Virus record (IMG/VR): IMGVR_UViG_3300028048_000001
Coordinates: 1 to 64,000 of that record
Origin: a virus
Lineage: Duplodnaviria > Caudoviricetes
Direction: 5' to 3' (one strand)
Length of the DNA stretch: 64,000 nt
Part shown: one piece after another, positions 1 to 64,000 of the stretch
Numbering within the stretch: position 1 is the stretch's first letter
Layout of the letters: each line of letters opens with the position of its first letter
Translations under genes and position numbers: made by a program
The notes under the pieces: generated by a model
Database searches by the model: none
Told to the model about the DNA's origin: nothing
Seen by the model: only the letters and a program-made list of their open reading frames with translations

Positions 1-164
1 AATGGAGCACTATTAAAACAATTATATCCATTCAAAGGTGCAGTAGCAGTACTTCCATTATACCCATCAGGAAATACTATAGTTGAACCCCATTTAACAC
101 ATGTACAAGTATTAGTACCCCATTTAATAACAGTACATTTTGTACTACCCCATTTAATAGCCAT
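1..164 (-). CDS. Partial CDS (runs off the window) with three tandem [IV]KWGxxxCT-type repeats; possible tail fibre/adhesin-associated protein
   Basis: ATG at 164 translates MAIKWGSTKCTVIKWGTNTCTCVKWGSTIVFPDG...; open to position 1; not in the ORF track. Confidence 0.55.
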   Translation of the reverse strand, partial: MAIKWGSTKCTVIKWGTNTCTCVKWGSTIVFPDGYNGSTATAPLNGYNCFNSAP

Positions 165-362
165 ATAAAAAATATATTATTCTTTACATAGCACATACTA
201 GCGTCATATAAAATAAAAATCCATAGGAGCAATCCTATGGATTTTTATAAAAAAGAAAAATAATTTATATTTTAAAAAAAATATTAGATATATAAGAATT
301 TTTAATAAAAAATAAAAATCTATAAGAGATTTTTCTCCTATAGATTATAGATAAAAATAAAA

Positions 363-446
363 TGCTAGCAGTGGGACTTGAACCCACACGGTAAAATTAC
401 CATCGGATTTTAAGTCCGAAGCGTCTGCCTATTCCGCCATGCTAGC
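363..446 (-). tRNA. tRNA-Leu (UAA)
   Basis: Cloverleaf GCTAGCA...TGCTAGC-A, anticodon arm TCGGA-CT-TAA-AA-TCCGA, long variable arm, GGTTCAAGTCC T arm; no encoded CCA. Confidence 0.95.
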
Positions 447-450
447 ATAA

Positions 451-523
451 TCTCCGATGCGAGATTCGAACTCGCGACAACTTGATTAAAAGTCAAGTGC
501 TCTACCTCCTGAGCTAATCGGAG
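451..523 (-). tRNA. tRNA-Lys (UUU)
   Basis: Anticodon arm CTTGA-CT-TTT-AA-TCAAG, D arm GCTC/GAGC, GTTCGAATC T loop. Confidence 0.95.
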
Positions 524-527
524 TAAA

Positions 528-599
528 CAGCCCCAGGTGGAGTCGGACCACCAAATACAAGAGTCAAAGTCTTGTGCCTTACCGTTTGGCGATGGGGCT
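528..599 (-). tRNA. tRNA-Gln (UUG)
   Basis: Anticodon arm CAAGA-CT-TTG-AC-TCTTG; T loop is the variant TCCGACT. Confidence 0.9.
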
Positions 600-609
600 T
601 AATTAATTA

Positions 610-880
610 ATCTTTTTCTTATATCTCCCCACACGGGCAAGACATAATTTATTTGAGTCGATTATTCTCAAAAACTCCACTGGACCGATTGGGTCAATTC
701 CAGGAGAAGGTATTTTGTACCTTTGCCCATATCCATCCTTTAATCTCATCAGCCAGAGTATGGGAAAGAAACTGATGGGGTACTTGCAATCTTTATACCT
801 TTACAGAGTATAATCTCTGTATGGAAGTGAACGCACCTTCACCCAGGCTTGATAGACAGTACTATCTATCAAAAGATTGC
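610..880 (-). ncRNA. Unclassified structured RNA, copy 1 (four-way junction, pseudoknot, hairpins)
   Basis: Same helix order as 969-1259 with compensatory sequence changes; lies between two tRNAs. Confidence 0.7.
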
Positions 881-884
881 TCAA

Positions 885-958
885 TGGAGCGTCGGGGACT
901 CGAACCCAGGACCGGTCGGTTATGAGCCGACTGCTCTAACCAGCTGAGCTAACGCTCC
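885..958 (-). tRNA. tRNA with CAU anticodon (Ile2-like or Met)
   Basis: Anticodon arm GTCGG-CT-CAT-AA-CCGAC; body resembles Firmicute tRNA-Ile2 rather than initiator tRNA. Confidence 0.9.
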
Positions 959-968
959 TTACATGGTG

Positions 969-1259
969 ATCTTTTTCTTCCCAATTCATCATCGAATCGG
1001 TAATCTTTCGGTTGATCACTTAATCCGAAAACTCTATCTTGACTACGTGGGGTCTCAAGAGAGGTTATTGTATCACCTTGCCCATATTCTTCCCACAATC
1101 TATCAGCCCGAATATGGAAAAGACACTAAAAGCTGATAGAGATGCAGAGCACTTTTACCTTTTACAGATTAGGATCCTAGTAATCTGTTAATGTTTTGCA
1201 TCGAAACATTAGGAATACTATTTATATTAAATATTAATTTAATATAAATAAAGTGCTCT
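969..1259 (-). ncRNA. Unclassified structured RNA, copy 2
   Basis: P1 AGAGCACTTT/AAAGTGCTCT encloses three hairpins; then pseudoknot TCTATCAGC/GCTGATAGA with CCATATTC/GAATATGG; shared 3' AAGAAAAAGAT. Confidence 0.7.
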
Positions 1260-1315
1260 TCTTCTGATACATCTATCAGAAATTTTGTTTTATTTTGAAT
1301 GATTACTCATTCTCA

Positions 1316-1402
1316 AGCTGGCCTTTTTTATTTATGGGAAACGCACCACATAAATATTATGCATGTCTGCACCATGATAATGGGAGTATTGTCCAGCTAC
1401 TC
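1316..1402 (-). ncRNA. Structured RNA domain, repeated at 1629-1704
   Basis: P1 AGCTGG/CCAGCT versus GATTAG/CTAATC in the other copy; conserved ACAATACTYCCAT and ATGGTRCAGACATGYATAA. Confidence 0.6.
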
Positions 1403-1451
1403 TCTATTTTTCAATATTATATTATATAATTGAAAATTTTTATTTTTTAAA

Positions 1452-1525
1452 TCGGGATGACATGATTCGAACATGCGACTCCCTGTTCCCAAAACAGGTG
1501 CCCTACCAGACTGGGCCACATCCCG
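1452..1525 (-). tRNA. tRNA-Pro (UGG)
   Basis: CGGGATG/CATCCCG acceptor stem, anticodon arm CCTGT-TT-TGG-GA-ACAGG, GTTCGAATC T loop. Confidence 0.95.
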
Positions 1526-1532
1526 TAAATAA

Positions 1533-2147
1533 TAATGCACAGTGCATCCACTGTGACTAACTCATGATAATGACCCGAATTATCTAACCGGTATTCAGAT
1601 AATCCTATCATGTTCGGATTTATCCTAAGATTAGCCTTTTCACTATTAGTAAAAATAGTTATACATGTCTGTACCATTTTTATGGAAGTATTGTCTAATC
1701 ACTCTTATAATTAAATCTCCAAACCCAAAGAGATTTATGTCGAGTGTAATACCGATTTTTTATTGTAAAAGTTTTTACCATTACAATGGGACAAGATCTA
1801 AAAGCCCTACTTCATCACAATGTTTTGTGATATACCTATCTCGGGCAAGATAGCCATTATAATATTATGTATTTTTATTTATATATAACATTAAGTGATC
1901 AATTTAATATTATATATAAAAATATCTAATCCATAATAATTAGATACCATAAATAACCATATTTGGTCCGAAGATGTACTTTCTTCAACGGGCATATAAA
2001 ACAAGTAAACCTGTTTTTATTACCCTCAATTATGGTGGACGATCTTATATTTTTATTAATTAAAAAGAAGATCTTTACCCAGATAATTTATAGTCTATTA
2101 TGAAATTATAAAATTATCAAAATTATTTCATAACGTTCTTTGCATCA
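1533..2147 (-). ncRNA. Putative large (~615 nt) multi-hairpin non-coding RNA upstream of tRNA-Pro
   Basis: No credible ORF; dense succession of stem-loops; termini complementary (TGATGCA...TGCATTA). Confidence 0.5.
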
Positions 2148-2422
2148 TATATAAGGTTACTATTTAATATTAAAATAGTCTAGTTGTCCTAGAACGACTT
2201 GGCCAGCCATACCTCTATCGATATAATTATAAATATTTACCTTTGTTTTCTATCTATAGTTTATATCGATTATACGACACTAATAGTTATAGTAGTAATC
2301 GAAACTACTTATAATAATATGAATTATTATAATATACCAATATATAACCTTATTATTTATTATATTTTTTATACTACTCCTGCAACTCTGTACTTATTAG
2401 TTACAGGAGTAGTAAAATATTA

Positions 2423-4246
2423 TTATTTATAATTGAAGGATTTTATAATATTCATCCCCCAATTTAATATATTTCCTTTTATCGATGCTTTTGTAACCCA
2501 TAAAGCCAAGTTAATTTTGTCTGTATTTTCTACAATATTATCAAGAATTGTAGGATACAATCTCCAAATATCTTCTTTATTCTTGATAATTACAATTACA
2601 CTCTCTCCTTTCTGAGGCTGATTATTACTAGAATTATTTATCATTCTGGAAGCCTCCATAATATAGAAAGTATCAACATTACTTTCCATGAAATCTTCAT
2701 AAGTGCAGTTAAAAAGTAGAATTTCACCACCTTTTAAATTTTTCTGAGAAGTAATTTTTTCAAAAGCTTTTATATATCCCCCTGTATCTTCAATGTTACC
2801 GTTAATATATTGAGGGACATAACTTCCAGTTTTTGCATTATAGTGCATTGTGATAAGATTAACATCCATATCAATACATACTTTCATCACAGCACCATAT
2901 GCACATTGCATACCAGAAACATATAATTTCAACTGTTTAATTTTGTTGTTATTATATTCATCAAAATCAAAATTATTTCTAATAAAATCCCTTACAATTC
3001 TTTCTTGTTCTGGATAGTTAAACATTAATTCCTGATCGAAAGATTCAGGAAAAATGAATTTATTTACAGGCATTGGGTGTCTGTCTGCAATAAGTCCAGC
3101 TTCTACAGTTTCAGAATTATTTTTGGATGCAATGTTAAATGAAAAATTATCAAATCCAAAAATTTTCTGAAGTTCTGTAAATTTATCAGGATTAAATTCA
3201 AAATCATTGAGTCCCAATCTTGTTCTTTCAATTGTTTTATCATATTTTACTGTTTCACTGATAAATTGCAGTACTTCTTCATTGCTAATAATACCGTCCT
3301 CATTTTCAAATTTGGTATTACACGCTTTATGAGCATACTGCACAAATTCCTGATTTGTTACATCAAAGAAATCAATTAATCTTAAAATACCATCATTAAT
3401 GATTACAAAATAGTATCTGTTTCTAAAAGAGTTTAAAATCTCAAACTCTTTTTTGTTATTAATTACTATATCTTCTCTAAGATCAGCAGGAGATCTGTTT
3501 TTAGATATACACCAGATGACCTGTTTAGGAAATTTATCATTTTTAATATCATAAACAGGTAAATCTGTTACAAACTTTATTGTACAAATAGAATTTACCA
3601 CATTAGAATTAGGCTTTAAATCTCTATTTCTAATGGGACTCATTTTCTTATTGGTTTTCTTCATATTATCTTCCTCAAGTTTTTCCTCTTTTGCTTTTGC
3701 TGGTAATGTAATAATAACTGCACTAATATCAGTATCAGTATTTGGGCTTTTAGTAGTAGTAACATTTTTTGCTTTATCTTTCGATGTTACATTCCGAGAT
3801 TTTAATATCTCTTTTATTACATACTCGGACGTATTATATTTAGCTGCTAATTTATTCCTACTGTTACATGATGGATTAGTCATGTAATCTAAACAAACAT
3901 TATCTTTTTCTTCTTCAAGAAAGTCATATAACGTTTTTGTAATTTTGTGTACAAAATTACTATCTACTTCTTTATTTTTATCTTTTATTTTTGTTTCTTG
4001 TTCTTGTTTAGTCATGTCTACCTCTTTTGAGTTTTCTTTTAATAAAGTATTTAATAGAAGAGGATTCATTCCTCCTCTAACTTTTATAACTAATCCAGTA
4101 TCTACTTTAAATTTATTTGCTATTTGCCTTAAATCACTGGTTGTTAATAATTTATTACATCGTATAATTTCTCCTTTTATCTCATTTTCAATTTTTGGTA
4201 TTAATTCTTTTAATTGTTTCTTACTAAATGAACCTTTTTGACTCAT
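2423..4246 (-). CDS. Hypothetical protein (607 aa), probably early
   Basis: Long ORF, GAGG RBS, upstream early-type promoter motif at 4291-4307. Confidence 0.85.
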   Translation of the reverse strand: MSQKGSFSKKQLKELIPKIENEIKGEIIRCNKLLTTSDLRQIANKFKVDTGLVIKVRGGMNPLLLNTLLKENSKEVDMTKQEQETKIKDKNKEVDSNFVHKITKTLYDFLEEEKDNVCLDYMTNPSCNSRNKLAAKYNTSEYVIKEILKSRNVTSKDKAKNVTTTKSPNTDTDISAVIITLPAKAKEEKLEEDNMKKTNKKMSPIRNRDLKPNSNVVNSICTIKFVTDLPVYDIKNDKFPKQVIWCISKNRSPADLREDIVINNKKEFEILNSFRNRYYFVIINDGILRLIDFFDVTNQEFVQYAHKACNTKFENEDGIISNEEVLQFISETVKYDKTIERTRLGLNDFEFNPDKFTELQKIFGFDNFSFNIASKNNSETVEAGLIADRHPMPVNKFIFPESFDQELMFNYPEQERIVRDFIRNNFDFDEYNNNKIKQLKLYVSGMQCAYGAVMKVCIDMDVNLITMHYNAKTGSYVPQYINGNIEDTGGYIKAFEKITSQKNLKGGEILLFNCTYEDFMESNVDTFYIMEASRMINNSSNNQPQKGESVIVIIKNKEDIWRLYPTILDNIVENTDKINLALWVTKASIKGNILNWGMNIIKSFNYK

Positions 4247-4365
4247 ATCTACCTCATTTCTTTATGAAATAAAATTACTTATTATATTTTTCACTATTAT
4301 AATATATACTTAAATTTTAATATTTTTTATTTACTTTTTAATAATAAAATAATAAGGATATATCT

Positions 4366-5118
4366 ATGGAGTATAATATTGAAAATTATTTTAATTTTAA
4401 GCAATCAATTCCAGAATTTAAATCTTATATGAAATATAGAAGAATTATTACTGAAGATATAGATGCTGATGAAGGATATGGCAATATATTAAGACCAGTA
4501 TTTATTGTTCTTCTTTATGTAGATTCTACATTTGATAAAATTGCAGAAAAACTTGTTAAAGGACAAAAATATTGGCATGCATCAATATCTTTTGGCCCTT
4601 CATTAAAATATTGCTATTCTTTTAATTATAATTGGGACAAAGAATTTAGTACTAATAAATTTAAAGGTGGGTTATCTTTTGAATCATTTGATACATACAA
4701 ACAAGAAGCTCCTACTGGAACAATGGAAGTGTCTTGTATATTACTTGGCAAAGATAAATACAATAAACTTAAAGAAACGTTAAATTATTATATTAGAAAT
4801 AAAGAAAAAACTAAATATGATTTTTTTAATCTTTTAAGATCTTTATTTGGAAAAGCAACCCCAGATGGAAATAAATTTAATTTAGTTTGTAGTACATTTG
4901 TTGATACTATTTTAAAATCTGTAGATATAAATATATCTAAAGTAAAAGCTATAAATTTAACAAAACCAGATGATTTAAGAGCAATGAGAAGAAATGAAAA
5001 ACAATTTAAATTATATTCTGGTAAAATAATAAATTATCCTATAAATAGAATAGTAGATAAAGTTAATAAACTTACACAAGATGCTAATAATAACTATTTT
5101 AAAGAAATAGAAAAATAA
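4366..5118 (+). CDS. Permuted papain-like (YaeF/YiiX-type NlpC/P60) protein
   Basis: His motif YWHASISF precedes YDF and the Cys motif VCSTFV; paralogous to the C-terminus of 24217-25836. Confidence 0.65.
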   Translation: MEYNIENYFNFKQSIPEFKSYMKYRRIITEDIDADEGYGNILRPVFIVLLYVDSTFDKIAEKLVKGQKYWHASISFGPSLKYCYSFNYNWDKEFSTNKFKGGLSFESFDTYKQEAPTGTMEVSCILLGKDKYNKLKETLNYYIRNKEKTKYDFFNLLRSLFGKATPDGNKFNLVCSTFVDTILKSVDINISKVKAINLTKPDDLRAMRRNEKQFKLYSGKIINYPINRIVDKVNKLTQDANNNYFKEIEK

Positions 5119-5138
5119 ATAATATGATAATAAAATTT

Positions 5139-5168
5139 AACCCTAGAAGAAAAATTCTTCTAGGGTTA
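5139..5168. terminator. Bidirectional intrinsic terminator (representative; similar hairpins follow most operons)
   Basis: AACCCTAGAAGAA/TTCTTCTAGGGTT between convergent genes; others near 10308, 11806, 20073, 25840, 37822, 47815. Confidence 0.75.
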
Positions 5169-5173
5169 AATTA

Positions 5174-5893
5174 TTATTCTTTTTTATTTTTGATCTCGCT
5201 ATATTTTTTCTGTTTATCTTTCTTCTTTTTAGTATTATATTCTTCTACTGCTTTTTTTGCTTCTTCAATTTTATCCATTACTTTTTTTCTTTCTTCAGCT
5301 TCTTTATTAACTTTATCTACAGTTTTATTAGCCATATTATCTATCTGATCTACTAAAGAAGATTCATTATTAATAGATTCTTTTTCATCATTATTATTAT
5401 TATTTTCTTCTACATTATTAGGATAATCGCTCTCTTTTCCAATGTTAACTTTTAATCCATATCTTCTACAGCCTCTGATAAGTTGCATTGGCCAATCATT
5501 ATTAATAGCTTTTCCTAAATTCTCTCCACCAAGAATGTTTTTATTTATACATTCACTAGGAAACACTACATGAAATTCAGCATTCTCAAGTTCTGGATTA
5601 TCACTAATATATTTTTCTAAAATTTGATTTGCAGCTTCATCAAATGGTTTATTTACAGCTTCACAGAAAGTAAAAAATTCAAAAGCTTCAATATAAACAG
5701 CTGGTTTTTCTCCAGTTGTAGCTACAATTTTAAGATTTTCTGGATTAGAAGCATTAATTTTCATAGCTTCTAATACCGTATTAGAAACAGGGACATTTAT
5801 ATTAGTTTCTGAGTAATTTGCAGATTCTTTAACACATTTATTTATAACATCAGACTCATATATAGTCTTAGCATTCATAATATCAAAATTCAT
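5174..5893 (-). CDS. Hypothetical late/virion protein
   Basis: ORF with RBS and AACT-N6-TA motif at 5922-5933. Confidence 0.75.
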   Translation of the reverse strand: MNFDIMNAKTIYESDVINKCVKESANYSETNINVPVSNTVLEAMKINASNPENLKIVATTGEKPAVYIEAFEFFTFCEAVNKPFDEAANQILEKYISDNPELENAEFHVVFPSECINKNILGGENLGKAINNDWPMQLIRGCRRYGLKVNIGKESDYPNNVEENNNNNDEKESINNESSLVDQIDNMANKTVDKVNKEAEERKKVMDKIEEAKKAVEEYNTKKKKDKQKKYSEIKNKKE

Positions 5894-5944
5894 AATAAAA
5901 TTCCCCTTATAGAGTATTAATTATTAAAAAGTTAAAATAAAGTA

Positions 5945-6643
5945 TTAATGTATACTATTATTAGATAAAATATCTGATAATTTTATTTTCATATTTCTTT
6001 CATTTTTTCTTATAATATCATCATATACTTTACTGAGAGTATTATGATTAAAAATATCATTATATGAATGACATGTGTAAATGTTTAATAAATGAGAAAC
6101 ACCGCCAGTTTCAGTATAATTCCATATATCATATAATCCTGTAAATACGGTATCTATAAAATCTCTAGTATCTGGATGTATAGCTTCTTTATATTTTATT
6201 TTTTCTGTCCAATAATCTAATAATATTTTAGGAGTCCAATTTTTTCCATTATAAGCACGAGATGCTCCAATAATATCACATATACATTCAATAGCAGGAT
6301 CTAAAGGAAATCTAACAATATAGCATCCTTCACTAAAACCAGTACTCCAATATGGAAAATGATGGTCATTATGTCCTTTATGATGTATAAATCCTGGAGC
6401 ATAACCAAATAATTTTAATTGTACTTCAACAGGACTTATTCCTTGTTCTACATATTTTACATTTGGTATAAATTCTGTAATAGAGAATTTGCTTAAATCG
6501 TGCACTATTCCTCTCCATATTAAGTCACATTTAAAGCAATATTTTGCAACCCAATATTTATGAATTAATATTGTTTTAATATGTAAAATAATTTTATTCA
6601 ATGTAATTTTATATTCATTTTTATTTTCTTCCATTTTTATCAC
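5945..6643 (-). CDS. HD-like metal-dependent hydrolase (DUF5662-like)
   Basis: HK...HDLSKF...HHKGHNDHH...ECICD motif pattern. Confidence 0.65.
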   Translation of the reverse strand: MIKMEENKNEYKITLNKIILHIKTILIHKYWVAKYCFKCDLIWRGIVHDLSKFSITEFIPNVKYVEQGISPVEVQLKLFGYAPGFIHHKGHNDHHFPYWSTGFSEGCYIVRFPLDPAIECICDIIGASRAYNGKNWTPKILLDYWTEKIKYKEAIHPDTRDFIDTVFTGLYDIWNYTETGGVSHLLNIYTCHSYNDIFNHNTLSKVYDDIIRKNERNMKIKLSDILSNNSIH

Positions 6644-8046
6644 CTTGGTTTTCTTTTATATTTTCTTGTCTTTTTCTTTGTATTATTCTTATTTATAATT
6701 CCAGTAGATTCAGCAGTTACTCCTTTTGTTGTATCCATACTTACACTAATATCACCAGTTATGGTACCAGTAGTAGTTTCAACACTTGCAACTCTACCAG
6801 ATCTTTCATTAATTTTAGATTGAACAGAATTAATAAAATCTGCACATTTTCTTAAAGTTATTGTCATTTGACATTTAAAATCTGTTCCTGATAATAAATA
6901 AATCTCTGTTTTTCCTACCAAATAATATAACCCACAATAAGATGGATTATCATGATAATATGAAAGCATGTATTGCTTATTTGGAGTGAATATTTTACTA
7001 TTCATATCAGATTTTGTAATAGTTAAAGTATTAGCATTTTCAGAAATCATAGTTGCTACATTATTAGCTGCATTAGGATCTGTACTCGATATAATTGAAG
7101 CAGCATTAGTATTACCAGTAATATTAGTTATTGCTGATGTATCTATTATAGAAACATCAGTAGATTCTCCTCCTTGAGAAGTATCTACTGAAGTTATAAT
7201 ACTATTTAAATTACTACTTATTCTATCTGTATTAATTTGAGCATCGTTAGCATTTACATATATTATATAAGCATCTTGAGATTCATCTTCTACTATTCCT
7301 GTAGAAAGGGATTGATATTGTGTTAAATCTTCAACATCAAATGCTATATATCTAAAATCATTATCTTTCATATCTATATAAGATCCATCATTAGATCTTA
7401 AATATGTTTTATCAAAATCTATATAATAAATATAATTACCAGTATAAAACGAATATTTTGAATTTACATAATTTATAAATTGTCCAACAGAAGTAACAGC
7501 AGGACAAGTAAAAGTTTCTATATCTGTATTATTTGTAAAAGGCTGAATAATTATATTCATATTAGATGTAGCTGATTGTATAAGAGATAAAGTATTAGTA
7601 TTTTTATAAACTCCTTCAAAAGTTTTTTGATTTTTTGATAATATATCTGATTTAATCAATCCAATTGTGCATGTTTTATATGCAATATTACCATTAGTTT
7701 CTCCTATTTCATCTAAAGCTTTATAAGCATTAGGATCATCTGTCATATAATAATCAAATTCTCCATTAACTATATACTTTGCTGTAGAAGATGTTGATCC
7801 ACTATCTCTTATACGAGATAAAGTAAGAACTATTTTAGCTGTACCTTGTTGAGGAACCATTTTATTATAAATAGATGGCTTAATATTTGCTTTAAGATAA
7901 ATAATAGGCATTATTTTATTTTTATAGTCATGAGAAATTAATATATACTTAATACATTCTTTCATAATTTCTACAGAATTACCATCTTTATCATTAAAAT
8001 GTAATTCACAATCATAAAGAAATGTAGATACAAATGATTTACCCAA
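6640..8046 (-). CDS. Putative virion structural (tail/baseplate) protein
   Basis: 468 aa, Thr/Ser-rich, TTG start with GGAGG RBS, late-type motif at 8069-8080; function inferred. Confidence 0.45.
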   Translation of the reverse strand: MGKSFVSTFLYDCELHFNDKDGNSVEIMKECIKYILISHDYKNKIMPIIYLKANIKPSIYNKMVPQQGTAKIVLTLSRIRDSGSTSSTAKYIVNGEFDYYMTDDPNAYKALDEIGETNGNIAYKTCTIGLIKSDILSKNQKTFEGVYKNTNTLSLIQSATSNMNIIIQPFTNNTDIETFTCPAVTSVGQFINYVNSKYSFYTGNYIYYIDFDKTYLRSNDGSYIDMKDNDFRYIAFDVEDLTQYQSLSTGIVEDESQDAYIIYVNANDAQINTDRISSNLNSIITSVDTSQGGESTDVSIIDTSAITNITGNTNAASIISSTDPNAANNVATMISENANTLTITKSDMNSKIFTPNKQYMLSYYHDNPSYCGLYYLVGKTEIYLLSGTDFKCQMTITLRKCADFINSVQSKINERSGRVASVETTTGTITGDISVSMDTTKGVTAESTGIINKNNTKKKTRKYKRKPR

Positions 8047-8170
8047 GGAAGAACCCTCCTATAAATATTATAGAGGAGTTTTTTAGATAAATAAACCCAA
8101 TAGGAAAATCCTATTGAGTTTAGTATATTATTTACTGTTATTTTATTATTAGTATTTTCATTTAATAAAT

Positions 8171-9241
8171 TTATTTTTCTTTAGTTACTGGAATTTCTTT
8201 ATGTGTAGTAATATATCTAGCTTTTCCGCCTAATTCAGGATCTTTTTTAGCTTTTTTAATATTATTAATTTTATAATTAGTACTATTTTGATCAGTTCCT
8301 GTTCCACCAGTTTTATCGCCTTTTTTATTTTTATAAAAATATATTCTTGGTGTTTTATAATATGTACCATCATTTGATCTAAATGTTGGAGTTAAATTTT
8401 TTATGTTTTGAGAAGGAGAATTATGATATAAATTATCATCTTTATCAATATTATCATTGTTTTTTGATTTTTTAGGATAAAATTCTAATTTTCCCTGTTG
8501 AAAAACTATATTTTGTATTGCATCAGCTTTTATTCCAGTTAATCTTTCAAATTCTGAATATAATTTTTTATATTCACCATAATCTTTAGTAGTTTCTAAT
8601 TTATTGAATATAGATTTTATTTTTTTATATGTTGGATCATCTTTACTACTAAATTGATGTGAATAAAATGAATTACTTTTTCTATCATTTGAAATTTCAT
8701 TAGTATTAGACTTCTTTATTAATTTAGAAGATATAGATTGAGGTAATTTGCCCCCTCTTTCTAATGTTCTTTTTACTATTATTGCTTTTTCTTTTGGCAT
8801 ATTTTCTATAGTTTTTTCTATATCAATATCTTTATATTTTTTAGATTGATAAAATTTTCTTACTGCTTTAAGATCAGCATCTCTAGATTTTGTAGGATCT
8901 GCTCCGTATTCAGGAACATTTCCTTCTATTGATCTTGATGCATCTCTAATTTTTTCTTTATTAGATTTTTGTTTATTATTAGAATTCATTTTTTCTTTAT
9001 TAAGAGAATATTCTTTTTTATAAGTTTCACTTTGCTTTTCGCCTGGTTTTTTTGGAAATGGATAGATTTTTTCATCAATACCACAATATTTTTTACCTTT
9101 TAATCTATCACTTGATTCTATTCTAGCACCTTTTCTTAAAGTATGAATTCTTTCACCAGACTTTATAGCTCGTTGTGCATCTTCTTTTGAAGCTTCTAAT
9201 AAAAATAAATTTTTTAAAAATTCTAAATTAAATATAGCCAT
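8171..9241 (-). CDS. Basic putative internal head protein; C-terminus resembles an ADP-ribosyltransferase-type fold
   Basis: MAIFNL N-terminus shared with other late proteins; LYHNS...L.P...PRIYF motif; late-type motif at 9261-9272. Confidence 0.4.
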   Translation of the reverse strand: MAIFNLEFLKNLFLLEASKEDAQRAIKSGERIHTLRKGARIESSDRLKGKKYCGIDEKIYPFPKKPGEKQSETYKKEYSLNKEKMNSNNKQKSNKEKIRDASRSIEGNVPEYGADPTKSRDADLKAVRKFYQSKKYKDIDIEKTIENMPKEKAIIVKRTLERGGKLPQSISSKLIKKSNTNEISNDRKSNSFYSHQFSSKDDPTYKKIKSIFNKLETTKDYGEYKKLYSEFERLTGIKADAIQNIVFQQGKLEFYPKKSKNNDNIDKDDNLYHNSPSQNIKNLTPTFRSNDGTYYKTPRIYFYKNKKGDKTGGTGTDQNSTNYKINNIKKAKKDPELGGKARYITTHKEIPVTKEK

Positions 9242-9356
9242 AATAAATCTCCTTATTTATTATAAAGGAGTTTTTCATATAATTCATTTATTTTTAAACA
9301 TGCTAATAATATAGGTATCTAATTGTATGCTAATTTATATTTTGTGAGGTAATTAT

Positions 9357-10295
9357 ATGTCATTTATCAAAACTGTAGACGTAAGTTCATATCAATATAA
9401 TATAGATTGGAAAAAAGTAAAAGCCGCTGGAATAGATTATGCTATTTTAAGAATAGCTACAAAAACTTCTGTAGATTCTGAATTTGAATATAATTATAGA
9501 GAAGCCAGAGCTGCTAACATTAAAGTTGGTGTATATAAATTTTGTTATGCTGATACTGTAGAAAAAGCTATTATGGAGGCCAGATCTTTAGTACTTAACG
9601 TATTGGGTATTAAAATATTAGATCTTCCAATATTTTATGATTTAGAATGGGAAAAGCAAGAATCTATGTCTAAAAAAGAATTAACAGATATAGCTGAAGC
9701 TTTTTTAAAAACTATTGAGCAAAATAGTAATTATATTCCAGCAATTTATACTGGAGCTCATTGGTATAATGCTGATAAACTAGATTTAAATAGATTGGGT
9801 AAATATGATTTTTGGATTGCTAAATATGGAAAAGATACAGGAATATATGACGAATCTATTAAACCTAATATAGATATGGCAGGATGGCAATATACTTCAA
9901 AAGGTAAAGTTGATGGTATCATGGGTAATGTTGATATGTCTATATTCTATAAGGATTATGGAATATTAGCACATTCATCTACTGGTTGGTGTCAAGAAAA
10001 TGATGGAACGTGGAGATTTTATTTATCTCCTAATAAATTTGTTTCTAATGATTGGTATAAATATAAAGATAAATGGTATTGGTTTGATCAATCTGGAACA
10101 ATGGTAACTAATACATGGTATATGTATAAAGATAAATGGTATTATTTAGGATCAGATGGTGCCATGCTAACTGGATTACAGAATATAGATGGAAAATATT
10201 ATTTCTTAAATCCTGATGGTGATATGGCTACAGAACCTGTTACGTTGACTCCTGATGATAATGGTGCATTACATTATCCTGGAATAATATTATAA
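9357..10295 (+). CDS. Endolysin: GH25 muramidase with C-terminal cell-wall/choline-binding repeats
   Basis: DVSSYQ, YDLE, WQYTSKG, GNVDM GH25 motifs; repeated WYY/WYWF...G.M units. Confidence 0.92.
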   Translation: MSFIKTVDVSSYQYNIDWKKVKAAGIDYAILRIATKTSVDSEFEYNYREARAANIKVGVYKFCYADTVEKAIMEARSLVLNVLGIKILDLPIFYDLEWEKQESMSKKELTDIAEAFLKTIEQNSNYIPAIYTGAHWYNADKLDLNRLGKYDFWIAKYGKDTGIYDESIKPNIDMAGWQYTSKGKVDGIMGNVDMSIFYKDYGILAHSSTGWCQENDGTWRFYLSPNKFVSNDWYKYKDKWYWFDQSGTMVTNTWYMYKDKWYYLGSDGAMLTGLQNIDGKYYFLNPDGDMATEPVTLTPDDNGALHYPGIIL

Positions 10296-10348
10296 AATAT
10301 AAATTAAAACCCAATAGAGTTTTCTCTATTGGGTTTATTATATTATCA

Positions 10349-10537
10349 TTAAGCATATCCTATCCAATTACATTTTTTACATATATATTTTCTTTTTGGT
10401 GGATTAGTTGTTAAAATTATTCCATTATCTACAAAAATATATTGACTACATTTTGGACATTTAATATCTGTAACTCTAAGCTTATCTTGTATAATATTTA
10501 AAGAGTTTCTTTGATTTACGAAATCAACCCATTCCAT
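10349..10537 (-). CDS. Small zinc-ribbon protein
   Basis: CPKC...CKKC; AAGGAG RBS. Confidence 0.7.
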   Translation of the reverse strand: MEWVDFVNQRNSLNIIQDKLRVTDIKCPKCSQYIFVDNGIILTTNPPKRKYICKKCNWIGYA

Positions 10538-11024
10538 TATTTTCTCCTTTATCTAATATTACACTATTTTTAATCATTTCTTGTGTGTTTTCATATGCTT
10601 TTCTTAAATCATCATTAGTAATATCAATATGATATACGTCTCCACTTCTTGCATATCCTGCACAAATACAATCACATAAATATTCAATAATATCAATTAA
10701 ATTTATATCATTTGGTACTCTTGTATTTAAATGATGCCTTTCTTCTGTAGTATGATATTTATACCAATCAGAATCTTTAAAATCTACTCCTTGTTCTTTT
10801 GCTAAAGTAAATTGAGTAAAAAATTCTCTTGCTCTTGATATTTTAGTCCAATCGTGATCTTTTCCTCTTTGAATAATTTCATTAGCAAAAGATTCCATAG
10901 TTCTTTTTACATCATTTCTGTGAGATTCCGTAGATTCCATAAATTCTTCAAAAGATATTTTTCTATTTTTATCTGCTGTTCTTGAATCTGCATTATTTGA
11001 CGGTTTAATAATTATTTTTTCCAT
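10524..11024 (-). CDS. HD-like hydrolase (DUF5662-like), paralogue of 5945-6643
   Basis: H...HDWTK...H...ERHH...EYLCD pattern. Confidence 0.6.
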   Translation of the reverse strand: MEKIIIKPSNNADSRTADKNRKISFEEFMESTESHRNDVKRTMESFANEIIQRGKDHDWTKISRAREFFTQFTLAKEQGVDFKDSDWYKYHTTEERHHLNTRVPNDINLIDIIEYLCDCICAGYARSGDVYHIDITNDDLRKAYENTQEMIKNSVILDKGENNGMG

Positions 11025-11049
11025 TTGTTTATTCCTCCTAAAAATAAAA

Positions 11050-11224
11050 ACTCAGTAGGTATATTCTACCTACTGAGATAATAATTATTCCTCTGCTAGA
11101 GGTGTCTAACAGAGGCGGCAACATGAGAATCAAATAAATATTATCCTAGAGAGAAACATGATCTTTACATGATAAGGAGAAAATAAGGCAGTTAGCACAC
11201 CTTAAAGGACAATAATATTTGATT
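11050..11224 (-). ncRNA. Putative small RNA or leader with pseudoknot, anti-SD segment and terminator
   Basis: Late-type motif at 11224-11235; hairpin CCTCTGTTAG-ACACCT-CTAGCAGAGG whose loop matches upstream AGGTGT; terminator at 11051-11077. Confidence 0.5.
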
Positions 11225-11383
11225 ATATTTTTGTTATTATATTTATAAAAATAAATTTTTAAAAAGTTAAAAATTTCAATTAATAAATATAATATTGAAG
11301 ATATATCATCTAGAAAATTTTCTAGATATGGTGAGATTATCGATTTAAATTGATTTAAATTAAGAAAAGGAGATGCAGAAGTT

Positions 11384-11620
11384 ATGAAAAGAAGAAAAAG
11401 AAAAATTAGAAAATTAATCAATTCAATCGTGGTGAGAATTATTGGTATTCTCCTTATATGGATTTCTGTAGCTATCATTTATGCAACAGATGAGCATGAT
11501 TGCACTCATCTTGTTGTAACATTACCTGTAAGCCTTATCATGATAGCATTTCCTGAAGCTTATAATCTCTTTGATTTGTGGGACAAATTCAAAGAGGAAT
11601 TTAAAGATGATTTTTTATAA
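11384..11620 (+). CDS. Small membrane protein with two predicted transmembrane segments
   Basis: Basic N-terminus followed by two hydrophobic stretches; GGAG RBS. Confidence 0.7.
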   Translation: MKRRKRKIRKLINSIVVRIIGILLIWISVAIIYATDEHDCTHLVVTLPVSLIMIAFPEAYNLFDLWDKFKEEFKDDFL

Positions 11621-11641
11621 AAAATAAAAGGAGGAAACAGA

Positions 11642-11821
11642 ATGAAAAGTGTGTTAGATGGATATCTTACCGAAGGGTGCAAAACCTGTTCCATGTGGTC
11701 TGATGGTCATGATGGCAGGCCTCTTGGATGCAACACAAACGTACCAATTGATTGGTGTCCTCATTTCAAAAAATTAATGGAGGAGGATGAAAAGAAAAGA
11801 AGAAATCTAAGTGGGGCATAA
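11642..11821 (+). CDS. Small Cys-rich protein (59 aa), not in the ORF track
   Basis: AGGAGG RBS; MKSVLDGYLTEGCKTCSMW...GC...WCPHF...; followed by a terminator hairpin. Confidence 0.75.
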   Translation: MKSVLDGYLTEGCKTCSMWSDGHDGRPLGCNTNVPIDWCPHFKKLMEEDEKKRRNLSGA

Positions 11822-11849
11822 TAGCCCCACTTAGATTTAATATTATTTT

Positions 11850-12935
11850 TTATAAATTTAATCTATCTAAATCTATAGGAATTTTATCAAAATATTTTGA
11901 TACTATTTCTTTTAAACTCATAGGATCATCTAAATCAATTAAATTTAATATTTTAAATTCTGGTTTTTCTGTAAGTAATATAAATTTAGATTGATAATGA
12001 GTATTTATAGCTCTAAATTTCATATCAAGTTCATTTCTATTACATTGTATATCCATAGCTTCTAAAACAGTATTCATAGAAGATTGAGTATATAATACCC
12101 CTTCAACTAAAAATCTATTTTTTACAGCTTGATCTATTATATGAATAGCTTTTGGAATACTTATTTTCGTATCTCCATAAATAGATCTTTCTGGCAATCT
12201 TGTCATTGTAAGAATATTCTGAAGAAAGTATGGACTTATATTAACATCTGGTTCTCTACCTTTTCTATATTCTACACAAAATCTTTTTATTAGATTATTT
12301 AAATCTGATACATAAGATAAATCTCCATTTTCTTTAGTTTTATTTGGTTTTAATATTCTTACATTATGTTCTGGTACTAATTGAAGCATTAATATATCTT
12401 TACTAATTACTAGATTCTCTGTTTCTCTTTGTTCTAATGGAGATATATAATTTATTATATAATCTACCATAGCAGATACTTCATTTGTACCAATATCAAA
12501 GAAATATATTTTAGGAATATACTGTGTAATAAGTTTTAATATTGCTAAATTATTGTTTATTAATTCAGTAATATCTGGTTTCTTTATATATGAATTAATA
12601 AATTTAGAATTATATCCTTTAATAAAAGTGTCATTTAATGTTGGACAATTTAATCCATATATAAGAAATATATTAGTAGACACTCCAATATATTTAAAAA
12701 ATTCTCTATAATGACCACACATATTTAAAACGGTAGCAGCTATTTCATATATATGTTTATATTTATAACTCCAAGCGTCTATAGAATATAGTGGTTTTAA
12801 TATAGAATTAAGATCTATAAATAAATTAATTTCTGTAGCATTAGAACCATAATAAGTTTCATTAATAATTTTAGATAATCTCGTATATTTTACAAAAGAT
12901 CCAGTGATCATTTGTTCTATTGTAAAATTATTCAT
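11850..12935 (-). CDS. 5'-3' exonuclease / T4 RNase H (FEN/PIN-like) protein
   Basis: NLFIDLNS, EVSAM and LVISKD..LQL acidic motifs in FEN order. Confidence 0.6.
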   Translation of the reverse strand: MNNFTIEQMITGSFVKYTRLSKIINETYYGSNATEINLFIDLNSILKPLYSIDAWSYKYKHIYEIAATVLNMCGHYREFFKYIGVSTNIFLIYGLNCPTLNDTFIKGYNSKFINSYIKKPDITELINNNLAILKLITQYIPKIYFFDIGTNEVSAMVDYIINYISPLEQRETENLVISKDILMLQLVPEHNVRILKPNKTKENGDLSYVSDLNNLIKRFCVEYRKGREPDVNISPYFLQNILTMTRLPERSIYGDTKISIPKAIHIIDQAVKNRFLVEGVLYTQSSMNTVLEAMDIQCNRNELDMKFRAINTHYQSKFILLTEKPEFKILNLIDLDDPMSLKEIVSKYFDKIPIDLDRLNL

Positions 12936-12956
12936 TATAATCCTATTCTTTGATAA

Positions 12957-13352
12957 TTATTTGATAATTTCTCTAAGATCAAAAGTTCCATCATCAGAAT
13001 CTTCTTTATGGATACCATAAGAAGATTTAACAGCATCTTTAAAATCTTCTCTTGTTTTAACAATATCAATAATTTTTTCTGTATTTCCAAATCCTTCTTC
13101 TAAAAGAATATGTGTAAGCTCATGAGGACCTTCTTCACTAAGAAAACTAACTCCTTTAAGCATTCTTTCTTTACCATCTGAATCTGTGGTATATTTTCTT
13201 AAATCATATTTAATTTCATTAGGTTCGCAATCTTCATCTTCACCTTTCCAAGCAATCTGAGCAAACCTAATAAATTGATTTCCTCTTTCTTCTACAATTC
13301 TATTAATTCCTCTAAAAGAATATTTAAATTCTCCATTCTTTTTAAAAGCCAT
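12957..13352 (-). CDS. PC4/YdbC-like ssDNA-binding protein
   Basis: IAW...KYDLRKY...RMLKGVSF motif. Confidence 0.65.
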   Translation of the reverse strand: MAFKKNGEFKYSFRGINRIVEERGNQFIRFAQIAWKGEDEDCEPNEIKYDLRKYTTDSDGKERMLKGVSFLSEEGPHELTHILLEEGFGNTEKIIDIVKTREDFKDAVKSSYGIHKEDSDDGTFDLREIIK

Positions 13353-13481
13353 AATTATCCTCCTATAGTAATATATAAATATTTTATTTATGTATTACTT
13401 GTATTGTAAAAAATAAATAGAGATCAGGAGTAATATTCTCCTGATCTCTATTAGAAATACTTACTTGATTGATTTTACAAA

Positions 13482-14273
13482 TTACAGTCTTTCAGTATTA
13501 ATATTGGGCATACCTTCAAATTCAGGAATCTGCATATACATACCAAGCTGTTTTGCAGCATAATTCAGATTACCACTGTTGAGTCTCATAATAATAAGAT
13601 TCCAGTTGGTAGCTTTCTGATACTGATTTACAGCACCGATAGAACCATTCGGCGTTACCTGATAATAGCACTTGCTTCCATCAGGAGCTTTATCTCCATA
13701 AATCATACGAAGAATATTAAAGATATCAAGCTTAAACACTTCAACATAGGTCCCATCATTACTCACTGTAGGTCTATAAGCCTGAGTCCAATCGAAGTTA
13801 TCTTCAATTTTTATCTGATTGTTTACTTTATTTCTAATAACAAAATCTTCAAGAATAGACTTACCATTGTCAGTAATATCGATCTTAATTCCAACAGTTG
13901 CTGCTGTTCTTGCAACTCTCTGAACTCTAGCAATCATATTATTAGTTGCCATCTCAGACATCGGAATAAATGCTGTAATAGTATTTTCATTATACTGGCT
14001 CTTATCAAGAACCTTGAAATACAGTCTCGGTACAAGAACATATGCACAATAATTAGGCATAAACGTTACATCAAGTTTGCAGCCATAATAATCTGCAAAA
14101 GCATTTCCGAAAATAGTATTAATTACTCTTCCAAGCTCATCTGTGGTTGTAATAGCTACATCTGCTACAGCATTGAAATCGGTATGTGCATCCATACCAA
14201 GCTTAAGAACTTCTACTACTTTCTCCTTCTCATTAGTTTCTTTTGTTTCGTTGGGTGTTACATTCTGTTCCAT
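13482..14273 (-). CDS. Hypothetical early protein
   Basis: AAGGAGG RBS; early-type motif at 14354-14370. Confidence 0.85.
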   Translation of the reverse strand: MEQNVTPNETKETNEKEKVVEVLKLGMDAHTDFNAVADVAITTTDELGRVINTIFGNAFADYYGCKLDVTFMPNYCAYVLVPRLYFKVLDKSQYNENTITAFIPMSEMATNNMIARVQRVARTAATVGIKIDITDNGKSILEDFVIRNKVNNQIKIEDNFDWTQAYRPTVSNDGTYVEVFKLDIFNILRMIYGDKAPDGSKCYYQVTPNGSIGAVNQYQKATNWNLIIMRLNSGNLNYAAKQLGMYMQIPEFEGMPNINTERL

Positions 14274-14353
14274 ATGGAAACCTCCTTAAATAAAATATAG
14301 TGTGTTGCATCTTGCAAGATGTATAATTATAATAATAGATTTTTCTATTATTA

Positions 14354-14370
14354 TCATTATTATAATATAT
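14354..14370 (-). promoter_or_regulatory. Early-type phage promoter motif ATATATTATAAWWRTGA (representative copy)
   Basis: Near-identical intergenic copies at 4291, 15787, 35725, 43603, 44710, 46214, 46402, 47513, 49489, 62411 (minus) and 19050 (plus), oriented with the downstream gene. Confidence 0.75.
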
Positions 14371-14377
14371 TTTTAAT

Positions 14378-15472
14378 TTAATTTTTACAAGTTAATTTTT
14401 GATCATATGCTTTTACGCAATTTAATAATCTTTCTTGTAATTGTATAGTTCGTTCTTCTGTTAATTTATACAGTGAATATATATCAACTTCATCTGAAAA
14501 TTCTGTATAAGGAATAATATAGAGTTCAGATTCTTTATCTATACATTGTAAAGTTGAAACTAATAGATATTTCATTTTAATTGCATTGAGATTAATTTCG
14601 TAAGAAAATCTTAATGGTACAGCTTTATTTATTTTGATTCCACCATATAATGTAATTAATAATAATTTTTCTTCATCATTAAGTTCTTTATTATCTTGAA
14701 GATCAATATCTACTATACTAATTCCCATTCTATTTAATAAATCTTCCATAAATCCAGATTCTAATAAAAATTTATGTAATGTATTACAATATCCGTCCAA
14801 GCATAAATTTTCATATTTATATTTTTCTTTAATAAAATCTGGTTTTGTATTACTTAAATAAAATACTCTTTGTTCAAATAATTCTTTTAAAATAGATTCG
14901 GATTCTTCATTATCTAATAGCATATTAAGATCAAAAGATGAATCTGTTTTATATACATGGCATAATCTTGAATTATTTACTCCATCATTTGTAATAAAAT
15001 CTGATAAAGCATAACCTGCTGGTAAAGTATCTAGAGTTATAGATAATCCAACCTTATCAAGTTCTCCTGCCATTTCTGCAAATATATTATTTATACCTTG
15101 TCTTGCAACAATATAAGGTTGATTTATATCTGGCATTTTTGTAACTCTATTATTTGGAAAATAAATTAATAAAATATCTCTTATTTCTCTGATTTCATTT
15201 TTAACAGAAATAATATTAGATAAAGACACTATTCCTTCTGATTTTAATAAATCATATTCAATTTTAAATTTATTATATCTTTTCTCATCAATAATCATAA
15301 ATTCATTTTCATCATCATAAAAATGGTATGTTTCATTATTAATAGCAAGTAATAAATACTTAATATCATTACTTTCTTTAATAATATTTGCTACTCTATA
15401 CATATCGAAACAATCTTCTTCTTTATTATATTTACAATAAATTTTTCCAAGTTCTGTACTAATATTATCCAT
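14378..15472 (-). CDS. Hypothetical protein
   Basis: 364-aa ORF in operon. Confidence 0.8.
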   Translation of the reverse strand: MDNISTELGKIYCKYNKEEDCFDMYRVANIIKESNDIKYLLLAINNETYHFYDDENEFMIIDEKRYNKFKIEYDLLKSEGIVSLSNIISVKNEIREIRDILLIYFPNNRVTKMPDINQPYIVARQGINNIFAEMAGELDKVGLSITLDTLPAGYALSDFITNDGVNNSRLCHVYKTDSSFDLNMLLDNEESESILKELFEQRVFYLSNTKPDFIKEKYKYENLCLDGYCNTLHKFLLESGFMEDLLNRMGISIVDIDLQDNKELNDEEKLLLITLYGGIKINKAVPLRFSYEINLNAIKMKYLLVSTLQCIDKESELYIIPYTEFSDEVDIYSLYKLTEERTIQLQERLLNCVKAYDQKLTCKN

Positions 15473-15476
15473 AATT

Positions 15477-15707
15477 TTAATTAAACCTCATCTCATCTAT
15501 CTTTTTAATATTTATTGTTCCATCATTATCTATATCTAAATTGTATATATCCAATTTATTTATTTTTGCTTTAACTATACATAATGTTGCTTCTATAATA
15601 GTATATATTGGATTTGTTCTATCATTATTGGGATTACTATTTTTAATTTCTTCATCAATTAATTTAATTACTTCATTATAATCAACTATTTTTGAATTAT
15701 TTTTCAT
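15477..15707 (-). CDS. Hypothetical protein
   Basis: Short ORF with RBS, co-oriented. Confidence 0.65.
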   Translation of the reverse strand: MKNNSKIVDYNEVIKLIDEEIKNSNPNNDRTNPIYTIIEATLCIVKAKINKLDIYNLDIDNDGTINIKKIDEMRFN

Positions 15708-15817
15708 TTAATTAATTACCTTTCTGTTTAAAATATAATAAATTAATATCAGAAGAGAGTAATCTCTCTTCTGATATTATTATACGTCATTATTATAATA
15801 TATTAATATTTATAATT

Positions 15818-16141
15818 TTAATATTCTTCATGAACAGACAACTCTATATAATAACCTTCTGTATGTGCATCTACATGAAAGTTCCTACCATATATGTTTT
15901 TACGATTGTGTAGGGTATTATTAATATAATTAAGAACTTCTTGTAATTCATTCTCATTATTAAATTTAGCTCTAATTTTAAGAATATGTCTATCATTATC
16001 AGTAATACCATGCACATTAGCAGCTGTTTTATCACCTACTATTTCATAAACAGCCATAGTATGGTCAAAGAAGTTTATAATATCATCTATCGATGAAGTA
16101 AAACCTTGGTATGTCTGTCCAATGAATTGTATTCTATCCAT
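15818..16141 (-). CDS. Hypothetical protein
   Basis: GAGG RBS; 107 aa. Confidence 0.75.
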   Translation of the reverse strand: MDRIQFIGQTYQGFTSSIDDIINFFDHTMAVYEIVGDKTAANVHGITDNDRHILKIRAKFNNENELQEVLNYINNTLHNRKNIYGRNFHVDAHTEGYYIELSVHEEY

Positions 16142-16160
16142 TAGATGTATACCTCTCTTT

Positions 16161-16304
16161 TTACATACTATTCTCTAATGCTCTACCAAATGCTGCTGCA
16201 CTTTTTTGTTCTTCTGTCATTTTACTTTCTGCTTCTTTTTCTTTCCAGTAAGCATAATAAAGAGTATGAATTTCATAAAATGGAAGAAGATCTAAATCAT
16301 GCAT
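16161..16304 (-). CDS. Small T4 gp51-like / tail-assembly-chaperone C-terminal module, possibly reached by -1 frameshift
   Basis: MHDLDLLPFYEIHTLYYAYWKEKEAE...; frame stays open upstream to 16397, overlapping the end of 16334-18553. Confidence 0.55.
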   Translation of the reverse strand: MHDLDLLPFYEIHTLYYAYWKEKEAESKMTEEQKSAAAFGRALENSM

Positions 16305-16333
16305 ACTAGCAGCACTTTTAAAGCGTTGAGAAA

Positions 16334-18553
16334 TTATGATCTTTCTGTAGGTGTAGTCGCTAATTCCACCAATCGCTGTTGCATAAAAAGCAACTGTCTA
16401 GGAGCAAGAGGCATTGCAGGAATTTCAGCTCCGCACTTTACACATTTACCAGCTGGAATTTCATATTCAACCATTCTGGTTTCAGTTGCTTTAGTAAGCA
16501 TAGAGTTAATAAGAGCAATTAATACAGAAAATTCTTTGCTATCAAAATCTTTAAGAATTTTAGCATATGTAGCAATCTTAGATTTGAAAGTTTTTCCATA
16601 ATTTCCTACATAAGCTTTCCATCCGATAGGTTCAAAATTCATGGTATCATGATTAATCTTATAAATATAATCAATATATTGAATAATCGAAATAATTGTA
16701 TTATATTTTTCTAAGAAAGGTCTATCTACAGAATTAAGTTCGTATACCATAGTAAATATAGATGGAATCTTAAGACCAATAGCAAAGTCATCATTAATAA
16801 CATTTACCACAGAATCATATTTAGCAGTATTATCTGCAGTAATTGTAGTATTCATAATTTCATTAAATTTATTTTTAATATCATCATTATTAAATTTAAC
16901 AATTTTATCGATATCAATATTATCTGTTAAAAACTGATGCTGACATTTCTGTTCTCTACAAGTCATCGGAAGGTAGTTAGACCCTTTCATAGATGCAAGA
17001 TAAAGAGCAGCAAATATAGATTCAATGTCAAGGAAAGGAATAGTTTTAGCCCAGTTCTCAATAGTAGTAGGCTTATATTCATTAGCATCATGCTCATACA
17101 TAATCTTAAGCTGTTGCTGAGTAATACCTATACTAGATTCAGAACCAGAATCATCATAATCAAAAAGAAGAGCAATTTCTGGTCCTTTAAGAGCTGAAGC
17201 TATAAATGGTCTCTCAGAATACATCATAGGCCATTTTGCAGTTCTTGTAATTTCTGTTACTCTATTTTTAAGAGCATCTTTAATAGGAATAATCTTTTTA
17301 GAAATTACAAACTGAGAAGTATCTAATTTCTTTCCTGTATTAATAATTTTCTTAAGAATTTCATTTTTAAGATTCTTTTCTCCAGCAATTCTTATTTCTT
17401 CAATCTCTTCTGGAGATAATTGAACAGCATCTTCTTCAGTTTGTGCTGCATCTTCTGTAGAATTTACATCATCAAAATCTTCTTCATCAATATCAAAATC
17501 TGAAGAAGAAGAATTAGATATAGTATCTTTTGTAACTTCTGTATCATATGTAACAGTAGAAGATACAGAAATAGCTCTATCCATCAAACTATTTCTAATT
17601 TCTTCATCTTTCTTTTCAAGAATATTTACTTGTTTTTCTTCTTTTTTTACAGGCTTTTCTTCTTCAGATGCTATATCTTTAGTATCCATCTTAGCAAATT
17701 CTTCATTATTATTAGATTCTAATTTATTTTCTTCTTCATTAAATATTTGATCTTCTCTATAATGATCATTTTTATAATCATTAATAGTTCCATCAACTAA
17801 AATTTCATCATCTTCCTCTTCTGCATAATCATCATCGTCATCATCGAAATATCCATCATTATCATTAGCAAAAGACTTTTCTTCTTTTATGTCATATTGA
17901 TTTGCAAAATAACTTTCGGTTTCAAAAGGATTAGAATTTATTTTAGCTGATATGTTTATATTATCATCTATAGTATTAGTATCTTTAAGATCCATTTCAA
18001 GATCTTTTTCTACATCATCTTCTTCATATGCATTATTATCATATTTTACATCATTTTCAACATTTTCATTATTAGAAGCGTTTTGCGTATCTTGAGGATA
18101 GTCTATAGGCATATAATTAACTTCTCCTTCTATCTTCTCAAGACCATTATCAATTTTTTCTCTATTTGTTTTATCTGCTTCTTCAGCATATTTAATAAAA
18201 TCTTGAAATTCCTGCTGTTTTCTTCTTACAGTTGCATCAAGCTGAGACATAGCATTAGATTGAACGGTTTTAATAAAACTTGGTTCATCTTTGGTTTCTT
18301 TTTTAATATAGTCATTAGGGTTGATTTGTTGAATTTCAGAAGTAGCATCTATTGTTCTTCTTGGTCTTTTTCTAAAATTTGGATTAATTCTTATATTATT
18401 AGAATTATCTTGAGTTTCTACTCCAGAAAGACCATTTGTTGTGTTAATACTAACATTTTGCTGAACAGGTCTTTTTACAGCATCTAAAGATACTGTTTGA
18501 GTAGGAGGGGTTTTAACAATATCTGTCATATTTAAATCTTTAACATTATTCAT
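16334..18553 (-). CDS. Putative baseplate hub assembly / tail chaperone protein (T4 gp26-like C-terminal half) with long acidic N-terminus
   Basis: CREQKC and CVKCG Zn knuckles, LKIPS motif, adjacent gp25-like gene. Confidence 0.5.
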   Translation of the reverse strand: MNNVKDLNMTDIVKTPPTQTVSLDAVKRPVQQNVSINTTNGLSGVETQDNSNNIRINPNFRKRPRRTIDATSEIQQINPNDYIKKETKDEPSFIKTVQSNAMSQLDATVRRKQQEFQDFIKYAEEADKTNREKIDNGLEKIEGEVNYMPIDYPQDTQNASNNENVENDVKYDNNAYEEDDVEKDLEMDLKDTNTIDDNINISAKINSNPFETESYFANQYDIKEEKSFANDNDGYFDDDDDDYAEEEDDEILVDGTINDYKNDHYREDQIFNEEENKLESNNNEEFAKMDTKDIASEEEKPVKKEEKQVNILEKKDEEIRNSLMDRAISVSSTVTYDTEVTKDTISNSSSSDFDIDEEDFDDVNSTEDAAQTEEDAVQLSPEEIEEIRIAGEKNLKNEILKKIINTGKKLDTSQFVISKKIIPIKDALKNRVTEITRTAKWPMMYSERPFIASALKGPEIALLFDYDDSGSESSIGITQQQLKIMYEHDANEYKPTTIENWAKTIPFLDIESIFAALYLASMKGSNYLPMTCREQKCQHQFLTDNIDIDKIVKFNNDDIKNKFNEIMNTTITADNTAKYDSVVNVINDDFAIGLKIPSIFTMVYELNSVDRPFLEKYNTIISIIQYIDYIYKINHDTMNFEPIGWKAYVGNYGKTFKSKIATYAKILKDFDSKEFSVLIALINSMLTKATETRMVEYEIPAGKCVKCGAEIPAMPLAPRQLLFMQQRLVELATTPTERS

Positions 18554-18578
18554 TATTTATTTTCCTCCAGGAATATTA

Positions 18579-18953
18579 TTACTTTAAAATATCAGAAAGT
18601 TCTATTGGTGTTTCACTTTCTTCTGTATCATAAATATAATTTGTATCATTAGCAGATATAATAATTTTTAAATAATGAGTAGGTTTAATTTCCATAAATA
18701 CAGTAGTTTTATTAATAAAATCATTTGGAAGATAAGTATTAATTTGATCTTGAACTCTATCTTGAAGCATATTCATATTATCTTCTGTAATAAATCTATA
18801 CTTAGGGCCTAAACCTACACCCATTGCTGGATGTAAAGGATTTTGTCCTGGTTGTAATAATAATAGTCTTAATAAAAGTAAACCATAAGCATCAGATCCT
18901 TCTACATGATCTGGAACCATAAACTCATTGGTAGTTAATAAATATTCTTTCAT
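18579..18953 (-). CDS. gp25-like baseplate wedge subunit
   Basis: LLLLQPGQNPLHPAMGVGL matches the gp25/GPW pattern; 124 aa. Confidence 0.6.
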   Translation of the reverse strand: MKEYLLTTNEFMVPDHVEGSDAYGLLLLRLLLLQPGQNPLHPAMGVGLGPKYRFITEDNMNMLQDRVQDQINTYLPNDFINKTTVFMEIKPTHYLKIIISANDTNYIYDTEESETPIELSDILK

Positions 18954-19109
18954 AAGGAAACCCTCCTTAAGATTATAATATAGTATAACATGTTAATATT
19001 TATTTTAATATATTTTTAATGATGAGTTTAAAAATAAAGAATAATGAATAGATATAATAATTATGAAAAATATAAATAATAATTTTTCAAAGATAAGGAG
19101 AAAAATAAA

Positions 19110-20057
19110 ATGAAGAAAACATTAATTACTCACAATTCCGTGTTCCATGCAGATGAGGTAATGGCGACAGCAATTCTGTCATGCCTCTACGATAGAAGTA
19201 ATGTTACAATTTTAAGAACCAATAAAGTAGATAAATATGTAAATGATGAAAACACGATTATCTATGATATTGGATTTGGAAAATACGATCATCATCAGAA
19301 AGGGGGAAACGGTGTAAGAAAAAATGGTGTTCCTTATGCTGCATGTGGCTTGATCTGGAACGATTTTGGAAAAGATCTTATTGCTAAAACGGCATCCAAT
19401 ATGGGTATCGAATTAACATATGAAGAAGTTAATAAGATCTTTGGAATTATCGATACTTTGATTATTCAGGGTATCGATGCTAATGATAATGGTTACAGGG
19501 CAAAGAATTATGTAAAGCCCGAGGTTAACCATTATAATATCAGTAACATCGTTTTTTCTCTCAACGCCATTAGTTATGACGGCGGTGTAACTTCATCACA
19601 GCAGGATTTCAATTTCATTTCTGCTGTTGATATCTGCAGTAAGATTCTGATTGCAAATATCAGAAAATATGCAGATACTGTAGCAGCAGAAAAGCATCTG
19701 CAGAAATTAATCGATTCAAGAGAGCATAAAAGAATTCTTGTATTAGACAAATATGTTCCTTGGATCAAATACGTCGTTGAAAATAATGACGATATTTGGT
19801 ATGTTGTATTCCCTTCAGCTAGAAATGCTGGAGAATATAACATGCAGACTGTTCAGATCTCTGTAGATTCTTTTGATCAGAGACATCCTGTTCCTAAAGA
19901 ATGGTGGGGTGGAAATACAGATACTCTGCCTGAAATCACTGGTGTACAGGGAGCAACATTCTGTCATCAGAGTAACGGTTTCCTCACTGCAGCACGAGGG
20001 CTAGAAGATATGATGAAGCTCGCTTCTCTTGCTGTAGAAGAAAAAGTTCATGTGTAA
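19110..20057 (+). CDS. MYG1 family (DHH-like) exonuclease
   Basis: THNSVFHADE, DIGFGKYDHHQ, GIDANDNG, ATFCH...GF motifs. Confidence 0.88.
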   Translation: MKKTLITHNSVFHADEVMATAILSCLYDRSNVTILRTNKVDKYVNDENTIIYDIGFGKYDHHQKGGNGVRKNGVPYAACGLIWNDFGKDLIAKTASNMGIELTYEEVNKIFGIIDTLIIQGIDANDNGYRAKNYVKPEVNHYNISNIVFSLNAISYDGGVTSSQQDFNFISAVDICSKILIANIRKYADTVAAEKHLQKLIDSREHKRILVLDKYVPWIKYVVENNDDIWYVVFPSARNAGEYNMQTVQISVDSFDQRHPVPKEWWGGNTDTLPEITGVQGATFCHQSNGFLTAARGLEDMMKLASLAVEEKVHV

Positions 20058-20095
20058 ATAAAAACAAAATAAAAGAGGGAACTAGATTCCCTCTT

Positions 20096-20338
20096 TTATT
20101 TTTTATAATATTTTGAAAATAATTCATTTATAATTTCGTATACATCATCTACAGCAAAAAATTCTATATCTGTTGTTTTATTATTAAATAAATTATTAAT
20201 ATCTTCTAATGTATATCTATTATATGTGTTATTTAATTTTTGTATTATTTCATTTTTAAATTTTGTTAAATTATTATTTATAAACGATTCTTTTTCAAAT
20301 TTCATTCTATAAATATCTTCATCGTTTGGAATATTCAT
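20096..20338 (-). CDS. Hypothetical protein
   Basis: Short ORF with AAGGA RBS. Confidence 0.55.
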   Translation of the reverse strand: MNIPNDEDIYRMKFEKESFINNNLTKFKNEIIQKLNNTYNRYTLEDINNLFNNKTTDIEFFAVDDVYEIINELFSKYYKK

Positions 20339-20459
20339 TAATATAAATCCTTATTATTATTATTTATTTGTTTTATTAATATTATATAATCATTATAAAA
20401 ATATTTTTATATAGCGTTATTTCAAAAACATCCCAATAATCTATTATAAGGAGTCTTTA

Positions 20460-23400
20460 ATGAAAGATATTATTTTAATAGAAGCTTCTTCTAAGAGTAC
20501 TTATCAAAGAAAATATAAATGTCCTTATTGTGAACAGAAGTTTGAGAGAACTAAACTTCATATACATATTCAAAATAAACATGAAGAATTAATTCCAGAA
20601 GGATATACAGCTCTTAGAGTTGCTTTTAATACTATAAATAATAAAACCGAAGGTCATTGTATTATGTGTGGAAAAGTCTCTGATTGGAATGAAGATAAAG
20701 GTAGATATGAGAGACTTTGTAACGATCCAAAGTGCCATGAAGCATATAAAAGAATGGCTGCAGAAAGAAATAAAAAGAAATATGGTACAGAAAGATTACA
20801 ATCTGACCCAAGATATGCTGAAGAAGTTCAAAGAAAAGCACTCCAAGGAAGAAGAATAGCAGGAAAATATAAATTTACCGATGGTGGCGAAATAGATTAT
20901 CTGGGAGCTTATGAAAGAAGATTGCTTGAATTCATGGATAAAGTAATGAAATGTAAATCCGAAGATATTGCTGCTCCTGGACCTACAATAAAGTATATGT
21001 ATCAAGATAAAGAGCATCTTTATATTTCTGATTTTTATTATATTCCATATAATTTAATTATTGAAGTTAAAGATGGAGGAGATAATCCTAATACAAATCC
21101 TGCATTGAGGGGATATAAAACAGAGAGACAAGAAGCTAAAGAAGCTGCTGTAAAAGCTACTGGAAAATATAATTATGTAAGACAGACTAATAACGATTTT
21201 AGCCAAATTATGAGTATCATGGCAGTATTAAAATATAATTTACAAAATGAATATTATGATCCTATAATGAGAATTAATGAAATGGTTTTAATTGAACAAT
21301 TAGAATCAAAATTATCTCTTAATAAATTTCTTAAAGAAAATTCAATAGATGATGCTTATGAACTTTATAGTTGGATGCATAAAAATATTAAATATAAAAG
21401 TACTGGAAGATATCAATCTCCTGAAGAAACTATAGAAAAATTATCTGGAGACTGTCATGATCAAGCTGAATTAGCTTATAGATGTTTAATGAAGCTTGGA
21501 TATCAAGTTGGAAAAGTTTTTATGGTTGAATATTATGATTATGAAAAACCAGGTGGAAGAACTCATACTTTAACATATTTCTTATCAAATAATAATTATT
21601 ATTGGTTTGAAAATGCATGGGGAAATAAAGCTGGAATTCATAAGCTTAAAGGTAAACAATTTATTGAAATACTAAAACCAGTATTTGAAGCTTGGGATTG
21701 GTCTGGAAAATGTGATAAATTATATTGGACTCCATTTAGAGCAAATCCTAAATATGGTTGTGATCTTGGAGAATATGTTGGATTATTAACTCCAGAAAAA
21801 GAACCAAAGAAAAATATTTATTATAAAGATAAATCTTTAAATGAATCTATTCTTTTTAATGAAAAAGATATTTATTATAATAAAGATAAATTTGATTCTG
21901 GAGAAATTAATCTTTGTTTTATTACTGGTCATTCTGGATCTGGTAAATCTACAATGGCTAGAGATATGCAAAAAAATAATGTTGAGCATTATGAACTTGA
22001 TGATCTTCAATGCATTAAAGATTATTTCACAATGTCTCAATTAAAAGAATATGGAGATCTTATTTATTCATATTTTAATGGTCCTGGTAAAAAGTTTTAT
22101 ATAACTTATCAAGAGTTAATGGATAATAAAATTCCAGGATCAGAATATGAAGATAAACTATTTCCAGGATTTGTCCATTATTCTATGCAATATGCTAAAT
22201 CTCATAAAGATAGGAAATATGTAATTGAAGGGGTTTGGCTATTCTGTAATGATGATAATGGATCTCCTTGGTTTAAACCAGAAGAGTTTAAAGATTATGC
22301 TTTTTATATTAAAGGAACTTCAATGATAGTTTCTAAATGGAGAGCAGCAAAAAGAGATGCAGAAAATAATGATAATTCTTTTGATAGATTAAGATATTCT
22401 TCTAAAGATTTCTTTTTTAACAATTGGAAATGGTATTTTATAGATGAAAAACAAATAAACAGATTTAGAAATTATTTTAAAAAGATATTAGTAAATGAAT
22501 CTGTATCTTTATATAATTCTGATTCGGATATTAATTATAATCAATTATCTAAATATAAGATGATAATAGTTGGAGAAATTCATAATAATCGTATGATTAA
22601 TATGTATAGAAAATTATTATCTGCTTATAAATTTGATTATTTGATTGCAGAGTTTGCTGATATAGATAGATCGTTTACAAGAGAAGAATTAAAACAAAAA
22701 ATGGATAATGCTATGAATGGATCGTATAATTATGATCCATCTAGGCCTTGTGATTATCAATATAATTATTGGATTTATAAATTGGCTTATGATTTTGATA
22801 TTCCTCTTATTGGATGTAATCCTGTAAATAAGAAATATAAAAATATGAATGATGAAGATAAAAACAGAGAAGCTTATATGCTTTCTGTAATTAAAGAATT
22901 TGAATCTAAAGGAAGATGTCTTGTTCAATTAGGAGATCATCATTTAAGAAGCATTCCTATTACAAAAGAATTTTTAGAATATTGTAATGATACTACAGAT
23001 GACAGAGGAATATATAAAAATATAGATGATTTAGTTGTAGAAAATTCAAGTCCTATTTGGGATGAATATAATAACAAACCAAATGTTTTATTATTAAGAG
23101 TAAAAAGTGAATATGATAATGAGATTAATTTTATGAAAAATATAAATGAATCATTATTATATGAATCAGATGATGCTTCTAAATTAGATAAAAATTTTAA
23201 GCATAAATCTGGTATAGAATTTGATATTGTTGATATTAGAGATAAAAAAGTAAAAGGAAATATTGATGAAATAAAAGGAAAATATAAAGATTATTTTAAA
23301 GGATTTGCTGCTTTTGAAAAAGGAACCGATAACTTTGCTGGATTTATAAGGGTTTGGCCAAATTGGGTTATGAATGAGAAATATAAAGGTAACCAAATTT

Positions 23401-24224
23401 CTCCAATCGAAGTTAAAAAGAAATATAGAGGATATGGATTAAGTAAATTATTGATTCAAAAATCTATAGAAAAATTTGATGCGAATATGCTATTTGTTGC
23501 TAAAGATAATGAAGTTGCAATAAATCTATATAAAAAGATGGGGTTCAAAATAAAAGAAGAATTTGATTGGAATAATGAGCCTCATTATATAATGACAAGA
23601 GATACAGTTATTAAATTAAGTGAGGTAACTGAAGATATGTCTGGAACTATTGGTGCAGCTCTTGCCCCTACTACTAAAGGAGCTAATATTATTAAACCTT
23701 TACCAGTTCCTACACCATATATATCTGATCCGGATCACTATTTGGTAATAAATACAAGACCTGATCAGAAACTTTCATATTCTATTACTAGAGATCCTCT
23801 TCAATATACTCTTTATTCTGTAGATCCACAAGAAAAAGGATTTTATAAAGTATTTAAATCTGATAAAGGGAAGATCTCTAAAAATTATCTTACTTTTAAA
23901 ATTAAAGATAAGAAAAAAGCTAAAGAATTATATGAAAACCTTACAGAACTTTATAAAAGAAATCTTACTTTTATGGATCATGGATTAAGTTCTGATGTTA
24001 ATGAGAATTATATTTATTCTTATTTAACTGACGGTAATAATATTATAACTCCAGATCAAATCTTATTTGATAATAGATTCGAATTAGTTAGAAGTTTTGA
24101 AGAATCTGTAAATTATGAAAGTTCTAAAATATACAACTATCTTCTTAATGGATATTCTATAGAAGATGAATTAAATATATTATCTGAACAGGTAAAGGAA
24201 TTGGAGGAAGATATTAATGAATGA
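20460..24224 (+). CDS. Multi-module protein: C2H2 Zn finger + PD-(D/E)xK nuclease-like, transglutaminase-like, P-loop kinase-like, unknown alpha/beta module, GNAT acetyltransferase
   Basis: CPYC...H...H; SDF...IIEVKDG; GDCHD...HT...ENAW; GHSGSGKST; IVGEIH...LGDHH; V...YRGYGLS...N..AINLYKKMGF. Confidence 0.8.
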   Translation: MKDIILIEASSKSTYQRKYKCPYCEQKFERTKLHIHIQNKHEELIPEGYTALRVAFNTINNKTEGHCIMCGKVSDWNEDKGRYERLCNDPKCHEAYKRMAAERNKKKYGTERLQSDPRYAEEVQRKALQGRRIAGKYKFTDGGEIDYLGAYERRLLEFMDKVMKCKSEDIAAPGPTIKYMYQDKEHLYISDFYYIPYNLIIEVKDGGDNPNTNPALRGYKTERQEAKEAAVKATGKYNYVRQTNNDFSQIMSIMAVLKYNLQNEYYDPIMRINEMVLIEQLESKLSLNKFLKENSIDDAYELYSWMHKNIKYKSTGRYQSPEETIEKLSGDCHDQAELAYRCLMKLGYQVGKVFMVEYYDYEKPGGRTHTLTYFLSNNNYYWFENAWGNKAGIHKLKGKQFIEILKPVFEAWDWSGKCDKLYWTPFRANPKYGCDLGEYVGLLTPEKEPKKNIYYKDKSLNESILFNEKDIYYNKDKFDSGEINLCFITGHSGSGKSTMARDMQKNNVEHYELDDLQCIKDYFTMSQLKEYGDLIYSYFNGPGKKFYITYQELMDNKIPGSEYEDKLFPGFVHYSMQYAKSHKDRKYVIEGVWLFCNDDNGSPWFKPEEFKDYAFYIKGTSMIVSKWRAAKRDAENNDNSFDRLRYSSKDFFFNNWKWYFIDEKQINRFRNYFKKILVNESVSLYNSDSDINYNQLSKYKMIIVGEIHNNRMINMYRKLLSAYKFDYLIAEFADIDRSFTREELKQKMDNAMNGSYNYDPSRPCDYQYNYWIYKLAYDFDIPLIGCNPVNKKYKNMNDEDKNREAYMLSVIKEFESKGRCLVQLGDHHLRSIPITKEFLEYCNDTTDDRGIYKNIDDLVVENSSPIWDEYNNKPNVLLLRVKSEYDNEINFMKNINESLLYESDDASKLDKNFKHKSGIEFDIVDIRDKKVKGNIDEIKGKYKDYFKGFAAFEKGTDNFAGFIRVWPNWVMNEKYKGNQISPIEVKKKYRGYGLSKLLIQKSIEKFDANMLFVAKDNEVAINLYKKMGFKIKEEFDWNNEPHYIMTRDTVIKLSEVTEDMSGTIGAALAPTTKGANIIKPLPVPTPYISDPDHYLVINTRPDQKLSYSITRDPLQYTLYSVDPQEKGFYKVFKSDKGKISKNYLTFKIKDKKKAKELYENLTELYKRNLTFMDHGLSSDVNENYIYSYLTDGNNIITPDQILFDNRFELVRSFEESVNYESSKIYNYLLNGYSIEDELNILSEQVKELEEDINE

Positions 24225-25836
24225 TCATATGTATATAGTATTACCTCCAGATATTGATAATTTAGAAGAATTAGAATATTGGAAATCTAAATTTGATTCT
24301 ATGACATATTATCAGAGAAAAGTATCTAATGATATTTCAATTGAGAATTTTGGATCTGATAATATTACAAGATACAACAAACTTAAATCTAAATTATTAG
24401 ATAAAATAGATCCTAATATCAATTTAGGAGAAATAAGTCCTGAAGATACTAGATTATCTTTGGAAGATATATTAAGAGATTTAAATGAATCTTCTTCTGA
24501 AACTCCTACTTTAGTGGTCAATGATATAGAGGATAAAATTATTAAAGTTAAAAAAGCAGAATCAGAAGGATTAATTATTATGATAGATCCAGATTTAGGA
24601 TTTTCTGATGATTATCCAGAAGATTCTATTGCTAAGCTTAAAGATAAATGGAACAAATTTCAAGGATTATCATATGATAAAAGACAATTATCAAATGATA
24701 CTGCTAAAGATATATTAGGATTTGATAATTATTCTCTTTATGATATTATTTTAAATAAACATATTAAGAGAATTGATATAGAAGATTCAACACCTTCTGA
24801 TGATAATCCAGAAGAAGATTTTGATATATTAGATAAAGCAAGACCATATTTTACTCCTTATGAATTAGGTTCTGATTTTAAATCAGCTGATCCAATAACA
24901 GAAGCTGGTGGACCATATAAATGGTCTAGATTATTGGAAACTCTTTATGTAGAACTTAATTCTACTTATGATAAAAATAAAATAAAATATATAAAAGAAT
25001 CTATTTATGAATTAGGATGGAATCCAGAAATTCCTTTCTCTTTAGAAACTGCATGTAAAGTTGGTATAAGACATAATAGTTATAATAATATTAGTTTTAT
25101 AGATTTAACAGAATCTGGCATACCAGCAGTAGAAGAAATTCCAAATAACGCTACATATGAGAATTTGAAAGATAAAATAGTTCCGGTATTTGTTGTATTA
25201 GTCTCTGGAAATTCTCTTGCTGGAGCTAGTATAAAATGGTTTACAGATTCTCAATGGAGTCATATATCTATGGGATTTGATTCTAAATTAAAGACTTTAT
25301 ATTCATTTAATTTTTATATAGATGAATTTAAAGTTACTAATGGATTTTCTATAGAAGGAAAAGATTTATATTTAAAGCAAAATAGAAATATGAAAATTAA
25401 AACATATTGTTTATTTGTTACACCAGAACAAAAAGAAAGTATGTTAGAAGCTATTGATTGGTATATAAAAAATAAAAATAAAACTAGATATGATTTTGGA
25501 AATATATTCAAAATTACATTAAGAAGTAATAAAGATTCAAATGATAAAGATAAAATGATATGTAGTCAATTTGTATATTCTATTTTAAAATTAGCAAATT
25601 TTAAAATGAAAATTACAAAAAATAATAGTAAAATAACCCCTTCTGATATAGATAAATTAGCAAATGATGCAAGATTTTATTGCATGTATGAAGGGAAATT
25701 ATCTGAATATAATAGTAATGCAATAGACAATATGATTAAAAAGATTATTGTTACATTACCATTAGAGCAATTTGATATAGAAGAAAATACAGAATTTAAA
25801 GATTTATATAATAAAGCTATGATGCTATTAAATTAA
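24217..25836 (+). CDS. Protein with C-terminal permuted papain-like (YaeF/YiiX) domain
   Basis: IKWFTDSQWSHIS...YDF...MICSQFV...ITPSD. Confidence 0.75.
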   Translation: MNDHMYIVLPPDIDNLEELEYWKSKFDSMTYYQRKVSNDISIENFGSDNITRYNKLKSKLLDKIDPNINLGEISPEDTRLSLEDILRDLNESSSETPTLVVNDIEDKIIKVKKAESEGLIIMIDPDLGFSDDYPEDSIAKLKDKWNKFQGLSYDKRQLSNDTAKDILGFDNYSLYDIILNKHIKRIDIEDSTPSDDNPEEDFDILDKARPYFTPYELGSDFKSADPITEAGGPYKWSRLLETLYVELNSTYDKNKIKYIKESIYELGWNPEIPFSLETACKVGIRHNSYNNISFIDLTESGIPAVEEIPNNATYENLKDKIVPVFVVLVSGNSLAGASIKWFTDSQWSHISMGFDSKLKTLYSFNFYIDEFKVTNGFSIEGKDLYLKQNRNMKIKTYCLFVTPEQKESMLEAIDWYIKNKNKTRYDFGNIFKITLRSNKDSNDKDKMICSQFVYSILKLANFKMKITKNNSKITPSDIDKLANDARFYCMYEGKLSEYNSNAIDNMIKKIIVTLPLEQFDIEENTEFKDLYNKAMMLLN

Positions 25837-25872
25837 AAATAGTGGAGCAGTTTTTACTGCTCCACTATTATA

Positions 25873-28338
25873 TTATTTCTGTTCAGTATTTTGCTGATTT
25901 TGATTAGATTGTTGCTGGTTATTTTGTTGATTATTTTGATTTTGCTGTTGATTGTTGTTTTCATCATTTTTTGGCTTTTTATATAAAGATTTATAAAGAG
26001 CCATAAATTGTCTATAAGCTGCCCAAGTAGCAGTCATTTTTGCAGATAAAGCATAAGTCATATACTTAAAATATCTAGTAATTCTAGCATTTGCTTCTCT
26101 TATTCCACTGCCACTAGTACCTTGAGATTCTTGAGCATCTGCACCAACATTAATCTGAGGAGCTTCATTAATATTAATAATTTTTTCACTAGTAACCAGT
26201 CCAAAATGCTCAGCAAGATTAAATTTAAAATCATCAAATTCAATAGCAGAATTATTCTGACTTTGCATATTATTTCCAACTTCAGAAGCTGGAGTTCCTG
26301 TAACATTATTTATTGTAGAATTTGTGGTATTATTTAATTTCTTATCATCTTCAACTTTATCAGCAGTTTTCTGTTTATTTTGTTGAGCAGACTTAAATTG
26401 CTCATTAATAAATTTTCTATCTTCTTTAATATTACCAAAAGTAGTACCATCAAATCCATTTCTTATTATCTCATCAACGAATTTAAAAGTTTGATCTTTT
26501 CTAAATCCTGCTTGATTAATAGGAATTGGTTTATCTTTTTGAATATAATTAGTATAAAACCCTTCTGATACTTTTGCACTAAAGGTTTTATTATCATCTT
26601 GTTTTGGAGTAATGTCTAATGCTTTATAGATAGCATTTTGCATATCAGCATCTGTATTCAAATATTCAGCATTATCATCATATTTAATTCCATTTAATCT
26701 TCTAGTAAATTTATCAATATCATAACATCTCCAATCAGATACTGTTGTAGATGCAAATTGAATTTCTTTAATTTTTCCTCTATTTCTGTTCCAAAAAGGT
26801 GTATCTATTCCTTTTGTAACAGTTTCAATAACTGTTTGTCTAAATTTATCAAACATTTGATTGAATCTATCAATAAATTGAGGAGCTCCAGATACTTTAC
26901 TGTCTGTATTACCTATATTGCCACTACCATTAGTGACAGTAGTTTGTACAGAATCTGCTTTAGCTTGAGCAGTATTAGCTGTTCCAGCAGTAGCTGTTGG
27001 CTGAGAAGCTCCTGTTTCATCTTCTGTTAAATATTGAATAATAGTAGAATTATATTCATTTTCTAACCAATATTCTTCTGTTATTGTAAGCATTGATTCA
27101 AATTGTTCTTCTAATATTCTAGCATAATAAACATCATCTGTAATTTCAACAGAAGATTCAGTAGTAGATTCTTCTATTCCTAATTGCCTTAAGATAAGTC
27201 TATGTGCTAATGATTTTACTCTAGCAGAATCACCAGTATTATAATCAAAAATTCTATTAATTCTTAATTCTTTAGATTTAAGAATATTTATATTAGCACT
27301 AATTACTTGCTGTACAGTATTAATAATTCTTCCTATACTAGAAACTATTCTATTAGTAATTTCTTGATTCTCTTGTGTACCAGTAGATATATTTTTACTA
27401 ATATTAGATTTAATTTGTGATTCTGCATTGTTTAAAGATTTTATTATATCATTATAATTCTTATCAATAGAATCTATATCTTTCTTAATATTATCAACGA
27501 TCTCTTTTCCTCTTGTAAGATTATCTAATGCAAGAAGATAAAGATCAACAGTAAGTCTTGTGGGTTTACTATCATTAGAGCCAAAAGCTTTCTTGGCAAC
27601 TTCGATAGAAGAATTTACAGGATTAGATACATCATATGAATATCTTCCAAACATTTTTGAAAGCATTGTTTCTTTTTCTTCTTCAAGAAAATCGGCAAGA
27701 GATTCAGAAGCTTCTAAATCTTTTCCAACAGTTTTTGGATCTAATGTACCACTTTTATTATATCCATAAATATATTTATCTTTATAAACATAAGCATCAA
27801 GAGCTTTGGTTGCCATTTTTACAAGATTAGACCCAATAACAGAAGTATCTGGAAAGTTTTTATTCATCAAATCAGCAGTAGGCTCAATATCAGAAATCGT
27901 TAAAGTAGTATCAGCTTCTGTATTATTGTAAAGAGCTTGTCTAAGAATCTTAATTCTTTCATTTTGCCTAAATTTTTGTTCTACTTTATCTTCTTTGTTT
28001 TTATTAAATGATTCATTAATTCTTTTAATTAATTCTTTAAATGCAAATACAATAATTCCACAAACTTTTTTAATAGCACCTACTACTTTTCTTACAATAT
28101 TAGAAACAGTATTTGCAATATTATTAATAAATTCTGATTCATTAACATATTCAATATTATTAAGATTATTTAACTCAATTATAGATTCTCTCATAATCTG
28201 ATTAAATTGAGTAATTTGTTGAATCATATAAGCTTCTGAATAAATAGAATAAGATAAATCATAAGATTTATATTCAGGAATCTTGAAATAAGAATTAGAA
28301 CCTTCTTTAAGAAGGGTGTAATTCAAGTTAAGTCCCAT
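25873..28338 (-). CDS. Putative virion (internal head) protein
   Basis: Helical, multiple xxES sites, Q/N-rich tail, late-type motif at 28365-28376. Confidence 0.55.
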   Translation of the reverse strand: MGLNLNYTLLKEGSNSYFKIPEYKSYDLSYSIYSEAYMIQQITQFNQIMRESIIELNNLNNIEYVNESEFINNIANTVSNIVRKVVGAIKKVCGIIVFAFKELIKRINESFNKNKEDKVEQKFRQNERIKILRQALYNNTEADTTLTISDIEPTADLMNKNFPDTSVIGSNLVKMATKALDAYVYKDKYIYGYNKSGTLDPKTVGKDLEASESLADFLEEEKETMLSKMFGRYSYDVSNPVNSSIEVAKKAFGSNDSKPTRLTVDLYLLALDNLTRGKEIVDNIKKDIDSIDKNYNDIIKSLNNAESQIKSNISKNISTGTQENQEITNRIVSSIGRIINTVQQVISANINILKSKELRINRIFDYNTGDSARVKSLAHRLILRQLGIEESTTESSVEITDDVYYARILEEQFESMLTITEEYWLENEYNSTIIQYLTEDETGASQPTATAGTANTAQAKADSVQTTVTNGSGNIGNTDSKVSGAPQFIDRFNQMFDKFRQTVIETVTKGIDTPFWNRNRGKIKEIQFASTTVSDWRCYDIDKFTRRLNGIKYDDNAEYLNTDADMQNAIYKALDITPKQDDNKTFSAKVSEGFYTNYIQKDKPIPINQAGFRKDQTFKFVDEIIRNGFDGTTFGNIKEDRKFINEQFKSAQQNKQKTADKVEDDKKLNNTTNSTINNVTGTPASEVGNNMQSQNNSAIEFDDFKFNLAEHFGLVTSEKIININEAPQINVGADAQESQGTSGSGIREANARITRYFKYMTYALSAKMTATWAAYRQFMALYKSLYKKPKNDENNNQQQNQNNQQNNQQQSNQNQQNTEQK

Positions 28339-28687
28339 AATAATACTCCTTATATTGTGATAATTATTATAAAGTTAAAAATATAAGAGAACTCAAAAGA
28401 GTTCTCTTATTATATATTTTAAAATGTTTTATTAAAATTTATTTTTTTCTTATATATTCTTAAGATATTTTATTATTATAATTATGAGAAATTAATATAT
28501 ATTTCTAGAAGAGATATATCATCTAAATCGTTTTGATTTTATTATTTATTTAATTTATTTTTAATTTTATTTTTTATATCACTATCTGGAAGAGAATCTA
28601 TATCTACAACTTTTCCTTTATCGTATAATTCTTTAACTTTAGATTTAACTACATTTTTAAATGTATTATTTAAATCTTTATTATCTA

Positions 28688-29152
28688 TTATTTTTCTATC
28701 ATTTTTTTTTCAGATTCATCAAGAACAGCAAGAATATATTCTGCTGCTTCTTTAAGTTTTTTGCTGGTTTTTTGATCAACTTGTTTATTAAGTTTTTCGC
28801 CAGTTTTTGGATCAAATCCTCTTTTTCTTAATTCTCTACCAACAGTTTGACCATACATTTTCTTTGTATCTTTGCCTGCTGACAAATAAGTCATACCATC
28901 TGTAGATTTTAGACTTTTATCGGCTCTTTCTAGTGATTGTTTTCTTGTCTGTTGTAACTCTTCATTTGAACAATTCTTTATACCATCTCTAAGTTTATTA
29001 ACTGTTTTTTTTCTTGTATTCATAACAATATCCGCTACACTTTTTGATAAGCCAGTATTTGGTGCAGATAATGTATTTCTAATTTGCCTATCACTTCTAT
29101 TTTCATTTAAGTATTCACCTAAACTACTCTCATTTACATTAAATATAGACAT
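28688..29152 (-). CDS. Putative internal head protein; may extend to 28542 via a shift at an A9 run
   Basis: MSIFNVNES N-terminus; LKEAAEYILAVLDE motif shared with 58645-59262. Confidence 0.65.
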   Translation of the reverse strand: MSIFNVNESSLGEYLNENRSDRQIRNTLSAPNTGLSKSVADIVMNTRKKTVNKLRDGIKNCSNEELQQTRKQSLERADKSLKSTDGMTYLSAGKDTKKMYGQTVGRELRKRGFDPKTGEKLNKQVDQKTSKKLKEAAEYILAVLDESEKKMIEK

Positions 29153-29229
29153 AATATATTACTCCTTTATATATAGATTATAAGAATTTTTATATTAATA
29201 ATAAGTACTTAAAAAAACGATTTTATGTT

Positions 29230-30486
29230 TTATTTACTATTCAAAATTTCATCGAATCTTTTATCTATAGTATCAAACAATGCTTTATTATCTGTATCTT
29301 GTTCTCTTCTATCTCCACCAAATCTCTTATATAATTCTCTGTAATATGCTCGTCTTATAGCAATACTATCTTCATCTTTTGGAAAATTAATATAATCATC
29401 TATAAGTTTTTGCATTTCTTCAACTTGTTGCAAAAGTTGTATCTTTACTTTTGGATCTAAACTTTCTTTTGCTAATTCTCTCTTTAAATATTCTATACTT
29501 ACTTTAATTCTTGCTAAATCATTAGGATGTGGATCCATAATATTTAATGTATATAAAATAGAATCTATTAATAAAGCTTTAAATACTTTAAAAGCAATGA
29601 TTACTGTATTTCTTGTTTGCTTAATATTATTCATTTTAATATAATATTCTTCAATTTTTCTTAAAAAAGAATGAAGTTCTGGTCCATATCCATACATTAC
29701 AGCAAAAGAATCAGCAAATTTTTCGTTAGTATATCCATATCTTGTTCTTTTCATATTATCTTCCATTGATTCTCTAAAGAATTTAGAAGATACAAATTTC
29801 ATAGCAGATCTTGCAGTACTGCTAATAGCATGAGGAATAGAAAATATATTATTTTTAATTTTAACAAATAAATTATTCAATTGTCCAAATTTATCAAAAA
29901 ATTGAATTGTATCATCTACATCACTTTTTATAGTATCTAAAGTCATTTCTTTCCCGGAAGAAATATTATTATTAATTTTTATATTAATATCTTTTAATAT
30001 TTTAAGAATATTAAATACAAGACTATATACACAATCTTTATCTGTTACAGCTTCAAAGAAATTATGACCAATCTCATGAAGAATACAAGCAATAATTTCG
30101 TCATCAGATATATTATCACAATTTATAAGTCCAATATTTAATGTACATATTCCATTAACTATTCCATTTGAAGCATCATGATAAAAACCATTATTAGAAG
30201 CTTTAAGAAAAGTAATCATTTTTCTAACTTCTTCTTTAGATCTAAATGTATGAGTTCCAAATGTATAAGCATTAATAGTCTGATCTGGAGATATATTTAA
30301 TGCAAAAGAATTAAATCCAAATAATTTTTCAACCATTCTATTAAATTTCAAAATATCTTTATCAGTATTAATAGAATTAGAAAAAGATTTTCCTTTAATT
30401 TTGTTTCTAATAATCGAAAATTGATTCTGTAATGATATTATAGGAGTTTTTCCAATATATAATTCATTTAAAATTTGTTCTCTCAT
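29230..30486 (-). CDS. Zinc metallopeptidase (M48-like, HEXXH)
   Basis: LHEIGH, EKFADSFAVMYGYG and HP...R motifs; late-type motif at 30519-30530. Confidence 0.75.
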   Translation of the reverse strand: MREQILNELYIGKTPIISLQNQFSIIRNKIKGKSFSNSINTDKDILKFNRMVEKLFGFNSFALNISPDQTINAYTFGTHTFRSKEEVRKMITFLKASNNGFYHDASNGIVNGICTLNIGLINCDNISDDEIIACILHEIGHNFFEAVTDKDCVYSLVFNILKILKDINIKINNNISSGKEMTLDTIKSDVDDTIQFFDKFGQLNNLFVKIKNNIFSIPHAISSTARSAMKFVSSKFFRESMEDNMKRTRYGYTNEKFADSFAVMYGYGPELHSFLRKIEEYYIKMNNIKQTRNTVIIAFKVFKALLIDSILYTLNIMDPHPNDLARIKVSIEYLKRELAKESLDPKVKIQLLQQVEEMQKLIDDYINFPKDEDSIAIRRAYYRELYKRFGGDRREQDTDNKALFDTIDKRFDEILNSK

Positions 30487-30575
30487 AATATGTAATCCTT
30501 AATACTATATTTTTATATTATAGATGAGTTAAAAATAAAAAAATAAAAGGCAAGAATAAATCTTGCCTTTTATTT

Positions 30576-31019
30576 TTAAATATATCTTACAATACCATAT
30601 ACTGCATTATATATAACATCTTTATTTTTTGTCATATTTTTAGAAGATATATATTTATTAAATTTATCTGTATTAAAAGCACTAATTGATTTATAATATT
30701 GTCTTCCAGTACTTTTACACCACTCTATATAATTTTCATACATTACTTTAATATTTACTATACCGCCATATTGGTATGTAAGATGAGAATTTACAAAATC
30801 TATTAATCCTTGTTGTAATTCTCTATCTTTATTCTTTTTTGATATATTTAATTTATTAGTAACGTCAGCATATATTCCTTTTTCTCTATCAATATATAAT
30901 GTTATACGAATATCATTATTTTTATCAATATCAACACCAAATTCACTTTTAATATTATTTATAATAATATCATATCTATATTTAGGTAATTCTGTTAATT
31001 TAATTTCCATTATTTTCAT
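30576..31019 (-). CDS. Hypothetical protein, possible C-terminal winged helix
   Basis: F...YENYIEWCK pattern. Confidence 0.55.
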   Translation of the reverse strand: MKIMEIKLTELPKYRYDIIINNIKSEFGVDIDKNNDIRITLYIDREKGIYADVTNKLNISKKNKDRELQQGLIDFVNSHLTYQYGGIVNIKVMYENYIEWCKSTGRQYYKSISAFNTDKFNKYISSKNMTKNKDVIYNAVYGIVRYI

Positions 31020-31593
31020 TATTAGATACCTTATTATTTTCCTTTATTGTAGTAGGATCAATTTTTGCATAAATATCACAATATACAGAATCCCACATAT
31101 CATCAGCACTATCCAAGTACCAAGGTTCATTTTTATAATATGTATGATTAATATCACTCCAATTTGCTGTTCCTAATTTAGCATGAATATATAAAACATC
31201 ATCTCTTTTAATATATTTATTAAAAGTATCACGAGCATTTCTGATTCTTTTAAATTCTGATTTTAATTTATATTTAAGATGTCTTCTAAATTTACCATGA
31301 ATTTTATTCCATTTTATTTCATTATTTTTAATATCATAGTATTTAGATAATTTATTATTTTTTGATTGTATGTAATAAGATATTGCAACAGGATTTATTG
31401 CGAACTTAGGAATACCAAAAATTAATTCTTCTACACAAGATTTTTCAGTAAAATAAAGATCTTCATTATTAATAATAATAGGCTCATATTCATTTTTCAT
31501 AAGTCTATATCCACGAACTCTGGATATATTTATATTATTTTCTTTAGTAATATAACTAAGATCTTCTATTTGAGCATAAGCACCAATATCCAT
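31000..31593 (-). CDS. Hypothetical protein (start revised to MDIGAY)
   Basis: AGGAGG RBS before ATG 31593; the upstream part of the listed ORF overlaps a terminator. Confidence 0.75.
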   Translation of the reverse strand: MDIGAYAQIEDLSYITKENNINISRVRGYRLMKNEYEPIIINNEDLYFTEKSCVEELIFGIPKFAINPVAISYYIQSKNNKLSKYYDIKNNEIKWNKIHGKFRRHLKYKLKSEFKRIRNARDTFNKYIKRDDVLYIHAKLGTANWSDINHTYYKNEPWYLDSADDMWDSVYCDIYAKIDPTTIKENNKVSNNENNGN

Positions 31594-31672
31594 AAAACCT
31601 CCTTTAATACAATAATTAAATAAAATATAAAAGAGGAGAGAAAACTCTCCTCTTTTTATTATATTATAAAAT

Positions 31673-34600
31673 TTAAGTAGTATACATTGATTGAAGAATA
31701 GATTGTTTAAGTGAAAAAAGACGATCAAAATTATTAATATCTTCAGGAGTATAGGTCTCTCTACCGCATCTAGCTAAAGTATTAGCATTGATAAGAGTAT
31801 CTCTTTGCATAGATACAGCAGAATTAAAATATCCATCATTTCTAGATATATACATTACATTTCTAGGGTTAAATTTCTCCCAAGCAAGTTTAATAAAAGT
31901 TTGATTAATTGGAAGAAGAATATTTAAAACATCCAATATCTTCACACAGGTCGCTAATCTGTGCAGTTCTCTTATGAACTTCTTCAGGTGTTACCCGAAT
32001 GTTGAGACTATATCTTCCTATACAATAAATATATAGGCACGCCCATTTTGAATTTGCTTAAATTCTCAAGAGGTACACTCATCTCTCTTTAGTCGTTGAA
32101 CCTTCTTCTGTTCTAGAAGCTTGGCTGCTGATCATCCAATCCTTAATAGTGTAACTATATCAAAATCCTATTATGGTTTGCCATTTATATATCCCTATAT
32201 AAATTTAGTCATTAAGGCTCTAAGGATTTTCCAGCAATTAGAGCGTGTTAGGCAATGTTATTTACCATCGAAATCTGCTGCCAACAAAGGCAAAGGTTGA
32301 AGGGGAACTGACATTGTATATGTTTCTGTAAATCCTACGCAAAACATACTTAATATACTTCCATAACTACGCTTTATTCACATAGAATCGTTGATATTAT
32401 CTCTCTTTCTATGCAGTTCTCTTATGAACTTCCCTATATTTCTATAGGATACTAGACTATATCTTTATCTGCCAATTAGATATTCACCATTTCGATTTAA
32501 AGGGTCTTACTTCCCTAAATGCCCTACCTACTTAGGCTCTAACTTCAAGATTATCTATTATGAGATATTCCTCTACAAATATCTGATATTGTGGAAATTG
32601 AAAAATTTGGAAAAAACTTTTCGGTTATTTCTTTATAATTATATCCATGCTCATTAAGATTTCTAATTAAATCAGCATCTTCATCTGTAAGTCGATGAAG
32701 ATTAGCAGGATTCTTTTTATATGAATCATAGTAAGATTTTGGTTGATAATTTGGATCATAATAAACCTTATTTAAACAAATATTTTGTATAGATGTACCA
32801 GATATATTTTTATACCCCATATTTTGTATTTGACTATAGCTATAACCTTGATCATGAAGATCTCTAATTTTATTAGCCTCATCATAATTAAGTTTATTAC
32901 AAGTTCTTACATTATTATTTTCAGCATGTATAACATTTTCTTTCATGGTGGCCCATTCAATATTAGAGTATAAAGATCCATCTGGCATAACTTTATTTAC
33001 ACAATTATTCGTTTTATCAAAATCTTTATGATTTACTGTTAATTGATCCATATTATTTATAGGATTAAATTTTTTAAGAACAAGTCTATGTATACTATAT
33101 TTCTTTTGTCCATTTTTACAATTATCTGCTGCTAAACAGACATATTGATATCCATTTGGCCGAAGATTAGGTTTAATCATTTTCCCAGATCTAATATTCA
33201 TTATTCTTCCATAGTTACTTACAGCATAATAATTTGGAAGAATATCTTTAGCTTCATTATCGGTTAAAACTTCAAATGTTTCACTTTCTTGAAGATCATC
33301 TGGTAAGAAAAATATGGCTTGTTTCATTGATGTATCATAGAGTCTTGTTCCTTTTGGACAAACTAATCCACCAAAATTACTATTTCCATTTTTTGTAACA
33401 TATTCTCCATTTTCATTATATCTTCCACTATCAGTTTCTTGAGTTGATCTCATAATATATTCTCCTTATATTTTTTAAAATTAAAATATAAAGAAAATAA
33501 TAATCTATTCAGATAGTCGTTGAACCTTCTTCTATTATTATAGAAGCTTGGCTGCTGATTGTCCATAAAATGGAGTTCCCAGCAATTAGATGAATTTTAA
33601 TATATGATATAATAACGTATTGGCATATCATATATTCGACATTATTCCCTTTATATTTTAATTATTTTTTATAACAATAATTAAAGATAACAGAGGGAGT
33701 CCGAATATCGTAGGGTTCCGATTTATTATTACGCTTAAACCAGGTAAACCTTTCTTCTTCTCATTATCTATTATACTTTGTATTATACTGCTTATTCTAT
33801 CTACTGGCTCAATTGTTGCTTTATACCATAATTGATGAGCTTCATTAGGACTCATATTATATGATCTGCATAATATATTTTTTATTCTTTGTTCAAGCAT
33901 TATTGCAAGTCCTATTACAGGTAATGTAACCTCATCAATTCTTAAATCGGGATTCTGAACTATAACATTTCTACTACTGAAGTTATATCGTCCTCCCAAT
34001 AAACATCTAAAATCTCCTTTTTTACCACTTAATATAGTTTCCAGCTCTGTATATAATTCCATAAATTTTTTCTGTAAATTATATAATTGCTGATTCTTTA
34101 TTTTTGGCTCTCTTTGTATTTTGGTTTTATTTCTATTTATTGTAGTTACTAATTTATTCATCATAGTATACATGGCATTTGTAGGTTCATATGTCATATT
34201 TCCATCTTTAATATCAAATGGTCTTAATAACGTAGTAAATACTGGTATACTATGTGTAAATACTATATTTCTGTGTTCATAAATATCATCATAATTTTCT
34301 TTCTTAGTAGGCCTTTTTCGTAAATAGAAATCCATTATTTCATCAAATCTTTTTACAAATTCAACCATACCAATTCCAAAAAACGGTTCATCTTTATTTT
34401 TAGTTTCAATTGCTTTACTAGATAAAGGAGTTACTATATCTGAAATATCTAAAATATTTTCTAATTTAGTTCTTTTAACTCCTTGTATAGTAATACCTTT
34501 ACCTAAGAAAATATCTATCTTTTTATAAAATGCTGGGTGTATAATAACAAAGGGATCTTTTAATACCATCCACCCAAAATAACTAAAATTATCATCTACA

Positions 34601-35004
34601 TATTCACATAAATGACCACATCTTGGACAACGTAATCCAGCGTTTAATCTTCCTTTTAAACCACCATCATCAGTACAATGACAACGATATCTATCTATAA
34701 AAGGATTTACATCTGCCAAAGTTTGTCCAAACCTTCTAGAAAATAATCCATCTTCTGCTTTTAAGTCTTTCTTAATATTTCTTCCAGAAGGAGCAACTTC
34801 AAATCCATTTCCAGAATCTATATCAAGTTTTCTTTCAGCATCAAAATCTATATATTCTATATAAGATTCATATTCATAGTTTTCACTATGAGGATATGTC
34901 ATTGAAGTTGATACTACATCTTTTTCATCATAGTGAAGAAAATTATTTTTATTGTGAGAATCTTCAAACAAAGATCCATATTTAATTTTTTCACTCATTA
35001 TCAT
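31673..35004 (-). CDS. RNA polymerase beta'-like subunit (probably non-virion RNAP), spliced from exons 35004-33707, 32369-32264 and 31933-31673; 554 aa
   Basis: GLFSRRFG, Zn finger, GKKG...GGRYNFSSRNVI; joined exons read NRNPTI-SYGSIL...LLAADFDG-DVLNI in frame. Confidence 0.9.
31934..32263 (-). mobile_element. Group I intron 2 (330 nt, no ORF) inserted at DFDG^D
   Basis: 5' splice site after U with P1 GGT|AA/TTGCC; P10 AACAT/ATGTT; core AATTGCTGG, AATCAGCAG-like, GTTCAACGACTA, GATATAGTC; terminal G. Confidence 0.9.
32370..33706 (-). mobile_element. Group I intron 1 (1337 nt) encoding an HNH endonuclease
   Basis: P1 CGAT|ATT/AATGTCG with U-G pair; core AATTGCTGGGAA, AATCAGCAGCCAAG, GTTCAACGACTA, GATATAGTC; terminal G; exact junction inferred. 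Confidence 0.88.
32551..33453 (-). CDS. Intron-encoded NUMOD4-HNH homing endonuclease
   Basis: YAVSNYGRI, IHRLV, VNHKDFDKTNN, NIEWAT..EN; two C-terminal HTH-like repeats. Confidence 0.9.
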   Translation of the reverse strand: MRSTQETDSGRYNENGEYVTKNGNSNFGGLVCPKGTRLYDTSMKQAIFFLPDDLQESETFEVLTDNEAKDILPNYYAVSNYGRIMNIRSGKMIKPNLRPNGYQYVCLAADNCKNGQKKYSIHRLVLKKFNPINNMDQLTVNHKDFDKTNNCVNKVMPDGSLYSNIEWATMKENVIHAENNNVRTCNKLNYDEANKIRDLHDQGYSYSQIQNMGYKNISGTSIQNICLNKVYYDPNYQPKSYYDSYKKNPANLHRLTDEDADLIRNLNEHGYNYKEITEKFFPNFSISTISDICRGISHNR

Positions 35005-35462
35005 TCTCCAATATAATCATCGCAAGTATCATTTTTATTTATTTTTTTATATTTTTCATCATTATAACAATTATACTTATACTTATACATTTTTTTACGC
35101 TTAACTAATTTATCTAAATCTTTTTTAAACTTGTTTAATAAATCAGTAATATCATCCGTTACGCATTCTGTTTCATTAGAATTAATATAAGAAGAATATT
35201 CAATACTACAATTTACAAGTTTAGGAAAATCATAATTATCATCAAGAATCATCCAATCATTAGATGCAATATTGGTAAATGTATAAGCAGTATTTGTAGT
35301 ATTTCTTATATCAATAATTTCTCCATTAGAACAATGCATCATAATTGTATTATTTTCCCATTTCCAATATCCTTTCCACGATGGAAGTTTAATCTTTTTT
35401 CCATTAAGTAATTCAAACCAAGCTTGCCTCCAAGTTAAATTAGTATTTCCAGGTTTTGCCAT
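35001..35462 (-). CDS. DUF2829/Tad2-like protein
   Basis: A...L.NGKKIKLPSW.GYW ... IASNDWMI pattern. Confidence 0.5.
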   Translation of the reverse strand: MAKPGNTNLTWRQAWFELLNGKKIKLPSWKGYWKWENNTIMMHCSNGEIIDIRNTTNTAYTFTNIASNDWMILDDNYDFPKLVNCSIEYSSYINSNETECVTDDITDLLNKFKKDLDKLVKRKKMYKYKYNCYNDEKYKKINKNDTCDDYIGE

Positions 35463-35485
35463 ATATACCTCCTTAAAATTATTAT

Positions 35486-35704
35486 TTAATTGATTGGTTT
35501 AATTGTTTCATCTGATTCTTTTACTCTTCCAAAAAATTCATCTTTATTTTCTTTAATTTCTGTTATTTTTCCATCTTTATGTATAATATATTTTTTAGGT
35601 ATATTATTTATATACAATGGCTTTTTAATATTTTTACTAAATTTTATTTTTTCTTTTATTGAATCACTATTTAAAAAATCAGTCAAATTGTGTTCAAAGG
35701 ACAT
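35486..35704 (-). CDS. Hypothetical early protein
   Basis: GGAGG RBS; early-type motif at 35725-35741. Confidence 0.7.
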   Translation of the reverse strand: MSFEHNLTDFLNSDSIKEKIKFSKNIKKPLYINNIPKKYIIHKDGKITEIKENKDEFFGRVKESDETIKPIN

Positions 35705-35755
35705 TTAACCCTCCAAAATTGTATTCAATTTTATAATATATTTTTATACAAAAAT

Positions 35756-36367
35756 TTACCTAATGCAACTCAAAATATCATTATACCAATCCTCAATATC
35801 AGATTCGATATTTTGTGATTTTGCAATATTTCTATATTTAGGAGAATTTCCTATAATCATTATAGAATTAATTACATTAGACATAATTTCTGTTGAAGGT
35901 TTAAATTGAGTAAATTTAGTATGTGTAGTAGCAAACATTTTTCGAGCAGCAGCAACAATTGGTGTATCATGATGCTTATCTTCAAGATATATGATATTAG
36001 AAATACCAGTTTGAATGATAGCTTTAGCACATTCGTTACAAGGAAAGAGTGTAACATAAAGAGTAGAATTTCTCAGATCTTTAATGTCTCCACGATAATT
36101 TAAAATAGCATTAAATTCAGCATGAGATGACCACATATATTTATTATTAGGATCAGAAAGATCTCTGTTAGACCAATCGTACTCTGGATCATCATCAGAA
36201 ATACCATTAGGAAAACCATTATAACCAATAGAAAGAATTCTATCATCTTCAGATACAATAACTGCTCCTACTTGTGTATTAGGATCTTTAGAACGTTTAG
36301 AAATAATTTTAGCAATAAGCATATAAACAGAATCTTTAGATATTACATTGTGTCTTTTATTAGACAT
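35756..36367 (-). CDS. dCMP deaminase
   Basis: RSKDPNTQVGA, GYNG, HAEFNAI, FPCNECAK. Confidence 0.93.
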   Translation of the reverse strand: MSNKRHNVISKDSVYMLIAKIISKRSKDPNTQVGAVIVSEDDRILSIGYNGFPNGISDDDPEYDWSNRDLSDPNNKYMWSSHAEFNAILNYRGDIKDLRNSTLYVTLFPCNECAKAIIQTGISNIIYLEDKHHDTPIVAAARKMFATTHTKFTQFKPSTEIMSNVINSIMIIGNSPKYRNIAKSQNIESDIEDWYNDILSCIR

Positions 36368-36482
36368 AAAATAAACCCTCCTAAAAATAATAGTAATAAC
36401 AAGTGAAAATGAAAATGAAAAATAAATATCAGTAGAGTAACACTCTACTGATATTTATTTTATATTAATTAATAAAATAATT

Positions 36483-37715
36483 TTATTTTATTTGATCTTG
36501 TGATATAGGTTTATTTGTAGAAGGGTCTATAAAATAAATTCCATTAATAGGTTTTAATATTTTTTTATTATTACATAATGGCATTGTTAAAGATTCTTCT
36601 ATAGATTTTCCAGATCTGATTCTTTTTGATACAGTTCCTGGGCCAAATCCTATAATTTTATCCCATTGATTATATGAAAATGTATCATCATTATATGTAA
36701 TTAATTTAGGTTTTCTAGAATCAGATACAGGTTCATATAAAGATTTATCCACAGACCAATTTTGTCTAAAATGCCTATCATAAATAAGACCTCTATCTAA
36801 TCCTGTGATTTTTGACCAATCTGATATTGTATGAGATTCTCCATTAGAATCTGTAAGAATTCTCATATATGCATTAACGGGTTCTGTTAATGCTCTTTCA
36901 TCAGGCCATCCATCTTCTTTTCTAGCATATAAAGTAAATGCAGAGATTCCAATTATTGGTTCCCATTCAGCAGCAGTATGAGTAATTCCATTTAGAGTAA
37001 GCTTTATATTATTTCTTCTATTATTTGCTTGAGTAACTCCATCTGTCCATCTACAATTTTCCGGGCAATAGTTTCCATCATTATTTATTCTATCTATACT
37101 TAATCCTGGTTTGTAACCATTAGCCATAGCCCATCTACAAAATGTATCAACACCTGTATCTGGATTTAACCATTCATCACAAATTGAAATTCCTCTTCCA
37201 CCATAATCTTTATATGAATTACGATTAGGGTTATAACATCTTGATTTCATATTATGATATATTTCATATATTGGAGTACCATGCCAACCATGTTTAGTTG
37301 ATACTTCAATTTGAGCACATCCACAACTTTTAGTATGTCCATTTCTTAAATTATGGCCTCTTACTATAACATTATTTCCACAATCACACTTACAAAGCCA
37401 TTGTGTTTCTCTTCCAGAAGTTCCAATAAAATCTTCTGCTCTTTCCAATACTGTAAGTTTACCAAATTTTTTTCCAATCATATTAATTAATTTATTAGAC
37501 TTACATTCTTTACAACAATGAACATTACCATTGAGAAGATTATGGTGTATAACTTCTATAGTATTGCCACAATCACATTTACAAAGCCATCTAGGTTCAT
37601 GTCTTCCAGTAGATGGATAAATATAGTCATCTATTCTTTTAATTACAATTAATTTATCAAATCTTTGATCTTTTAAATCTCTCCATCCTCTTTTTTTAAC
37701 AAATTTAAATTTCAT
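36483..37715 (-). CDS. Free-standing HNH-type homing endonuclease with WLCKCDCGN repeats
   Basis: Two WLCKCDCGN units, MKSRC, YGGRGI, SIDRINNDGNY.PENCRW; start revised to MKFKF. Confidence 0.85.
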   Translation of the reverse strand: MKFKFVKKRGWRDLKDQRFDKLIVIKRIDDYIYPSTGRHEPRWLCKCDCGNTIEVIHHNLLNGNVHCCKECKSNKLINMIGKKFGKLTVLERAEDFIGTSGRETQWLCKCDCGNNVIVRGHNLRNGHTKSCGCAQIEVSTKHGWHGTPIYEIYHNMKSRCYNPNRNSYKDYGGRGISICDEWLNPDTGVDTFCRWAMANGYKPGLSIDRINNDGNYCPENCRWTDGVTQANNRRNNIKLTLNGITHTAAEWEPIIGISAFTLYARKEDGWPDERALTEPVNAYMRILTDSNGESHTISDWSKITGLDRGLIYDRHFRQNWSVDKSLYEPVSDSRKPKLITYNDDTFSYNQWDKIIGFGPGTVSKRIRSGKSIEESLTMPLCNNKKILKPINGIYFIDPSTNKPISQDQIK

Positions 37716-37897
37716 TTTATATATAATATCTCCTTTATTTTTATAATATATAGTTATAAGTACATTAAAAAATAATTTAAATAACATATTTGGATAGTTT
37801 AATAATTAATATAGATAAAAATAATGGTGCTAGGAATAAATCCTAGCACCATTATTATAAATATCAGCAAGTGCTAAGTAATAATTAATTTTGACCT

Positions 37898-39652
37898 TTA
37901 CGGTTGACCTTTACGGATTCCCGACCGATTTATAATTTCGACGCGAGACTGTACCGGCTGATACTCGTCAACTAAGAATCTCTCAAATGCAGTAACAGCA
38001 GGAAGAGCAGGATTCTGAACGTTTCTAAGCTCATTGGAAACATACATCTGATAATCGTAGATTCTATACGTTACTCTGTTGGAGTTGTGTGGCATTAAAA
38101 GTACTATTAAATCGTTTTGCCACCTGAGTTTATCACTGCCAATGAACTGATAGACTCTCTTATCACTGGTAACAACAGTTCTCTTGAAGTCAAGATCCAC
38201 AGGACCAATGCTGCTCGGGCTTGTATAAGTATACTCAATAGGAGTAATCTTTCTAACAAGATCCGGATCACCGAAAATGGTAATAACCATATTAGGATCA
38301 TTCAGAACCTGAAGCATTCTGGTAACCTCAGAATCAAATGCATCAAAGAACATGCTGTGTCTCCAGGTAAGAGGATCAAGAGCATATCCAACAGGCGGAG
38401 CATAATCAAACTCCATGTAACCTCTACTATTCTCAGGAAGTCTATCATAAGACTCATCAAGATACTGCTTAATCTTATCATCCTTGTAGTTAGCAAGAGT
38501 GGTCTTAAGCAGGCTCATAATCTTGGTAAGCTGATTAACCTGATACAGAGCAGCAAGATCTTTAACCTCTTCAGGACTAATGGTAACACTCAGCGGAATA
38601 GCATTAGGAATCTCAATAAGTTTAGTATCAACCTTCCACTTAACAGTGCAGGTGTCAAGCATATGGTTAGCAGTATCAAGTTCTGCACTAAGCATAACTT
38701 TCTTCACTTCACCCTTAGCAGAGATAACAGTAAAGATATTCTTATCCATAGTGCCTGCAAGAACATCAGAGATCTTCTTGTTAGCATCAGCAGACTCTCT
38801 CACAACAAGCTGAACAGGAGCATTAAAGCTTCTCTCATACTGATTGTAACCAGGCTGGAACAGAATATTCACTGGGAACCAAACATTCTCAACTTCACCC
38901 TCATCAGCAGCAGTAGCAATAGGTCCATTTGGACGAATAAATCCATCAGCATCAGGCATGATATCACCCTCAGCAATATACATCTTCTCAATCTGTATAG
39001 CGGATATATGAGTCTTAATGCTAAGAGCATCAAGCTTAGTACCACCACAAAGAGCAAGAACATCGGTCTCACCAATCTCAGGAAGTTCAAGCTCAATATT
39101 ATAAACAGGATTAGAAGCATCAATTGCAGGGGTCATCTTATTCTGATCGGTGAACATATCGATCTCGTTACCCTGAGTATCAACAAGAATTCTCTTTTCC
39201 ATACTCATGGTGAACTTAGGACCTTCAGCAACAACTTTCTGAATAGCACCCTTATCGAAGACCATATTCATAAGAATATTCTTATGGACAGGGAAAGTCA
39301 TACCGATAACCGGGTTATAATCAGCCATATCAGCATGCTCAAAGACAGCTTCAACATCGTTCTCAAACTGTTGTTCCATCATTGCATACTGATCTTCAAT
39401 ATAGCCAGGATCATTCATGAAAGGATCATTGGTATTCTCATCCATGAAATTACTGCAGAAGAATTCTTTAAGAGCTTCTTTAGCTGCAGGTCTACGAAGA
39501 ACCTTTTTCGGCTCTTCAAAAATATCCATACCAGACTCATTAAGCAGGTTCTTAGCAAACTCTGCGAAAGATTGGACATAGTTAGTCATAGGATCTTTAG
39601 AGTAAGAACCACCAACAAAACCAGTCTTGGTAGAAAGCTTACCAATAGGCAT
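37898..39652 (-). CDS. Probable major capsid protein
   Basis: 584 aa, markedly higher GC and strong codon bias typical of a highly expressed gene, strong RBS, late-type motif at 39787-39798, terminator downstream; identity inferred. Confidence 0.7.
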   Translation of the reverse strand: MPIGKLSTKTGFVGGSYSKDPMTNYVQSFAEFAKNLLNESGMDIFEEPKKVLRRPAAKEALKEFFCSNFMDENTNDPFMNDPGYIEDQYAMMEQQFENDVEAVFEHADMADYNPVIGMTFPVHKNILMNMVFDKGAIQKVVAEGPKFTMSMEKRILVDTQGNEIDMFTDQNKMTPAIDASNPVYNIELELPEIGETDVLALCGGTKLDALSIKTHISAIQIEKMYIAEGDIMPDADGFIRPNGPIATAADEGEVENVWFPVNILFQPGYNQYERSFNAPVQLVVRESADANKKISDVLAGTMDKNIFTVISAKGEVKKVMLSAELDTANHMLDTCTVKWKVDTKLIEIPNAIPLSVTISPEEVKDLAALYQVNQLTKIMSLLKTTLANYKDDKIKQYLDESYDRLPENSRGYMEFDYAPPVGYALDPLTWRHSMFFDAFDSEVTRMLQVLNDPNMVITIFGDPDLVRKITPIEYTYTSPSSIGPVDLDFKRTVVTSDKRVYQFIGSDKLRWQNDLIVLLMPHNSNRVTYRIYDYQMYVSNELRNVQNPALPAVTAFERFLVDEYQPVQSRVEIINRSGIRKGQP

Positions 39653-39786
39653 AATTTAATCCTCCTTGTGATTATATAACTAGAATGAAGGACGTTAAGG
39701 CAATCTAGTTACTTCAAAAATATATTTTTTATTTATTTTTTATTATCAAAATACATAGGAGCTTAGAGAGTTACTCCCAAATATTT

Positions 39787-39798
39787 TATTTATTAGTT
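39787..39798 (-). promoter_or_regulatory. Late-type phage promoter motif AACW-N6-TA (representative copy, capsid gene)
   Basis: Copies at 5922, 8069, 9261, 11224, 28365, 30519, 43462, 54306, 59311, 61903 (minus) and 9297, 20427, 62466 (plus); matches the AR9 late consensus AACA-N6-UA. Confidence 0.75.
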
Positions 39799-39803
39799 AA
39801 TAA

Positions 39804-40823
39804 TTATTTTTTAGAGTTATTAATTTCTTCAATAACTTTGTAAATTGAACGAAATACAGACATAAATTTAATATACATAGCATAATTTTCTAAGTAAGGA
39901 TTCTTATCAAAATTATTTTGTATATAATCTATTAATATATTTTTAGTTTTCTCTGTAAACAATGTAAGTCTTTTAATAGTATCAAGATTTTCCATTGTCT
40001 TAGGAATAGAATTTATCCCTTCTTTAGTGGTAATTATAGTTTCATATAAATCTTTATAATCTATTTTTAACTGTAATACTCTAATACGTTTTTGATCATC
40101 TGTCAAAGAATCATATAATTGTTCTTCAGAAGTTTTAATATCTTCATCTGATATACCGTCAGAAGGATCGGATGGAGGAGTATCAGTGGAACCTTCATCA
40201 GTTTGAGTACCACCTTCATCAGTATTTTCTCCGGTTGTATCGTCCCCTTCAGATTCTGCTGAACCTGCTGAATCTCCACCATTATCATCCATAGTGAAAT
40301 CATCAGCTTCTCCATTATCATCAGTTTGATCCTCTGCAGAAGTATCGGCTGTGGTATCAGTATTATTAGATTCATCTGTTTCTGTATCTGATGGTTGTTG
40401 TTCATCATCCATAGTGAAATTATCAGATTCATCACTATTATTATCATTATTATCTGTTTCATTATCATCAGCAGTAGATGAATCATCTTCATCTTCTAAA
40501 GTAAAATTATCTTCGTCTGTATTATCATCATCTTCAGTAGTATCAGTATCTGCCCCTAAATCTTCTGCAGTCTGAGTATCTGTTTCATTTGGATTCTCTG
40601 ATGCGTCTTCTGCAGCATCTTGAGGAGTATTTTCTCCAGATTCGGCTGTTTCATTTCCTTCATCAGTAGATTCATCATCAAAATTTTCTTCTTTATCGTC
40701 CATGGTGAAGTCATTATCATCTCCGACATCTTCACCATTAACTTGAATTTCATTAATGAATTTATTATTATTAGAAGAGAATAATGACTTATTTCTTATA
40801 TTTTTTAAATTAAATATAGCCAT
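39804..40823 (-). CDS. Highly acidic putative scaffold/prohead core protein
   Basis: D/E-rich with repeated D[DN]FT[ML]D units; directly upstream of the probable capsid gene. Confidence 0.55.
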   Translation of the reverse strand: MAIFNLKNIRNKSLFSSNNNKFINEIQVNGEDVGDDNDFTMDDKEENFDDESTDEGNETAESGENTPQDAAEDASENPNETDTQTAEDLGADTDTTEDDDNTDEDNFTLEDEDDSSTADDNETDNNDNNSDESDNFTMDDEQQPSDTETDESNNTDTTADTSAEDQTDDNGEADDFTMDDNGGDSAGSAESEGDDTTGENTDEGGTQTDEGSTDTPPSDPSDGISDEDIKTSEEQLYDSLTDDQKRIRVLQLKIDYKDLYETIITTKEGINSIPKTMENLDTIKRLTLFTEKTKNILIDYIQNNFDKNPYLENYAMYIKFMSVFRSIYKVIEEINNSKK

Positions 40824-40827
40824 ATTT

Positions 40828-43434
40828 TTACTCCCTTCCTCTTAATCCAGAAACCGGTTCCATAGGAATTTTACTTCCTTTTCTAGCAAGACCATAATAA
40901 ATTTCTTGCCTTTTTCTTTGTAAATTCTTTTGAATTGTAAGTAAAGCTCTATATTTCTTAGTAGAACCAGTAGACTCTGCTCTTTGAATTTCTCTATCTA
41001 ATACTTTTAATTCAATATCTATTTCATCTAATATTTGCATTTTTTCTTTTCTTGAAGTATAAGCAGATTTAGCCCACATTACTATAGGTCCTAATACTGC
41101 TAGTGTAGCAGCACCAACACTAGCTCCTGCTGAAGTAGCAACTCCAGCAACAGCACCTATACCGGCCCATGTTATAAGAATTTTTATAGATTTAGAAAGA
41201 CTTCTTTTTACTTGTCCAGTGATAATTTCTTCTCTATAATCTGTAGATAATCCATTTTCTATATTTTTACAGAGATGATTAAATTCCATATCAAGATCTC
41301 TAGATAATTCTTTTTCTTTAGTGGATAAATTTTTTAATTTACTTTTAACACCTGTCCATGCTAATTTAAAATCATTAAGAGACAACGGTTTCTTTTCTGG
41401 TTGTTTATATTGTTTATTTTCTTGATCAGATTCTGTATTATTTTTAATATTATTTTTCTTTATATCTTTAGTATTATGAGCAGTATTATAATCTACAGCT
41501 CCAGGTGTTTTCATAGAATTTTTTATTTTATTTGCAGGATTAAGATCATTAACAGCAGATTTTAAATTTACTTTAGCTCTATTAATTGCATCTTCATTTA
41601 TACCCATAACTTGAGCACAGAAATTTAATCTTAAATTATGATCTTCATAAATATCAAAAGGCTCTTTGTCTTTATTATAACAAATATATTTGATATAATT
41701 ATATCTAGGATTTGCTTCTTCTTTACATAATTCTACAAAATCTGTAAATATATTATCATCAGATTCTAAGTATGGACTAAGGATTTCATAAACCAATCCA
41801 GCTTCTTCTGCAGTAATTGTACCAGCATACTTTCTATCATGTAGTTTATCAACAATAGCAAGAATAGGGGTATCAATTAAGTTTTCAAGAAGATTAGTTG
41901 TTTCATTTAAATTACAAATTAAAGATTTTTCATATGTAGTAAATCCTTTATTTAATTTTTGATTTTCTGATATAATTACATCATATTTACTTCTTAAATT
42001 AATATCAAAACTATTTTCTCCAAGAGTATAATATGCATAAGAATCTCTATTATAAAGTATATTATTAAGACAATTAACAGTAGTATTTACAAAATTATAT
42101 GCTTCTTCTATAGAACCTTCATAATTATAAGATGCAATATTTGTAGAAATATGATTATTAGCATCTATATAATTCATAATATTATCATCATTAATATCAT
42201 CTTCATCTCTTTTTATTCTATGAATATTAAGAGGAGATTCTTTTGCAGAAGTTTTCTCTATAGTAGATAAGAAATCTCCAGCTGTTTGAGAATCTGTAAT
42301 AAGATTATTTATCTTGAATGGATCAATTTCATTAGAAGTAAAAGATACTCTTTCTTTATTACCATCAGCGTAATAAATATCGTTATTTATATCGGCTTCC
42401 CAAATATTAGTAAGATTTTCTACCAAACTATCTGTATCTTGAATATTATTCTCTTTAATAATATTTATTATATTATGTGCTTCACTTCCAGATACAAATT
42501 CTAAATTTTCAAAAATAGTTTTAGGATCAAAATCGATATTATTAATTTTAGTAAAATCATTAATAATATTATTAATTTCTGTAAGGGCAATAATATCATT
42601 AAGATTAGATTTTGCAATTTCTATAAGAGAATCTATAGATTTATTAGAATCTAACTTCCATCTATTAATCCTATCCATCCAATAAGAACTGTTTTTATTA
42701 GAAGATTCTGTTAAAAAACTGATATTTTTATCAGATGCTAAAGGTAAAACTCTAGATTCTTCTATAGCTCTTTTATAAGAATTAATATCTTCTTTTGTAT
42801 TACTATCTCTTAATAAAAAATAATTAGTTACATTTTCTACTATATTTTCTACAGGAATTTCTATTCCTTCTGAATAACATAAATAAGAAACTTCTTCTAA
42901 TACAATATTCATTTTAACAAAAGGAGATAAAGTATAAGTATCTACTTTTTCACAAATAGAAAATATTTTTTCTTTATCTGATTTTGCTTTATTAGAAAAA
43001 GATTCTAATTTAAATTTTTTAGATAAATTTTTATGATTTTTAATAATTCTATCTATTCTTTTATACATTTTAGCAGTTTCTACTAATCTATCAATATTAA
43101 TATCTCCAATATTAGAAGATCTAATAATATCAAGACAATCTCCAAGATTAGCATTCTCTACTAATGGAATAATATCATTAATAACCACTTGACAATATTT
43201 TTCAAGCAATTCATAATCATCTTTTTCATATAAAGATTCAAGAACTGAAATTGCAGATTTGTAATCTGTACATGAATTAAAGAAATTTTCTAATCTCCAT
43301 TTATATAGAGACTTATTAGAATCATCAGATAAATAATTAATATCATAATTAGATGATTCTGCAATACTATTTCTTTTTTCAAGATATCTTTGTCTCTTAT
43401 ACACGTACTTTAAATTTAATGGTTTACTAACCAT
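40828..43434 (-). CDS. Putative virion protein with C-terminal hydrophobic hairpin
   Basis: 868 aa; late-type motif at 43462-43473; in the head operon. Confidence 0.55.
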   Translation of the reverse strand: MVSKPLNLKYVYKRQRYLEKRNSIAESSNYDINYLSDDSNKSLYKWRLENFFNSCTDYKSAISVLESLYEKDDYELLEKYCQVVINDIIPLVENANLGDCLDIIRSSNIGDINIDRLVETAKMYKRIDRIIKNHKNLSKKFKLESFSNKAKSDKEKIFSICEKVDTYTLSPFVKMNIVLEEVSYLCYSEGIEIPVENIVENVTNYFLLRDSNTKEDINSYKRAIEESRVLPLASDKNISFLTESSNKNSSYWMDRINRWKLDSNKSIDSLIEIAKSNLNDIIALTEINNIINDFTKINNIDFDPKTIFENLEFVSGSEAHNIINIIKENNIQDTDSLVENLTNIWEADINNDIYYADGNKERVSFTSNEIDPFKINNLITDSQTAGDFLSTIEKTSAKESPLNIHRIKRDEDDINDDNIMNYIDANNHISTNIASYNYEGSIEEAYNFVNTTVNCLNNILYNRDSYAYYTLGENSFDINLRSKYDVIISENQKLNKGFTTYEKSLICNLNETTNLLENLIDTPILAIVDKLHDRKYAGTITAEEAGLVYEILSPYLESDDNIFTDFVELCKEEANPRYNYIKYICYNKDKEPFDIYEDHNLRLNFCAQVMGINEDAINRAKVNLKSAVNDLNPANKIKNSMKTPGAVDYNTAHNTKDIKKNNIKNNTESDQENKQYKQPEKKPLSLNDFKLAWTGVKSKLKNLSTKEKELSRDLDMEFNHLCKNIENGLSTDYREEIITGQVKRSLSKSIKILITWAGIGAVAGVATSAGASVGAATLAVLGPIVMWAKSAYTSRKEKMQILDEIDIELKVLDREIQRAESTGSTKKYRALLTIQKNLQRKRQEIYYGLARKGSKIPMEPVSGLRGRE

Positions 43435-43510
43435 AATTTAGAGCCCTTTCATATAGGATATTAATATAAAGTTAAATTTTAGATATTTAAAGAAAAATAT
43501 AAAAAATAAA

Positions 43511-43605
43511 TCCCCATAGAGTTTTTTACTCTATGGGGTTAAGGAGAAATAATGTTCGCTGATAAGAAAAATCAGCGATGAGTGATAAAATGATATATTC
43601 TATCA
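43511..43605 (-). ncRNA. Putative early small RNA with anti-RBS segment CATTATTTCTCC
   Basis: Early-type motif at 43603-43619, internal hairpin, terminator at 43512-43538; twin at 46304-46404. Confidence 0.55.
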
Positions 43606-43617
43606 TTATTATAATAT

Positions 43618-44694
43618 TTAATTGAATTTATATATACTTTCACTGATTCTATCAGGTGTTACACCAAAATCTTTTTCATTAATCATATTATTTCTATGTA
43701 TATATAGATTTGCTCCAAATTGTTTGATAAATTCTTTTATTTGTTTCATCTTTTCATCAGTTCCAAATTCATCATTATCTGGATATACATGTACATCAAA
43801 GAAAAAAATTTCATAAGATACAATCAAATGAGTTATAAATCCTAAATAGCTACTTCCAGTAATAGCAGCAAATATACCATCTTCATATCTTCTTAAATTA
43901 TATTTTATTGATAATATATCAAACGGACCTTCTGCTACATGAATTTGTATTTTCTTTGGTATAGTTAAATCTATATTTGCTGGCATAACATACATTTTTT
44001 CTGTATTATCTATTTTATTATGTATATTATAATTTATATATCTTTTATCTATGCCTTTATATAAAATTCCTTCATTATACATTCTTCTTAAATTTACAAA
44101 ATTATTATCTAAAGATAAAAATCCAACGAAATTATCATTTAAAGAATTTATTATATTTATATGTCTTGTATAATAAGAATTATTATTTGTATTCATATTG
44201 TTCGATATATTATATCTATTATAATCTAATAAATCTTTTAAATTTAATATAATTTTTTGTTTTAAGCATTCTTCTATTGTTAATTCTACACCAATTCTAT
44301 TTTTAATATATTCAATTTTCTTATAAGCAAGATTTATATTATTTACATGATTATATATTGGATAATGAAAAGAATTATATCCTTTAAATTTATTATTAGA
44401 AATAGCTTTATTTATTAATTTATCAGTTTCTATTGCTATTTCTGGATTATAAATTCCCCATTCTATAAGTGTTTTACTATTTATAACACCAGATATTTGA
44501 CATTTAAAACAATGATATACAGGGCAATCATCTTTATCTTGTGGAATATGAATATACATATGTCCATGAGTTATATCTTTTGAATCCCCACATGAACGAC
44601 ACCTAACAATTATTTCACGATTTTGACTAGCTAATTTTGCTTCTGGAAAATTAGATATTATAAATTGAGCAAACTGCTCTCCAAATTCAAACAA
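43618..44694 (-). CDS. DNA primase (Zn-binding + TOPRIM)
   Basis: RCRSCGDS...YHCFKC, AEGPFD, YPDND, EKDFG. Confidence 0.85.
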   Translation of the reverse strand: MFEFGEQFAQFIISNFPEAKLASQNREIIVRCRSCGDSKDITHGHMYIHIPQDKDDCPVYHCFKCQISGVINSKTLIEWGIYNPEIAIETDKLINKAISNNKFKGYNSFHYPIYNHVNNINLAYKKIEYIKNRIGVELTIEECLKQKIILNLKDLLDYNRYNISNNMNTNNNSYYTRHINIINSLNDNFVGFLSLDNNFVNLRRMYNEGILYKGIDKRYINYNIHNKIDNTEKMYVMPANIDLTIPKKIQIHVAEGPFDILSIKYNLRRYEDGIFAAITGSSYLGFITHLIVSYEIFFFDVHVYPDNDEFGTDEKMKQIKEFIKQFGANLYIHRNNMINEKDFGVTPDRISESIYKFN

Positions 44695-44763
44695 TTATTT
44701 TACCCCCTTTCACATTTATAATATTTATATGAAAGGATATTTAATTTTCTTCTTTGAATCTCA

Positions 44764-45141
44764 CTATAAAAATATCATTAATATTAATATTAATAAAATA
44801 CAAAGTATAGTAGATTCTACTAATAATATCCAAGTATTATATAATTCATATAATGTAAGTATAGTCATTAAACCAAATACAAGTAATAATCCGATACTGT
44901 TATATAAAAATAATTCTAAAAAGAATTTTATTTTTAAATTATACTTATTACAACGCTTATTAATAAATGATAAGCAAATAGTTCCTATTATGCCAATTAT
45001 AAAAACAATTCCTATTGGATGAGTATAAAATTTATATTTTATGAAATAATAAATTGTACTAAATATTAATAAACAAAAATCTATTAAAAGCATACATATT
45101 AAAATTATTGAAAATTTCTTTAAATTATTTATAATTTTCAT
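44764..45141 (-). CDS. Membrane protein with about four transmembrane segments
   Basis: Hydrophobic segments; GGAG RBS. Confidence 0.6.
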   Translation of the reverse strand: MKIINNLKKFSIILICMLLIDFCLLIFSTIYYFIKYKFYTHPIGIVFIIGIIGTICLSFINKRCNKYNLKIKFFLELFLYNSIGLLLVFGLMTILTLYELYNTWILLVESTILCILLILILMIFL

Positions 45142-45195
45142 TTTAATGGCTCCTAAAAATAAAGAGAGAACATATAGTTCTCTCTTTATATATTT

Positions 45196-45663
45196 TTAAA
45201 TTTCTACATCAAATCTAATTTCATTATCATTTTGCCTTGATATATTTACAGCTCTACCAGTATTTTCTGTAGATATAGATATTACCATTGGAAGATTTGC
45301 TTTAAAAAATTCTTTCATCATTGGTAATTCACATATTATGAAAAATATATCTCTATATTTTAATAATTCATTTGGCAGTATATGAGATTTAAAGTTCATT
45401 TGTGATAAAGAAAACATAAATTTAGATTTATCTGTCATTAATGAATTAATGGTTTCTCCAATATGATTCATGCCATAATCATATATTATTCTACCAAGCA
45501 TTGATACATAAAAATCATCTTTTAAATTAAAAAATACTGGAAATAATTTACCATTATCATCTTCTGTAAACATTAATCTAAATTCATCATTTTTATTAGG
45601 ATCAATAGAATTTAAATCATCTAATTGAACTGACATTTTGCTTATATCTTTTATAGAACTCAT
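45196..45663 (-). CDS. Hypothetical protein (start revised to MSSIKD)
   Basis: AAGGAG RBS before ATG 45663. Confidence 0.75.
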   Translation of the reverse strand: MSSIKDISKMSVQLDDLNSIDPNKNDEFRLMFTEDDNGKLFPVFFNLKDDFYVSMLGRIIYDYGMNHIGETINSLMTDKSKFMFSLSQMNFKSHILPNELLKYRDIFFIICELPMMKEFFKANLPMVISISTENTGRAVNISRQNDNEIRFDVEI

Positions 45664-45689
45664 AATATCTCCTTGATAAAAAATAAAAA

Positions 45690-45899
45690 TGGGTGAGGGA
45701 GGGATCTCACCTCCCACGATAGCTTAGCAGGGTCAGACATTCTAATGCCACGTTCAATGAAGAGTCAAATCTGGCCAGATTTCCAAGGTTGAGTTATGGT
45801 CATTATTAATGAAATCCTCTTCAAAGCTTATCCTCAGAAAAACACGTTCTTCTTCTGATGCTATCTCCCTCTTGCGTCTATTACTTCCGCCATCACCCA
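45690..45899 (-). ncRNA. tRNA-like RNA with a ~150-nt domain in place of the anticodon arm
   Basis: Acceptor TGGGTGA/TCACCCA, Leu-like D arm, T-like arm GGGAGG-TGAGATC-CCTCCC. Confidence 0.7.
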
Positions 45900-45929
45900 T
45901 TATAAATAAGTACTTATTATAATAAATTA

Positions 45930-46175
45930 TTAATTAATAAATCCTAAATTATCATTTAATGCTTTTTCAAAATCTTTAAATTTTTCATTTGTCATTGTAA
46001 TAGAAATGCATCTTTTGTCATTAAAATTACCATGTATATGAATATTTTTAAAATCTTTTGGATCTCCATCTTTCATTGAAATAATAATACTATCTGTTTC
46101 ATAACTTTCTATAGCATACAAATTTATTACTATATCATCGTTTAATCTATATAACATTTTACAAGACTTTCTCAT
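45930..46175 (-). CDS. Small early protein, paralogue of 46525-46749
   Basis: YRLN...VINLY.IESY and F..FE.A....LGF shared. Confidence 0.75.
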   Translation of the reverse strand: MRKSCKMLYRLNDDIVINLYAIESYETDSIIISMKDGDPKDFKNIHIHGNFNDKRCISITMTNEKFKDFEKALNDNLGFIN

Positions 46176-46303
46176 TATTGATTTCCTCCTTTTGTTAAAT
46201 AATATATTTTATATCATATTTATAATATATCTTTGAAATGAATTTATAAAAATTATCCAATAGGAGGAAACTTCTATTAGTTTTATAAAAAAAAATAAAA
46301 TTT

Positions 46304-46404
46304 ATTGACCCAGAGTGATTAAACTCTGGGTCGATGGGAGAAATAATGCTGACCAATTATATTGGCCTAAAATGATAATAATGATAGAATATAATATTTT
46401 ATCA
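46304..46404 (-). ncRNA. Putative early small RNA with anti-RBS segment CATTATTTCTCC (second copy)
   Basis: Early-type motif at 46402-46418, hairpin GGCCAAT/ATTGGTC, terminator GACCCAGAGT/ACTCTGGGTC. Confidence 0.55.
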
Positions 46405-46524
46405 TTATTATAATATCTAATTGAAATTAGATATAACTTCACTAATTTTATCTGAAGTTATATCATAAAAATTTATTTATTACATACTTCTACTATCTCT
46501 CACAAATAATATTATTTTTTTATA

Positions 46525-46749
46525 TTAGTTTTCTTTTTCATATCTTTTAATATAAAAACCTAATGTATTTTTAATAGCATCTTCAAACTCATCAAATTCT
46601 TCTTTTGATAAAAATACTACAATTGTATTTTCGAAACCCATTTTTATTTCAAGTCTTATTTTATTTAATTCTGTAACACTATACATATAAGATTCTATAC
46701 CATACAAATTTATTACATTCATACTATTTAATCTATACATTATGTACAT
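46525..46749 (-). CDS. Small protein, paralogue of 45930-46175
   Basis: Shared motifs; AGGAG RBS. Confidence 0.75.
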   Translation of the reverse strand: MYIMYRLNSMNVINLYGIESYMYSVTELNKIRLEIKMGFENTIVVFLSKEEFDEFEDAIKNTLGFYIKRYEKEN

Positions 46750-46751
46750 TA

Positions 46752-46979
46752 TTAATTCTCCTTTTTTATTGTATATAATGATAATATTCCTGAATTTTTT
46801 GTAACAATAATAGATTTTTTATTTTTATGAAAATTGGATAAATTTATATATTTTCTTATTAATTCATTATACTCCTGATCAGTATATTCTGGATTATGAT
46901 TTTTACAATATTTGTCTAAATACATTTTACCACATTTAGTATTTATTTGTATTGCAGATCTAAATTGTTTTTCATTCAT
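46752..46979 (-). CDS. Hypothetical protein
   Basis: Operon-coupled ORF. Confidence 0.65.
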   Translation of the reverse strand: MNEKQFRSAIQINTKCGKMYLDKYCKNHNPEYTDQEYNELIRKYINLSNFHKNKKSIIVTKNSGILSLYTIKKEN

Positions 46980-47475
46980 CTTTATACTCCCAATTATTTG
47001 AAGTTCTTAAAGAGCAAGTGGTACAAGGTGAATTGTATTGATATTCTATTTCATTTTCCCATAATCCATTATTTTTACATGTTTTACATGTTTTTCTTAT
47101 AATTATACCATTTTCGATCATAATTTCATAATATAATTCATTAATCAAATTAATTGTTTCATAATTAAACGTAATAGATTTATTTTTTGTACTAAAAGAA
47201 TAATCTTGTAAATTAAAATTATTAATATCAAATGTTTGATTTTCTTTTAAATTAATAAATAAATATTCTGATCTTATTGTAAGATCAATTTCTTTTTTAT
47301 TTTTATAATTACAATAAATTTGAATCATATCATGAGTTACAACAAGTGGAGTTGTACTAAATAATTTCCATCTATGCAATAATGCAATATCTTGAGAATC
47401 TTGAGAACTAGTAGAATGAAAACCAAGTTTTTTAAATTTTCTATAAATATTAATTCTTTCTTTACTAAGTGCCAT
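46972..47475 (-). CDS. Hypothetical early protein with C-terminal Cys cluster
   Basis: CKTC...PCTTC...W; AGGAGG RBS; early-type motif at 47513-47529. Confidence 0.75.
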   Translation of the reverse strand: MALSKERINIYRKFKKLGFHSTSSQDSQDIALLHRWKLFSTTPLVVTHDMIQIYCNYKNKKEIDLTIRSEYLFINLKENQTFDINNFNLQDYSFSTKNKSITFNYETINLINELYYEIMIENGIIIRKTCKTCKNNGLWENEIEYQYNSPCTTCSLRTSNNWEYKDE

Positions 47476-47556
47476 TATTTTATCCTCCTATTAAAACTAA
47501 TATTAAATTGCTTCATTATTATAATATATTTTTAAAAAATAATTAGGTGAAAGCAT

Positions 47557-47760
47557 TTAGCTTTCACCTAGTTTATTATTATCAACATATGGCATAAATT
47601 CTAATAAAGCATTTTCAACTTCAAAAAATACATCTTCTCTATTATTGTCTTTAAATTTAACAGATAATACATCTGATTTTTCACCATTAAAAGTAATATA
47701 ATCTACATTATCCATATTTATTATATGCTTACCAAATTTAGATGTTATAGCTATTAACAT
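47557..47760 (-). CDS. Hypothetical protein
   Basis: AGGAG RBS. Confidence 0.7.
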   Translation of the reverse strand: MLIAITSKFGKHIINMDNVDYITFNGEKSDVLSVKFKDNNREDVFFEVENALLEFMPYVDNNKLGES

Positions 47761-47842
47761 TATAACTCCTTTTAAAAATGTATTTTATTATAATATGTTA
47801 ACAAAATAAAAAATATAGGGGTTACAAAGTAACCCCTATATA

Positions 47843-49441
47843 TTAACACATTAAAATGAATGTTTCTACTTCTTCTATGATAATATTAATAGCTACTGTT
47901 TCCAATCTTTTTCCATTTATAGTAGGGTCTAAATCAACAATACTAAAATCCGATGAAATTATTGTTGCAATGATACTAAGAATATTATCAATAATATTTT
48001 CGTTTTTATATTTTTCTAATATTCTTGGATAAGAAGGAGAAGCTTCCACTAAGATTTTCTCTTTCTTATTTATAGTTTTTCTGCTTACAAGCTTTTCAAC
48101 TTTTCCAGATATAATATAAGGAAGAATAATCATGTTTTTACTTTTCAAAATCTTTTTAGCAGCGATAATTAATTTTACATATTCTTCTCTATTAATAGAA
48201 TGAATACTTTGTGTGTCTTTAAACCATCTATAAAACATTGAGAATATTAACTGTTTCTGGAATGGATTAATAGTGTAACCACCTTCTGGAGTCATTAATA
48301 CATTTCTCATATAAAGATCAATCTCTAAAGGATCAAATGGACCAAATTGAACTTCAATATTTCTCATGCAAACTTGTCCATTAATCTTATTCTGAAGATA
48401 TAACCCTTCATTCATTCTAATCAGATTGCTTTCAAATTTATCAAAATCTGATATAGAATCGTTATCTCTTTTTGATGAAGATATTGGAACATATGAAAAT
48501 TCAAATGATATATCTGTAATCTTATATGATGTATTTTTTCTAATACTTGCATAATTAAAACTAATAATATTTTTATCAAAAGTGTATTTCGGCATAATAT
48601 TAAGAATTATATTTTGTACCGAATCGGTAGAGTGAGTAGTAATATCTATTGATCTGATATCTTGCTTAATCCATATACCTTGATTATTTTTCTGATTAGC
48701 TATTACATTAGTATATGCAGTATCATATAATTTAGAATATATATCAATAGAAGTTTCCATATGAAGTATTCTATCATAAAAACTTAGCAGATAATCATCT
48801 ATATTTATATCTAATTTATGCATATAAGCATAATTAGTTAATAATGGTATACAAAGATCCATAATTATTGACATTTTATGTAATAATTTTGCATGTTCAT
48901 TTGTATACTGTAATGATGGGGATTTAATATTTGTATAATTTAAAACTTGATAATAATTATCATCAACCATCTGCTGAACTTTATTTGCTATATTAGAGTA
49001 TATAATATATCTTTCCATATCATAGAAAAACATTTCTATTGGATAAGATAAAACTTCAAATCTATCTATCTTAGATTTCATAGCAACTAATATAGATAAA
49101 TATTCATTATCTGTATCATAATAATTACAAAAATAATTTAAATATTTAAAAAGGTGCTCTCTCATTGCTACAGAATTGTAGCATTTTTTTGTTGATAAAA
49201 TAAATTTATTAAAATTATCTCCAAGACCAATAGATATATTGAAGTAAACACTTAAAGGTGCTATAAAAAATCCAGGTCTACAACTTATTATTACCTCTTC
49301 CATATCTTGAGGCCACCATTGGTCTACAGGAACAAATTTTCTTCCTTGATTCGATTTTGATTTTCTTTCTATCCTGTCCATAAAGTATATGGCAGGAACT
49401 TTCCCTTCTGTTATTTTATTAATGTCACTCATGTCGCACAT
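47843..49441 (-). CDS. Probable sigma-like promoter-specificity subunit of the non-virion RNAP (AR9 gp226/phiKZ gp68-like)
   Basis: Size, helical character, early-type motif at 49489-49505 and proximity to the chaperonin as in AR9; recognition by eye only. Confidence 0.5.
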   Translation of the reverse strand: MCDMSDINKITEGKVPAIYFMDRIERKSKSNQGRKFVPVDQWWPQDMEEVIISCRPGFFIAPLSVYFNISIGLGDNFNKFILSTKKCYNSVAMREHLFKYLNYFCNYYDTDNEYLSILVAMKSKIDRFEVLSYPIEMFFYDMERYIIYSNIANKVQQMVDDNYYQVLNYTNIKSPSLQYTNEHAKLLHKMSIIMDLCIPLLTNYAYMHKLDINIDDYLLSFYDRILHMETSIDIYSKLYDTAYTNVIANQKNNQGIWIKQDIRSIDITTHSTDSVQNIILNIMPKYTFDKNIISFNYASIRKNTSYKITDISFEFSYVPISSSKRDNDSISDFDKFESNLIRMNEGLYLQNKINGQVCMRNIEVQFGPFDPLEIDLYMRNVLMTPEGGYTINPFQKQLIFSMFYRWFKDTQSIHSINREEYVKLIIAAKKILKSKNMIILPYIISGKVEKLVSRKTINKKEKILVEASPSYPRILEKYKNENIIDNILSIIATIISSDFSIVDLDPTINGKRLETVAINIIIEEVETFILMC

Positions 49442-49522
49442 TTCTCCCTAATGCACAATATAGTTAATAAGTTATACTTTTTCAAGTATCATATTTATAA
49501 TATATATCTATTATAAATTTTA

Positions 49523-50299
49523 TTATTTTTTAAAGTGAGCAAATTTATTATCACTTATCTTTTCTATTTTTGGTTTTTTAAAATGTCCAAATTCTTTTTG
49601 ATTTGGCGATTTAAATTTAGAAGTTATTGGTACAGATAACTTCTTAAATTTATCCGATTGATTCTTTTCTTTATTATCTAATCTTTTTCTTGTTTTTCTA
49701 TCAGCATTAATTAATTCATTAGCTTTTCTAATTTTATCATCTGCATGTTCTACTGTTTGATTCCATACGTTTTTATTATATTTTTTAGCTAAAGTTTCCC
49801 ATCTTGATTTGGTAAATAAATCTCCTCTTTTAATTTCTAAATATGCAAAAAATATTGATTTTACATATCCAAGTTCATTTCTAGGATTTTTAATTTTTGC
49901 TTTTTGCTTTAATGCTAATTCACTCATTTTAGAAGATAAATCTTTTATAAACATCTTTCTAGAATTGAAAGCATAACAATAAGTGAATACAAAATTAGCA
50001 TCATTAGAATAAACTTGAATATCATAATTTTTTAAAGTCTTTTCCATTTTTACAGTACTTTTTGTAGGGTAAAATCTTATTACTGTATCATAATAAAAAT
50101 TTTTAGAAATTTCTGATGGGATTTTTAAATGAATATAATAATCATCGGATCCAACATAAAGATTATACATAATCAATCCATTTTCTTTAACTAACAATTC
50201 ATCAAACTGTTTTTGATACATTGCGTGGTACATTTGTCTATTAGTAATAATAGATGCACCTTTACCAGCAGGATTTTTTATATATTCATCAAATGTCAT
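49523..50299 (-). CDS. Hypothetical protein
   Basis: 258-aa ORF in operon. Confidence 0.8.
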   Translation of the reverse strand: MTFDEYIKNPAGKGASIITNRQMYHAMYQKQFDELLVKENGLIMYNLYVGSDDYYIHLKIPSEISKNFYYDTVIRFYPTKSTVKMEKTLKNYDIQVYSNDANFVFTYCYAFNSRKMFIKDLSSKMSELALKQKAKIKNPRNELGYVKSIFFAYLEIKRGDLFTKSRWETLAKKYNKNVWNQTVEHADDKIRKANELINADRKTRKRLDNKEKNQSDKFKKLSVPITSKFKSPNQKEFGHFKKPKIEKISDNKFAHFKK

Positions 50300-50658
50300 G
50301 GTAACTCACTCTTCCATCCATAAATTTCTCTATAATATGACCAAGGGCCATACATTTTACAATAATCATAACAAGATTGTCCTGTATAAGAATCTTTATG
50401 TTTGTAGTCTATTGTATAAGAATAATCTTTACATTGATAAAATTCAGTACTGTTAATTGTAGTTGTTTGATGTGGGAATGTAGTATAAGTTGTTGAAGTA
50501 TTAATTAAACTAGGGGATATTGTTGTATGATTAGACATTATAGTTCTACAGCAACTACATTCATTACATTTTGCATCACAATATCTCCATGTATTTCCAC
50601 ACATTCTCATCTTATATTCTGTATAATCTATATTTGGATTATAAGATTCAGAAAACAT
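50296..50658 (-). CDS. Cys-rich hypothetical protein (start revised to MFSES)
   Basis: AGAAGG RBS; listed start lies within a terminator hairpin. Confidence 0.6.
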   Translation of the reverse strand: MFSESYNPNIDYTEYKMRMCGNTWRYCDAKCNECSCCRTIMSNHTTISPSLINTSTTYTTFPHQTTTINSTEFYQCKDYSYTIDYKHKDSYTGQSCYDYCKMYGPWSYYREIYGWKSELP

Positions 50659-50711
50659 ATTAACCTTCTTTCTCTGGAGAAGGGATGTTACTCCCTTCTC
50701 CAAATATATTA

Positions 50712-52544
50712 TTAATAATGAGAGGTTAATGCTGGCGCTTGCAAAATAGCCTGATTAGCAGTATACATGATTGTAATAATCTTAGAAATAGTATCTAAAA
50801 TTACAGGTTCAGATTCAATTGATGTAAGCACTAATCCATCATATTTTTTAGTATTAATATTATAAGGCTTTCCACCTTCTAAATAAATATTGTCAATAAT
50901 AGTATCTATAACTTCATCATTGAAGACTGTTCTATATAGAGATCTGATCATGTTAGCATATGCTTCATTAATAATTTTAATCATATTATATAAATCTCTA
51001 TTTTCAAAACCATTTCTTTCAATCATATCTCTTGTGATACAATATCCCATTGTGTTGGCACCATATCCAACACCATTTTTTGCTGCAGAACGAGTATTAA
51101 GTACAGCATCTTCTACAAGATCTCTCAAAGAATCTCTATCAGAAATTGAAATTCCTCCAATAAATAATTCAACCATATTAGCTTTAACAGCATTTAATTG
51201 TCTTTTAAGAGATCCAAGTATACCAATATTTCCACCTTGTTCTGAATTCGATTTATATTGTGCTTCTAAGAAATTTATAATATTATTGTATGTTTTACTA
51301 TATATAGGATATCCTTCTTCATCTAATTTAATATCACCTTTTTCATCTTTTTCATACATTTTTTCTGGATCGATAAATCTGGTAATATTAGCATCGGCTT
51401 CTACTTCTCCAGCTGTACCATAGAATTCGCATACGTTTTTTAAAGTAGGAGCTAATCCGCTGTCTTGATCAGCTTTATGAATTTTATCATCAATATATTT
51501 TTTGATTGGTTTACATCCACAAAGATTAGATATATGATCTACATAATTTTCATCAAGTCCAGCATAATTTGTTACAATAAGTAATTGTGGTTTTTGAGAA
51601 TATTCAGATTCACTAAATTGAAGAAGCATTTGAACAACTCTTCTCATATATGCATGAGCATCCCTACTAATTTGTGGAGCTAAAATAACAGTAGGAATTT
51701 CTCTTTGCCTATTTGATCTTTTTCTCATTATATTTTCTTCAATAATTTCAACGAATAAAGCCAATTGTTCACTAGTATCGATTGACTCAGCAAATTGATA
51801 AATATGTACAGGATATGTTTCTGTAGATCTTATACGACAATCATTTCTTTCAAGATTATTAATCATAGCAGGGTCAGAATATCCAGCCTCAATTGTAATA
51901 CCATTATATGCTTTTACATATGTATTTTCATTTGTTGAAGCTGATACATCAATAAAAACAGACATTCCATAATCTTTATAAATTTGCTGAATTTGTTCAG
52001 CAATTTCAGCACTACCATTAGTAGATATATAAGCTATATTATAAATATCGTCAATAGTACAAGCTCTTCCATTTTCTCTTACTTTTTCACTAATGAGTTC
52101 AACACATTTTTTAAATAATCTCATTGTATCATATGGATCATATCCGAATTCTCCATTAAGATATGCTTCATTTAAAGCATCAAAAATCAATGAAGACATT
52201 ACTACTATAGATGAAGTACCATCACCAACAGTTTTTTCTATATATCTAGTAGAATTTTCAATTTCAGATTTAATAGCCATTTCAATAGGATATTGATATT
52301 TAATACTCTTAATAATTTTATTACCATCTTTTGAATATTCTGCAACAATATCCTGATCAGAAGATCCTCTTAAAATAAGAGAGTTAGAACCAGCTGGGCC
52401 CATTGAATTGATTATTGCTTCTTTAAGATCATTTAAAACAGAAGATTGAATTTCCTTAAGTTTCTGTCCAGATACAATGTTGTTAACAGGCTTTGATGAA
52501 TTTACTATTACTTTAGGTATTACTCTATTTTCATTTTTCATCAT
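50712..52544 (-). CDS. GroEL-like phage chaperonin
   Basis: SMGPAG, SKDG, VGDGTSS, EDAVLNTRSA..NGVGYGA. Confidence 0.88.
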   Translation of the reverse strand: MMKNENRVIPKVIVNSSKPVNNIVSGQKLKEIQSSVLNDLKEAIINSMGPAGSNSLILRGSSDQDIVAEYSKDGNKIIKSIKYQYPIEMAIKSEIENSTRYIEKTVGDGTSSIVVMSSLIFDALNEAYLNGEFGYDPYDTMRLFKKCVELISEKVRENGRACTIDDIYNIAYISTNGSAEIAEQIQQIYKDYGMSVFIDVSASTNENTYVKAYNGITIEAGYSDPAMINNLERNDCRIRSTETYPVHIYQFAESIDTSEQLALFVEIIEENIMRKRSNRQREIPTVILAPQISRDAHAYMRRVVQMLLQFSESEYSQKPQLLIVTNYAGLDENYVDHISNLCGCKPIKKYIDDKIHKADQDSGLAPTLKNVCEFYGTAGEVEADANITRFIDPEKMYEKDEKGDIKLDEEGYPIYSKTYNNIINFLEAQYKSNSEQGGNIGILGSLKRQLNAVKANMVELFIGGISISDRDSLRDLVEDAVLNTRSAAKNGVGYGANTMGYCITRDMIERNGFENRDLYNMIKIINEAYANMIRSLYRTVFNDEVIDTIIDNIYLEGGKPYNINTKKYDGLVLTSIESEPVILDTISKIITIMYTANQAILQAPALTSHY

Positions 52545-53194
52545 TTATCTTCTCCATAATTAGAATAATTTTTTCCTATAGATACAAATTCATTATATAA
52601 AGCTAAATTATTATCTGTATCTCTTATATAAATAGCATTATATCTTTTAGGAGATATATAAATCTTCTTTTGCACAATATCTGTTAAATTATTATTTGTA
52701 AAAAAAATATAATCTTTTACATAATATACATCTTTTGATGCTAAATTTCTTTTATCTTTATTATCGGTTGTTTTACTTATATTAAAAAATCTATATATTT
52801 CTTCTTCTTCTAATTTATCATTTATAAATATTACTGGATTAATTCCTAAATTATTACAATTAGCAAACATCATTGATATAAATAAATTTATATTTTTATA
52901 AGTAAGAGATCTATGAATTATATCTTTTTTATAAGTATCAAAAAAGCTTTTATATAATTCATCTATATCTGGTAAATTTTCTTCTGTAGATATTATAGAT
53001 AAAGGGTTCCAATTTAATCGAGAATATAAGAGTGATAGAATATATCTATCACTCTTATTTAATATATCTAATTTGAAGACTCTATCATCTTGGAATTTTT
53101 CTCTAATAAATCTAATTAGGCCTATATCTGTATCTACAAGAAAATTAAAATCTATTAATGTAGATAATACTCTACCACCTAAATTAGTATTCAT
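52541..53194 (-). CDS. Hypothetical protein, possibly HAD-like N-terminus
   Basis: LIDFNFLVDTD. Confidence 0.6.
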   Translation of the reverse strand: MNTNLGGRVLSTLIDFNFLVDTDIGLIRFIREKFQDDRVFKLDILNKSDRYILSLLYSRLNWNPLSIISTEENLPDIDELYKSFFDTYKKDIIHRSLTYKNINLFISMMFANCNNLGINPVIFINDKLEEEEIYRFFNISKTTDNKDKRNLASKDVYYVKDYIFFTNNNLTDIVQKKIYISPKRYNAIYIRDTDNNLALYNEFVSIGKNYSNYGEDK

Positions 53195-53199
53195 ATTTA

Positions 53200-54003
53200 T
53201 TATCCAAGTTCATCTTCCAAATTAGTAATAGGCTTATAATTATTACGTCCTGTATTATTGTCAGATTTATTATTAGAAGATTCTGAATAACCATTATTTA
53301 CTGAAGAAAAATATGAATTATTAGAAACTCCATTATAACTCTTATCTATTGCTCCAACTTTTTCTCCAATTTTTCTAATTAAATTAGATGCTTTAGCGGT
53401 TTCATATCTAGCAGTATCATGATAGAAATAAGCTGCAGCACATGAAGCATTTCTAGAATAATCTTCAAGAAGATCTTTTAACTGATTAAGTTCAATATAA
53501 TTATCATATTCTTTTTTAAATCCAAGTTTTACAATATCATTTATTTGAAGAGAATAATGATAATCTGTATTGAAATTAAATCTTTGATTAGATTCATATT
53601 TACCATTAGCATCTACTTTTGCAATAACAAGATAAGGCTTTCCCATATCTCTGCCAATAGCAATTAATCCTCTAGTTTCTCCTGTACCAGTATCAACTCC
53701 AAAAATATCAATAGCTTCTGGATTTTCAATAATTCTTTTTACACAAGTTGAAAATATTCTTGCCTTTGTGGGAGATAAATGAATATATGCTAATTCATTA
53801 TTTCTACCATCTTGTGCTGTTCCTGCCTCAGAAATAGATAATCTGAGAGTACCATTCCAAAAAGTAAAAGAGAGACGCAAATTATCAACAGGATTTTTTA
53901 TTGAAAGTCTTGAATAATATGTTGGATTATATAATGTATTATTCTGATTATTATTTGAATATGATCTATTGTTAGAATTGCTGTAGGTGCTACCGAGTGC
54001 CAT
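53200..54003 (-). CDS. Putative single-stranded DNA-binding protein
   Basis: Beta-rich core, N/S-rich linker, acidic C-terminal tip; inference. Confidence 0.35.
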   Translation of the reverse strand: MALGSTYSNSNNRSYSNNNQNNTLYNPTYYSRLSIKNPVDNLRLSFTFWNGTLRLSISEAGTAQDGRNNELAYIHLSPTKARIFSTCVKRIIENPEAIDIFGVDTGTGETRGLIAIGRDMGKPYLVIAKVDANGKYESNQRFNFNTDYHYSLQINDIVKLGFKKEYDNYIELNQLKDLLEDYSRNASCAAAYFYHDTARYETAKASNLIRKIGEKVGAIDKSYNGVSNNSYFSSVNNGYSESSNNKSDNNTGRNNYKPITNLEDELG

Positions 54004-54063
54004 AATATTTTCTCCTTTTTATAATTTTTAAATAAATAATAAGTTTTAAAAATAATAAAATAA

Positions 54064-54278
54064 ATTGGCCATATCAGTTATGAGCTGATGTTAAAAGAAT
54101 AATATAAATATAATAACAACATATGGCAAAAAGAAAGAGGGTTTGGCTTATCAAATTATATGTATCATCGGAGGTATAGGTGATTTAGTATAAATAATAT
54201 ATAGCATACCGAAAGGATTAGCAAATTATTCTTACATTTATATTAATCTTTTAGTCTTACATTAAACGAATGGCCAAT
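54064..54278 (-). ncRNA. Putative ~215-nt small RNA closed by a 9-bp terminal stem
   Basis: ATTGGCCAT/ATGGCCAAT; late-type motif at 54306-54317. Confidence 0.45.
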
Positions 54279-54342
54279 AAATATACTATTATGATTATAT
54301 AATAGTATATTTTTGTTATTATAAAAATAAAAATTAAATAAA

Positions 54343-56154
54343 TTAAAATTCTGGTTGTGTTAATTTATTTGTATCACTTGATAATACTAAAGTTAAATTA
54401 TATATCGATTGAACAGCCTCTTTTTCTGATACTCTAATATTCTCACATCCAAGATCTATATAGTTTGATTTAAGATTTACAAAATTTGAAAGTTCTTCGT
54501 TTGTTTCATTCATAAAAGATCCTTTTACTTGGATTGTATCGCCATCATAATCCATTCCAGCACCTTTTAGATAAAGATTACTTACTTGCATAGTATCTAC
54601 AAATTTACTTGCAGAGCTTTTTAATATATCTTCCATTCTAATTTTAGGATAAAATCTATAATATTCACCATTTAAAATTATTTGTTCTGTTTCTGTAGTA
54701 CTTGCAACTTCGATTCCAGTATATATAGTATTAAAATAACTATCATAAGGAAATCTTGTAATAGATATTGTTTTTCCTTCAGTAGATTTAACAGCTGCAA
54801 TATAAATTACATCAACCCAAGTTAATGGTCTTCTTATAATAGGCTCTGGATTAGTTTTTAATTCTTCTTTTGGATCTTTCCATCGTTCTCCTTTAAATTG
54901 CATCATATATACTTTTCCAGGATCCGAATTTTTATCTTTAATAGTAATCTCTATTGGAAGAAATCTATTATCATGAGAATATACAAATTTCTTTAATTGA
55001 TCTTTTAATTTATCATCAGTAAATTCAAGCATTACATTACTTACATCATAATTATGTAAATTTCCTTGAGAATCAATAACTTCATAATTTGTTACATTAA
55101 GAAATTCATTTTCAAAAAATTTTCTCATATGAAATAACATAAACGGATAAAAATCTGCAGCTACTGCAGCAAGAGGCATAGCAGATTTGTCTAATGAAAC
55201 CATTAAGTCATCTATAGTTTCTTTTTTAAGTTCTGGAGCAGATACGACCAATCTAGAAGAATAATCACTTGTATATCCAAGATTCATTTTTATAATTCCA
55301 AATTTACCACTTAACCCAGTTCCTGGATCTTTTATTGTATCGTTTCTATTTCCACAGAACCAATCATATATAGCTCTTAATGTTTCTTGTATTCTAGCAC
55401 ATGTTGTGTCTGCCATTGATAATCCGTAATCTGCATTATCTTTTAAAGCATTAGCAGCTGTTATAAGATTTACATATAAAGTATTAATCTGTCCAACACC
55501 AACATGCTTTTTACTAGTATTAGCATCTCTATAATATGGAGGAATTACTATCCATTTATTAGTAAATAAAGTTCCTCTTTTTAAATTATGATCTATATAT
55601 TTAATTCTCATATCTCTTGTACGAGAATTTGTTCTTTTAAATTTAATTTTATCAAAATTTGCTTTTAACCATTTTATTCCAGTACCACCACCTTGATCTT
55701 CTACTAAATTTCCATTTCCATCTATTTTATATTTTTTTAATCCTTTTACAATAAAACTAAATTTTTGATCTAATCTAAGTAAGCATTTATAACAACTTGG
55801 ATCTATAAAATATTCATAAAGATTAATATAAGCAAAAATGCCAGCTCTATCAGATTGAGTGATACCAAAAATTTCATTACTTAATAACCCATCAGAAGTT
55901 GGAACTCCTCCAGTAGCAAAAAATGTAGGGTTAGTTATAGGTTTTAATTCATTTACTTTTATATATCTATCGATATCTAATACTTCTAATGATAAAATCT
56001 CTTTTTTTGCTCTTTCTTCATAAGAAATTTCGTTAAGATATTTAAGTTCATTATCGTATTTAGAAAATTTTTCATCTAATGGATCTTCATAATATTTGAA
56101 TTCCATAATATCTTCATAGATAAATTCATTATTAGTATTATTTAATATTGGCAT
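54343..56154 (-). CDS. RNA polymerase beta'-like subunit (probably virion RNAP)
   Basis: DGLLSNEIFG, VIPPYYRD, GKFG...DYSSRLVVS, TRFP, GMDYDGD. Confidence 0.9.
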   Translation of the reverse strand: MPILNNTNNEFIYEDIMEFKYYEDPLDEKFSKYDNELKYLNEISYEERAKKEILSLEVLDIDRYIKVNELKPITNPTFFATGGVPTSDGLLSNEIFGITQSDRAGIFAYINLYEYFIDPSCYKCLLRLDQKFSFIVKGLKKYKIDGNGNLVEDQGGGTGIKWLKANFDKIKFKRTNSRTRDMRIKYIDHNLKRGTLFTNKWIVIPPYYRDANTSKKHVGVGQINTLYVNLITAANALKDNADYGLSMADTTCARIQETLRAIYDWFCGNRNDTIKDPGTGLSGKFGIIKMNLGYTSDYSSRLVVSAPELKKETIDDLMVSLDKSAMPLAAVAADFYPFMLFHMRKFFENEFLNVTNYEVIDSQGNLHNYDVSNVMLEFTDDKLKDQLKKFVYSHDNRFLPIEITIKDKNSDPGKVYMMQFKGERWKDPKEELKTNPEPIIRRPLTWVDVIYIAAVKSTEGKTISITRFPYDSYFNTIYTGIEVASTTETEQIILNGEYYRFYPKIRMEDILKSSASKFVDTMQVSNLYLKGAGMDYDGDTIQVKGSFMNETNEELSNFVNLKSNYIDLGCENIRVSEKEAVQSIYNLTLVLSSDTNKLTQPEF

Positions 56155-56206
56155 CTTTATTATCTCCTCAAAAAAGGGATAGGATATTAATTCCTATCCC
56201 AGAAAT

Positions 56207-56791
56207 TTAAAAACTCATATTAATATCATTAAGAGATCTTTGCAATCTATGTAAACAATAATCTATATCTTTTTCTTTAATATTAAAGTATTCGATATAA
56301 AACTCCTTTTTATTTGTTATTTTTAATATCCATTTTTCTAAATAATATTTGTCTAAATTTATATTAGAAATTATCCATTTAAATTTTACAAAGTTTTTTT
56401 CTTCTAAAGCATCTTCTAAAGTTATTTCTAATTTCTTTATTTTATTTATATTTTTAAATATATTTTGATTATTTTTTTCTCTAATATAATTAATAGTATT
56501 AATTATTACCCATTCTTTTTCTTCTATAGATCTTATTATTCCTATTTGAGATACTACTTCGTCCTCAAAAAATGTTATATAAGAAGACATTGTATTATTT
56601 TGAGTTAAATATGCTATAGTATCTTTTTCGTCACAAGAATCTAATATAATTGGTAAACCTATATATTCAGGAAATCCTTCAACTACTGTAGAGTATCTTC
56701 CTACTGTAACAGCAATTATATTATGCTTATTATTTTCTGTAGGTTTTAATACAACTATAGTACCATTTACTAAAAATCCTGGATTTTTCAT
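56207..56791 (-). CDS. Hypothetical protein
   Basis: AGGAG RBS. Confidence 0.7.
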   Translation of the reverse strand: MKNPGFLVNGTIVVLKPTENNKHNIIAVTVGRYSTVVEGFPEYIGLPIILDSCDEKDTIAYLTQNNTMSSYITFFEDEVVSQIGIIRSIEEKEWVIINTINYIREKNNQNIFKNINKIKKLEITLEDALEEKNFVKFKWIISNINLDKYYLEKWILKITNKKEFYIEYFNIKEKDIDYCLHRLQRSLNDINMSF

Positions 56792-56803
56792 TAAGCTCCT
56801 TCC

Positions 56804-57403
56804 TTAGAGCCAATTTTCATGTCTAAAAATAATTCCATGATAAAAATTTTGCATTGTTCTTGTATAATTATCTTGTATTTTTATTTGCTTATATAATAAA
56901 TACATTGTTTTATAATAGTATATAGATAATTGATATTTATAAATCTCTTCTTTATAAACTTCTAAATCATAATTATTACATAAAGAGATTAATAAATAAA
57001 TAATCATGAAAAGTGGCCTAAAAAATGTATTAACAGAATATTGATCTTTATTAATAATATTATAAAGATCAAGATTAAATTTTTCTAATAAATCTGTATT
57101 ATATTGTAATAAATCTTTATTATTTCTTGATATTGTAACAAAGATTTCATATATAATTGAACATATAGCTTCATCTATAATATTAATTTTAAAAATAGAA
57201 TATTCTAATTCAGAAAATATTGGTAAAATATTATCTGGGTTTAATGATTCATTATTAATAATTTTATACAAATAATCTAAACAATCTTGAATAGAAATAA
57301 ATTGATGTTCTGATTTTATTCTATTTAAAAAAGATAATTTATCTATTTCAAAAGGATTATGATGAATGGCTAATAAAGGTTTTAATTTGTTTATATCCTT
57401 CAT
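56804..57403 (-). CDS. Hypothetical protein
   Basis: GAGG RBS. Confidence 0.7.
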   Translation of the reverse strand: MKDINKLKPLLAIHHNPFEIDKLSFLNRIKSEHQFISIQDCLDYLYKIINNESLNPDNILPIFSELEYSIFKINIIDEAICSIIYEIFVTISRNNKDLLQYNTDLLEKFNLDLYNIINKDQYSVNTFFRPLFMIIYLLISLCNNYDLEVYKEEIYKYQLSIYYYKTMYLLYKQIKIQDNYTRTMQNFYHGIIFRHENWL

Positions 57404-57525
57404 TTATATAGTCCTCTTATATACAACCTATTATAATAAGGTTAAAATATGATAATTATAATAATATAAATATATCCCTAATAGGATCACCTATTAGGGA
57501 TATATTTATATTATTAATTATTATA

Positions 57526-58563
57526 TTACTTTCCTTCAAATTTATCAGCAGTTCCTCTAAGAGCTTTACCAATAGTTCTTCTAGCCCCAATTCCAGAGTT
57601 TCTGATTCCGTGATAAACTTTACCAGCAGGAGTTTGACTAAAGTTTTCTTTTTTAGCTTCTTTATTAGCTTCTTTTTGAGCTTTATTTTTTTCTCCTTCA
57701 TCAGATTTTACAGATTTAATAAGAGCACTAACAATAGAAGCATTTGCAAGATAGAATTTGTTATATGCTTTACACATATCTTTACAAACATTAGCATTGC
57801 TCTTAAGAGCATTATTTGCTCTATTCATAGCTTCGCCTAATTCTTCTCCTTTAAATGCAGAGAAATTTTTCTTCATATTATTAAGAGATTTATCTGCTTC
57901 TTCTCTATCTTTTCTAATTTTTTTAATAAGGTCATTTCCAGTAACAACATCAATCGCAGCACTTAAGACACCAGATTTAGTAACTTCTTTACCTTTACCA
58001 TTTTCTTCTCTAATACTGTTTTTAGCAATATCTTCAAATTCTTTAAAGAATTCATCTTTCTCATAAATAGTATGTTCTTTTTGAGAATTAGAAATTAATT
58101 TTTCTTTAAGTCCAGAATCAATTTTATTTTCAATAGCTTTAGATTGCCATCCATTCGTTTTAAAAGAAATGGAAATGTTATTACGTTCTGCATATTCAAC
58201 AGCTTTATCAAGTTTTTGTTTATTCATTCCAATGGTGGCAAGCTTATGCTTAAGAGAATCTATATTATTAGAAATAAAATCAATAATCTTGGAAAAAAGA
58301 GCACTAATCTTAGTTCTAATCGTGTCTACAGCTTGGAAAAACTTATCTTTAAGAGATCTACTATTTTCATTCTCTGAACCATCTTCATTAAAATAATTAA
58401 TTTCAACACCATTCTCATAAAGATATGAATGTTCTGTAAGAAGACAATTCATCATAAAATCATTACAAGTTTCATATACACCTATAAGCATATCATCACA
58501 AGCATCAGAAACACTCATACCTTCATATAAATTTTCTCTAGGCTGATCAATAACAGTAATCAT
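57526..58563 (-). CDS. Putative internal head protein
   Basis: Helical, LYE/LTE sites, late-type motif upstream. Confidence 0.55.
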   Translation of the reverse strand: MITVIDQPRENLYEGMSVSDACDDMLIGVYETCNDFMMNCLLTEHSYLYENGVEINYFNEDGSENENSRSLKDKFFQAVDTIRTKISALFSKIIDFISNNIDSLKHKLATIGMNKQKLDKAVEYAERNNISISFKTNGWQSKAIENKIDSGLKEKLISNSQKEHTIYEKDEFFKEFEDIAKNSIREENGKGKEVTKSGVLSAAIDVVTGNDLIKKIRKDREEADKSLNNMKKNFSAFKGEELGEAMNRANNALKSNANVCKDMCKAYNKFYLANASIVSALIKSVKSDEGEKNKAQKEANKEAKKENFSQTPAGKVYHGIRNSGIGARRTIGKALRGTADKFEGK

Positions 58564-58644
58564 AGTATTATAATACTCCTTTACTAATTTTAAAGTAAAA
58601 TTTTAACGTTAAAATGTTGTTTAAGATTATAAGAATTTTATATA

Positions 58645-59262
58645 TTAAAAGAGATCATCCCAATTAGTGAAACTCTCTTCAATATCATTGTCAACAAATT
58701 TATCATCTAAACCATCTACATTAGAAAATTGATCTTTTTCTTCTGGATAAGATGGAACAGTATTCTGATCAACTCCATCATCATCTATATAATCGTCTTC
58801 GTCTTCACCGTTAGGAGCATATCCATCTTCTTCAAGAACAGCAAGAATATACTCTGCTGCTTCTCTAAGATTCTTTCTCACATTAGCCGGTAAATCAGGA
58901 ATATTAGTAGCTTCAGCTTCTGTAGCTTCAGTAAAATATTTACTCATATTAGTATCTTCCTCCAGATTATCAAAATCTTCACTTGTAAGAGCTTTATTGA
59001 AAATCATTTCAACATCAGTATCTTCACCATCGGATGCAGTGGTAAAACTATTAGCAGCATCAGCAGCTGCATCAAGTCCTTCACTATCTGGTTGATCTAA
59101 TTTATCTTCTCCAAATTCATCTTGTTCTTGAACTGGATCATCACCAAAATCATTACTTGGCTTTTTACTAGAAGGAGTAACTTCTCCAAATTCTTTACTA
59201 TTATCATTAGCATGACTGAAGTCTTCATGTAATGATTTCATATAATCACTAAAATTAATCAT
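58645..59262 (-). CDS. Acidic putative prohead core protein
   Basis: D/E-rich; LREAAEYILAVLEE motif; late-type motif at 59311-59322. Confidence 0.55.
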   Translation of the reverse strand: MINFSDYMKSLHEDFSHANDNSKEFGEVTPSSKKPSNDFGDDPVQEQDEFGEDKLDQPDSEGLDAAADAANSFTTASDGEDTDVEMIFNKALTSEDFDNLEEDTNMSKYFTEATEAEATNIPDLPANVRKNLREAAEYILAVLEEDGYAPNGEDEDDYIDDDGVDQNTVPSYPEEKDQFSNVDGLDDKFVDNDIEESFTNWDDLF

Positions 59263-59409
59263 TTTTATAAATCATATCCTTATAATAAGGATATAACTCC
59301 TTTCTTATATTATAATTAAGTTCTGTAATTATAATACTGACAGGTATTTATTTAGTATAATATTACGAGCTCAAAAAATAATTTATATTATACTAATTTA
59401 TTAAAAATA

Positions 59410-60474
59410 TTAAAATAACCCACCATCGTCGGAAGAATCATCATCTTCTTTTTTTCTTTTCTTTCTATATTCTTCATCATCTTTTTCTGATTCTTTTTTA
59501 GCTTTAGAATCTTTAAGTGCAAAGATGTTAGAAAGTTTCTTCAAAGTTTCTACAATTTTCATTTGTCTTTGATATACTACTTTTTTATGATCATCTCCCT
59601 GATCATCATCCCTATATTGTAAATTCTCAGCATTTACTCTTAAAAATTCTGCTTGAATAGCAAAATAATCAGATACATTCATACTCATATTAAGAAGCCA
59701 ATAAATTGCTTTTCTTAATACAAAGAATAACATTTTAAGTGATTGAATGCTTAAAATAATAAATGCAGGAATTTTTACAATTATAGGTAATCCAGCAAGA
59801 ACTGCTGGAAATACTTCATTAAGAGAATCATAATTTTCTCCAGCAGCTTCTCTCATATGAGTAGCATTATTTTTAATACATTCATTGCATACTTTATCAA
59901 TATTACCATTTCTACATTCATTATTAAATTGCTCTGCATATTGATATAATATATGATCATGAGATTTATTATAAGATGCTTTATCGAAACTTATAGAAAA
60001 TGAATCATGACCATTTTTAATATATTCTATAGAAGAAGTAATTAATAATGATGTTCCTGCTACTACTGACATAACAGCCATATTATATAGCATAATAGGT
60101 AATTCAATATTAAGAGCAAATGCTTTAGCAAAAGTACGTTCTCTTTTTTGTATATTATCTATTAACGTATAAAGAGTAGTAACTTGTTTAGGATCTTCAT
60201 TATATTCTGTTATAAGATCTCTAATAATATTGAGACAATCAACCATTTGCTGATAATTTTCTACCTTAGTGATAATACCTTTAGATCTTGGAATAGTACC
60301 AAAATCTATAGCAGTATAATTAGATTTAATATGTTCATAAAGCTTTTCAACAATATGCTCTATATTAGATATCTTTTTAGCTTCATTGCAAAATAATATT
60401 TCTTTTTTTGTTTTATAGTCAGATAAATCATAATATTCACTGACTAATTGCATATATTGAATATCAGTAAGCAT
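59410..60474 (-). CDS. Putative virion protein
   Basis: In late operon; hydrophobic segments. Confidence 0.5.
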   Translation of the reverse strand: MLTDIQYMQLVSEYYDLSDYKTKKEILFCNEAKKISNIEHIVEKLYEHIKSNYTAIDFGTIPRSKGIITKVENYQQMVDCLNIIRDLITEYNEDPKQVTTLYTLIDNIQKRERTFAKAFALNIELPIMLYNMAVMSVVAGTSLLITSSIEYIKNGHDSFSISFDKASYNKSHDHILYQYAEQFNNECRNGNIDKVCNECIKNNATHMREAAGENYDSLNEVFPAVLAGLPIIVKIPAFIILSIQSLKMLFFVLRKAIYWLLNMSMNVSDYFAIQAEFLRVNAENLQYRDDDQGDDHKKVVYQRQMKIVETLKKLSNIFALKDSKAKKESEKDDEEYRKKRKKEDDDSSDDGGLF

Positions 60475-60491
60475 AATATAATTTATCCTCC

Positions 60492-61880
60492 TTATCTATT
60501 ATTTGCCATGAGCTTAAGCATAGATTTATAAGTTTCGGTTTCTGTTTCTTTAGCAAGCATTTTATATGAAAATTCTTCAAAATATCTATTTCCATCATCA
60601 AACATAAATTTCACAGATTCTACAGAATCATCTGTAATAGCAAATCCAAGAAGATTATAAGATTCCATAAAATGCTTAGCTACGGTAGGGTCTGTAATAT
60701 CAAGATTTTCTTCTTTAAAAAGATCATCTGCATCTTCTCTGGAAATTACTACTGTGGTGATTGCAGAGAAATCATTTCTTTGTCCTCTTGCAATAGCAGT
60801 TTTCGCTGCAGCTGCTCTATTTTGAAGAAGGTTCCATGTATCACCATATGCACCTTTAACTCTTGTTGATTTAAGATCTTCTTTAGTACGAGATAATCCT
60901 AAAAGAAAATCTGTCATTTTAAGCTCACCAGTTATAGCTCTCATTAAATTAAGGAAAGATTTGCCATCTTTATTATCATTAGCAATACGTCTAAGAATTT
61001 CATCAGCATTAATACCAAGAACTTTAGACTTAATGCCAATAATAAATTCTGTAGCTACACTAGCTGTAGCAGAATTATAAAATTTAACTACAATAAGAGA
61101 AGGAACAGCAGCATTCATTTTCTTAATATCTTGATCTTTAAGAATCATAGAAGAATGCCTAGTTTTATTATCATCTTTATTATTAATATCCATCTCTGTA
61201 AAAGATTTAAAAGTAACTTTATAATTATCAAATGACTCTTTTACTATGAAATCATTAATACTTCTCTCATTAAGTTGAGTATCATAAATTTGATATTTTT
61301 CTGCATCACTAAACATTTCCATTAATTCTTTCATCTGTTGATTTGAAATATTAATAGAATTATCATGTTCAAACATTCCATCAAGATTAAATTCATTTAA
61401 ACTATTATTAATTATTGATCCAGAAACTGTAGAAGTTTCTCTAATCTTTTTATTTCTAAAATTAGATATGTCTCTACCCATTGCATTAATAATAGTTGCC
61501 ATAGCAGCCATATCATCTCCACCAATATTTAAGTTTTGATGAAATTTTCTTAAATATTCTGCACCATTTTCTGCATTAGAAATATTCATCATCTGTAATG
61601 CAAGTTGAATAATGATGCAACCTTTTTGCTCGATATATTTAGAAATCATCTGGGCAGTACCAGAACTAACAGATCTACTAATTAAAATTGGATAAACAGC
61701 AATTAATTTTGATGCTGCTTTAGCTGTAGAAGAATAAGAATATGAGTCTCTTTTATCACTAATACTACTAGCATTTCCAGTAGCTAATGCTATTCCTTCT
61801 CCAGCAGCAGCTATAAGTTGACTAACATTTTTAATTGTATTAGGATCAACCATTTCATGTAGATGCTTTGACATCTGCAT
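60492..61880 (-). CDS. Putative virion structural protein
   Basis: AGGAGG RBS; late-type motif at 61903-61914. Confidence 0.55.
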   Translation of the reverse strand: MQMSKHLHEMVDPNTIKNVSQLIAAAGEGIALATGNASSISDKRDSYSYSSTAKAASKLIAVYPILISRSVSSGTAQMISKYIEQKGCIIIQLALQMMNISNAENGAEYLRKFHQNLNIGGDDMAAMATIINAMGRDISNFRNKKIRETSTVSGSIINNSLNEFNLDGMFEHDNSINISNQQMKELMEMFSDAEKYQIYDTQLNERSINDFIVKESFDNYKVTFKSFTEMDINNKDDNKTRHSSMILKDQDIKKMNAAVPSLIVVKFYNSATASVATEFIIGIKSKVLGINADEILRRIANDNKDGKSFLNLMRAITGELKMTDFLLGLSRTKEDLKSTRVKGAYGDTWNLLQNRAAAAKTAIARGQRNDFSAITTVVISREDADDLFKEENLDITDPTVAKHFMESYNLLGFAITDDSVESVKFMFDDGNRYFEEFSYKMLAKETETETYKSMLKLMANNR

Positions 61881-62099
61881 ACCTCCTAAAGAGTATGAAT
61901 ATTATACTAATGTTAAAAAATAAAATATATTATGTTTTAAATAAATAAAATAATACGAATATAATTCATATTATTTTATTTATTTTTAATCTTCATGATC
62001 AATCATTATATAAAATAAGCAAATAATAATCATGAAGACTTTAAACATAAAATATCCATATTCTTCAAAAAATTCAGTCATTATTTTTATTCTCCTATT

Positions 62100-62363
62100 T
62101 TATTTTTTATTTATAAATTCTATAGCTTTTCTATCTTCTTTAAATTCTTTTCCAATAAAATCTGATGCAGCTTTTCTTTTTGTTTCATCAAAAGAACCAA
62201 CAACAGAATCAATTAATCCAAACCCAACATCTCTTCTTTTTGTGTAATTGGTTATCATTGTTCCACAACATTCTATCCCATAAGTTAATAATCCAATAAT
62301 TAAATGATCCATATTTACCTTTTCTGTAATTTTATTTAAAAAATCATTCACAATATGTTTCAC
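62100..62363 (-). CDS. Hypothetical early protein
   Basis: GTG start; early-type motif at 62411-62427. Confidence 0.55.
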   Translation of the reverse strand: MKHIVNDFLNKITEKVNMDHLIIGLLTYGIECCGTMITNYTKRRDVGFGLIDSVVGSFDETKRKAASDFIGKEFKEDRKAIEFINKK

Positions 62364-62501
62364 TTTCTATTGTATTGATAAAATGATATTATTCTCTTTA
62401 TAACACCATTTCATTATTATAATATATTTTTATATTTTATTTTATCCATTATATTTAGTAGGCTGAACTTTAATATAATATTTCAAATTAGGAGTATTAG
62501 A

Positions 62502-63800
62502 ATGGCTGAAAATACAAAATACTTCAGCAATCTAGAACCTAGTGTTATAGATAAATCTAGAACTATTCCAGAAAATTTAAAACCATATAATAGAATAACA
62601 GATGAATTTATGTCATCTGTTGGTCTATATTCTAAAGAAGAATTAGAAAAATCTAGATTTAATAAATATTCTAGATTCGGCAGACCTTTAGATCCTTATG
62701 GAAAATTAAATGATTGTAGAGAATATTTATTTTTTGTTAAACCAGATCTTCATATTGTTGTTCCAAGCGGAGAAACATCAGAAGGTATATATAAATTAGG
62801 ATTATCTTCTTCTGGTTCTTTATATTATGAAGATACTTCATCTTATAACAATTTAAGACTTAATCCTCAATTAGATAATAATCCATATTTTAGAGAATTA
62901 ATAACATCTCACCCAGATGTTATTAGACAACTACAAAAGAGTGCTCCAGTACAATCAGGAATGATTGCAAATGATCCATTTTGTCATTTATTAAGTTTTT
63001 CAGTAAATAGTTATTTGGAACTTCCTGGATCTGAAGCTACTACTTTAGATAATTCATCTACAGTATTTGGTACATCTTATGAATATTTAAAAGATGCAGA
63101 AGAAGCAGACGAAAATCCTTCTTTTTCACTTGAATTTATGGATAATAAGTATTTAGATACTTATCATTTTTTTAAAGCTTATTCTGAATATCATATAGCT
63201 AGAAAATCTGGTTTAGTTACTCCTCCTTCATTAAATTATTATAGATATAAAAGGCTTCATAATACTATGGGTATTTATAAATTCATTGTGGCTGAAGATA
63301 TGGAAACTATTATTTATTATGCATACTTTTGGGGGGTATATCCTACATCTTGTCCAAGAGAAACATTTAGTGATCCATTATTTAATGAAGGACTTACTTT
63401 TTCTGTAAGCTTTAAATCTGCTTTTATAGAAGATATGAATCCTATTATATTAGCACAGTTTAATAAGTTAATGAGTAATGTTATAACTTCATATGGAATT
63501 AACAAAAATGTTTGGCTTCCTGTAGTTAAACAAAATGCTTCTAATGAAACATTATATGCTTCAAAAATAGGTCAGCCAGCTGTACGAATAATGGATAATT
63601 CTTATGATGTAACATCTTTAGGGTTACCTAATTCTAATAAAGGTGTATTTCCTACAAGTATGATTAATGGGGAATTACCAGTGGCTGCTCTTGTTGATGG
63701 TAGACATATTTCTACAAATAAACTTACCATTGAACAAGAGAGACCTAAATATAAATTAAGATGGTATGGAATACCAAAGGAGATATCAGTCAATGGCTAA
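62502..63800 (+). CDS. Putative tail tube-like/baseplate structural protein
   Basis: Late-type motif at 62466-62477; YFWGVYPTSCP...SVSF tube-like pattern. Confidence 0.5.
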   Translation: MAENTKYFSNLEPSVIDKSRTIPENLKPYNRITDEFMSSVGLYSKEELEKSRFNKYSRFGRPLDPYGKLNDCREYLFFVKPDLHIVVPSGETSEGIYKLGLSSSGSLYYEDTSSYNNLRLNPQLDNNPYFRELITSHPDVIRQLQKSAPVQSGMIANDPFCHLLSFSVNSYLELPGSEATTLDNSSTVFGTSYEYLKDAEEADENPSFSLEFMDNKYLDTYHFFKAYSEYHIARKSGLVTPPSLNYYRYKRLHNTMGIYKFIVAEDMETIIYYAYFWGVYPTSCPRETFSDPLFNEGLTFSVSFKSAFIEDMNPIILAQFNKLMSNVITSYGINKNVWLPVVKQNASNETLYASKIGQPAVRIMDNSYDVTSLGLPNSNKGVFPTSMINGELPVAALVDGRHISTNKLTIEQERPKYKLRWYGIPKEISVNG

Positions 63801-64000
63801 GAAATCAGTAAACTCAGATATCTACAATCTTTCTCAACTTGTAGACGATGTAAAAAAGACTTTTATACCAAATGAAACTGATGAGACTCTGGCTATTGGC
63901 ACATATGGATATATTGGTGCTCTTGAGTCTCATAGATTACAAACTCAAGTTCAGATGACTGGAGAATTATGTAATGAATCGTTTCCTTCCAGGGCAAGAC
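63793..64000 (+). CDS. Partial CDS, possibly baseplate protein
   Basis: ATG 63793 with AAGGAG RBS, MAKKSVNSDIYNLSQ..., open to window end. Confidence 0.6.
   Translation, partial: MAKKSVNSDIYNLSQLVDDVKKTFIPNETDETLAIGTYGYIGALESHRLQTQVQMTGELCNESFPSRAR

Follow-up and report, generated by a model that had tools for sequence, protein, structure and literature searches.

Two diverged copies of a pseudoknotted RNA of no described family lie in the tRNA operon of a rumen jumbo phage

The DNA analysed here (the window) comprises the initial 64 kb of an IMG/VR record that is complete at 274,241 bp and has a G+C content of 26.6%. It belongs to a jumbo phage of the cattle rumen that carries multisubunit RNA polymerase genes. 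The major head protein, encoded at 37898-39652, has thousands of relatives, which places the phage in a large clade from rumen and gut. As the lysins of relatives bear choline-binding repeats, the host is likely to be a Gram-positive bacterium of the rumen. The genome has five tRNA genes in total, all on the minus strand between positions 362 and 1525, in the order Pro, Met, Gln, Lys, Leu. About 900 nt with few ORFs and many hairpins separate tRNA-Pro from a 607-codon gene (2423-4246). At the opposite side, the hairpin and T run at 346-317 probably mark the end of the operon. A preliminary description of this locus had recognised two diverged copies of a single structured RNA among the tRNA genes. 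That they lie within a jumbo-phage tRNA operon is borne out by the present analysis, and all the elements named in that description are found on the minus strand at the positions collected in Table 1. The operon contains in addition a second duplicated module, whose two copies lie at approximately 1704-1526 and 1402-1316.

Table 1. Positions of tRNA genes, RNA copies and their structural elements in the window.
Feature	Position	Strand	Source	Details
tRNA-Pro (UGG)	1452-1525	-	ARAGORN, Rfam	
Upstream partner of copy B	1263-1451	-		between tRNA-Pro and copy B; AT hairpin, second duplicated four-way-junction module (~1402-1316), two small hairpins
Copy B	959-1262	-		304 nt; stops at tRNA-Met 5' end; 5' side continues into the upstream four-way-junction module
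Copy B four-way junction	1146-1259	-		closing helix 1259-1250 with 1155-1146; hairpins 1249-1220, 1211-1189, 1188-1164; then linker AAAAGGUA
Copy B H-type pseudoknot	1081-1140	-		stem 1, 1140-1131 with 1108-1099; stem 2, 1118-1110 with 1089-1081
Copy B 3' hairpins	981-1078	-		1078-1062, 1063-1032, 1029-1007, 1000-981
Copy B conserved tail	969-979	-		AAGAAAAAGAT (= AAGAAAAAGAU), identical to A; ends exactly 10 nt before tRNA-Met (958)
tRNA-Met (CAU)	885-958	-	ARAGORN, Rfam	separates copy A from copy B
Copy A	600-884	-		285 nt; the whole spacer from tRNA-Met 3' end to tRNA-Gln 5' end
Copy A four-way junction	786-880	-		closing helix 880-872 with 794-786; hairpins 871-850, 845-822, 820-803; then linker AAAGGUAU
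Copy A H-type pseudoknot	726-777	-		stem 1, 777-770 with 754-747; stem 2, 764-756 with 734-726; GGGCAA next
Copy A 3' hairpins	624-722	-		722-708, 706-675, 671-653, 642-624
Copy A conserved tail	610-620	-		AAGAAAAAGAT (= AAGAAAAAGAU); ends exactly 10 nt before tRNA-Gln (599)
tRNA-Gln, tRNA-Lys, tRNA-Leu	362-599	-	ARAGORN, Rfam	end of the operon
Intrinsic-terminator-like hairpin and T run	317-346	-		directly after tRNA-Leu

Ten helices, arranged alike, make up each copy; they form a four-way junction, then an H-type pseudoknot and then four further hairpins, after which comes the A-rich tail. The closing helix of the junction, 9 to 10 bp in the two copies, is formed by GCAATCTTT/AAAGATTGC in copy A and by AGAGCACTTT/AAAGTGCTCT in copy B, and in both an AAAGGT(A) linker comes after the three enclosed hairpins. 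Stem 1 of the pseudoknot pairs CATCAG(TT) with (GG)CTGATG in A and TCTATCAGCT with GGCTGATAGA in B; stem 2 pairs CCCATA.TC with GG.TATGGG in A and TCCATATTC with GAATATGGG in B. The 5' strands of the two stems are 7 nt apart in A and 14 nt apart in B, and 15 nt devoid of any hairpin lie between the 3' strands. Loop 1 is rich in pyrimidines and loop 3 in purines. The conserved pseudoknot core includes three invariant single-stranded blocks, UCUUU, AGAUU and GGGCAA, the last of which leads from the pseudoknot into an AGGT/ACCT hairpin (AGGU/ACCU in the RNA). While this hairpin had been described correctly, it is followed by three more hairpins and not by two as initially counted. The report of an identical tail, AAGAAAAAGAT, placed exactly 10 nt ahead of the next tRNA in both copies proved accurate.

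Some features of these segments led elsewhere. A role of AAGAAAAAGAT as a promoter was discarded, the sequence having eleven other occurrences in the genome at no fixed distance from genes. An AAAGGA..AUG arrangement mimicking a ribosome binding site in loop 3 of copy A was set aside, as it is weak in copy B. The conserved UCUUU of pseudoknot loop 1 is complementary to AAAGG of the junction and to AAAGA of the tail, with no variation to discriminate between these partners. Matches of 15 nt elsewhere in the genome correspond to coding repeats.

A systematic survey of loop-loop complementarity, in which any pairing was required in both copies, pointed to two candidate tertiary contacts. The loop of hairpin 2 could pair with the linker that follows the closing helix (GGUGC/GUACC in A, GAUGCA/UGCAUC in B), and the loop of hairpin 7 with nucleotides from the GAU of the tail onward (UAAUC/GAUUA in A, GUGAUC/GAUCAC in B). 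The second of these would anchor the 3' end of the RNA. Given that the rough odds for each lie near the multiple-testing level, both contacts are put forward as proposals and not as findings. The survey of A and B loops for heterodimer pairing gave nothing convincing. Two hairpin tips are self-complementary, AGUACU (AGCGCU in a variant) and GGAUCC; they could hint at kissing dimers, with a count that is near chance and a double change that perhaps reflects a templated DNA event.

Both copies fold more stably than shuffled sequences, with z-scores of -3.4 (A) and -3.6 (B) and no shuffle equalling either one. A covariance model was built from copy A and its strain variant only, on a hand-drawn structure with 65 nested pairs. 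Its sole match in the 274-kb genome is copy B, recovered from end to end (963-1260) with 48 to 56 bits and E values of 1e-11 to 7e-14. A model using sequence only recovers the 3' three quarters of copy B (41.5 bits), so that A and B are true paralogues; their 5' domains (the first 60-odd positions) resemble each other in architecture only. The four sequences at hand were then aligned by fitting them to the structure; they represent two deep lineages only, and covariation is accordingly thin. Of the cells in this alignment, 96.1% form standard pairs, and a double-sided change is seen in 24 of the 73 pairs. Slid controls yield 0 to 3 such pairs, and none of 500 shuffles reaches the observed value. 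The helices of the four-way junction of A covary with those of B. The pseudoknot stems are conserved in sequence; because the changes found there are five one-sided, wobble-type ones and zero double ones, these stems rest on conservation, not covariation. One result counts against the explanation we favour below: in the minimum-free-energy fold of copy A, the 5' end pairs with the tail, in place of the closing helix.

The strand is indicated by two observations. Folding is stronger for the minus strand than for its complement (-81.0 versus -71.0 kcal/mol for A, -79.3 versus -75.2 kcal/mol for B), and the G-U pairs make sense on the minus strand only. The functional RNA is thus the strand read in the direction of the tRNAs.

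Natural variation gave a further view of the fold. An ENA rumen contig (L029) has both copies at 96-97% identity, next to a gene that is 96% identical in protein; a third variant of copy B is present in a contig from an RNA run. In a JGI metagenome contig (L054), the only contig returned by the stricter of our patterns, both copies are identical to those of the window. Between the window and L029 there are 19 differences inside the RNAs, 13 of which fall in loops or linkers. Two of the six at paired positions jointly displace hairpin 2 in copy A by a single register, a compensating shift that keeps three pairs; three replace A-U or G-C by G-U or the reverse; the sixth opens the terminal pair of stem 1, a pair that is missing in copy A anyway. 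Every internal pair survives. The wobble changes extend to the pseudoknots: an A to G at position 730 turns an A-U pair of copy A into G-U, and a C to U turns a G-C pair of copy B into G-U. Under a rough neutral model of our own, with half of the bases paired and three quarters of random stem changes disruptive, the probability of one disruptive change or fewer in 19 is about 0.001. Altogether, the swapping of helices between the copies and the preservation of pairs between strains support the notion, already advanced from the compensatory changes, that the structure is under selection. Because the divergence between A and B far exceeds that between strains, either the duplication would be old or the two copies may have been acquired separately from unsampled phages.

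The same variation bears on coding capacity. Two frames, one of 48 codons at 749-603 and one of 49 codons at 1098-949, are open in the window and have Y-G-Q residues in common, so that A and B might be thought to specify small proteins. This is hardly conceivable. The shared AAGAAAAAGAT falls in different reading frames in A and B; insertions of one base disrupt the frame of copy B both in L029 and in the variant from the RNA run, and the only start codon of this frame is TTG; and copy A differs from its variant by four non-synonymous changes to one synonymous change. With no frame conserved between copies and strains, a protein-coding gene was rejected and we treat both copies as non-coding.

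At gathering thresholds, the 4227 models of Rfam 15 detect only the five tRNAs in the window. In permissive mode (positions 1-3500, E up to 10), nothing is found on 600-884 or 959-1262. As this mode does detect the real group I introns of the genome, located in an RNA polymerase gene and scoring 61, 39.5 and 29 bits, the null result on both copies is meaningful. The RNA, whose family had not been recognised initially, is thus without a match in either mode. Individual candidates were dismissed on structural grounds as well. A group I intron is contradicted by the lack of an RF00028 match at E up to 10 and by a pseudoknot too tight to accommodate P4-P6 or a P8 hairpin. ARAGORN and RF00005 find the five true tRNAs only, and the junction differs from a tRNA or tRNA-like element by its closing helix of 9-10 bp and its arms of 6-13 bp. 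An HDV-like ribozyme would require P3 and P4 hairpins, in place of which there are 4-6 nt and 15 unpaired nt, and Rfam yields no match. Finally, CUGAUGAG of copy A is reminiscent of the hammerhead core; copy B has CUGAUAGA instead, and Rfam gives no hammerhead match.

To define the distribution of the RNA, we compared eight IMG/VR records and seven further contigs with a homologue of the adjacent gene. All complete relatives keep Pro, Met (typed Ile in one), Gln, Lys and Leu just after this gene, with very unlike spacers. The tRNA genes are 7-63 nt apart in the compact operons (L055, L031 and L057), whereas in some relatives HNH endonuclease genes lie between tRNA-Pro and tRNA-Met. In a relative whose head protein is 96% identical (G002), tRNA-Met and tRNA-Gln are separated by a truncated tRNA-like piece together with an HNH gene and a folded RNA of 730 nt; another relative has small ORFs in its spacers, and several have a Lys-Leu spacer of about 176 nt. 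The second duplicated module is present across relatives (L028, L030-L033). RNA A/B is absent from the relatives by BLAST, by nhmmer with all filters off and by covariance model. The copy A model finds nothing in the full records of the eight relatives, in two other large viral records, in the tRNA loci of the relatives, in Phass-1 or in T4. Phass-1 had been a promising candidate for the length of its tRNA spacers (220 and 283 nt), which turned out to be unrelated in sequence. A weak likeness was seen between the region of hairpins 5-6 and part of the 730-nt RNA of G002 (nhmmer E 7.6).

Broader searches gave a similar outcome. When the whole RNA region was compared by BLAST to 50,697 phage records, only tRNAs matched, and neither the adjacent 607-residue protein nor an 868-residue protein returned IMG/VR loci. 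The exact pattern TCTTTNCCATANTCNGGCTGAT has 0 matches in IMG/VR. The pattern CTGAT-N0-1-AGATT-N8-12-TRTGGGCAA has 17 in IMG/VR and 79 in GTDB, none of them confirmed by the model and hence attributable to chance, and a third pattern has 4 in IMG/VR, again with none confirmed. Covarying homologues, for which a search of other jumbo phages had been proposed, were not found there with the model, which was run on the retrieved sequences and pattern matches; this lowers the reach of the finding, not its reality. Since the relatives keep the five-tRNA operon and fill its spacers with other cargo, the RNA is accessory cargo restricted to one phage lineage. Its absence from the closest sequenced relatives, including the one with the 96% identical capsid protein, implies that it cannot be essential for the operon.

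The variety of this cargo raises the question of whether A and B are themselves functionless remnants of mobile cargo in decay, be it a group I intron, a cassette with a homing endonuclease or tRNA pseudogenes. We regard this as quite improbable. In its favour, the genome is rich in group I introns, and relatives fill these slots with HNH genes, the truncated tRNA-like piece mentioned above and other folded RNA; moreover, one 10-mer, ATGTTTCGAT, is common to hairpin 2 of copy B and the T-arm-like portion of that truncated tRNA. However, the permissive Rfam search that identifies the real introns leaves A and B blank, the pseudoknot lacks the space for intron domains, and the junction domain is matched by neither tRNA models nor ARAGORN. 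Nor would decay preserve ten helices through many compensatory changes and strain divergence.

Expression was assessed from Logan contigs of four bovine-gut metatranscriptome runs, each from a different study; such contigs show abundance, not RNA ends. Contigs identical to the window span 549-927 (all of copy A), 657-811, 982-1396, 1037-1386 (depth 1074) and 1077-1386, as well as 1528-2223 further upstream. In the same runs, the neighbouring 607-codon gene has a depth of 0-6, the RNA region being 40 to 290 times more abundant, so that DNA carry-over is no explanation for the RNA signal. The copy B segment is 2 to 6 times deeper than other parts of the operon in the four RNA runs. Because the deepest contigs continue unbroken from the upstream four-way-junction module into copy B, the latter probably forms the 3' portion of a more extended spacer RNA, with a maximum of about 493 nt (1451 to 959), instead of the separate unit of about 290 nt first described. 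The contig at 549-927 spans both tRNA junctions of copy A, which means that unprocessed precursor or DNA is also present. In one RNA run (X14), copy A has no contig although copy B reaches depth 1074. The contig breaks at 1386-1396 stem from a repeat shared with a co-occurring strain.

These data can be set against the idea that A and B are purely cis-acting spacers, which would allow the neighbouring tRNAs to fold and be cut independently, or shield the precursor from exonucleases, and would be left as by-products afterwards. Such a role would account for the way in which the elements fill the exact gaps between tRNAs and for the fixed 10-nt distance between the conserved tail and the next tRNA. 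We consider it unlikely, though deserving of some weight. Relatives run the same five tRNAs on the short spacers of their compact operons, indicating that the operon needs nothing of the kind. About 280 nt, ten conserved helices and two old paralogues go far beyond what an insulator needs, and the greater depth of copy B is unlike that of a discarded by-product.

We also weighed a ribozyme of a new class, self-cleaving or cutting the adjoining tRNA precursor in cis, which would lessen the dependence on host enzymes. The conserved pseudoknot core with its invariant blocks and the fixed distance to the tRNA 5' end would suit such an activity. In addition, the depth-1074 contig ends at 1037, in a hairpin bulge of copy B, where it abuts Illumina adapter letters, which weakly hints at a discrete end. 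This end occurs in one run only, however, and contigs cannot establish ends. No self-cleaving class of Rfam and no RNase P model matches at E up to 10, and the HDV-like P3 and P4 are lacking. On balance, we find a ribozyme very improbable.

We propose that A and B are paralogous genes for a compact, multi-pseudoknot non-coding RNA of no described family. In what we hold to be the probable scenario, this is a stable RNA that rides the tRNA operon, has its ends set by tRNA processing, is protected by its knotted fold and acts in trans on a partner. The copies occupy accessory slots of the five-tRNA operon and are transcribed together with the tRNAs from the minus strand. The cut at the 5' end of the following tRNA, most likely by RNase P, would leave the conserved tail plus 10 nt at one end of the RNA, whereas the other end would be set by the normal 3' processing of the preceding tRNA. 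Owing to its tight fold, possibly with the 3' tail tied to an internal loop, the RNA would accumulate as a stable product and act in trans during infection. Excision by tRNA processing, offered as an inference in the preliminary description, keeps that standing here, and the exact ends and the action in trans share it.

From a wider perspective, the spacers of this conserved operon of five tRNAs act as interchangeable sites that receive RNA genes or homing endonucleases, a point that bears on how phages take up and express non-coding cargo. The system has its weaknesses: its distribution is narrow and its host is uncultured. On the other hand, it is a small and tractable example (about 280 nt) for which natural expression data exist, with close relatives devoid of the RNA that can serve as controls. 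The two natural variants, having different helices and the same fold, constitute a built-in set of compensatory mutations.

The core of the RNA invites comparison with well-known pseudoknots. Telomerase RNA and the SAM-II and preQ1-II riboswitches contain pseudoknots of the H type in which loop 1 is rich in pyrimidines and loop 3 in purines. The order of strands in A/B is the same: stem 1, U/C-rich loop, stem 2, short loop, stem 1', A/G-rich loop, stem 2'. Unlike these examples, A/B gives no Rfam match, has six nucleotides separating stem 2 from stem 1', compared with none or one in the classical arrangement, and embeds the pseudoknot in a much larger RNA that lies upstream of no gene. Closer at hand, the second duplicated module of the operon has its own four-way junction with three hairpins, closes after an AAAAGG junction, and is likewise duplicated, adjacent to tRNAs and missing from Rfam, with one copy fused upstream of copy B. 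It differs in its junction sequences (GAGU..ACAAUAC..CAGACAUG) and in its 3' domain, and it is conserved across a wider clade in which A/B is absent.

The best reading likens A and B to the RNAs encoded in phage tRNA islands, namely RNAC and RNAD of T4 and the ROOL and GOLLD RNAs. RNAC and RNAD, which we take to measure some 120-140 nt and to lie after the last tRNA, as our inspection of the T4 region suggests, are non-tRNA RNAs made along with the tRNAs of the operon, two in number as here. The RNAs described here are larger (about 280 nt), are located between tRNAs and combine a four-way junction with a pseudoknot. RNAC (species 1) and RNAD (species 2) are small stable RNAs from the tRNA gene region of T4, with no known role (PMC3014915, PMC9697503). 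The T4 tRNA cluster also contains the homing endonuclease gene segB (PMC2330249), much as HNH genes occupy the same slots in the relatives of this phage. There is no homology between the two systems: with filters off, the copy A model gives only noise on the T4 tRNA region holding RNAC (best score, 7.7 bits).

ROOL and GOLLD share with A/B a phage-borne location, often beside tRNA islands, an abundant transcript, a pseudoknotted structure and the lack of a known protein partner; location in a phage, adjacency to tRNAs and abundance are the traits that mark their niche, and A/B has all three. ROOL is about 580 nt long and GOLLD exceeds 800 nt, compared with about 280 nt for A/B. Both are in the Rfam library, and neither matches A/B at E up to 10; they occur in many phyla, A/B in one phage lineage. 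These large ornate RNAs are found near phage tRNA islands; ROOL was first identified in rumen samples, and one GOLLD that has been studied adjoins a tRNA-Met (10.1101/2024.12.08.627333). A bolder and rather improbable view is that A and B are the first members of a new class of compact phage RNAs in which three pseudoknots (the H-type one and the two loop pairings that covary between copies) secure the fold, and which could have an activity of their own. If so, they might form RNA-only particles like ROOL and GOLLD at half the size, or act as a ribozyme or decoy on tRNA maturation or on a host defence that targets tRNAs. Phage tRNA islands have repeatedly yielded abundant, intricate RNAs of obscure purpose; the puzzle of RNAC and RNAD is fifty years old, that of ROOL and GOLLD more recent. 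Showing no homology to any of the four, A and B stand as a new RNA family within this known kind of system.

The operon contains a second RNA module that is also duplicated and takes the form of a four-way junction (coordinates of most features are collected in the table). Its two copies share the junction letters GAGU..ACAAUAC..CAGACAUG..AAAAGG, in which GAGU may pair with ACUY within the junction, while the closing helix has been swapped in sequence from one copy to the other. Rfam holds no entry for this module. It is kept in all the clade relatives sampled, usually directly before tRNA-Met; in contrast, the paired RNAs of the tRNA operon, copies A and B, lack such clade-wide conservation.

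The operon spacers act like exchangeable slots. In the related phage sequence G002, the place occupied by copy A in the window phage carries other cargo: a truncated tRNA-like piece with anticodon-loop CCUUAAA (RF00005 model positions 8-63, 24.7 bits), an HNH endonuclease ORF and a folded RNA of about 730 nt with a terminator-like hairpin at its end. Only 3 nt separate tRNA-Lys from tRNA-Leu in the window phage, versus approximately 160-176 nt in several relatives, where the interval may be a further spacer RNA. Parts of the operon head are conserved in G002 (71-78% identity); the head has no Rfam match, and positions 1528-2223 are covered by RNA-library contigs at a depth of 172 in one run.

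Certain hairpins of copies A and B have self-complementary six-mers at their tips. In a rumen contig representing a strain variant, the copy A tip AGUACU has become AGCGCU through two neighbouring changes, and the copy B tip GGAUCC is unchanged despite altered flanks. Such tips could form kissing-loop dimers or could reflect templated mutation in a quasi-palindrome. A contig of depth 1074 from X14, a bovine-gut metatranscriptome run, stops at position 1037, abutting Illumina adapter letters. The contig end falls in the bulge of copy B's sixth helix and may mark either a discrete RNA terminus or a cleavage site, seen in this one run only.

A permissive Rfam run on a 3.6-kb input identified a group I intron at 31982-32302 in the window (61 bits, against a gathering score of 50). 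The same intron was absent from the list returned by the gathering run on the entire 64-kb window; thus, fast filters on long inputs can lose true matches. A JGI contig (L054, 1-2388) is identical over the locus and extends 2 kb beyond position 1; at this place, therefore, the genome does not physically end where the record starts. A comparison of the record's two ends found no terminal repeat of at least 50 bp, even though direct terminal repeats are listed in IMG/VR.

Coordinates of features in the window, related phages and Phass-1
Feature	Location	Strand
Second module, window	1526-1760; 1263-1451	minus
Second module, relatives	L028 (G002) 1066-1270; L031 4133-4360; L032 8374-8604	
Operon head (~640 nt, hairpin-rich, ORF-poor)	window 1761-2400	minus
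tRNA-Met/tRNA-Gln slot, G002	L028 1356-2800	
HNH endonuclease ORF in that slot	L028 1469-2058	
tRNA-Lys/tRNA-Leu spacer, relatives	L031 4602-4777; L055 7891-8066; L032 9772-9931	
Self-complementary hairpin tips	window 863-858; L029 (strain variant) 5808-5813; window 1180-1172	
Lysin, relatives	L030 804-1739; L032 1534-2469	
Phass-1 folded spacers and tRNA-like sequence	L002 2672-3000, 3074-3293 and 5046-5328	

In the lysin of the relatives, choline-binding-type repeats accompany a glycoside hydrolase 25 domain, a domain make-up that points to Gram-positive bacteria as hosts of the clade. Between its tRNA genes, Phage Phass-1, a code-15 gut phage, likewise has G+C-rich folded spacers (220-283 nt); a tRNA-like sequence that lacks annotation precedes its tRNA-Gln. 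These elements bear no sequence relationship to copies A and B.

Follow-up and report, generated by a model that had tools for sequence, protein, structure and literature searches.

A small junction RNA recurring ahead of spacer RNAs in a phage tRNA operon

The window, by which we mean the whole stretch of DNA that was analysed, comprises the first 64 kb (64,000 nucleotides) of a 274,241-bp virus record, IMGVR_UViG_3300028048_000001, which has a G+C content of 26.6% and a 127-bp terminal repeat. The record codes for split multisubunit RNA polymerase subunits, GroEL and a major head protein of the jumbo-phage type. Judged from its sequence, the source phage is a phiKZ/AR9-style jumbo phage, probably with a Gram-positive host, a Gram-positive host being pointed to because the endolysin combines a GH25 domain with choline-binding repeats. 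Nearly all sequencing runs that contain the stretch are labelled as bovine gut. From 2422 to about 300 the minus strand is free of open reading frames (ORFs) and carries a tRNA operon in which five tRNAs (Pro, Met, Gln, Lys and Leu) are separated by long structured stretches, with about 1.5 kb of the operon made up of structured RNA other than tRNA. The gene for tRNA-Pro(UGG) lies at 1525-1452 (minus strand; called by ARAGORN and scored at 64.8 bits by the Rfam tRNA model), and that for tRNA-Met(CAU) at 885..958 (minus strand; called by ARAGORN and Rfam). The protein at 2423-4246, which adjoins the array, has no relatives in IMG/VR and was assigned to no family.

Two related RNA modules lie on the minus strand of this operon, one on either side of tRNA-Pro. 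The initial annotation, made from the sequence alone, had described paralogous copies at 1402-1316 and 1704-1629, and the sequence reads exactly so. Copy A (1316..1402, minus strand, 87 nt) begins with GAGU, followed by the first strand of a closing helix, P1 (AGCUGG/CCAGCU), a joining strand, J1/2 (ACAAUACUC), and two short hairpins, P2 (CCAU-UAUC-AUGG) and P3 (UGCA-GACA-UGCA). The 3' part of the copy consists of UAA, a 28-nt hairpin (P4), a second joining strand, J4/1 (AAAAAGG), and the P1 strand CCAGCU. Copy B (1629..1704, minus strand, 76 nt) has GAGU, a P1 of GAUUAG/CUAAUC, ACAAUACUU as J1/2, CCAU-AAAA-AUGG as P2 and UACA-GACA-UGUA as P3, and closes with UAA, a short P4 hairpin, GAAAAGG and the P1 strand CUAAUC. 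The likeness between A and B is far above chance. A profile of the two copies searched against the 274-kb genome matched only A and B (E 1.5e-23 and 4.8e-15, respectively), the next best match having an E-value of 14, and a covariance model, here called covariance model R1, scored A at 111.6 bits and B at 91 bits.

Outside the window phage, the module was found only in a related record, IMGVR_UViG_3300026549_000029, whose major head protein is 96% identical and which contributes two further copies. Copy C (L095:4173-4258), located between a tRNA-Pro and a tRNA-Met gene, is a full copy with a P1 of GAUUGG/CCAAUC, a P2 of CCAU/AUGG, a P3 of UGCA/UGCA with the loop GACA, and a 27-nt P4 hairpin; it is 82% identical to copy A, a value equal to that for tRNA-Met between the two phages. 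Copy M4 (L095:5175-5235) is shortened and was scored at 22.4 bits by covariance model R1 (E 0.024 over 71 kb). Its 5' part reads GAGU, GAUCUG, GUAAUACCUU, a P2 of CCUAU-CAAU-AUAGG and a single U, and its 3' part reads P3 (UGCU-GAUG-AGCG, with the loop GAUG where the other copies have GACA), UAAAAAGG and the P1 strand CAGAUC. Across the four copies, which range from 61 to 87 nt, the constant parts are the 5' GAGU, AAUAC(C)UY in J1/2, AAAAGG in J4/1, and the presence of P2 and P3 as short hairpins, and the 3' flank of the module is U(U)AG-like (UGAG in A, UUAG in B and M4, UAGG in C). A descriptor composed of GAGT, a 6-nt P1 strand, AATAC, AAAGG and the P1 complement matched A, B, C and M4 together with one other site, at window position 56305, which is a ribosome-binding site and was rejected as a module.

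All four copies stand on the 5' side of a spacer RNA, distinct from tRNA, that extends as far as a tRNA 5' end. The units are ordered A-R2-tRNA-Met and B-D-tRNA-Pro in the window phage, and C-D-tRNA-Met and M4-large RNA-tRNA-Gln in the relative. The D element (1526..1628, minus strand, 103 nt) spans the distance from copy B to the 5' end of tRNA-Pro and contains a CAUGAU/AUCAUG stem, a GAUG-looped hairpin (1555-1538) and, at 1568-1554, the conserved AUCAUGAGUUAGUCA. A homologous D element follows copy C, the pairing of the D hairpin being kept through two double changes and one G-U change, and a D-element pattern searched in IMG/VR found the relative only. R2 (959..1315, minus strand) is a structured spacer RNA of about 360 nt that extends from copy A to the 5' end of tRNA-Met and aligns with a paralogue, R1 RNA (600..884, minus strand), which has tRNA-Met directly upstream, carries no module ahead of it and runs to tRNA-Gln; a pattern for the R1/R2 RNAs gave no match in IMG/VR. 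In the relative, a structured RNA about 665 nt long separates M4 from tRNA-Gln, and this large RNA retains the CCAUA...GGAUAUGG element of the R-type RNAs.

Copy B lies on the 3' side of a non-coding leader (1705..2336, minus strand), parts of which are 71-85% identical to the relative and which has a promoter-like TATATTATAATAATTCA at 2336-2320. A phage promoter-like motif is also found at 1411..1443 (minus strand), with its core TATAATATTGA at 1421-1411, and ends 8 nt upstream of copy A. The genome contains about 37 occurrences of this motif, ATATTATAATAaTGA, many of which precede ribosome-binding sites. In a weight-matrix scan the site before A scored 25.9 and was the sole site in the array above 8, and no promoter motif was found before B, C or M4. 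The arrays of the window phage and the relative are rearranged with respect to each other: the two tRNA-Pro genes do not resemble each other and are found on opposite sides of the module, the A-R2 and promoter segments are extra in the window genome, and most of the array cannot be aligned between the two. The relative's array also contains an HNH endonuclease ORF, located just before copy M4. Variant genomes are present in the bovine runs too, one example being a DNA contig in which position 1450 is joined to 1861.

To examine how widely the module is distributed, IMG/VR, JGI metagenomes and GTDB genomes were scanned with exact patterns, and 29 records of related jumbo phages, collected by means of the head protein, were searched with covariance model R1 and a shell pattern. 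In IMG/VR, 38 matches to GACAATACT..CAGACATG were attributed to chance, as the rest of the motif was missing in all of them, and three patterns that were stricter or anchored differently retrieved nothing beyond the record of the relative and a 70-kb contig identical to it. The scan of JGI metagenomes yielded the same two phages and 10 further matches due to chance, and six matches in GTDB genomes were likewise rejected as chance. Among the 29 records, the covariance model found the relative only, with matches at E 0.06-0.9 rejected upon inspection; two extra shell-pattern matches lacked the 3' strand of P1 and ended in an AAAAGG resembling a ribosome-binding site. Relatives with a head protein about 79% identical carry different, scattered tRNAs and no comparable module. 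A BLAST search of positions 1-2460 against 50,697 GenBank phage records, which we take to include T4 and T5, returned tRNA matches only.

Known RNA families were searched in the same regions. Rfam 15 (4227 models) at the gathering threshold identified the five tRNAs and nothing else in the 64-kb window. When thresholds were relaxed, nothing on positions 1-3000 overlapped 1316-1402 or 1629-1704 at E up to 10, and with E-values up to 1 allowed for the array of the relative, no family covered the module there. The judgement, initially made by eye, that the module does not correspond to hammerhead, twister, pistol or hatchet ribozymes was borne out by model searches, which also included twister-sister, HDV and hairpin ribozymes and were empty at E up to 10; the CUGANGA and GAAA cores are not at the module's conserved positions. 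Neither of the two observations that the initial annotation named as refuting its proposal was made: the covariance-model search, proposed there as a check, matched no Rfam family, and the homologues that were found retain the junction nucleotides. By these sequence comparisons, the module is a new RNA family with a very narrow distribution.

Two readings of the module as something more familiar are connected with its location and its letters. With a four-way junction, a length of 76-87 nt and a position where a tRNA could be expected, it might be a degenerate tRNA or tRNA-like RNA, and R1 RNA follows tRNA-Met just as R2 follows copy A. However, neither ARAGORN nor the Rfam tRNA model (RF00005) called a tRNA in the modules, even at an E-value of 10, and the geometry departs from a cloverleaf in its 6-bp P1, its 4-nt loops, its joining strands of 7-9 nt (J1/2 9 nt, J4/1 7 nt), its missing T-loop and the three helices of M4. 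Alternatively, the conserved letters might be those of a six-codon micro-ORF (MVQTCI...), given that copies A, B and C all have ATG GTR CAG ACA TGY ATA as an open frame and that both changes in P3 are synonymous. Here, however, there is no ribosome-binding site, the AUG is paired in P2, M4 is without the ORF, and the frames diverge after six codons, one of them running through tRNA-Pro; furthermore, positions 9 nt apart share codon phase automatically. We consider a tRNA relic or micro-ORF barely credible.

Support for the proposed structure is comparative and not thermodynamic, because the fold of copy B is partial and the single-sequence z-scores are modest. The MFE fold of copy A alone is the proposed four-way junction; copy B folded alone keeps P1 and P3 but not P2 and P4, and the z-scores of the two folds are -1.6 and -1.5, respectively. 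In the alignment of A, B and C, 96% of cells pair, a value that drops to 27-43% in a control in which the partners are slid. The same alignment contains seven double-sided pair changes, compared with 2.5 in shuffles, and none of 500 shuffles reached seven. P1, a 6-bp closing helix that is lengthened by a Y-G pair past an R-G mismatch, has four differing sequences in the four copies, each of them fully complementary. P2 covaries between CCAU/AUGG (A, B and C) and CCUAU/AUAGG (M4), and P3 covaries between UGCA/UGCA (A and C), UACA/UGUA (B) and UGCU/AGCG (M4). The U-G pairs in M4 and the G-U pair in the relative's D hairpin fit the transcribed strand only. P4 is variable in A, B and C, missing in M4, and dispensable. 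The view that conserved single-stranded junctions are combined with variable, compensating stems is upheld by the four versions of P1 and the covariation of P2 and P3. The proposed four-way junction agrees with the MFE fold of A and with the A/B/C alignment but is not universal, M4 without P4 forming a three-way junction. As this covariation comes from four copies in two closely related genomes, and paralogues are not independent, the counts are small, and the structural evidence that they provide is consistent but thin.

A further pairing is available to the 5' GAGU, which is complementary to ACUY in J1/2. In A, B and C this pairing shows one one-sided change, from G-C to G-U, and no double compensatory change, and in M4 it requires a bulged C; the fold of 1405-959 forms GAGUA/UACUC. 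A pseudoknot that ties the 5' end into J1/2 is possible on this modelled pairing. Several other arrangements were tried and rejected. For an HDV-like fold, the module lacks a P3 between P2 and the 3' strand of P1, the motifs of a K-turn, a loop E and an 11-nt tetraloop receptor are missing from the module, and kissing between the P2 and P3 loops would involve loops that are not complementary. A Campbell-type duplication of the module was also set aside, as it would leave P1 mismatched.

The comparison of copies also bears on whether the module does anything at all. It could be a functionless duplicated remnant that was moved by rearrangement of the tRNA array, for example by homing endonucleases, and such a history would be in keeping with the rearranged arrays, the HNH endonuclease ORF inside the relative's array and the extremely narrow distribution. 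However, P1 to P3 are kept paired by compensation, and the junction letters are fixed while P1 and P4 have fully diverged. In addition, no variants inside A or B were reported in four runs, and the module is conserved as well as tRNA-Met between the phages. We regard a functionless remnant as improbable.

Transcription was evaluated from the contigs of three rumen metatranscriptome libraries from three studies (runs X16, X7 and X19), placed on positions 1-2460; such contigs cannot show RNA ends or measure cleavage. Copy A was represented by contigs at 1037-1386 in X16 (depth 1074), 1077-1386 in X7 (depth 90) and 982-1396 in X19 (depth 22), and in run X16 the RNA starting at A had the top contig depth of the region. 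Contigs at copy B extended over 1528-2223 in X16 (depth 172), 1613-1955 in X7, with a further contig upstream at 1939-2291, and 1572-1829 in X19. Contig depth was about 0-6 over the promoter gap and the end of the upstream ORF and near zero at 1395-1476. No RNA contig covered 2297-2460, nor 657-820 in one run, which we do not take as proof of absence. Because depth was strongly uneven, DNA carry-over is excluded as the source of the contigs, and the modules are transcribed, together with the phage tRNAs. Within the leader, RNA contigs start at 2291, 2271 and 2223. R1 RNA was represented by contigs at 549-927 (depth 18) and 657-811 (depth 8) and by none in X16, so that the depths of R1 RNA and of A-R2 in the same runs were 0, 18 and 8 versus 1074, 90 and 22, contig depths being poor for ranking; the promoter at A alone can explain the higher abundance of A-R2.

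These contigs speak directly to the ribozyme reading of the initial annotation, which had named ribozymes, aptamers and protein-binding modules as typical holders of such junctions. If the module were a new self-cleaving ribozyme, a cut would be placed in J1/2, since position 1386, which falls between A16 and C17 of copy A, is where the contigs of two studies begin, while a DNA contig continues; this is a weak hint, and a conserved junction would also be in keeping with catalysis. However, the third study reaches 1396, and a start at 1386 is also expected from loss of the 5' nucleotides of a primary transcript. The same site in copy B is crossed without a break by contigs of all three studies (1528-2223, 1613-1955 and 1572-1829), and copy C is spanned by relative-type contigs that extend 106 nt upstream and 93 nt downstream. 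B and C therefore exist uncut, which argues against efficient self-cleavage. For the same reason, that B and C are intact, transcript-end loss is preferred over a cut between A16 and C17, and the start at 1386 more likely reflects a transcript that began near 1402 and lost its first 15-20 nt. With the models of known small ribozymes unmatched as well, a ribozyme is scarcely credible.

At the other end of the copy B unit, the contig 1528-2223 stops 3 nt short of the 5' end of tRNA-Pro, which fits what release by RNase P would give.

The aptamer reading is met by the surroundings of the module. As in many aptamers, the module combines, in a small junction closed by P1, joining strands that do not vary with outer stems that do, and the conserved junction could be the pocket of a riboswitch-like, ligand-binding RNA. 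A riboswitch would act through an expression platform, but no terminator, ribosome-binding site, sequestered or otherwise, or ORF follows any of the copies, and the RNA that the modules head is non-coding and extends to a tRNA. An alternative pairing of the 3' strand of P1 in copy B with the D element, of the kind seen in riboswitches, was rejected, as it is not conserved in C. Rfam riboswitch models match none of the copies. We therefore hold an aptamer to be very unlikely.

The explanation that we favour, tentatively and short of calling it probable, is that the module is a non-catalytic junction at the head of the spacer RNAs that gives them a protected 5' end or serves as a protein handle. 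In Gram-positive hosts, RNA is subject to 5'-to-3' decay of the RNase J type. As a compact, non-catalytic head, the module would pair its 5' GAGU with ACUY in J1/2, such that the 5' end would be tied into the junction and stacked on P1. With a fold of this kind, the 5' end of the RNA would be fixed and buried and able to resist 5'-to-3' decay in a Gram-positive host, and the protection would apply whether decay begins at the transcription start or at cuts made in processing an upstream tRNA. Cleavage by RNase P at the downstream tRNA would then free the module and its spacer as a stable RNA. The invariant P2 and P3 hairpins may be offered as a handle for a protein, and of the functions first suggested for the module, that of a candidate protein-binding module is the one we consider possible. 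In the RNA data, B and C sit within longer contigs that continue upstream, and no trimmed 5' end is seen at the module. For 5' protection a plain hairpin would suffice, and the invariant junction suggests a more specific role.

A specific form of 5' protection would be that of an exoribonuclease-resistant RNA (xrRNA) of phage origin, in which GAGU knotted into J1/2 would mechanically stop an exonuclease of the RNase J type. We rate this as rather unlikely. If it were true, the phage could accumulate very large amounts of the spacer RNAs encoded in its tRNA operon, and bacterial viruses would, to our knowledge, have their first example of an xrRNA-like element.

A different possibility, unlikely in our estimate yet of some weight, is that the module is a structural sub-domain that aids the folding or assembly of larger ornate RNAs (the R-type RNAs and the leader of about 700 nt), much as a peripheral domain would in ROOL or GOLLD RNAs, and does nothing by itself at the 5' end. 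In keeping with this, copy B is enclosed by an RNA contig of 696 nt, and both A and M4 stand ahead of an R-type RNA, the R element being kept in the large RNA of the relative; in addition, the surrounding RNA folds far better than shuffles (z-scores of -5.0, for the fold of 1405-959 containing A and R2, and -4.1). The setting is also that of the ROOL and GOLLD RNAs, in phage, beside tRNAs and in the rumen (PMC5737381). However, R1 RNA occurs without the module, only the short D element comes after B and C, and the Rfam models for ROOL and GOLLD match nothing in the window or in the relative's array. The partner RNAs vary (R, D or large RNA) while the core of the module stays constant, as expected of an autonomous unit. 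On this comparative evidence, the module is best described as an autonomous RNA domain.

The position of copy A directly after the promoter motif, together with the presence of two copies per operon, is also what would be expected, by analogy with put and nut elements, of a handle that acts in cis and is bound by a protein or by the phage RNA polymerase, through which transcription would be sustained across a hairpin-rich operon. The phage has its own multisubunit RNA polymerases, and the sameness of P2, P3 and the junctions in three copies, despite turnover of P1 and P4, suggests base-specific recognition. Set against this, B, C and M4 have no promoter motif ahead of them, M4 differs in the sequences of P2 and P3 and in its P3 loop (GAUG), and the ORFs neighbouring the array belong to no informative families and provide no candidate partner protein for the module. 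A cis-acting handle is an unlikely explanation.

The module can be compared with several known systems. It resembles the twister-sister, hatchet, hammerhead and hairpin ribozymes in its size, its multi-helix junction and its conserved joining strands, and differs from them in that their models match none of the copies, their core motifs are missing, and B and C are spanned uncut. The put RNAs of phage HK022 and the nut-like boxes found in rRNA operons act in cis and are short and structured; they are present twice per genome or operon, and their unpaired bases are conserved. The module is like them in having two copies, one of them near a promoter, and conserved unpaired bases; unlike them, it has a promoter motif adjoining copy A only, and the polymerase in this case would be a phage enzyme. 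In the xrRNAs of flaviviruses and some plant viruses, 5' nucleotides pair into a junction and block 5'-to-3' decay of the RNA downstream. The module shares with xrRNAs a small junction, nucleotides 5' of the closing helix that are able to pair into it, and a proposed protection from decay, whereas its 5' pairing is without double compensatory support, its sequence bears no likeness to theirs, and trimmed 5' ends are not seen. With four copies in two related uncultured phages, any general importance of the module is conjectural.

The nearest counterparts in setting are the RNAC and RNAD (species 1 and 2) of phage T4, which are small stable non-coding RNAs located among tRNA genes, co-transcribed with them and unexplained in their role (PMC3014915, PMC9697503), and with which we group the tRNA-like stable RNAs 1 and 2 of phage T5. 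Like T4 RNAC and RNAD, the module is a transcribed non-tRNA RNA on the same strand and in the same operon as phage tRNAs. The T4 and T5 RNAs are described as free-standing and partly tRNA-like, whereas the module is a head domain of 61-87 nt that is not tRNA-like; we liken them by setting and description. The ROOL and GOLLD RNAs are found in phages and prophages near tRNAs, with which co-transcription has been suggested, and their function is likewise unexplained, ROOL having first been found in cow rumen (PMC5737381). The modules similarly lie in the five-tRNA operon of a jumbo phage from the bovine rumen, but ROOL and GOLLD RNAs are about 580-800 nt long, have many junctions and occur in several phyla, in contrast to a small module in two phage genomes. 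The likeness to T4 RNAC and RNAD and to ROOL and GOLLD is one of setting, not homology. Stable RNAs in phage tRNA clusters have been unexplained since T4 RNAC and RNAD, and ROOL and GOLLD have shown that they can be large and elaborate; to these the module adds one piece that recurs before different spacer RNAs. If the module sets or protects 5' ends, it would explain the accumulation of the spacer RNAs and would provide a small, portable element.

On the minus strand of the tRNA array lie two spacer RNAs, R2 (window 959-1315), which extends from module copy A to tRNA-Met, and its paralogue R1 (window 600-884), which is without a module and runs to tRNA-Gln; each is a diverged copy of one structured RNA, about 280-360 nt long. 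The blocks common to the two copies are UCUGUAAA(A)GG, GGCUGAU(G)AGAUU, AUAUGGGCAA and GAAGAAAAAGAU, and an exact-pattern search of IMG/VR for R1/R2 yielded no match. A similar CCAUA...GGAUAUGG element is kept in the large RNA of the relative phage IMGVR_UViG_3300026549_000029 (L095, about 5236-5900). The final ~120 nt of R2 (window 959-1077, minus strand) fold into another four-way junction, the closing stem of which is GGUGAU/AUCACC and which ends 6 nt short of tRNA-Met.

In one RNA run, a 366-nt contig of minus-strand RNA with a depth of 1074 abuts Illumina adapter sequence at window 1037, a position within an R2 hairpin loop (...GUAGUCAAGA). Because the contig runs directly into the adapter, this suggests an abundant, discrete RNA 3' end in that loop. 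Hairpins with a GAUG tetraloop recur in the D element, the spacer RNA between module copy B and tRNA-Pro, just ahead of the tRNAs (window 1538-1555), after module A (window 1262-1281), and in P3, the third helix, of the relative's shortened module copy M4 (L095:5212-5223).

The tRNA-Met genes of the two phages are 82% identical. The tRNA-Pro(UGG) genes (window 1452-1525 versus L095:4013-4086) are too dissimilar for BLAST alignment, and the side of the module on which the gene lies differs between the phages; this suggests independent gain or replacement. The relative's array also carries a free-standing HNH endonuclease open reading frame (L095:4565-5155), which matches Pfam HNH_3 at E 9.5e-10 and also has a helix-turn-helix, flanked by tRNA-Met and M4, with a tRNA-like fragment just ahead of it (L095 4468-4525; 24.7 bits with the tRNA model, below threshold). 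In the DNA run X3, a contig with a depth of about 215 links window 1450 to 1861 via 28 other nucleotides; thus, a commoner variant phage in this rumen sample is without B, the D element and tRNA-Pro, with the promoter region kept.

A hairpin with a U run behind it, after tRNA-Leu (window 320-343, minus strand), is likely the terminator of the entire tRNA/non-coding-RNA operon. Since the plus-strand endolysin (window 9357-10295) combines a GH25 muramidase domain with choline-binding cell-wall repeats, its sequence points to a Gram-positive rumen bacterium as host. Across the whole genome, there are about 37 occurrences of a promoter-like motif, ATATTATAATA(A/T)TGA (for example, at window 4301, 11288, 14364, 15797, 43613, 46412, 47523 and 62421), often placed 30-45 nt ahead of a ribosome-binding site, and sometimes itself preceded by TTTCAATTA. 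This motif is also conserved in relatives whose head protein is 79% identical.

Follow-up and report, generated by a model that had tools for sequence, protein, structure and literature searches.

A multi-enzyme protein of a rumen jumbo phage carries a head-protease-type glutamate motif at its module joints and is probably cut inside the phage head

P0001 is a 1254-residue protein of a cattle-rumen jumbo phage (genome, 274 kb) that, by sequence, combines a virion-type DNA nuclease and five unrelated modules in one chain. Its gene occupies positions 20460-24224 on the plus strand of the window, the 64,000-nucleotide stretch of DNA that was analysed, and the frame and its stop-free translation agree with those in a preliminary description of this DNA. 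The modules are shuffled among homologues, and the joints between them, three of the five modelled with low confidence, share a glutamate motif with the major head protein and the prohead protease. Because the joints share this motif with the capsid protein and the capsid protease, P0001 is likely to be divided into its separate enzymes within the head of the phage. On balance, we lean towards an explanation of the whole in which a nuclease and a swappable string of enzymes are packaged, cut by the S77 prohead protease and delivered.

Which enzymes does the chain contain? Profile and fold searches identify a nuclease, a transglutaminase-like enzyme, a P-loop kinase, a Tiki-like protein and a GNAT acetyltransferase. 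The N-terminal module F0 (20484..21281, plus strand; aa 9-274) comprises a C2H2-type zinc finger, a second four-Cys site and a PD-(D/E)xK nuclease, and ends in R-I-N-E. F0 matches the phage 'endonuclease' family phrog_15137 over aa 19-205 (E 1e-39), and a sequence search for relatives of solved structure returned none. C21, C24, H36, H41, C67, C70, C87 and C92 are invariant in 20 diverse homologues, as are D191, E202 and K204 of the catalytic motif. F0 is preceded by eight residues, MKDIILIE|A (20460..20483, plus strand; the bar follows the Glu), which end in hydrophobic-x-Glu and possibly form a short leader. Two homologue alignments show little or no variation at M1 and E8. Leaders of the T4 capsid-targeting type are 10-20 residues long, end in hydrophobic-x-Glu and direct their protein into the prohead. 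The case for a leader role in P0001 is weak, because hydrophobic-x-Glu shows no genome-wide enrichment at N-termini (13 observed, 10.4 expected).

The second module, TG (21282..21845, plus strand; aa 275-462), is predicted to be a transglutaminase-like, papain-fold cysteine enzyme that retains its catalytic cysteine (Cys332 in GDCHD). It matches the Pfam families Transglut_core at aa 293-357 (26.2 bits; cut-off, 23) and DUF553 (22.8 bits; cut-off, 20.5), and its best Foldseek match is the cysteine protease CPR-C4 (E 4e-5; TM 0.58 on the target). The P-loop kinase-like module F3 (21846..22499, plus strand; aa 463-680) contains the Walker A sequence GHSGSGKS at residue 490; Pfam P-loop matches are weak, the Walker A/P-loop region covers aa 479-520, and the fold resembles those of the Pnkp1 kinase and the adenylate and UMP-CMP kinases.

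The fourth module, F7 (22500..23150, plus strand; aa 681-897), had been described as an unknown module with GEIH and GDHH motifs. Both motifs are present, at residues 705 and 825, but the module is no longer without an assignment, given that its model places it among the Tiki/ChaN/EreA/HopBA1-like hydrolases. The seven top VIA matches of its AF2 model (pLDDT 95) all belong to the Tiki/ChaN/EreA/HopBA1/RRSP superfamily (Z 7.7-9.8: ChaN, 9.8; HopBA1, 8.9; EreC, 8.4; PMT C1, 8.4; RRSP, 7.7), and the next match scores 6.3. Foldseek returns the same superfamily set weakly (E 3e-3 to 0.18). In the Tiki/TraB/ChaN/EreA superfamily, the signature is a pair of G-x-x-H motifs that flank a conserved Glu. 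An alignment of F7 relatives displays the pattern G-E-x-H, E, R-E and G-D-x-H-x-R, in which G25, H28, E51, G145, H148 and R150 (module numbering) are invariant and E26 and D146 nearly so. By model and motifs, F7 is thus predicted to have the Tiki/TraB/ChaN/EreA superfamily fold. The F7 module of P0001 matches none of the curated Pfam models of this clan, and 31 aligned relatives include weak Pfam matches to TraB_PrgY_gumN (six), Cofac_haem_bdg (three) and Erythro_esteras (two). F7 also exists as stand-alone proteins of 211-228 aa.

The GNAT module (23151..23633, plus strand; aa 898-1058) matches Acetyltransf_1 at aa 948-1029 (43.1 bits; cut-off, 20.7), with an overall GNAT call of aa 948-1035. 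The last module, C/F9 (23634..24221, plus strand; aa 1059-1254), is strand-rich and had been taken for a distinct C-terminus. Instead, it is a conserved module found in most of 121 homologues and followed by further modules in most, so that the family has no fixed end. C/F9 has no match in the PDB, the Atlas or cultured phages.

The preliminary description had placed domain borders at INE (aa 272-274), LNES (460), VNES (678), INES (895) and LSEVTE (1053). All five motifs are present and coincide with the borders of domains that were detected independently of the motif. Examined one by one for fold and family, the modules are separate domains, and three of the five joints lie in low-confidence AlphaFold stretches (pLDDT <50 at aa 262-285, 458-465, 678-694 and 1049-1089). 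Moreover, the ends of BLAST alignments against 120 homologues cluster at aa 278-283, 457-464, 678-688, 894-896 and 1051-1057. Joint 2 (LNE|S; 21837..21848; aa 460-463) and joint 3 (VNE|S; 22491..22502; aa 678-681), both on the plus strand, each coincide with a low-confidence stretch and a cluster of alignment ends. Joint 4 (INE|S, then LYE|S; 23142..23153, plus strand; aa 895-898) falls at the end of the last helix in the confident F7 model, in a region that is poorly modelled in the long fold. Joints 1 and 5 depart from the wording first given to them. Joint 1 (21273..21308, plus strand; aa 272-283) contains INE but no NES, and reads INE|M, then LIE|Q and LE|S. Relatives have [IV]NE|S at this joint, and in 49 homologues N273 is invariant and E274 nearly invariant. 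At joint 5 (23625..23636, plus strand; aa 1056-1059), LSEVTE is present, but the joint proper is VTE|D followed by MSGTIG, and every joint into C/F9 reads hydrophobic-x-E|[SD]-M-S-G-T-I-G. The P0001 joints generally follow the form hydrophobic-N/x-Glu and then Ser, Ala or Asp, with L, I or V at P3. The conserved '...[IV]NE' could instead form a tail with a structural role in the nuclease domain.

The modules are exchanged among homologues, of which a single search returned 673 protein clusters (690-2100 aa). The modules of 121 homologues are arranged in at least 45 different orders; F0 always comes first, and F3 is found in nearly all. This orthologue comparison, which had been proposed earlier, bears out a variable module content behind a conserved N-terminus. 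In one homologue (P0002), the GNAT module is 82% identical to that of P0001 between flanks of 98-99% identity; in another (P0009), F3 is 50% identical beside an F0 of 91%; and a third (P0003) lacks exactly F7, the module after joint 3. Cassette-sized differences between homologues stop at the Glu motif, and 'empty' tandem joints (VNE|SVLNE|S) are also seen. The nuclease-headed family occupies at least 284 IMG/VR loci, with proteins of 254-2067 aa and a cargo of 0 to 1800 residues. A nuclease domain that closes with [IV]-[NH]-E and leads into a cargo of 100-1800 aa is present at 80 IMG/VR loci; the cargo-free forms stop at the end of the nuclease, '...RINK'. The long form was found in no cultured phage of the searched collection.

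Such shuffling would also arise if P0001 were an uncut, 'polyvalent' protein that tethers several enzymes, with joints that are flexible linkers kept for exchange by homologous recombination; the joints could be conserved mainly for that purpose. In this vein, the modules carry their own conserved joint halves, and identical joint sequences turn up in many different combinations. The codons at the Glu sites are nearly identical (AAT GAA TCx) and would provide microhomology, although codon bias in DNA of 25% GC gives the same result. Furthermore, polyvalent proteins are in some cases packaged without being processed, as is the N4 virion RNA polymerase (PMC5512222). We nevertheless regard an uncut chain as unlikely, given that recombination leaves the invariant Glu, the hydrophobic P3 and the Ser or Ala at P1' unexplained and that the motif extends to proteins that are not modular.

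Where else does the motif occur? [ILV]NES is found three times in P0001 against 0.08-0.11 expected, a count reached by 3 of 20,000 shuffles. The window contains eight copies (1.6 expected), confined to P0001, its 539-aa, 821-aa and 154-aa neighbours and the major head protein. The genome contains 14 (6.8 expected), nine of which lie in P0001, these three neighbours, the major head protein and the S77 prohead protease. For the broad motif hydrophobic-x-E-S, the count across the genome hardly exceeds expectation (111 observed, 91 expected). The boundary statistic is circular, and its motif-blind version yields only about 3-fold enrichment. Similar sites outside P0001, including an LNES near the N-terminus of the head protein, had been pointed out before and are confirmed at residue 37 of that protein and in the three neighbours. 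The 821-aa protein (25873..28338, minus strand), for which family searches returned no match, has VNE|S at residue 65 and INE|S at 107, and its orthologues, only 26% identical, retain hydrophobic-x-E-[SA] at residues 33-66. The 154-aa protein (28688..29152, minus strand), picked up by the motif scan, begins with MSIFNVNE|S.

The major head protein (37898..39652, minus strand; phrog_20655, E 3e-29) carries LNE|S at aa 37-40 (nt 39533-39544). All 29 aligned orthologues (40-96% identity) keep the motif Glu, and P3 is mostly L or I. P2 varies in the head proteins (N, T, E, Q, R, S, H or D), whereas joint 1 of the polyproteins almost always has N or H; the identity of the motif between the two substrates is therefore only partial, and a comparison of the two motifs across phages gave no clean covariation. 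The gene for the S77 (T4 gp21-type) prohead protease lies at G000:C1:261357-262232 on the minus strand, with the PF03420 Peptidase_S77 match at 261681-262124(-) (36 bits; cut-off, 27). Its product has IINE|S at residue 11 in an N-terminal extension, and IISE|S, SNE|S and LTE|S in a C-terminal extension that starts at the end of the catalytic domain, at about residue 184. Joints kept for recombination would make no sense in the head protein, in the protease extensions or at the N-termini of the 821-aa and 154-aa proteins.

The third neighbour offers a candidate for a different protease. The 539-aa gene (24217..25836, plus strand) overlaps the stop of P0001 by 8 nt and encodes a 91-aa leader ending in LNE|S (aa 89-92), followed by modules F4 and F1. 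Its residues 86-522 resemble the two C-terminal modules (aa 781-1219) of the polyprotein at locus L004, and likewise at L005 and L006, so that the match to related polyproteins begins three residues before its LNE|S; locus L003 has the same two-gene layout as here. These alignments point to gene fission or fusion at the LNE|S. F1 is a permuted, C92-like papain module that matches Pfam Peptidase_C92 weakly (20.2 bits; cut-off, 27) and also matches 'cysteine peptidase' genes of Fusobacterium phages. The protease that cuts the chain might accordingly be a papain-fold cysteine enzyme encoded in or beside it, either TG, with its CPR-C4 likeness and retained Cys, or the adjacent F1, acting in the cytoplasm or after delivery. 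A papain-like module lies within 6 kb in 27 of 45 cargo-bearing loci, and internal peptidases have been proposed for the processing of polyvalent proteins (Iyer et al., PMC5512222). However, the other 18 loci, which include chains of 1096-2067 aa, keep the joint motif with no papain-like module found within 6 kb, and the S77 protease was found in four of five genomes of such loci, including all three that are at least 90% complete. Cutting after Glu with a hydrophobic P3 is, moreover, the documented habit of the gp21/S77 family, and the motif is carried by the head protein and the S77 protease themselves. Self-processing is therefore improbable in our judgement; it would resemble that of MARTX toxins or of polyvalent proteins with internal peptidases.

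F0 is 34-36% identical to AR9 g233 and 33% identical to phiR1-37 g237, and the locus is syntenic with AR9 g231-g233, adjoining the baseplate wedge gene. By sequence and position, the P0001 gene is the positional orthologue of the small Zn-finger/PD-(D/E)xK nuclease of AR9-type jumbo phages. The stand-alone homologue of Yersinia phage phiR1-37, g237, is labelled 'phage structural protein' in GenBank, and this label is the sole wet-lab hint at the packaging of P0001. The nuclease homologue of Staphylococcus phage DC4 is not listed in the low-coverage virion proteome of that phage. Fusobacterium phages JD-Fnp1/4/6/7 have a distant culturable relative of the nuclease-headed family. Could P0001 rather be a non-virion, cytoplasmic multi-enzyme, acting for example in host DNA breakdown and metabolic takeover, with a motif shared by coincidence or a protease that acts outside the head? 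The fold of the nuclease has relatives among homing-type nucleases, and the Fusobacterium-phage relative carries the label 'gyrase'. Nonetheless, the 'structural' label of the phiR1-37 homologue, the place beside the baseplate wedge gene, which is kept from AR9 to the rumen phage unlike that of a mobile nuclease, and the clustering of the motif with the head protein and protease make a cytoplasmic role very unlikely. Virion-protein genes of phiR1-37 are mostly expressed throughout infection (PMC4848604), and timing would therefore not discriminate between the two.

We propose that a variable series of self-folding enzyme modules has been added to the C-terminus of an AR9-type nuclease. The chain would be built into the prohead using the nuclease domain or the eight-residue leader as a handle. 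The S77 protease would cut after each joint Glu, as it would trim the head protein at L-N-E|S and itself, and the freed enzymes (20-30 kDa) would stay in the head until they pass into the host alongside the DNA. Recombination at or beside the joints would add, remove or replace modules, and related phages would therefore deliver different enzyme sets. We infer packaging, cleavage by the S77 protease, ejection and the targets of the enzymes. Should the joints prove to be head-protease sites, a single gene would furnish a quickly exchangeable enzyme set that arrives with the DNA, a concrete mechanism for varied first-minute host takeover or counter-defence by uncultured gut and rumen jumbo phages. 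Giant-phage head proteases would then go beyond propeptide trimming to release several mature enzymes per chain, and the order of nuclease handle, hydrophobic-N-E|S and cassette would be a sequence rule for finding injected effectors in metagenomes. It would also suggest a natural design for putting foreign proteins into large capsids. More tentatively, jumbo phages of the AR9/phiKZ radiation may possess a general cargo-loading device, in which cassettes behind a head-protease site are packaged with the nuclease handle, freed and injected, and the site codons double as the recombination joint. One short motif would then couple delivery, release and cassette exchange, which would explain a family with such a range of cargo and amount to a phage equivalent of the MARTX or polymorphic toxin arrays.

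MARTX toxins are secreted Vibrio proteins whose swappable effector domains are freed by cuts between domains; they contain repeat regions and, internally, a cysteine protease domain that is activated by inositol phosphate. F7 has the fold of the MARTX effector RRSP, but a Pfam search of P0001 detected neither the cysteine protease domain nor the N- and C-terminal repeats, and the likeness goes no further than functional analogy. Among published concepts, polyvalent proteins and the multi-site processing carried out by giant-phage head proteases come closest. In the parts of their description that are relevant here (Iyer, Burroughs, Anand, de Souza and Aravind, 2017; PMC5512222), polyvalent proteins likewise carry many unrelated phage-encoded enzyme domains per chain, share GNAT, peptidase-like, nuclease and kinase domains with the P0001 family (and NUDIX with its relatives), display extreme domain mosaicism like the P0001 homologues and are similarly proposed to be capsid-packed and delivered with the DNA. 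Their processing is ascribed there to internal zincin-like or other peptidases, whereas P0001 has a head-protease-type Glu motif at every joint and no zincin-like peptidase detectable by Pfam search. The P0001 family differs further, as far as that account extends, in always being headed by one nuclease, a stand-alone core gene in AR9-type phages.

The proteases of T4, phiKZ, 201phi2-1 and SPN3US all cut after Glu in x-x-E motifs (PMC5694885). T4 IPI-III and Alt, which gp21 processes, are packaged in the head, injected and released by a hydrophobic-x-Glu cut, their short leader ending in the motif (PMC5694885); by analogy, the P0001 start MKDIILIE|A recalls the T4 capsid targeting sequence as a candidate leader. 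The T4 internal proteins are single-domain and cut once, unlike the multi-module P0001. The phages of phiKZ gp175, 201phi2-1 and SPN3US gp245 are related jumbo phages with multisubunit RNA polymerases, as here, and eject many head-internal proteins; their prohead proteases make x-x-E cuts, at several sites in some proteins, and trim their own C-terminus (PMC5694885, PMC10052503). The C-terminal self-cleavage sites of SPN3US gp245 (PMC5694885) are mirrored by the motifs in the C-terminal extension of the S77 protease here, and the SPN3US cleavage logo is described as favouring Ser at P1' (PMC10052503). P3 is L, I or V at the P0001 sites, as in T4, but A, S or G for the giant-phage prohead proteases. 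Self-cleavage aside, all identified cuts of gp245 in SPN3US remove N-terminal propeptides, with extra sites inside these. The P0001 sites lie between folded enzymes and, unlike those in gp245 substrates, would give several mature products from one gene.

The polyprotein is encoded by a single open frame of 1254 codons (window 20460-24224, plus strand) in a complete virus record of 274,241 bp with direct terminal repeats and ~25% GC, the first 64 kb of which form the window. Profile searches blind to the joint motif placed the phage 'endonuclease' family phrog_15137 at polyprotein residues 19-205 (E 1e-39), Transglut_core at residues 293-357, a Walker-A P-loop at residues 479-520 and GNAT at residues 948-1035. 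The preliminary description had named INE, LNES, VNES, INES and LSEVTE (residues 272, 460, 678, 895 and 1053) as motifs of the domain borders, and all are present at these residues; the observation of one open frame with motifs at domain borders is confirmed. The last of them is properly read as V-T-E/D (the slash denotes the presumed cut point), because homologue joints entering the C module, the last of the polyprotein, read hydrophobic-x-E/[SD]-MSGTIG.

Structure prediction adds a view of the joints and the modules. In the fold of residues 262-1254, pLDDT drops below 50 at residues 262-285, 458-465, 678-694 and 1049-1089, which correspond to four of the five joints, the first stretch starting at the cut end of the folded model. 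The remaining joint, which follows the Tiki-like module F7 (residues 681-897), falls where the last helix of the F7 model ends. F7 itself is predicted with a pLDDT of 95, and its seven best structural matches (Z 7.7-9.8; next match 6.3) are ChaN, two 'succinoglycan biosynthesis' proteins, HopBA1, the C1 domain of the Pasteurella toxin, erythromycin esterase and RRSP. Given this model and the conserved G-E-x-H, E, R-E and G-D-x-H-x-R, we read F7 as a putative hydrolase of the Tiki/ChaN/EreA superfamily. The closest structural match of the transglutaminase-like module is the CPR-C4 cysteine protease, and those of the P-loop module are polynucleotide and nucleoside-monophosphate kinases. For the C module, there was no PDB sequence match, no Atlas match and no homologue in cultured phages.

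The modules are shuffled extensively. One database search yielded 673 polyprotein homologues of 690-2100 residues, and alignments with them break at residues 278-283, 457-464, 678-688, 894-896 and 1051-1057, that is, at the five motif positions. When homologues were cut into modules and the modules were mapped back, 121 proteins displayed at least 45 distinct module orders. The Zn-finger/nuclease module F0 came first in every case, the P-loop and C modules were almost always found, and the GNAT, transglutaminase-like, Tiki-like and several unknown modules varied in presence and order. The expectation of variable content behind a conserved N-terminus was thus borne out. Exchange is also visible between individual proteins: the homologue P0002 is 97-99% identical to the polyprotein but only 82% in the GNAT module; P0009 shares 91% identity in the nuclease domain and 50% in the P-loop module; and P0003 lacks exactly residues 681-897, with I-N-E/S at the join. 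'Empty' tandem joints, VNE/SVLNE/S, are present among the homologues as well.

The split between two genes can also fall at a joint motif. The 539-aa gene (window 24217-25836, plus strand) overlaps the polyprotein stop by 8 nt and starts with a 91-residue leader that ends in LNE/S. From residue 86 on, three residues ahead of its LNE/S (residues 89-92), its product matches the last two polyprotein modules of three related phages. The same cassettes thus form part of the polyprotein in some phages and of a separate gene in others, and the division falls at a joint motif. Cultured Fusobacterium phages contain the same gene pair (e.g. JD-Fnp1, locus L123, 4956-6997) and could act as a test system; in JD-Fnp1, the nuclease-domain protein is mis-annotated as 'DNA gyrase subunit A', and the overlapping 'cysteine peptidase' starts with MSILKEIAE/S, a sequence resembling a T4-type capsid targeting leader.

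Where did the polyprotein gene originate? The nuclease domain occurs at 284 loci in IMG/VR, and in the 80 that were retrieved, the domain closes with [IV]-[NH]-E in almost every case and is followed by 0 to ~1800 residues of cargo. Cargo-free relatives (254-255 aa; L049, L055-L058, L060, L062 and L063) end in '...RINK' and a stop, where cargo-bearing relatives have 'RINE/S'; among the cargo of the long relatives are several GNATs as well as NUDIX, transglutaminase-like and P-loop domains. AR9 g233 (238 residues) and phiR1-37 g237 (236 residues) consist of the nuclease only, and the polyprotein phage keeps the AR9 gene order g231, g232 (baseplate wedge), g233. These nuclease-only forms and the retained gene order indicate that the polyprotein gene is an extended core gene rather than a mobile nuclease. 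A full-length MYG1/UPF0160-family exonuclease gene (window 19110-20057, plus strand; Pfam 8e-58) separates the polyprotein gene from the baseplate-wedge-like gene; AR9 has no gene at the corresponding place.

Which protease would cut at the joints? The [ILV]NES motif occurs three times in the polyprotein against ~0.1 expected, a count of at least three being reached in 3 of 20,000 shuffles. Its eight occurrences in the window (1.6 expected) are confined to five proteins, namely the polyprotein, the major head protein (residue 37) and the products of the three genes next to the polyprotein gene (539, 821 and 154 aa). Genome-wide, 14 are observed versus 6.8 expected, and a further carrier is the T4 gp21-type (S77) prohead protease (contig positions 261357-262232, minus strand), at residue 11. 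The looser hydrophobic-x-E-S is scarcely enriched genome-wide (111 versus 91 expected), and short N-terminal leaders that end in hydrophobic-x-E showed no enrichment when tested across the genome. A module-HMM boundary statistic (407 motifs at boundaries, 2 inside) was rejected as circular because the modules had been defined by cutting at the motif, and a motif-blind test on alignment ends gave only ~3-fold motif enrichment. That the polyprotein acts as an uncut polyvalent protein seems to us rather unlikely.

In head proteins of 29 related phages (40-96% identity), Glu is invariant at the aligned L-N-E/S position, the residue three before Glu is mostly L or I, and the middle residue varies. 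Covariation of this site with the joints gave no decisive signal because P2 and P1' differ between the substrates and follow phylogeny only loosely. The S77 protease has three additional x-E-S sites, beginning where its catalytic domain ends, a layout like that described for the self-trimming SPN3US and phiKZ proteases (PMC5694885). In the 821-aa neighbour, hydrophobic-x-E-type sites at residues 33-66 are retained in orthologues of 26% identity. Two small proteins (contig positions 265931-266734 and window 28688-29152, both minus strand) start with M-[ST]-I-F-N, have hydrophobic-x-E/S at residues 6-9 and may share a common short N-terminal leader. The head protein gene region (window 37898-39652) has 36% GC versus ~25% elsewhere and contains an antisense open frame of 520 codons (38117-39679, plus strand), probably a composition artefact. 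Near the head protein gene, a fragment of the beta subunit of a phage multisubunit RNA polymerase adjoins two HNH endonuclease genes (window 33658-35004, minus strand; 36483-37787; 32551-33453, minus strand).

The chief alternative to the head protease is an internal papain-like protease. The last module of the 539-aa gene product is, weakly by Pfam, a putative permuted papain (C92-like). However, 18 of 45 cargo-bearing loci are without a papain-like module within 6 kb, and S77 is present in four of five genomes with such loci; we regard self-processing of the polyprotein as quite improbable. Cleavage of the polyprotein by the head protease is the reading that we favour, by slightly better than an even chance. 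The preliminary interpretation is partly supported: modular swapping and the motif shared with the head protein hold, and packaging, cutting and injection are steps that we infer.

The label 'structural protein' of phiR1-37 g237 is the sole experimental hint toward a virion role; the available parts of the phiR1-37 literature contain no mention of g237, the low-coverage virion proteome of Staphylococcus phage DC4 does not list the nuclease homologue, and the paper on the JD-Fnp phages contains no proteomics. TTATATAATCA lies upstream of both the polyprotein and head protein genes but is not supported as a shared late promoter, its one-mismatch matches being at chance (25 observed, 21 expected). 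The upstream motif that stands out clearly, GATATTATAATAATGA, is found at other genes, most of them small. Across the whole genome, (G)ATATTATAATAATGA precedes about 40 genes, most of them small, by ~45-60 nt (5-fold enriched; e.g. upstream of window 46972-47475 and 62100-62363); it probably acts as an early or middle promoter and is absent from the genes of the polyprotein, the head protein and the 821-aa protein. A non-virion role of the polyprotein appears very unlikely to us.

In the open-access literature, we found no chain of enzymes linked through head-protease sites. The T4, phiKZ, 201phi2-1 and SPN3US proteases cleave after Glu (PMC5694885), and the SPN3US protease makes several cuts in some proteins (PMC5694885, PMC10052503). 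Polyvalent proteins (PMC5512222) and multi-site processing by giant-phage proteases come closest among published ideas.

Follow-up and report, generated by a model that had tools for sequence, protein, structure and literature searches.

A 274-kb giant phage from cattle rumen (274,241 bases) carries two copies of a protein-less, well-folded small RNA unit, both on the minus strand, which we read, on balance, as genes for early trans-acting RNAs of ~105–110 nt that mask translation starts. Each copy comprises, in minus-strand order, an early promoter, two hairpins, an unpaired 12-mer (CAUUAUUUCUCC) and an intrinsic terminator. Both lie in the stretch of 64,000 nucleotides that was analyzed (the window), where an initial annotation had described two units with this layout; inspection of the sequence confirmed promoter motif, hairpins, identical 12-mer and terminator in each. 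The features are as follows.

43618-44694, minus strand: DNA primase gene (phrog_19847, E = 9e-42), with unit 1 directly after its stop codon
43604-43617, minus strand: unit 1 early promoter motif ATATTATAATAATG, matching the reported AR9 early consensus; predicted +1 is G 43604
43499-43604, minus strand: predicted RNA 1, ~106 nt; fold -35.2 kcal/mol, z = -8.0; covariance model E = 1.5e-12
43604-43584, minus strand: RNA 1 hairpin 1, beginning at +1
43578-43556, minus strand: RNA 1 hairpin 2
43554-43543, minus strand: RNA 1 open seed, P(unpaired) 0.99
43538-43512, minus strand: RNA 1 terminator hairpin from the terminator scan, with its U tract at 43511-43499
46417-46473, minus strand: primase relic fused to unit 2, the last 18 codons and the stop without a start, reading NFYDITSDKISEVISNFN and then stop
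46403-46416, minus strand: unit 2 early promoter motif, the same ATATTATAATAATG as in unit 1; predicted +1 is G 46403
46295-46403, minus strand: predicted RNA 2, ~109 nt; fold -27.3 kcal/mol, z = -5.3; covariance model E = 3.9e-17
46403-46383, minus strand: RNA 2 hairpin 1
46367-46351, minus strand: RNA 2 hairpin 2
46348-46337, minus strand: RNA 2 seed, P(unpaired) 0.98
46332-46307, minus strand: RNA 2 terminator, followed by a U-rich tail as far as 46287

The first annotation saw no ORF on the minus strand of either unit, and this held up well. Unit 1 contains no minus-strand ORF of at least 40 amino acids, and the only ORFs that run across unit 2 are two mechanical ones (46302-46442, GTG start; 46195-46356, TTG start), both with weak starts and neither preceded by a ribosome-binding site detectable by eye. 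On the plus strand, exact copies of the 12-mer complement GGAGAAATAATG occur twice in the window (43543-43554 and 46337-46348). A genome-wide search, as the annotation had suggested, brought the number to three against ~0.06 expected from base composition over the 274,241 bases, while the covariance model matched the two units only. All three copies lie in non-coding stretches. Two share their strand with a predicted terminated RNA; the third is in an intergenic region, on its coding strand, and a terminator closes that region. Identical or similar boxes also occur in other non-coding RNAs of the genome.

Fold energies of RNA 1 and RNA 2 were scored against shuffled sequences, and both RNAs fold far more stably than the shuffles. 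The region is rich in terminators, with 11 detected where 1.2 would be expected, those of both units included; each of the two (43538-43512 and 46332-46307) has the G+C-rich stem-loop and T run of an intrinsic terminator. Screening of the window against curated Rfam at the gathering threshold matched tRNAs alone, and a search of 43300-46600 at E values up to 5 gave no match to the units and two chance hits elsewhere. Megablast and blastn of the region against public phage records returned no match, nor did tblastn of the neighboring 868-amino acid protein against the same records. For the primase, matches among public phages were confined to distant AR9-like phages of Staphylococcus, Yersinia, Bacillus and Listeria. 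Four rumen metatranscriptome runs contain parts of the region as assembled contigs; the listed pieces lie off both units, many are chimeric or foreign partial matches, and assembled contigs cannot show an RNA of ~100 nt.

The early promoter of AR9, recognized by its virion RNA polymerase, has been defined experimentally as the AT-rich consensus ATATTAT-N6-G(+1), and 41 such promoters are reported upstream of annotated genes (PMC5312081). Both units carry ATATTAT, six bases and a G start, in agreement with the consensus as reported there. They share an identical minus-strand 17-mer, ATATTATAATAATGATA, which is the best version of the early motif and has just five exact copies genome-wide. Approximately 50 early motif sites were found in the genome, mostly 10–125 nt upstream of a ribosome-binding site and gene. 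Several relatives have an off-consensus motif, and the AR9 enzyme is reportedly sensitive to promoter deviations from consensus (PMC5312081). The promoter and start site of the units are putative, assigned purely by analogy with AR9. The likeness to AR9 early units lies in the shared consensus, the virion RNA polymerase and the two multisubunit polymerases; the difference is that a stand-alone early non-coding RNA with an anti-Shine–Dalgarno (SD) seed is not described in the available portion of the AR9 report (PMC5312081).

Loss of the motif in relatives would have counted heavily against the units, and instead eight distinct metagenome contigs from relatives, falling into three sequence types (L001/L007; L003/L009; L005/L008/L310/L311), have a unit directly 3' of the primase stop codon. 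When a covariance model was trained on six sequences, namely both window units plus four relatives belonging to a single type, it recovered the four sequences of the other two types with E values from 8e-5 to 0.0075. One relative searched whole, G001, has one copy. Scanning IMG/VR with a promoter-plus-seed pattern found nothing, and a seed-plus-terminator pattern returned at least 119 matches, among which just the known relative was real, this pattern being too loose.

Ten sequences, the two window units and the eight contigs, were then compared. All three helices stay paired in 10 of 10 sequences through compensatory changes. Both sides have changed in 19 of the 26 pairs, and 98.8% of cells are paired, in an alignment that was fitted to the structure of the model and is biased toward it to that extent; 0 of 500 shuffles reached the observed value, and controls with slid positions were 33–44% paired. 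In the terminator helix, 9 of 10 pairs differ at both positions among relatives. Despite this turnover of the stems, TATTTCTCC, a 9-mer within the seed, is unchanged, and UAUUUCUCC is invariant in 10 of 10 sequences. The seed is predicted to be unpaired with a probability of 0.72–0.99, compared with 0.36–0.48 for the remainder of the RNA. The 12-mer had been described as complementary to both SD and AUG; the anti-SD stretch is indeed open and invariant, whereas the anti-AUG part is not fixed: two relatives have CAC there, and in two more it is displaced by one base. The minus strand can be taken as the RNA strand on account of G-U pairs, which are seen in all three helices, the direction of the promoter, and the U tract, which is present on the minus strand only. 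The fold is also more stable in the sense than in the antisense direction in 7 of 8 sequences.

The anatomy of the units, stand-alone, promoter-to-terminator and non-coding with an open seed, is that of a trans-acting translation blocker, and the initial interpretation is partly supported. Each unit would be an independent small-RNA gene, which the injected virion RNA polymerase would transcribe early, from the consensus early promoter as far as the unit's own intrinsic terminator. The RNA would consist of a 5'-terminal hairpin, a second hairpin, a single strand of ~17–20 nt that includes (C)A(U/C)(U)AUUUCUCC, and lastly the hairpin of the terminator. This single strand may pair with mRNA translation starts of the type GGAGAAAU(A)(A)UG, covering SD and spacer and so keeping 30S subunits off. 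Given that the unit is kept in relatives, it most likely blocks translation of some messages.

The closest known design is that of the streptococcal csRNAs (cia-dependent small RNAs, CcnA–E and relatives), intergenic promoter-to-terminator units of 51–202 nt in which the stretch left unpaired between stem-loops is complementary to both SD and start codon (PMC3091779). The anti-start triplet of these is CAU in 53 of 61 and anti-GUG or anti-UUG in the remainder; they occur in two to six copies per genome and are proposed to block translation initiation (PMC3091779). The phage units likewise have an open stretch complementary to SD and start between stem-loops. Unlike the csRNAs, which are bacterial and have a CiaR-dependent promoter with a -10 box, they reside in a virulent jumbo phage behind a putative virion-polymerase early promoter, and no CiaR-type direct repeat (TTTAAG-N5-TTTAAG) was seen by eye upstream of them. 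They also have three hairpins and UCUCC in place of the CCUCC of csRNAs, with no sequence or Rfam similarity. A phage precedent is the c4 antisense RNA of P1 and P7, a structured RNA that pairs around the ribosome-binding site of a phage mRNA and blocks its translation (PMC12197685). The units share with c4 a phage-encoded structured RNA and, by prediction, pairing with ribosome-binding sites; c4 differs in coming from temperate phages, in targeting the ant mRNA, and in its unrelated sequence and structure.

Pairing with translation starts, a check that the initial annotation had put forward, was scored against the phage's own genes. The main candidate to emerge was the following region.

49425-49465, minus strand: start region of the gp226-like gene, a candidate target, with a weak hairpin and GGGAG in its loop

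The gp226-like gene (47843-49432/49441) encodes a sigma-like subunit of the non-virion RNA polymerase (PDB 7S01 chain A, E = 1.4e-6) and has its own early promoter (+1 at 49490). Its start region came third of 239 in this phage and first of 259 in G001, and in every phage type the seed is predicted to pair with that phage's own gp226-like start, forming 13–17 pairs with at most one bulged base at -15.5 to -19.3 kcal/mol. Other top-ranking predicted targets are not conserved between genomes. The three polymerase subunit genes with early promoters rank 3, 5 and 17 here, whereas the other polymerase subunit genes in G001 rank just 23, 58 and 209. Specificity was weak in the controls: when the seed flanks were shuffled, the gp226-like start still ranked high (median rank 6 and 8), with 37% of shuffles placing it third or higher here and 11% placing it first in G001. 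From these rates the joint chance of the observed ranking is ~0.04, for two genomes that are not independent, their seeds and targets being related by descent; the shuffle controls thus lower the weight of the target ranking. Early start regions as a class pair better with the seed (p = 1.7e-4), and a generic 16S-type anti-SD gives the same bias, so that stronger ribosome-binding sites account for most of this result; GGAGAAA is present in 8 of 30 early genes compared with 20 of 205 others. Two close relatives without the unit (L090 and L312) nevertheless have the same gp226-like start region. The gp226-like start is the best conserved predicted target, and after the shuffle control it is no more than suggestive. 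By this prediction the main target would be the start of the promoter-specificity subunit of the non-virion RNA polymerase, with two further early polymerase subunit genes of this phage, starting at genome positions 179598 and 213319, also fitting.

Weak target statistics, together with relatives that lack the unit and keep the proposed target unchanged, are also what would be expected if the CU-rich open stretch were not an mRNA-pairing seed, but a protein-binding or other recognition site (for a ribosomal protein, RNA chaperone, nuclease or defence factor) in a stable small RNA. Conserved structure and an open stretch fit any function that displays a single strand. We consider this reading unlikely, though worth keeping in view, as early genes are enriched in the SD-plus-spacer type to which the invariant part is exactly complementary, the same or similar boxes recur in the other non-coding RNAs, and the same design acts by pairing in known bacterial small RNAs (PMC3091779).

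The history of unit 2 bears on a further alternative. Its primase relic is 82% identical to the 3' end of the L310/L008-type primase and 72% identical to that of the phage's own, and the unit itself has more in common with that of another phage lineage than with unit 1. The "twin" units of the first description thus share layout and 12-mer, but are not a local duplication; unit 2 arrived with the relic of a primase 3' end. The slot after the primase is empty in L090, L312, L087 and L089, holds the unit and a small-gene cassette in L001, L005 and L310, and holds other RNAs in L088 and L029. Such plasticity, and the movement of unit 2 along with the relic, would suit a regulatory and recombination cassette whose hairpins end the primase operon and whose transcript is a by-product, a portable linker like the PeSL (promoter-early stem-loop) of T4-type phages. 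PeSLs are repeated early promoters with a stem-loop, found in plastic regions with small-gene gain and loss and recombination; their promoters are sigma70-like, transcription arriving from upstream is halted by the stem-loop, and each element closes with the SD and ATG of the gene that follows (PMC2839356). The transfer of unit 2 fits such shuffling. In the present units, by contrast, the open seed is invariant and the promoter is followed, without any gene in between, by a terminator that belongs to the unit; the genes that come next are served by promoters of their own, and the SD and start codon of a downstream gene with which a PeSL ends (PMC2839356) are absent. An invariant open 9-mer amid covarying stems is needless for a linker, and, with the promoter upstream of hairpins and terminator, the short RNA would be its sole product. 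We therefore hold a cassette without a functional RNA to be doubtful, a little more so than a recognition site.

In unit 1, the promoter motif abuts the primase stop codon (43618-43620). In enterobacteria, DapZ and MicL are examples of 3'UTR-derived small RNAs whose own promoter lies where the gene before them ends. Unit 1 resembles these in layout, and its terminator would also end the primase mRNA; unit 2 differs in having no upstream gene, the relic alone being left.

Downstream of the units, two more features were located.

43462-43473, minus strand: late-promoter-like motif AACTTTATATTA before the 868-amino acid gene, downstream of the unit 1 terminator
46257-46280, minus strand: second hairpin with a T run after unit 2, partly decayed, a copy of the clade's recurrent terminator hairpin

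The late-like motif resembles the AR9 late consensus AACA-N6-TA as reported (PMC5312081), from which it differs by a T at position four. Relatives retain it whether or not they have the unit, which indicates that the 868-amino acid gene is independent of the unit 1 promoter. An early promoter of its own, at 46215, serves the gene that follows unit 2, and the second hairpin lies between unit and gene; intact versions of this hairpin follow the unit in L001, L005 and L310 and also close the 133-kb RNA. These arrangements speak against a cis-acting leader or attenuator, in which conditional read-through of the terminator from the unit promoter would express the downstream gene, and no anti-terminator pairing was noticed on inspection of the folds. 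The promoter-then-terminator layout is shared with attenuators, and 8 of 11 small RNAs in 201phi2-1 arise from premature termination in 5'UTRs (PMC11512511); for the present units we regard such a mechanism as very improbable. In 201phi2-1 and phiKZ, ONT-cappable-seq identified small RNAs (n = 11, three of them intergenic) with a terminator immediately after the start site, one of which is conserved by position among giant phages (PMC11512511). The predicted start site with a terminator directly after it is common to the units and these RNAs, which belong to Pseudomonas phages of another clade, are unrelated in sequence, and have no reported anti-SD seed or target.

A replication element, in which a promoter-driven short RNA beside the primase gene primes or opens an origin, has only that position and AT-rich surroundings in its favor and is more improbable again: unit 2 functions, if at all, away from the primase, cumulative GC skew does not change direction at the units, close relatives have nothing in the slot, and the invariant anti-SD stretch has no role in it. 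The weakest reading, offered as an alternative in the initial annotation, is that of plus-strand minigenes, in which GGAG, spacer and ATG open a very short translated ORF, for example as a tRNA or ribosome trap like lambda bar: the 9-codon ORFs ending in TGA are present as described (43552-43581 and 46346-46375), and an SD-like GGAG with ATG or GTG 4–5 nt later occurs in 10 of 10 sequences, but an ORF that varies in length (9, 9, 1, 1, 22, 4, 22, 13, 8 and 8 codons) and encodes unrelated peptides gives it poor support, and neighboring genes, promoter motif and U tract are all on the opposite strand; the G-U pairs of the RNA would be A-C mismatches on the plus strand. Upstream on the plus strand, an early-like motif was found in 0 of 10 sequences, neither window ORF is preceded by a phage promoter motif, and a late-like motif was present in L001 only.

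Returning to RNAs that mask translation starts, the presence of polymerase subunit genes among their predicted targets suggests that the RNA may tune or delay the early-to-late switch. As a tentative extension, which we think distinctly less probable than masking itself, the small RNA(s) could act as a timer: made by the virion polymerase with the first mRNAs, they would mask the starts of second-polymerase genes, chiefly that of the sigma-like subunit, and set the onset of late transcription, with lineages swapping or losing the timer by recombination at the primase 3' end. If translation starts are masked, a post-transcriptional layer would be added to the AR9-like early/late program, and the units offer a candidate link to the sigma-like polymerase subunit. 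Regulatory small RNAs in virulent phages have hardly been explored. Jumbo phages go unmentioned in a 2025 review (PMC12197685). The units provide a compact, covariation-supported RNA gene in which promoter, seed and terminator are clear, and the phages of this group bring along their own transcription machinery. The unit family further shows RNA genes moving between phage lineages as small cassettes. The small proteins encoded after the unit are 81 amino acids long here and 60 amino acids long in L005 and L310; they have no evident similarity by eye, so the cargo of the cassette appears to differ.

The phage record is complete (274,241 bases, 26.6% G+C), with the window as its first 64 kb, and gene direction around both small-RNA units is minus strand throughout. 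Among named phages, all relatives of the primase are distant AR9/PBS1-like jumbo phages (Staphylococcus S6, MarsHill, Yersinia phiR1-37, Bacillus BpSp, and Listeria LPJP1). The features near the units are as follows.

43511–43619, minus strand: unit 1; predicted +1 G of its early promoter motif at 43604
43618–44694, minus strand: DNA primase
46304–46418, minus strand: unit 2; predicted +1 G of its early promoter motif at 46403
47843–49432, minus strand: gp226-like gene, 529-amino acid protein; match to PDB 7S01 chain A (E = 1.4e-6)

Chain A of 7S01 has 464 residues, matching the length stated for AR9 gp226, which is the promoter-specificity subunit of the non-virion RNA polymerase of that phage; on this match and chain length, the product of 47843–49432 is a putative gp226-like polymerase subunit.

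The 12-mer that the initial annotation had described as an anti-Shine–Dalgarno (SD) plus anti-AUG sequence was found as an exact match at each unit, and a genome-wide search for copies returned three in 274,241 bases, against ∼0.06 predicted from composition. The proposed minus-strand layout of promoter, hairpin, 12-mer, and terminator without a gene was likewise confirmed; neither a ribosome-binding site (RBS) nor a credible ORF lies from +1 to the terminator. When the units were aligned on the minus strand, the promoter, seed (the open stretch around the 12-mer), and terminator matched and the intervening stems differed. The predicted folds of RNA 1 and RNA 2 each comprise three hairpins with the 12-mer unpaired (z = −8.0 and −5.3, respectively, versus shuffles). 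Lavysh et al. (PMC5312081) gave AAATATATATTAT-(6N)-G(+1) as the definition of AR9 early promoters, from which the injected virion polymerase transcribes. In the phage genome, ATATTATA-N4-TG occurs at ∼50 sites, most of which precede a strong RBS and ORF by 10–125 nt, and this validates the motif by position as the early-type promoter of the phage. The promoter 17-mer present in both units is the commonest version, with just five exact copies genome-wide. Each predicted RNA forms a hairpin directly from +1 and ends ∼105–110 nt on at a G+C-rich hairpin with a U tract. The downstream genes have their own promoters: an early promoter at 46215 serves the gene after unit 2, and the gene after unit 1 is preceded by a late-type motif (AACA-N6-TA-like but with T at the fourth position) that is also kept in relatives without the unit. 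A short RNA is therefore the sole predicted product of each unit promoter.

Promoter direction, the U tract, G-U pairs, and fold stability together indicate that the transcribed strand is the minus strand of the window. G-U pairs occur in all three helices on this strand and would be A-C mismatches on the opposite strand; the sense fold was more stable than the antisense fold in seven of eight sequences. The alternative offered by the initial annotation, that the plus strand encodes minigenes, draws on nine-codon ORFs that do exist at both units, and a caveat to the strand argument is that an ATG or GTG start codon lies 4–5 nt past GGAG in all 10 sequences of the family. However, the plus-strand ORF ranges from 1 to 22 codons with unrelated peptides, and a phage promoter motif of any kind lies upstream of it in only 1 of 10 sequences, so that the minigene reading is poorly supported. 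In the small-RNA reading, the ATG or GTG is the anti-start element; csRNAs are likewise mixed between anti-AUG and anti-GUG (PMC3091779).

Rumen and gut metagenomes commonly contain primase homologues, and the DNA surrounding these was used as the comparison set. Conservation in relatives, on which the initial annotation had staked its proposal, was borne out: eight distinct relatives (primase identity 69–76%) carry the unit after the primase stop codon and fall into three types (L001/L007; L003/L009; L005/L008/L310/L311), L009 being G001, a complete record of 287,868 bases. The unit was not found in the slot after the primase in L090 and L312 (both 73% primase identity), L087, or L089, and in L088 and L029, two of the more distant relatives, the same slot is filled by other early-promoter RNAs. 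Present in three types and absent or replaced in others, the unit is thus an accessory element, open to exchange, of a single narrow clade. The RNA of L088 (6070–6380) is ∼290 nt long, and that of L029 (1140–1300) has a long closing stem that encloses CATATTCTCC. In other more distant relatives, further conserved non-coding sequences lie downstream of the primase (L054, L061, L066, and L077; L011–L022); a rumen group shares a conserved post-primase block with GCGTCGATCA and GCGAGCGGTA, and a human-gut group shares a different one.

The unit RNAs of all sequences are alike in fold. A covariance model trained on six sequences, namely both window units plus four relatives belonging to a single type, recovered the remaining four, which make up the other two types (E = 8e-5 to 0.0075), and, in the phage genome, matched units 1 and 2 only. 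In the 10-sequence alignment, itself fitted to the structure of the covariance model, 98.8% of cells were paired and both-side changes were seen at 19 of 26 pairs; the observed value was reached by 0 of 500 shuffles, and slid controls were 33–44% paired. RNAalifold on a plain MAFFT alignment also gave compensatory changes at 5 of 10 terminator pairs. TATTTCTCC is invariant, the longest such run besides GATA at +1 and the terminator core, and the predicted probability that the seed is unpaired was 0.72–0.99 across all 10 RNAs.

Although the initial annotation had treated the units as twins, they are not simple copies of one another. An 18-codon relic of a primase C terminus without a start codon precedes unit 2; compared with primase 3′ ends, it is 82% identical to those of the L310/L008 type versus 72% to that of the phage itself. 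RNA 2 is similarly closer to L310/L008-type units (81–82%) than to RNA 1 (67%), the second hairpin, early promoter, and small gene downstream of unit 2 follow the post-primase order of L005 and L310, and nothing was found at the unit 2 site in relatives. Unit 2 is thus the "primase-3′-end allele" of another lineage, acquired through recombination rather than by tandem duplication on site.

No Rfam family matched the units. The closest design is that of the csRNA family of streptococci (PMC3091779), and by analogy the units would work alike, but their promoter and sequence set them outside that family. Small RNAs consisting of a start site and then a terminator have a jumbo-phage precedent in 201phi2-1 and phiKZ (PMC11512511), without the anti-SD seed, and PeSL cassettes (PMC2839356) resemble the units in mobility but not in anatomy. 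We conclude that the units belong to a conserved family of early small-RNA genes that have an anti-translation-start seed and occur in AR9-like rumen jumbo phages. The unit is probably a real RNA gene; that the small RNA works by masking translation starts is slightly more likely than not.

For the trans-acting blocker function proposed in the initial annotation, seed–start-region duplex energies were computed over a crude call of ORFs with a recognizable SD (235–239 genes). With the natural seed, 24 start regions reached ≤−14 kcal/mol, versus 7.9 ± 7.9 with flank-shuffled seeds. Early-promoter genes paired with the seed better than others (p = 1.7e-4), but a generic anti-SD sequence was equally biased, so this signal mostly reflects a stronger RBS; GGAGAAA occurs at 8 of 30 early genes versus 20 of 205 others. 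When target rankings were compared between the phage genome and the whole of G001, a single top hit was conserved, that to the gp226-like gene (third of 239 here and first of 259 in G001). Each phage type has a seed predicted to pair with the gp226-like start region of the same phage, over 13–17 pairs and no more than one bulged base (−15.5 to −19.3 kcal/mol), and one position of the duplex is A-U, G-U, or G-C across lineages. This start region (window 49425–49465, minus strand) lies in a weak conserved hairpin of −5 to −7 kcal/mol whose loop contains GGGAG and which recurs at the same place in L001, L005, L311, L312, and G001. The 5′ arm of the hairpin in L001, L005, and L311 is almost identical to the small-RNA seed of the same phage.

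Ten genes here carry GGAGAAAT in the start region, and the G001 orthologue keeps it in three; two of these are polymerase genes, namely the gp226-like gene and a 703-amino acid gene annotated in PHROGs as RNA polymerase beta subunit. A 759-amino acid gene, also among the ten, has the same annotation. All three have early promoters, with target ranks of 3, 17, and 5 for the gp226-like, 703-, and 759-amino acid genes, respectively. The beta-subunit-annotated genes are located as follows.

Genome 179598–177319, minus strand: early-promoter gene, phrog_3295
Genome 213319–211208, minus strand: early-promoter gene, phrog_3015

Their start regions at 179598 and 213319 contain GGAGAAATAAT and GGAGAAATAA, 11 and 10 consecutive seed complements. 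A control weighs against this polymerase link: the gp226-like start region still ranks high when the seed flanks are shuffled (median 6 and 8). Taken jointly, ranks like those observed have a chance of ∼0.04, the two genomes are not independent, the other polymerase genes in G001 rank 23, 58, and 209, and the gp226-like start region is unchanged in relatives without the unit. For these reasons, the non-virion polymerase genes are put forward as doubtful candidate targets, not as a finding.

The exact 12-mer is non-coding in all three genome places. Its third copy (genome 133369, plus strand) is intergenic, between two plus-strand genes ∼260 bases apart.

Genome 133270–133530, plus strand: intergenic region L320, with late-type motif AACATTATAATA, 12-mer CATTATTTCTCC, second box CCTCCTTTC, and a terminator end

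At units 1 and 2 the 12-mer is on the strand of the predicted terminated RNA, and the coding strand of this terminator-ended region carries the third copy. The region is kept in G001 (181190–180780, reverse strand) with three anti-start boxes; its opposite-strand short ORFs are not conserved. A further non-coding RNA (genome 232962, minus strand) ends in TTTTCTCC with a terminator hairpin directly after, and is kept in G001 (77674, plus strand). The L320 region ends in the recurrent terminator hairpin of the clade, in which stem CCAGTAGGAG pairs with CTCCTACTGG, at these places.

Window 46257–46280: copy after unit 2, partly decayed
Genome ∼133460–133490: end of L320
L001 6200–6240, L005 6178–6210, and L310 4078–4100: copies in relatives

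Four rumen RNA runs cover parts of the region as assembled contigs only; none is usable over the units, and they are neutral either way. Strong RNA contigs at window 45236–45871 (depth 178 in X1 and 42 in X2) belong to a feature other than the units. This stretch, with minus-strand features at 45700–45912, includes a structured non-coding segment starting GGGTGATGGCGGAAG, which has the same position, with the small genes on one side and the primase block on the other, in L005 (3850–4060), L001 (3810–4040), and L003 (3810–4040).
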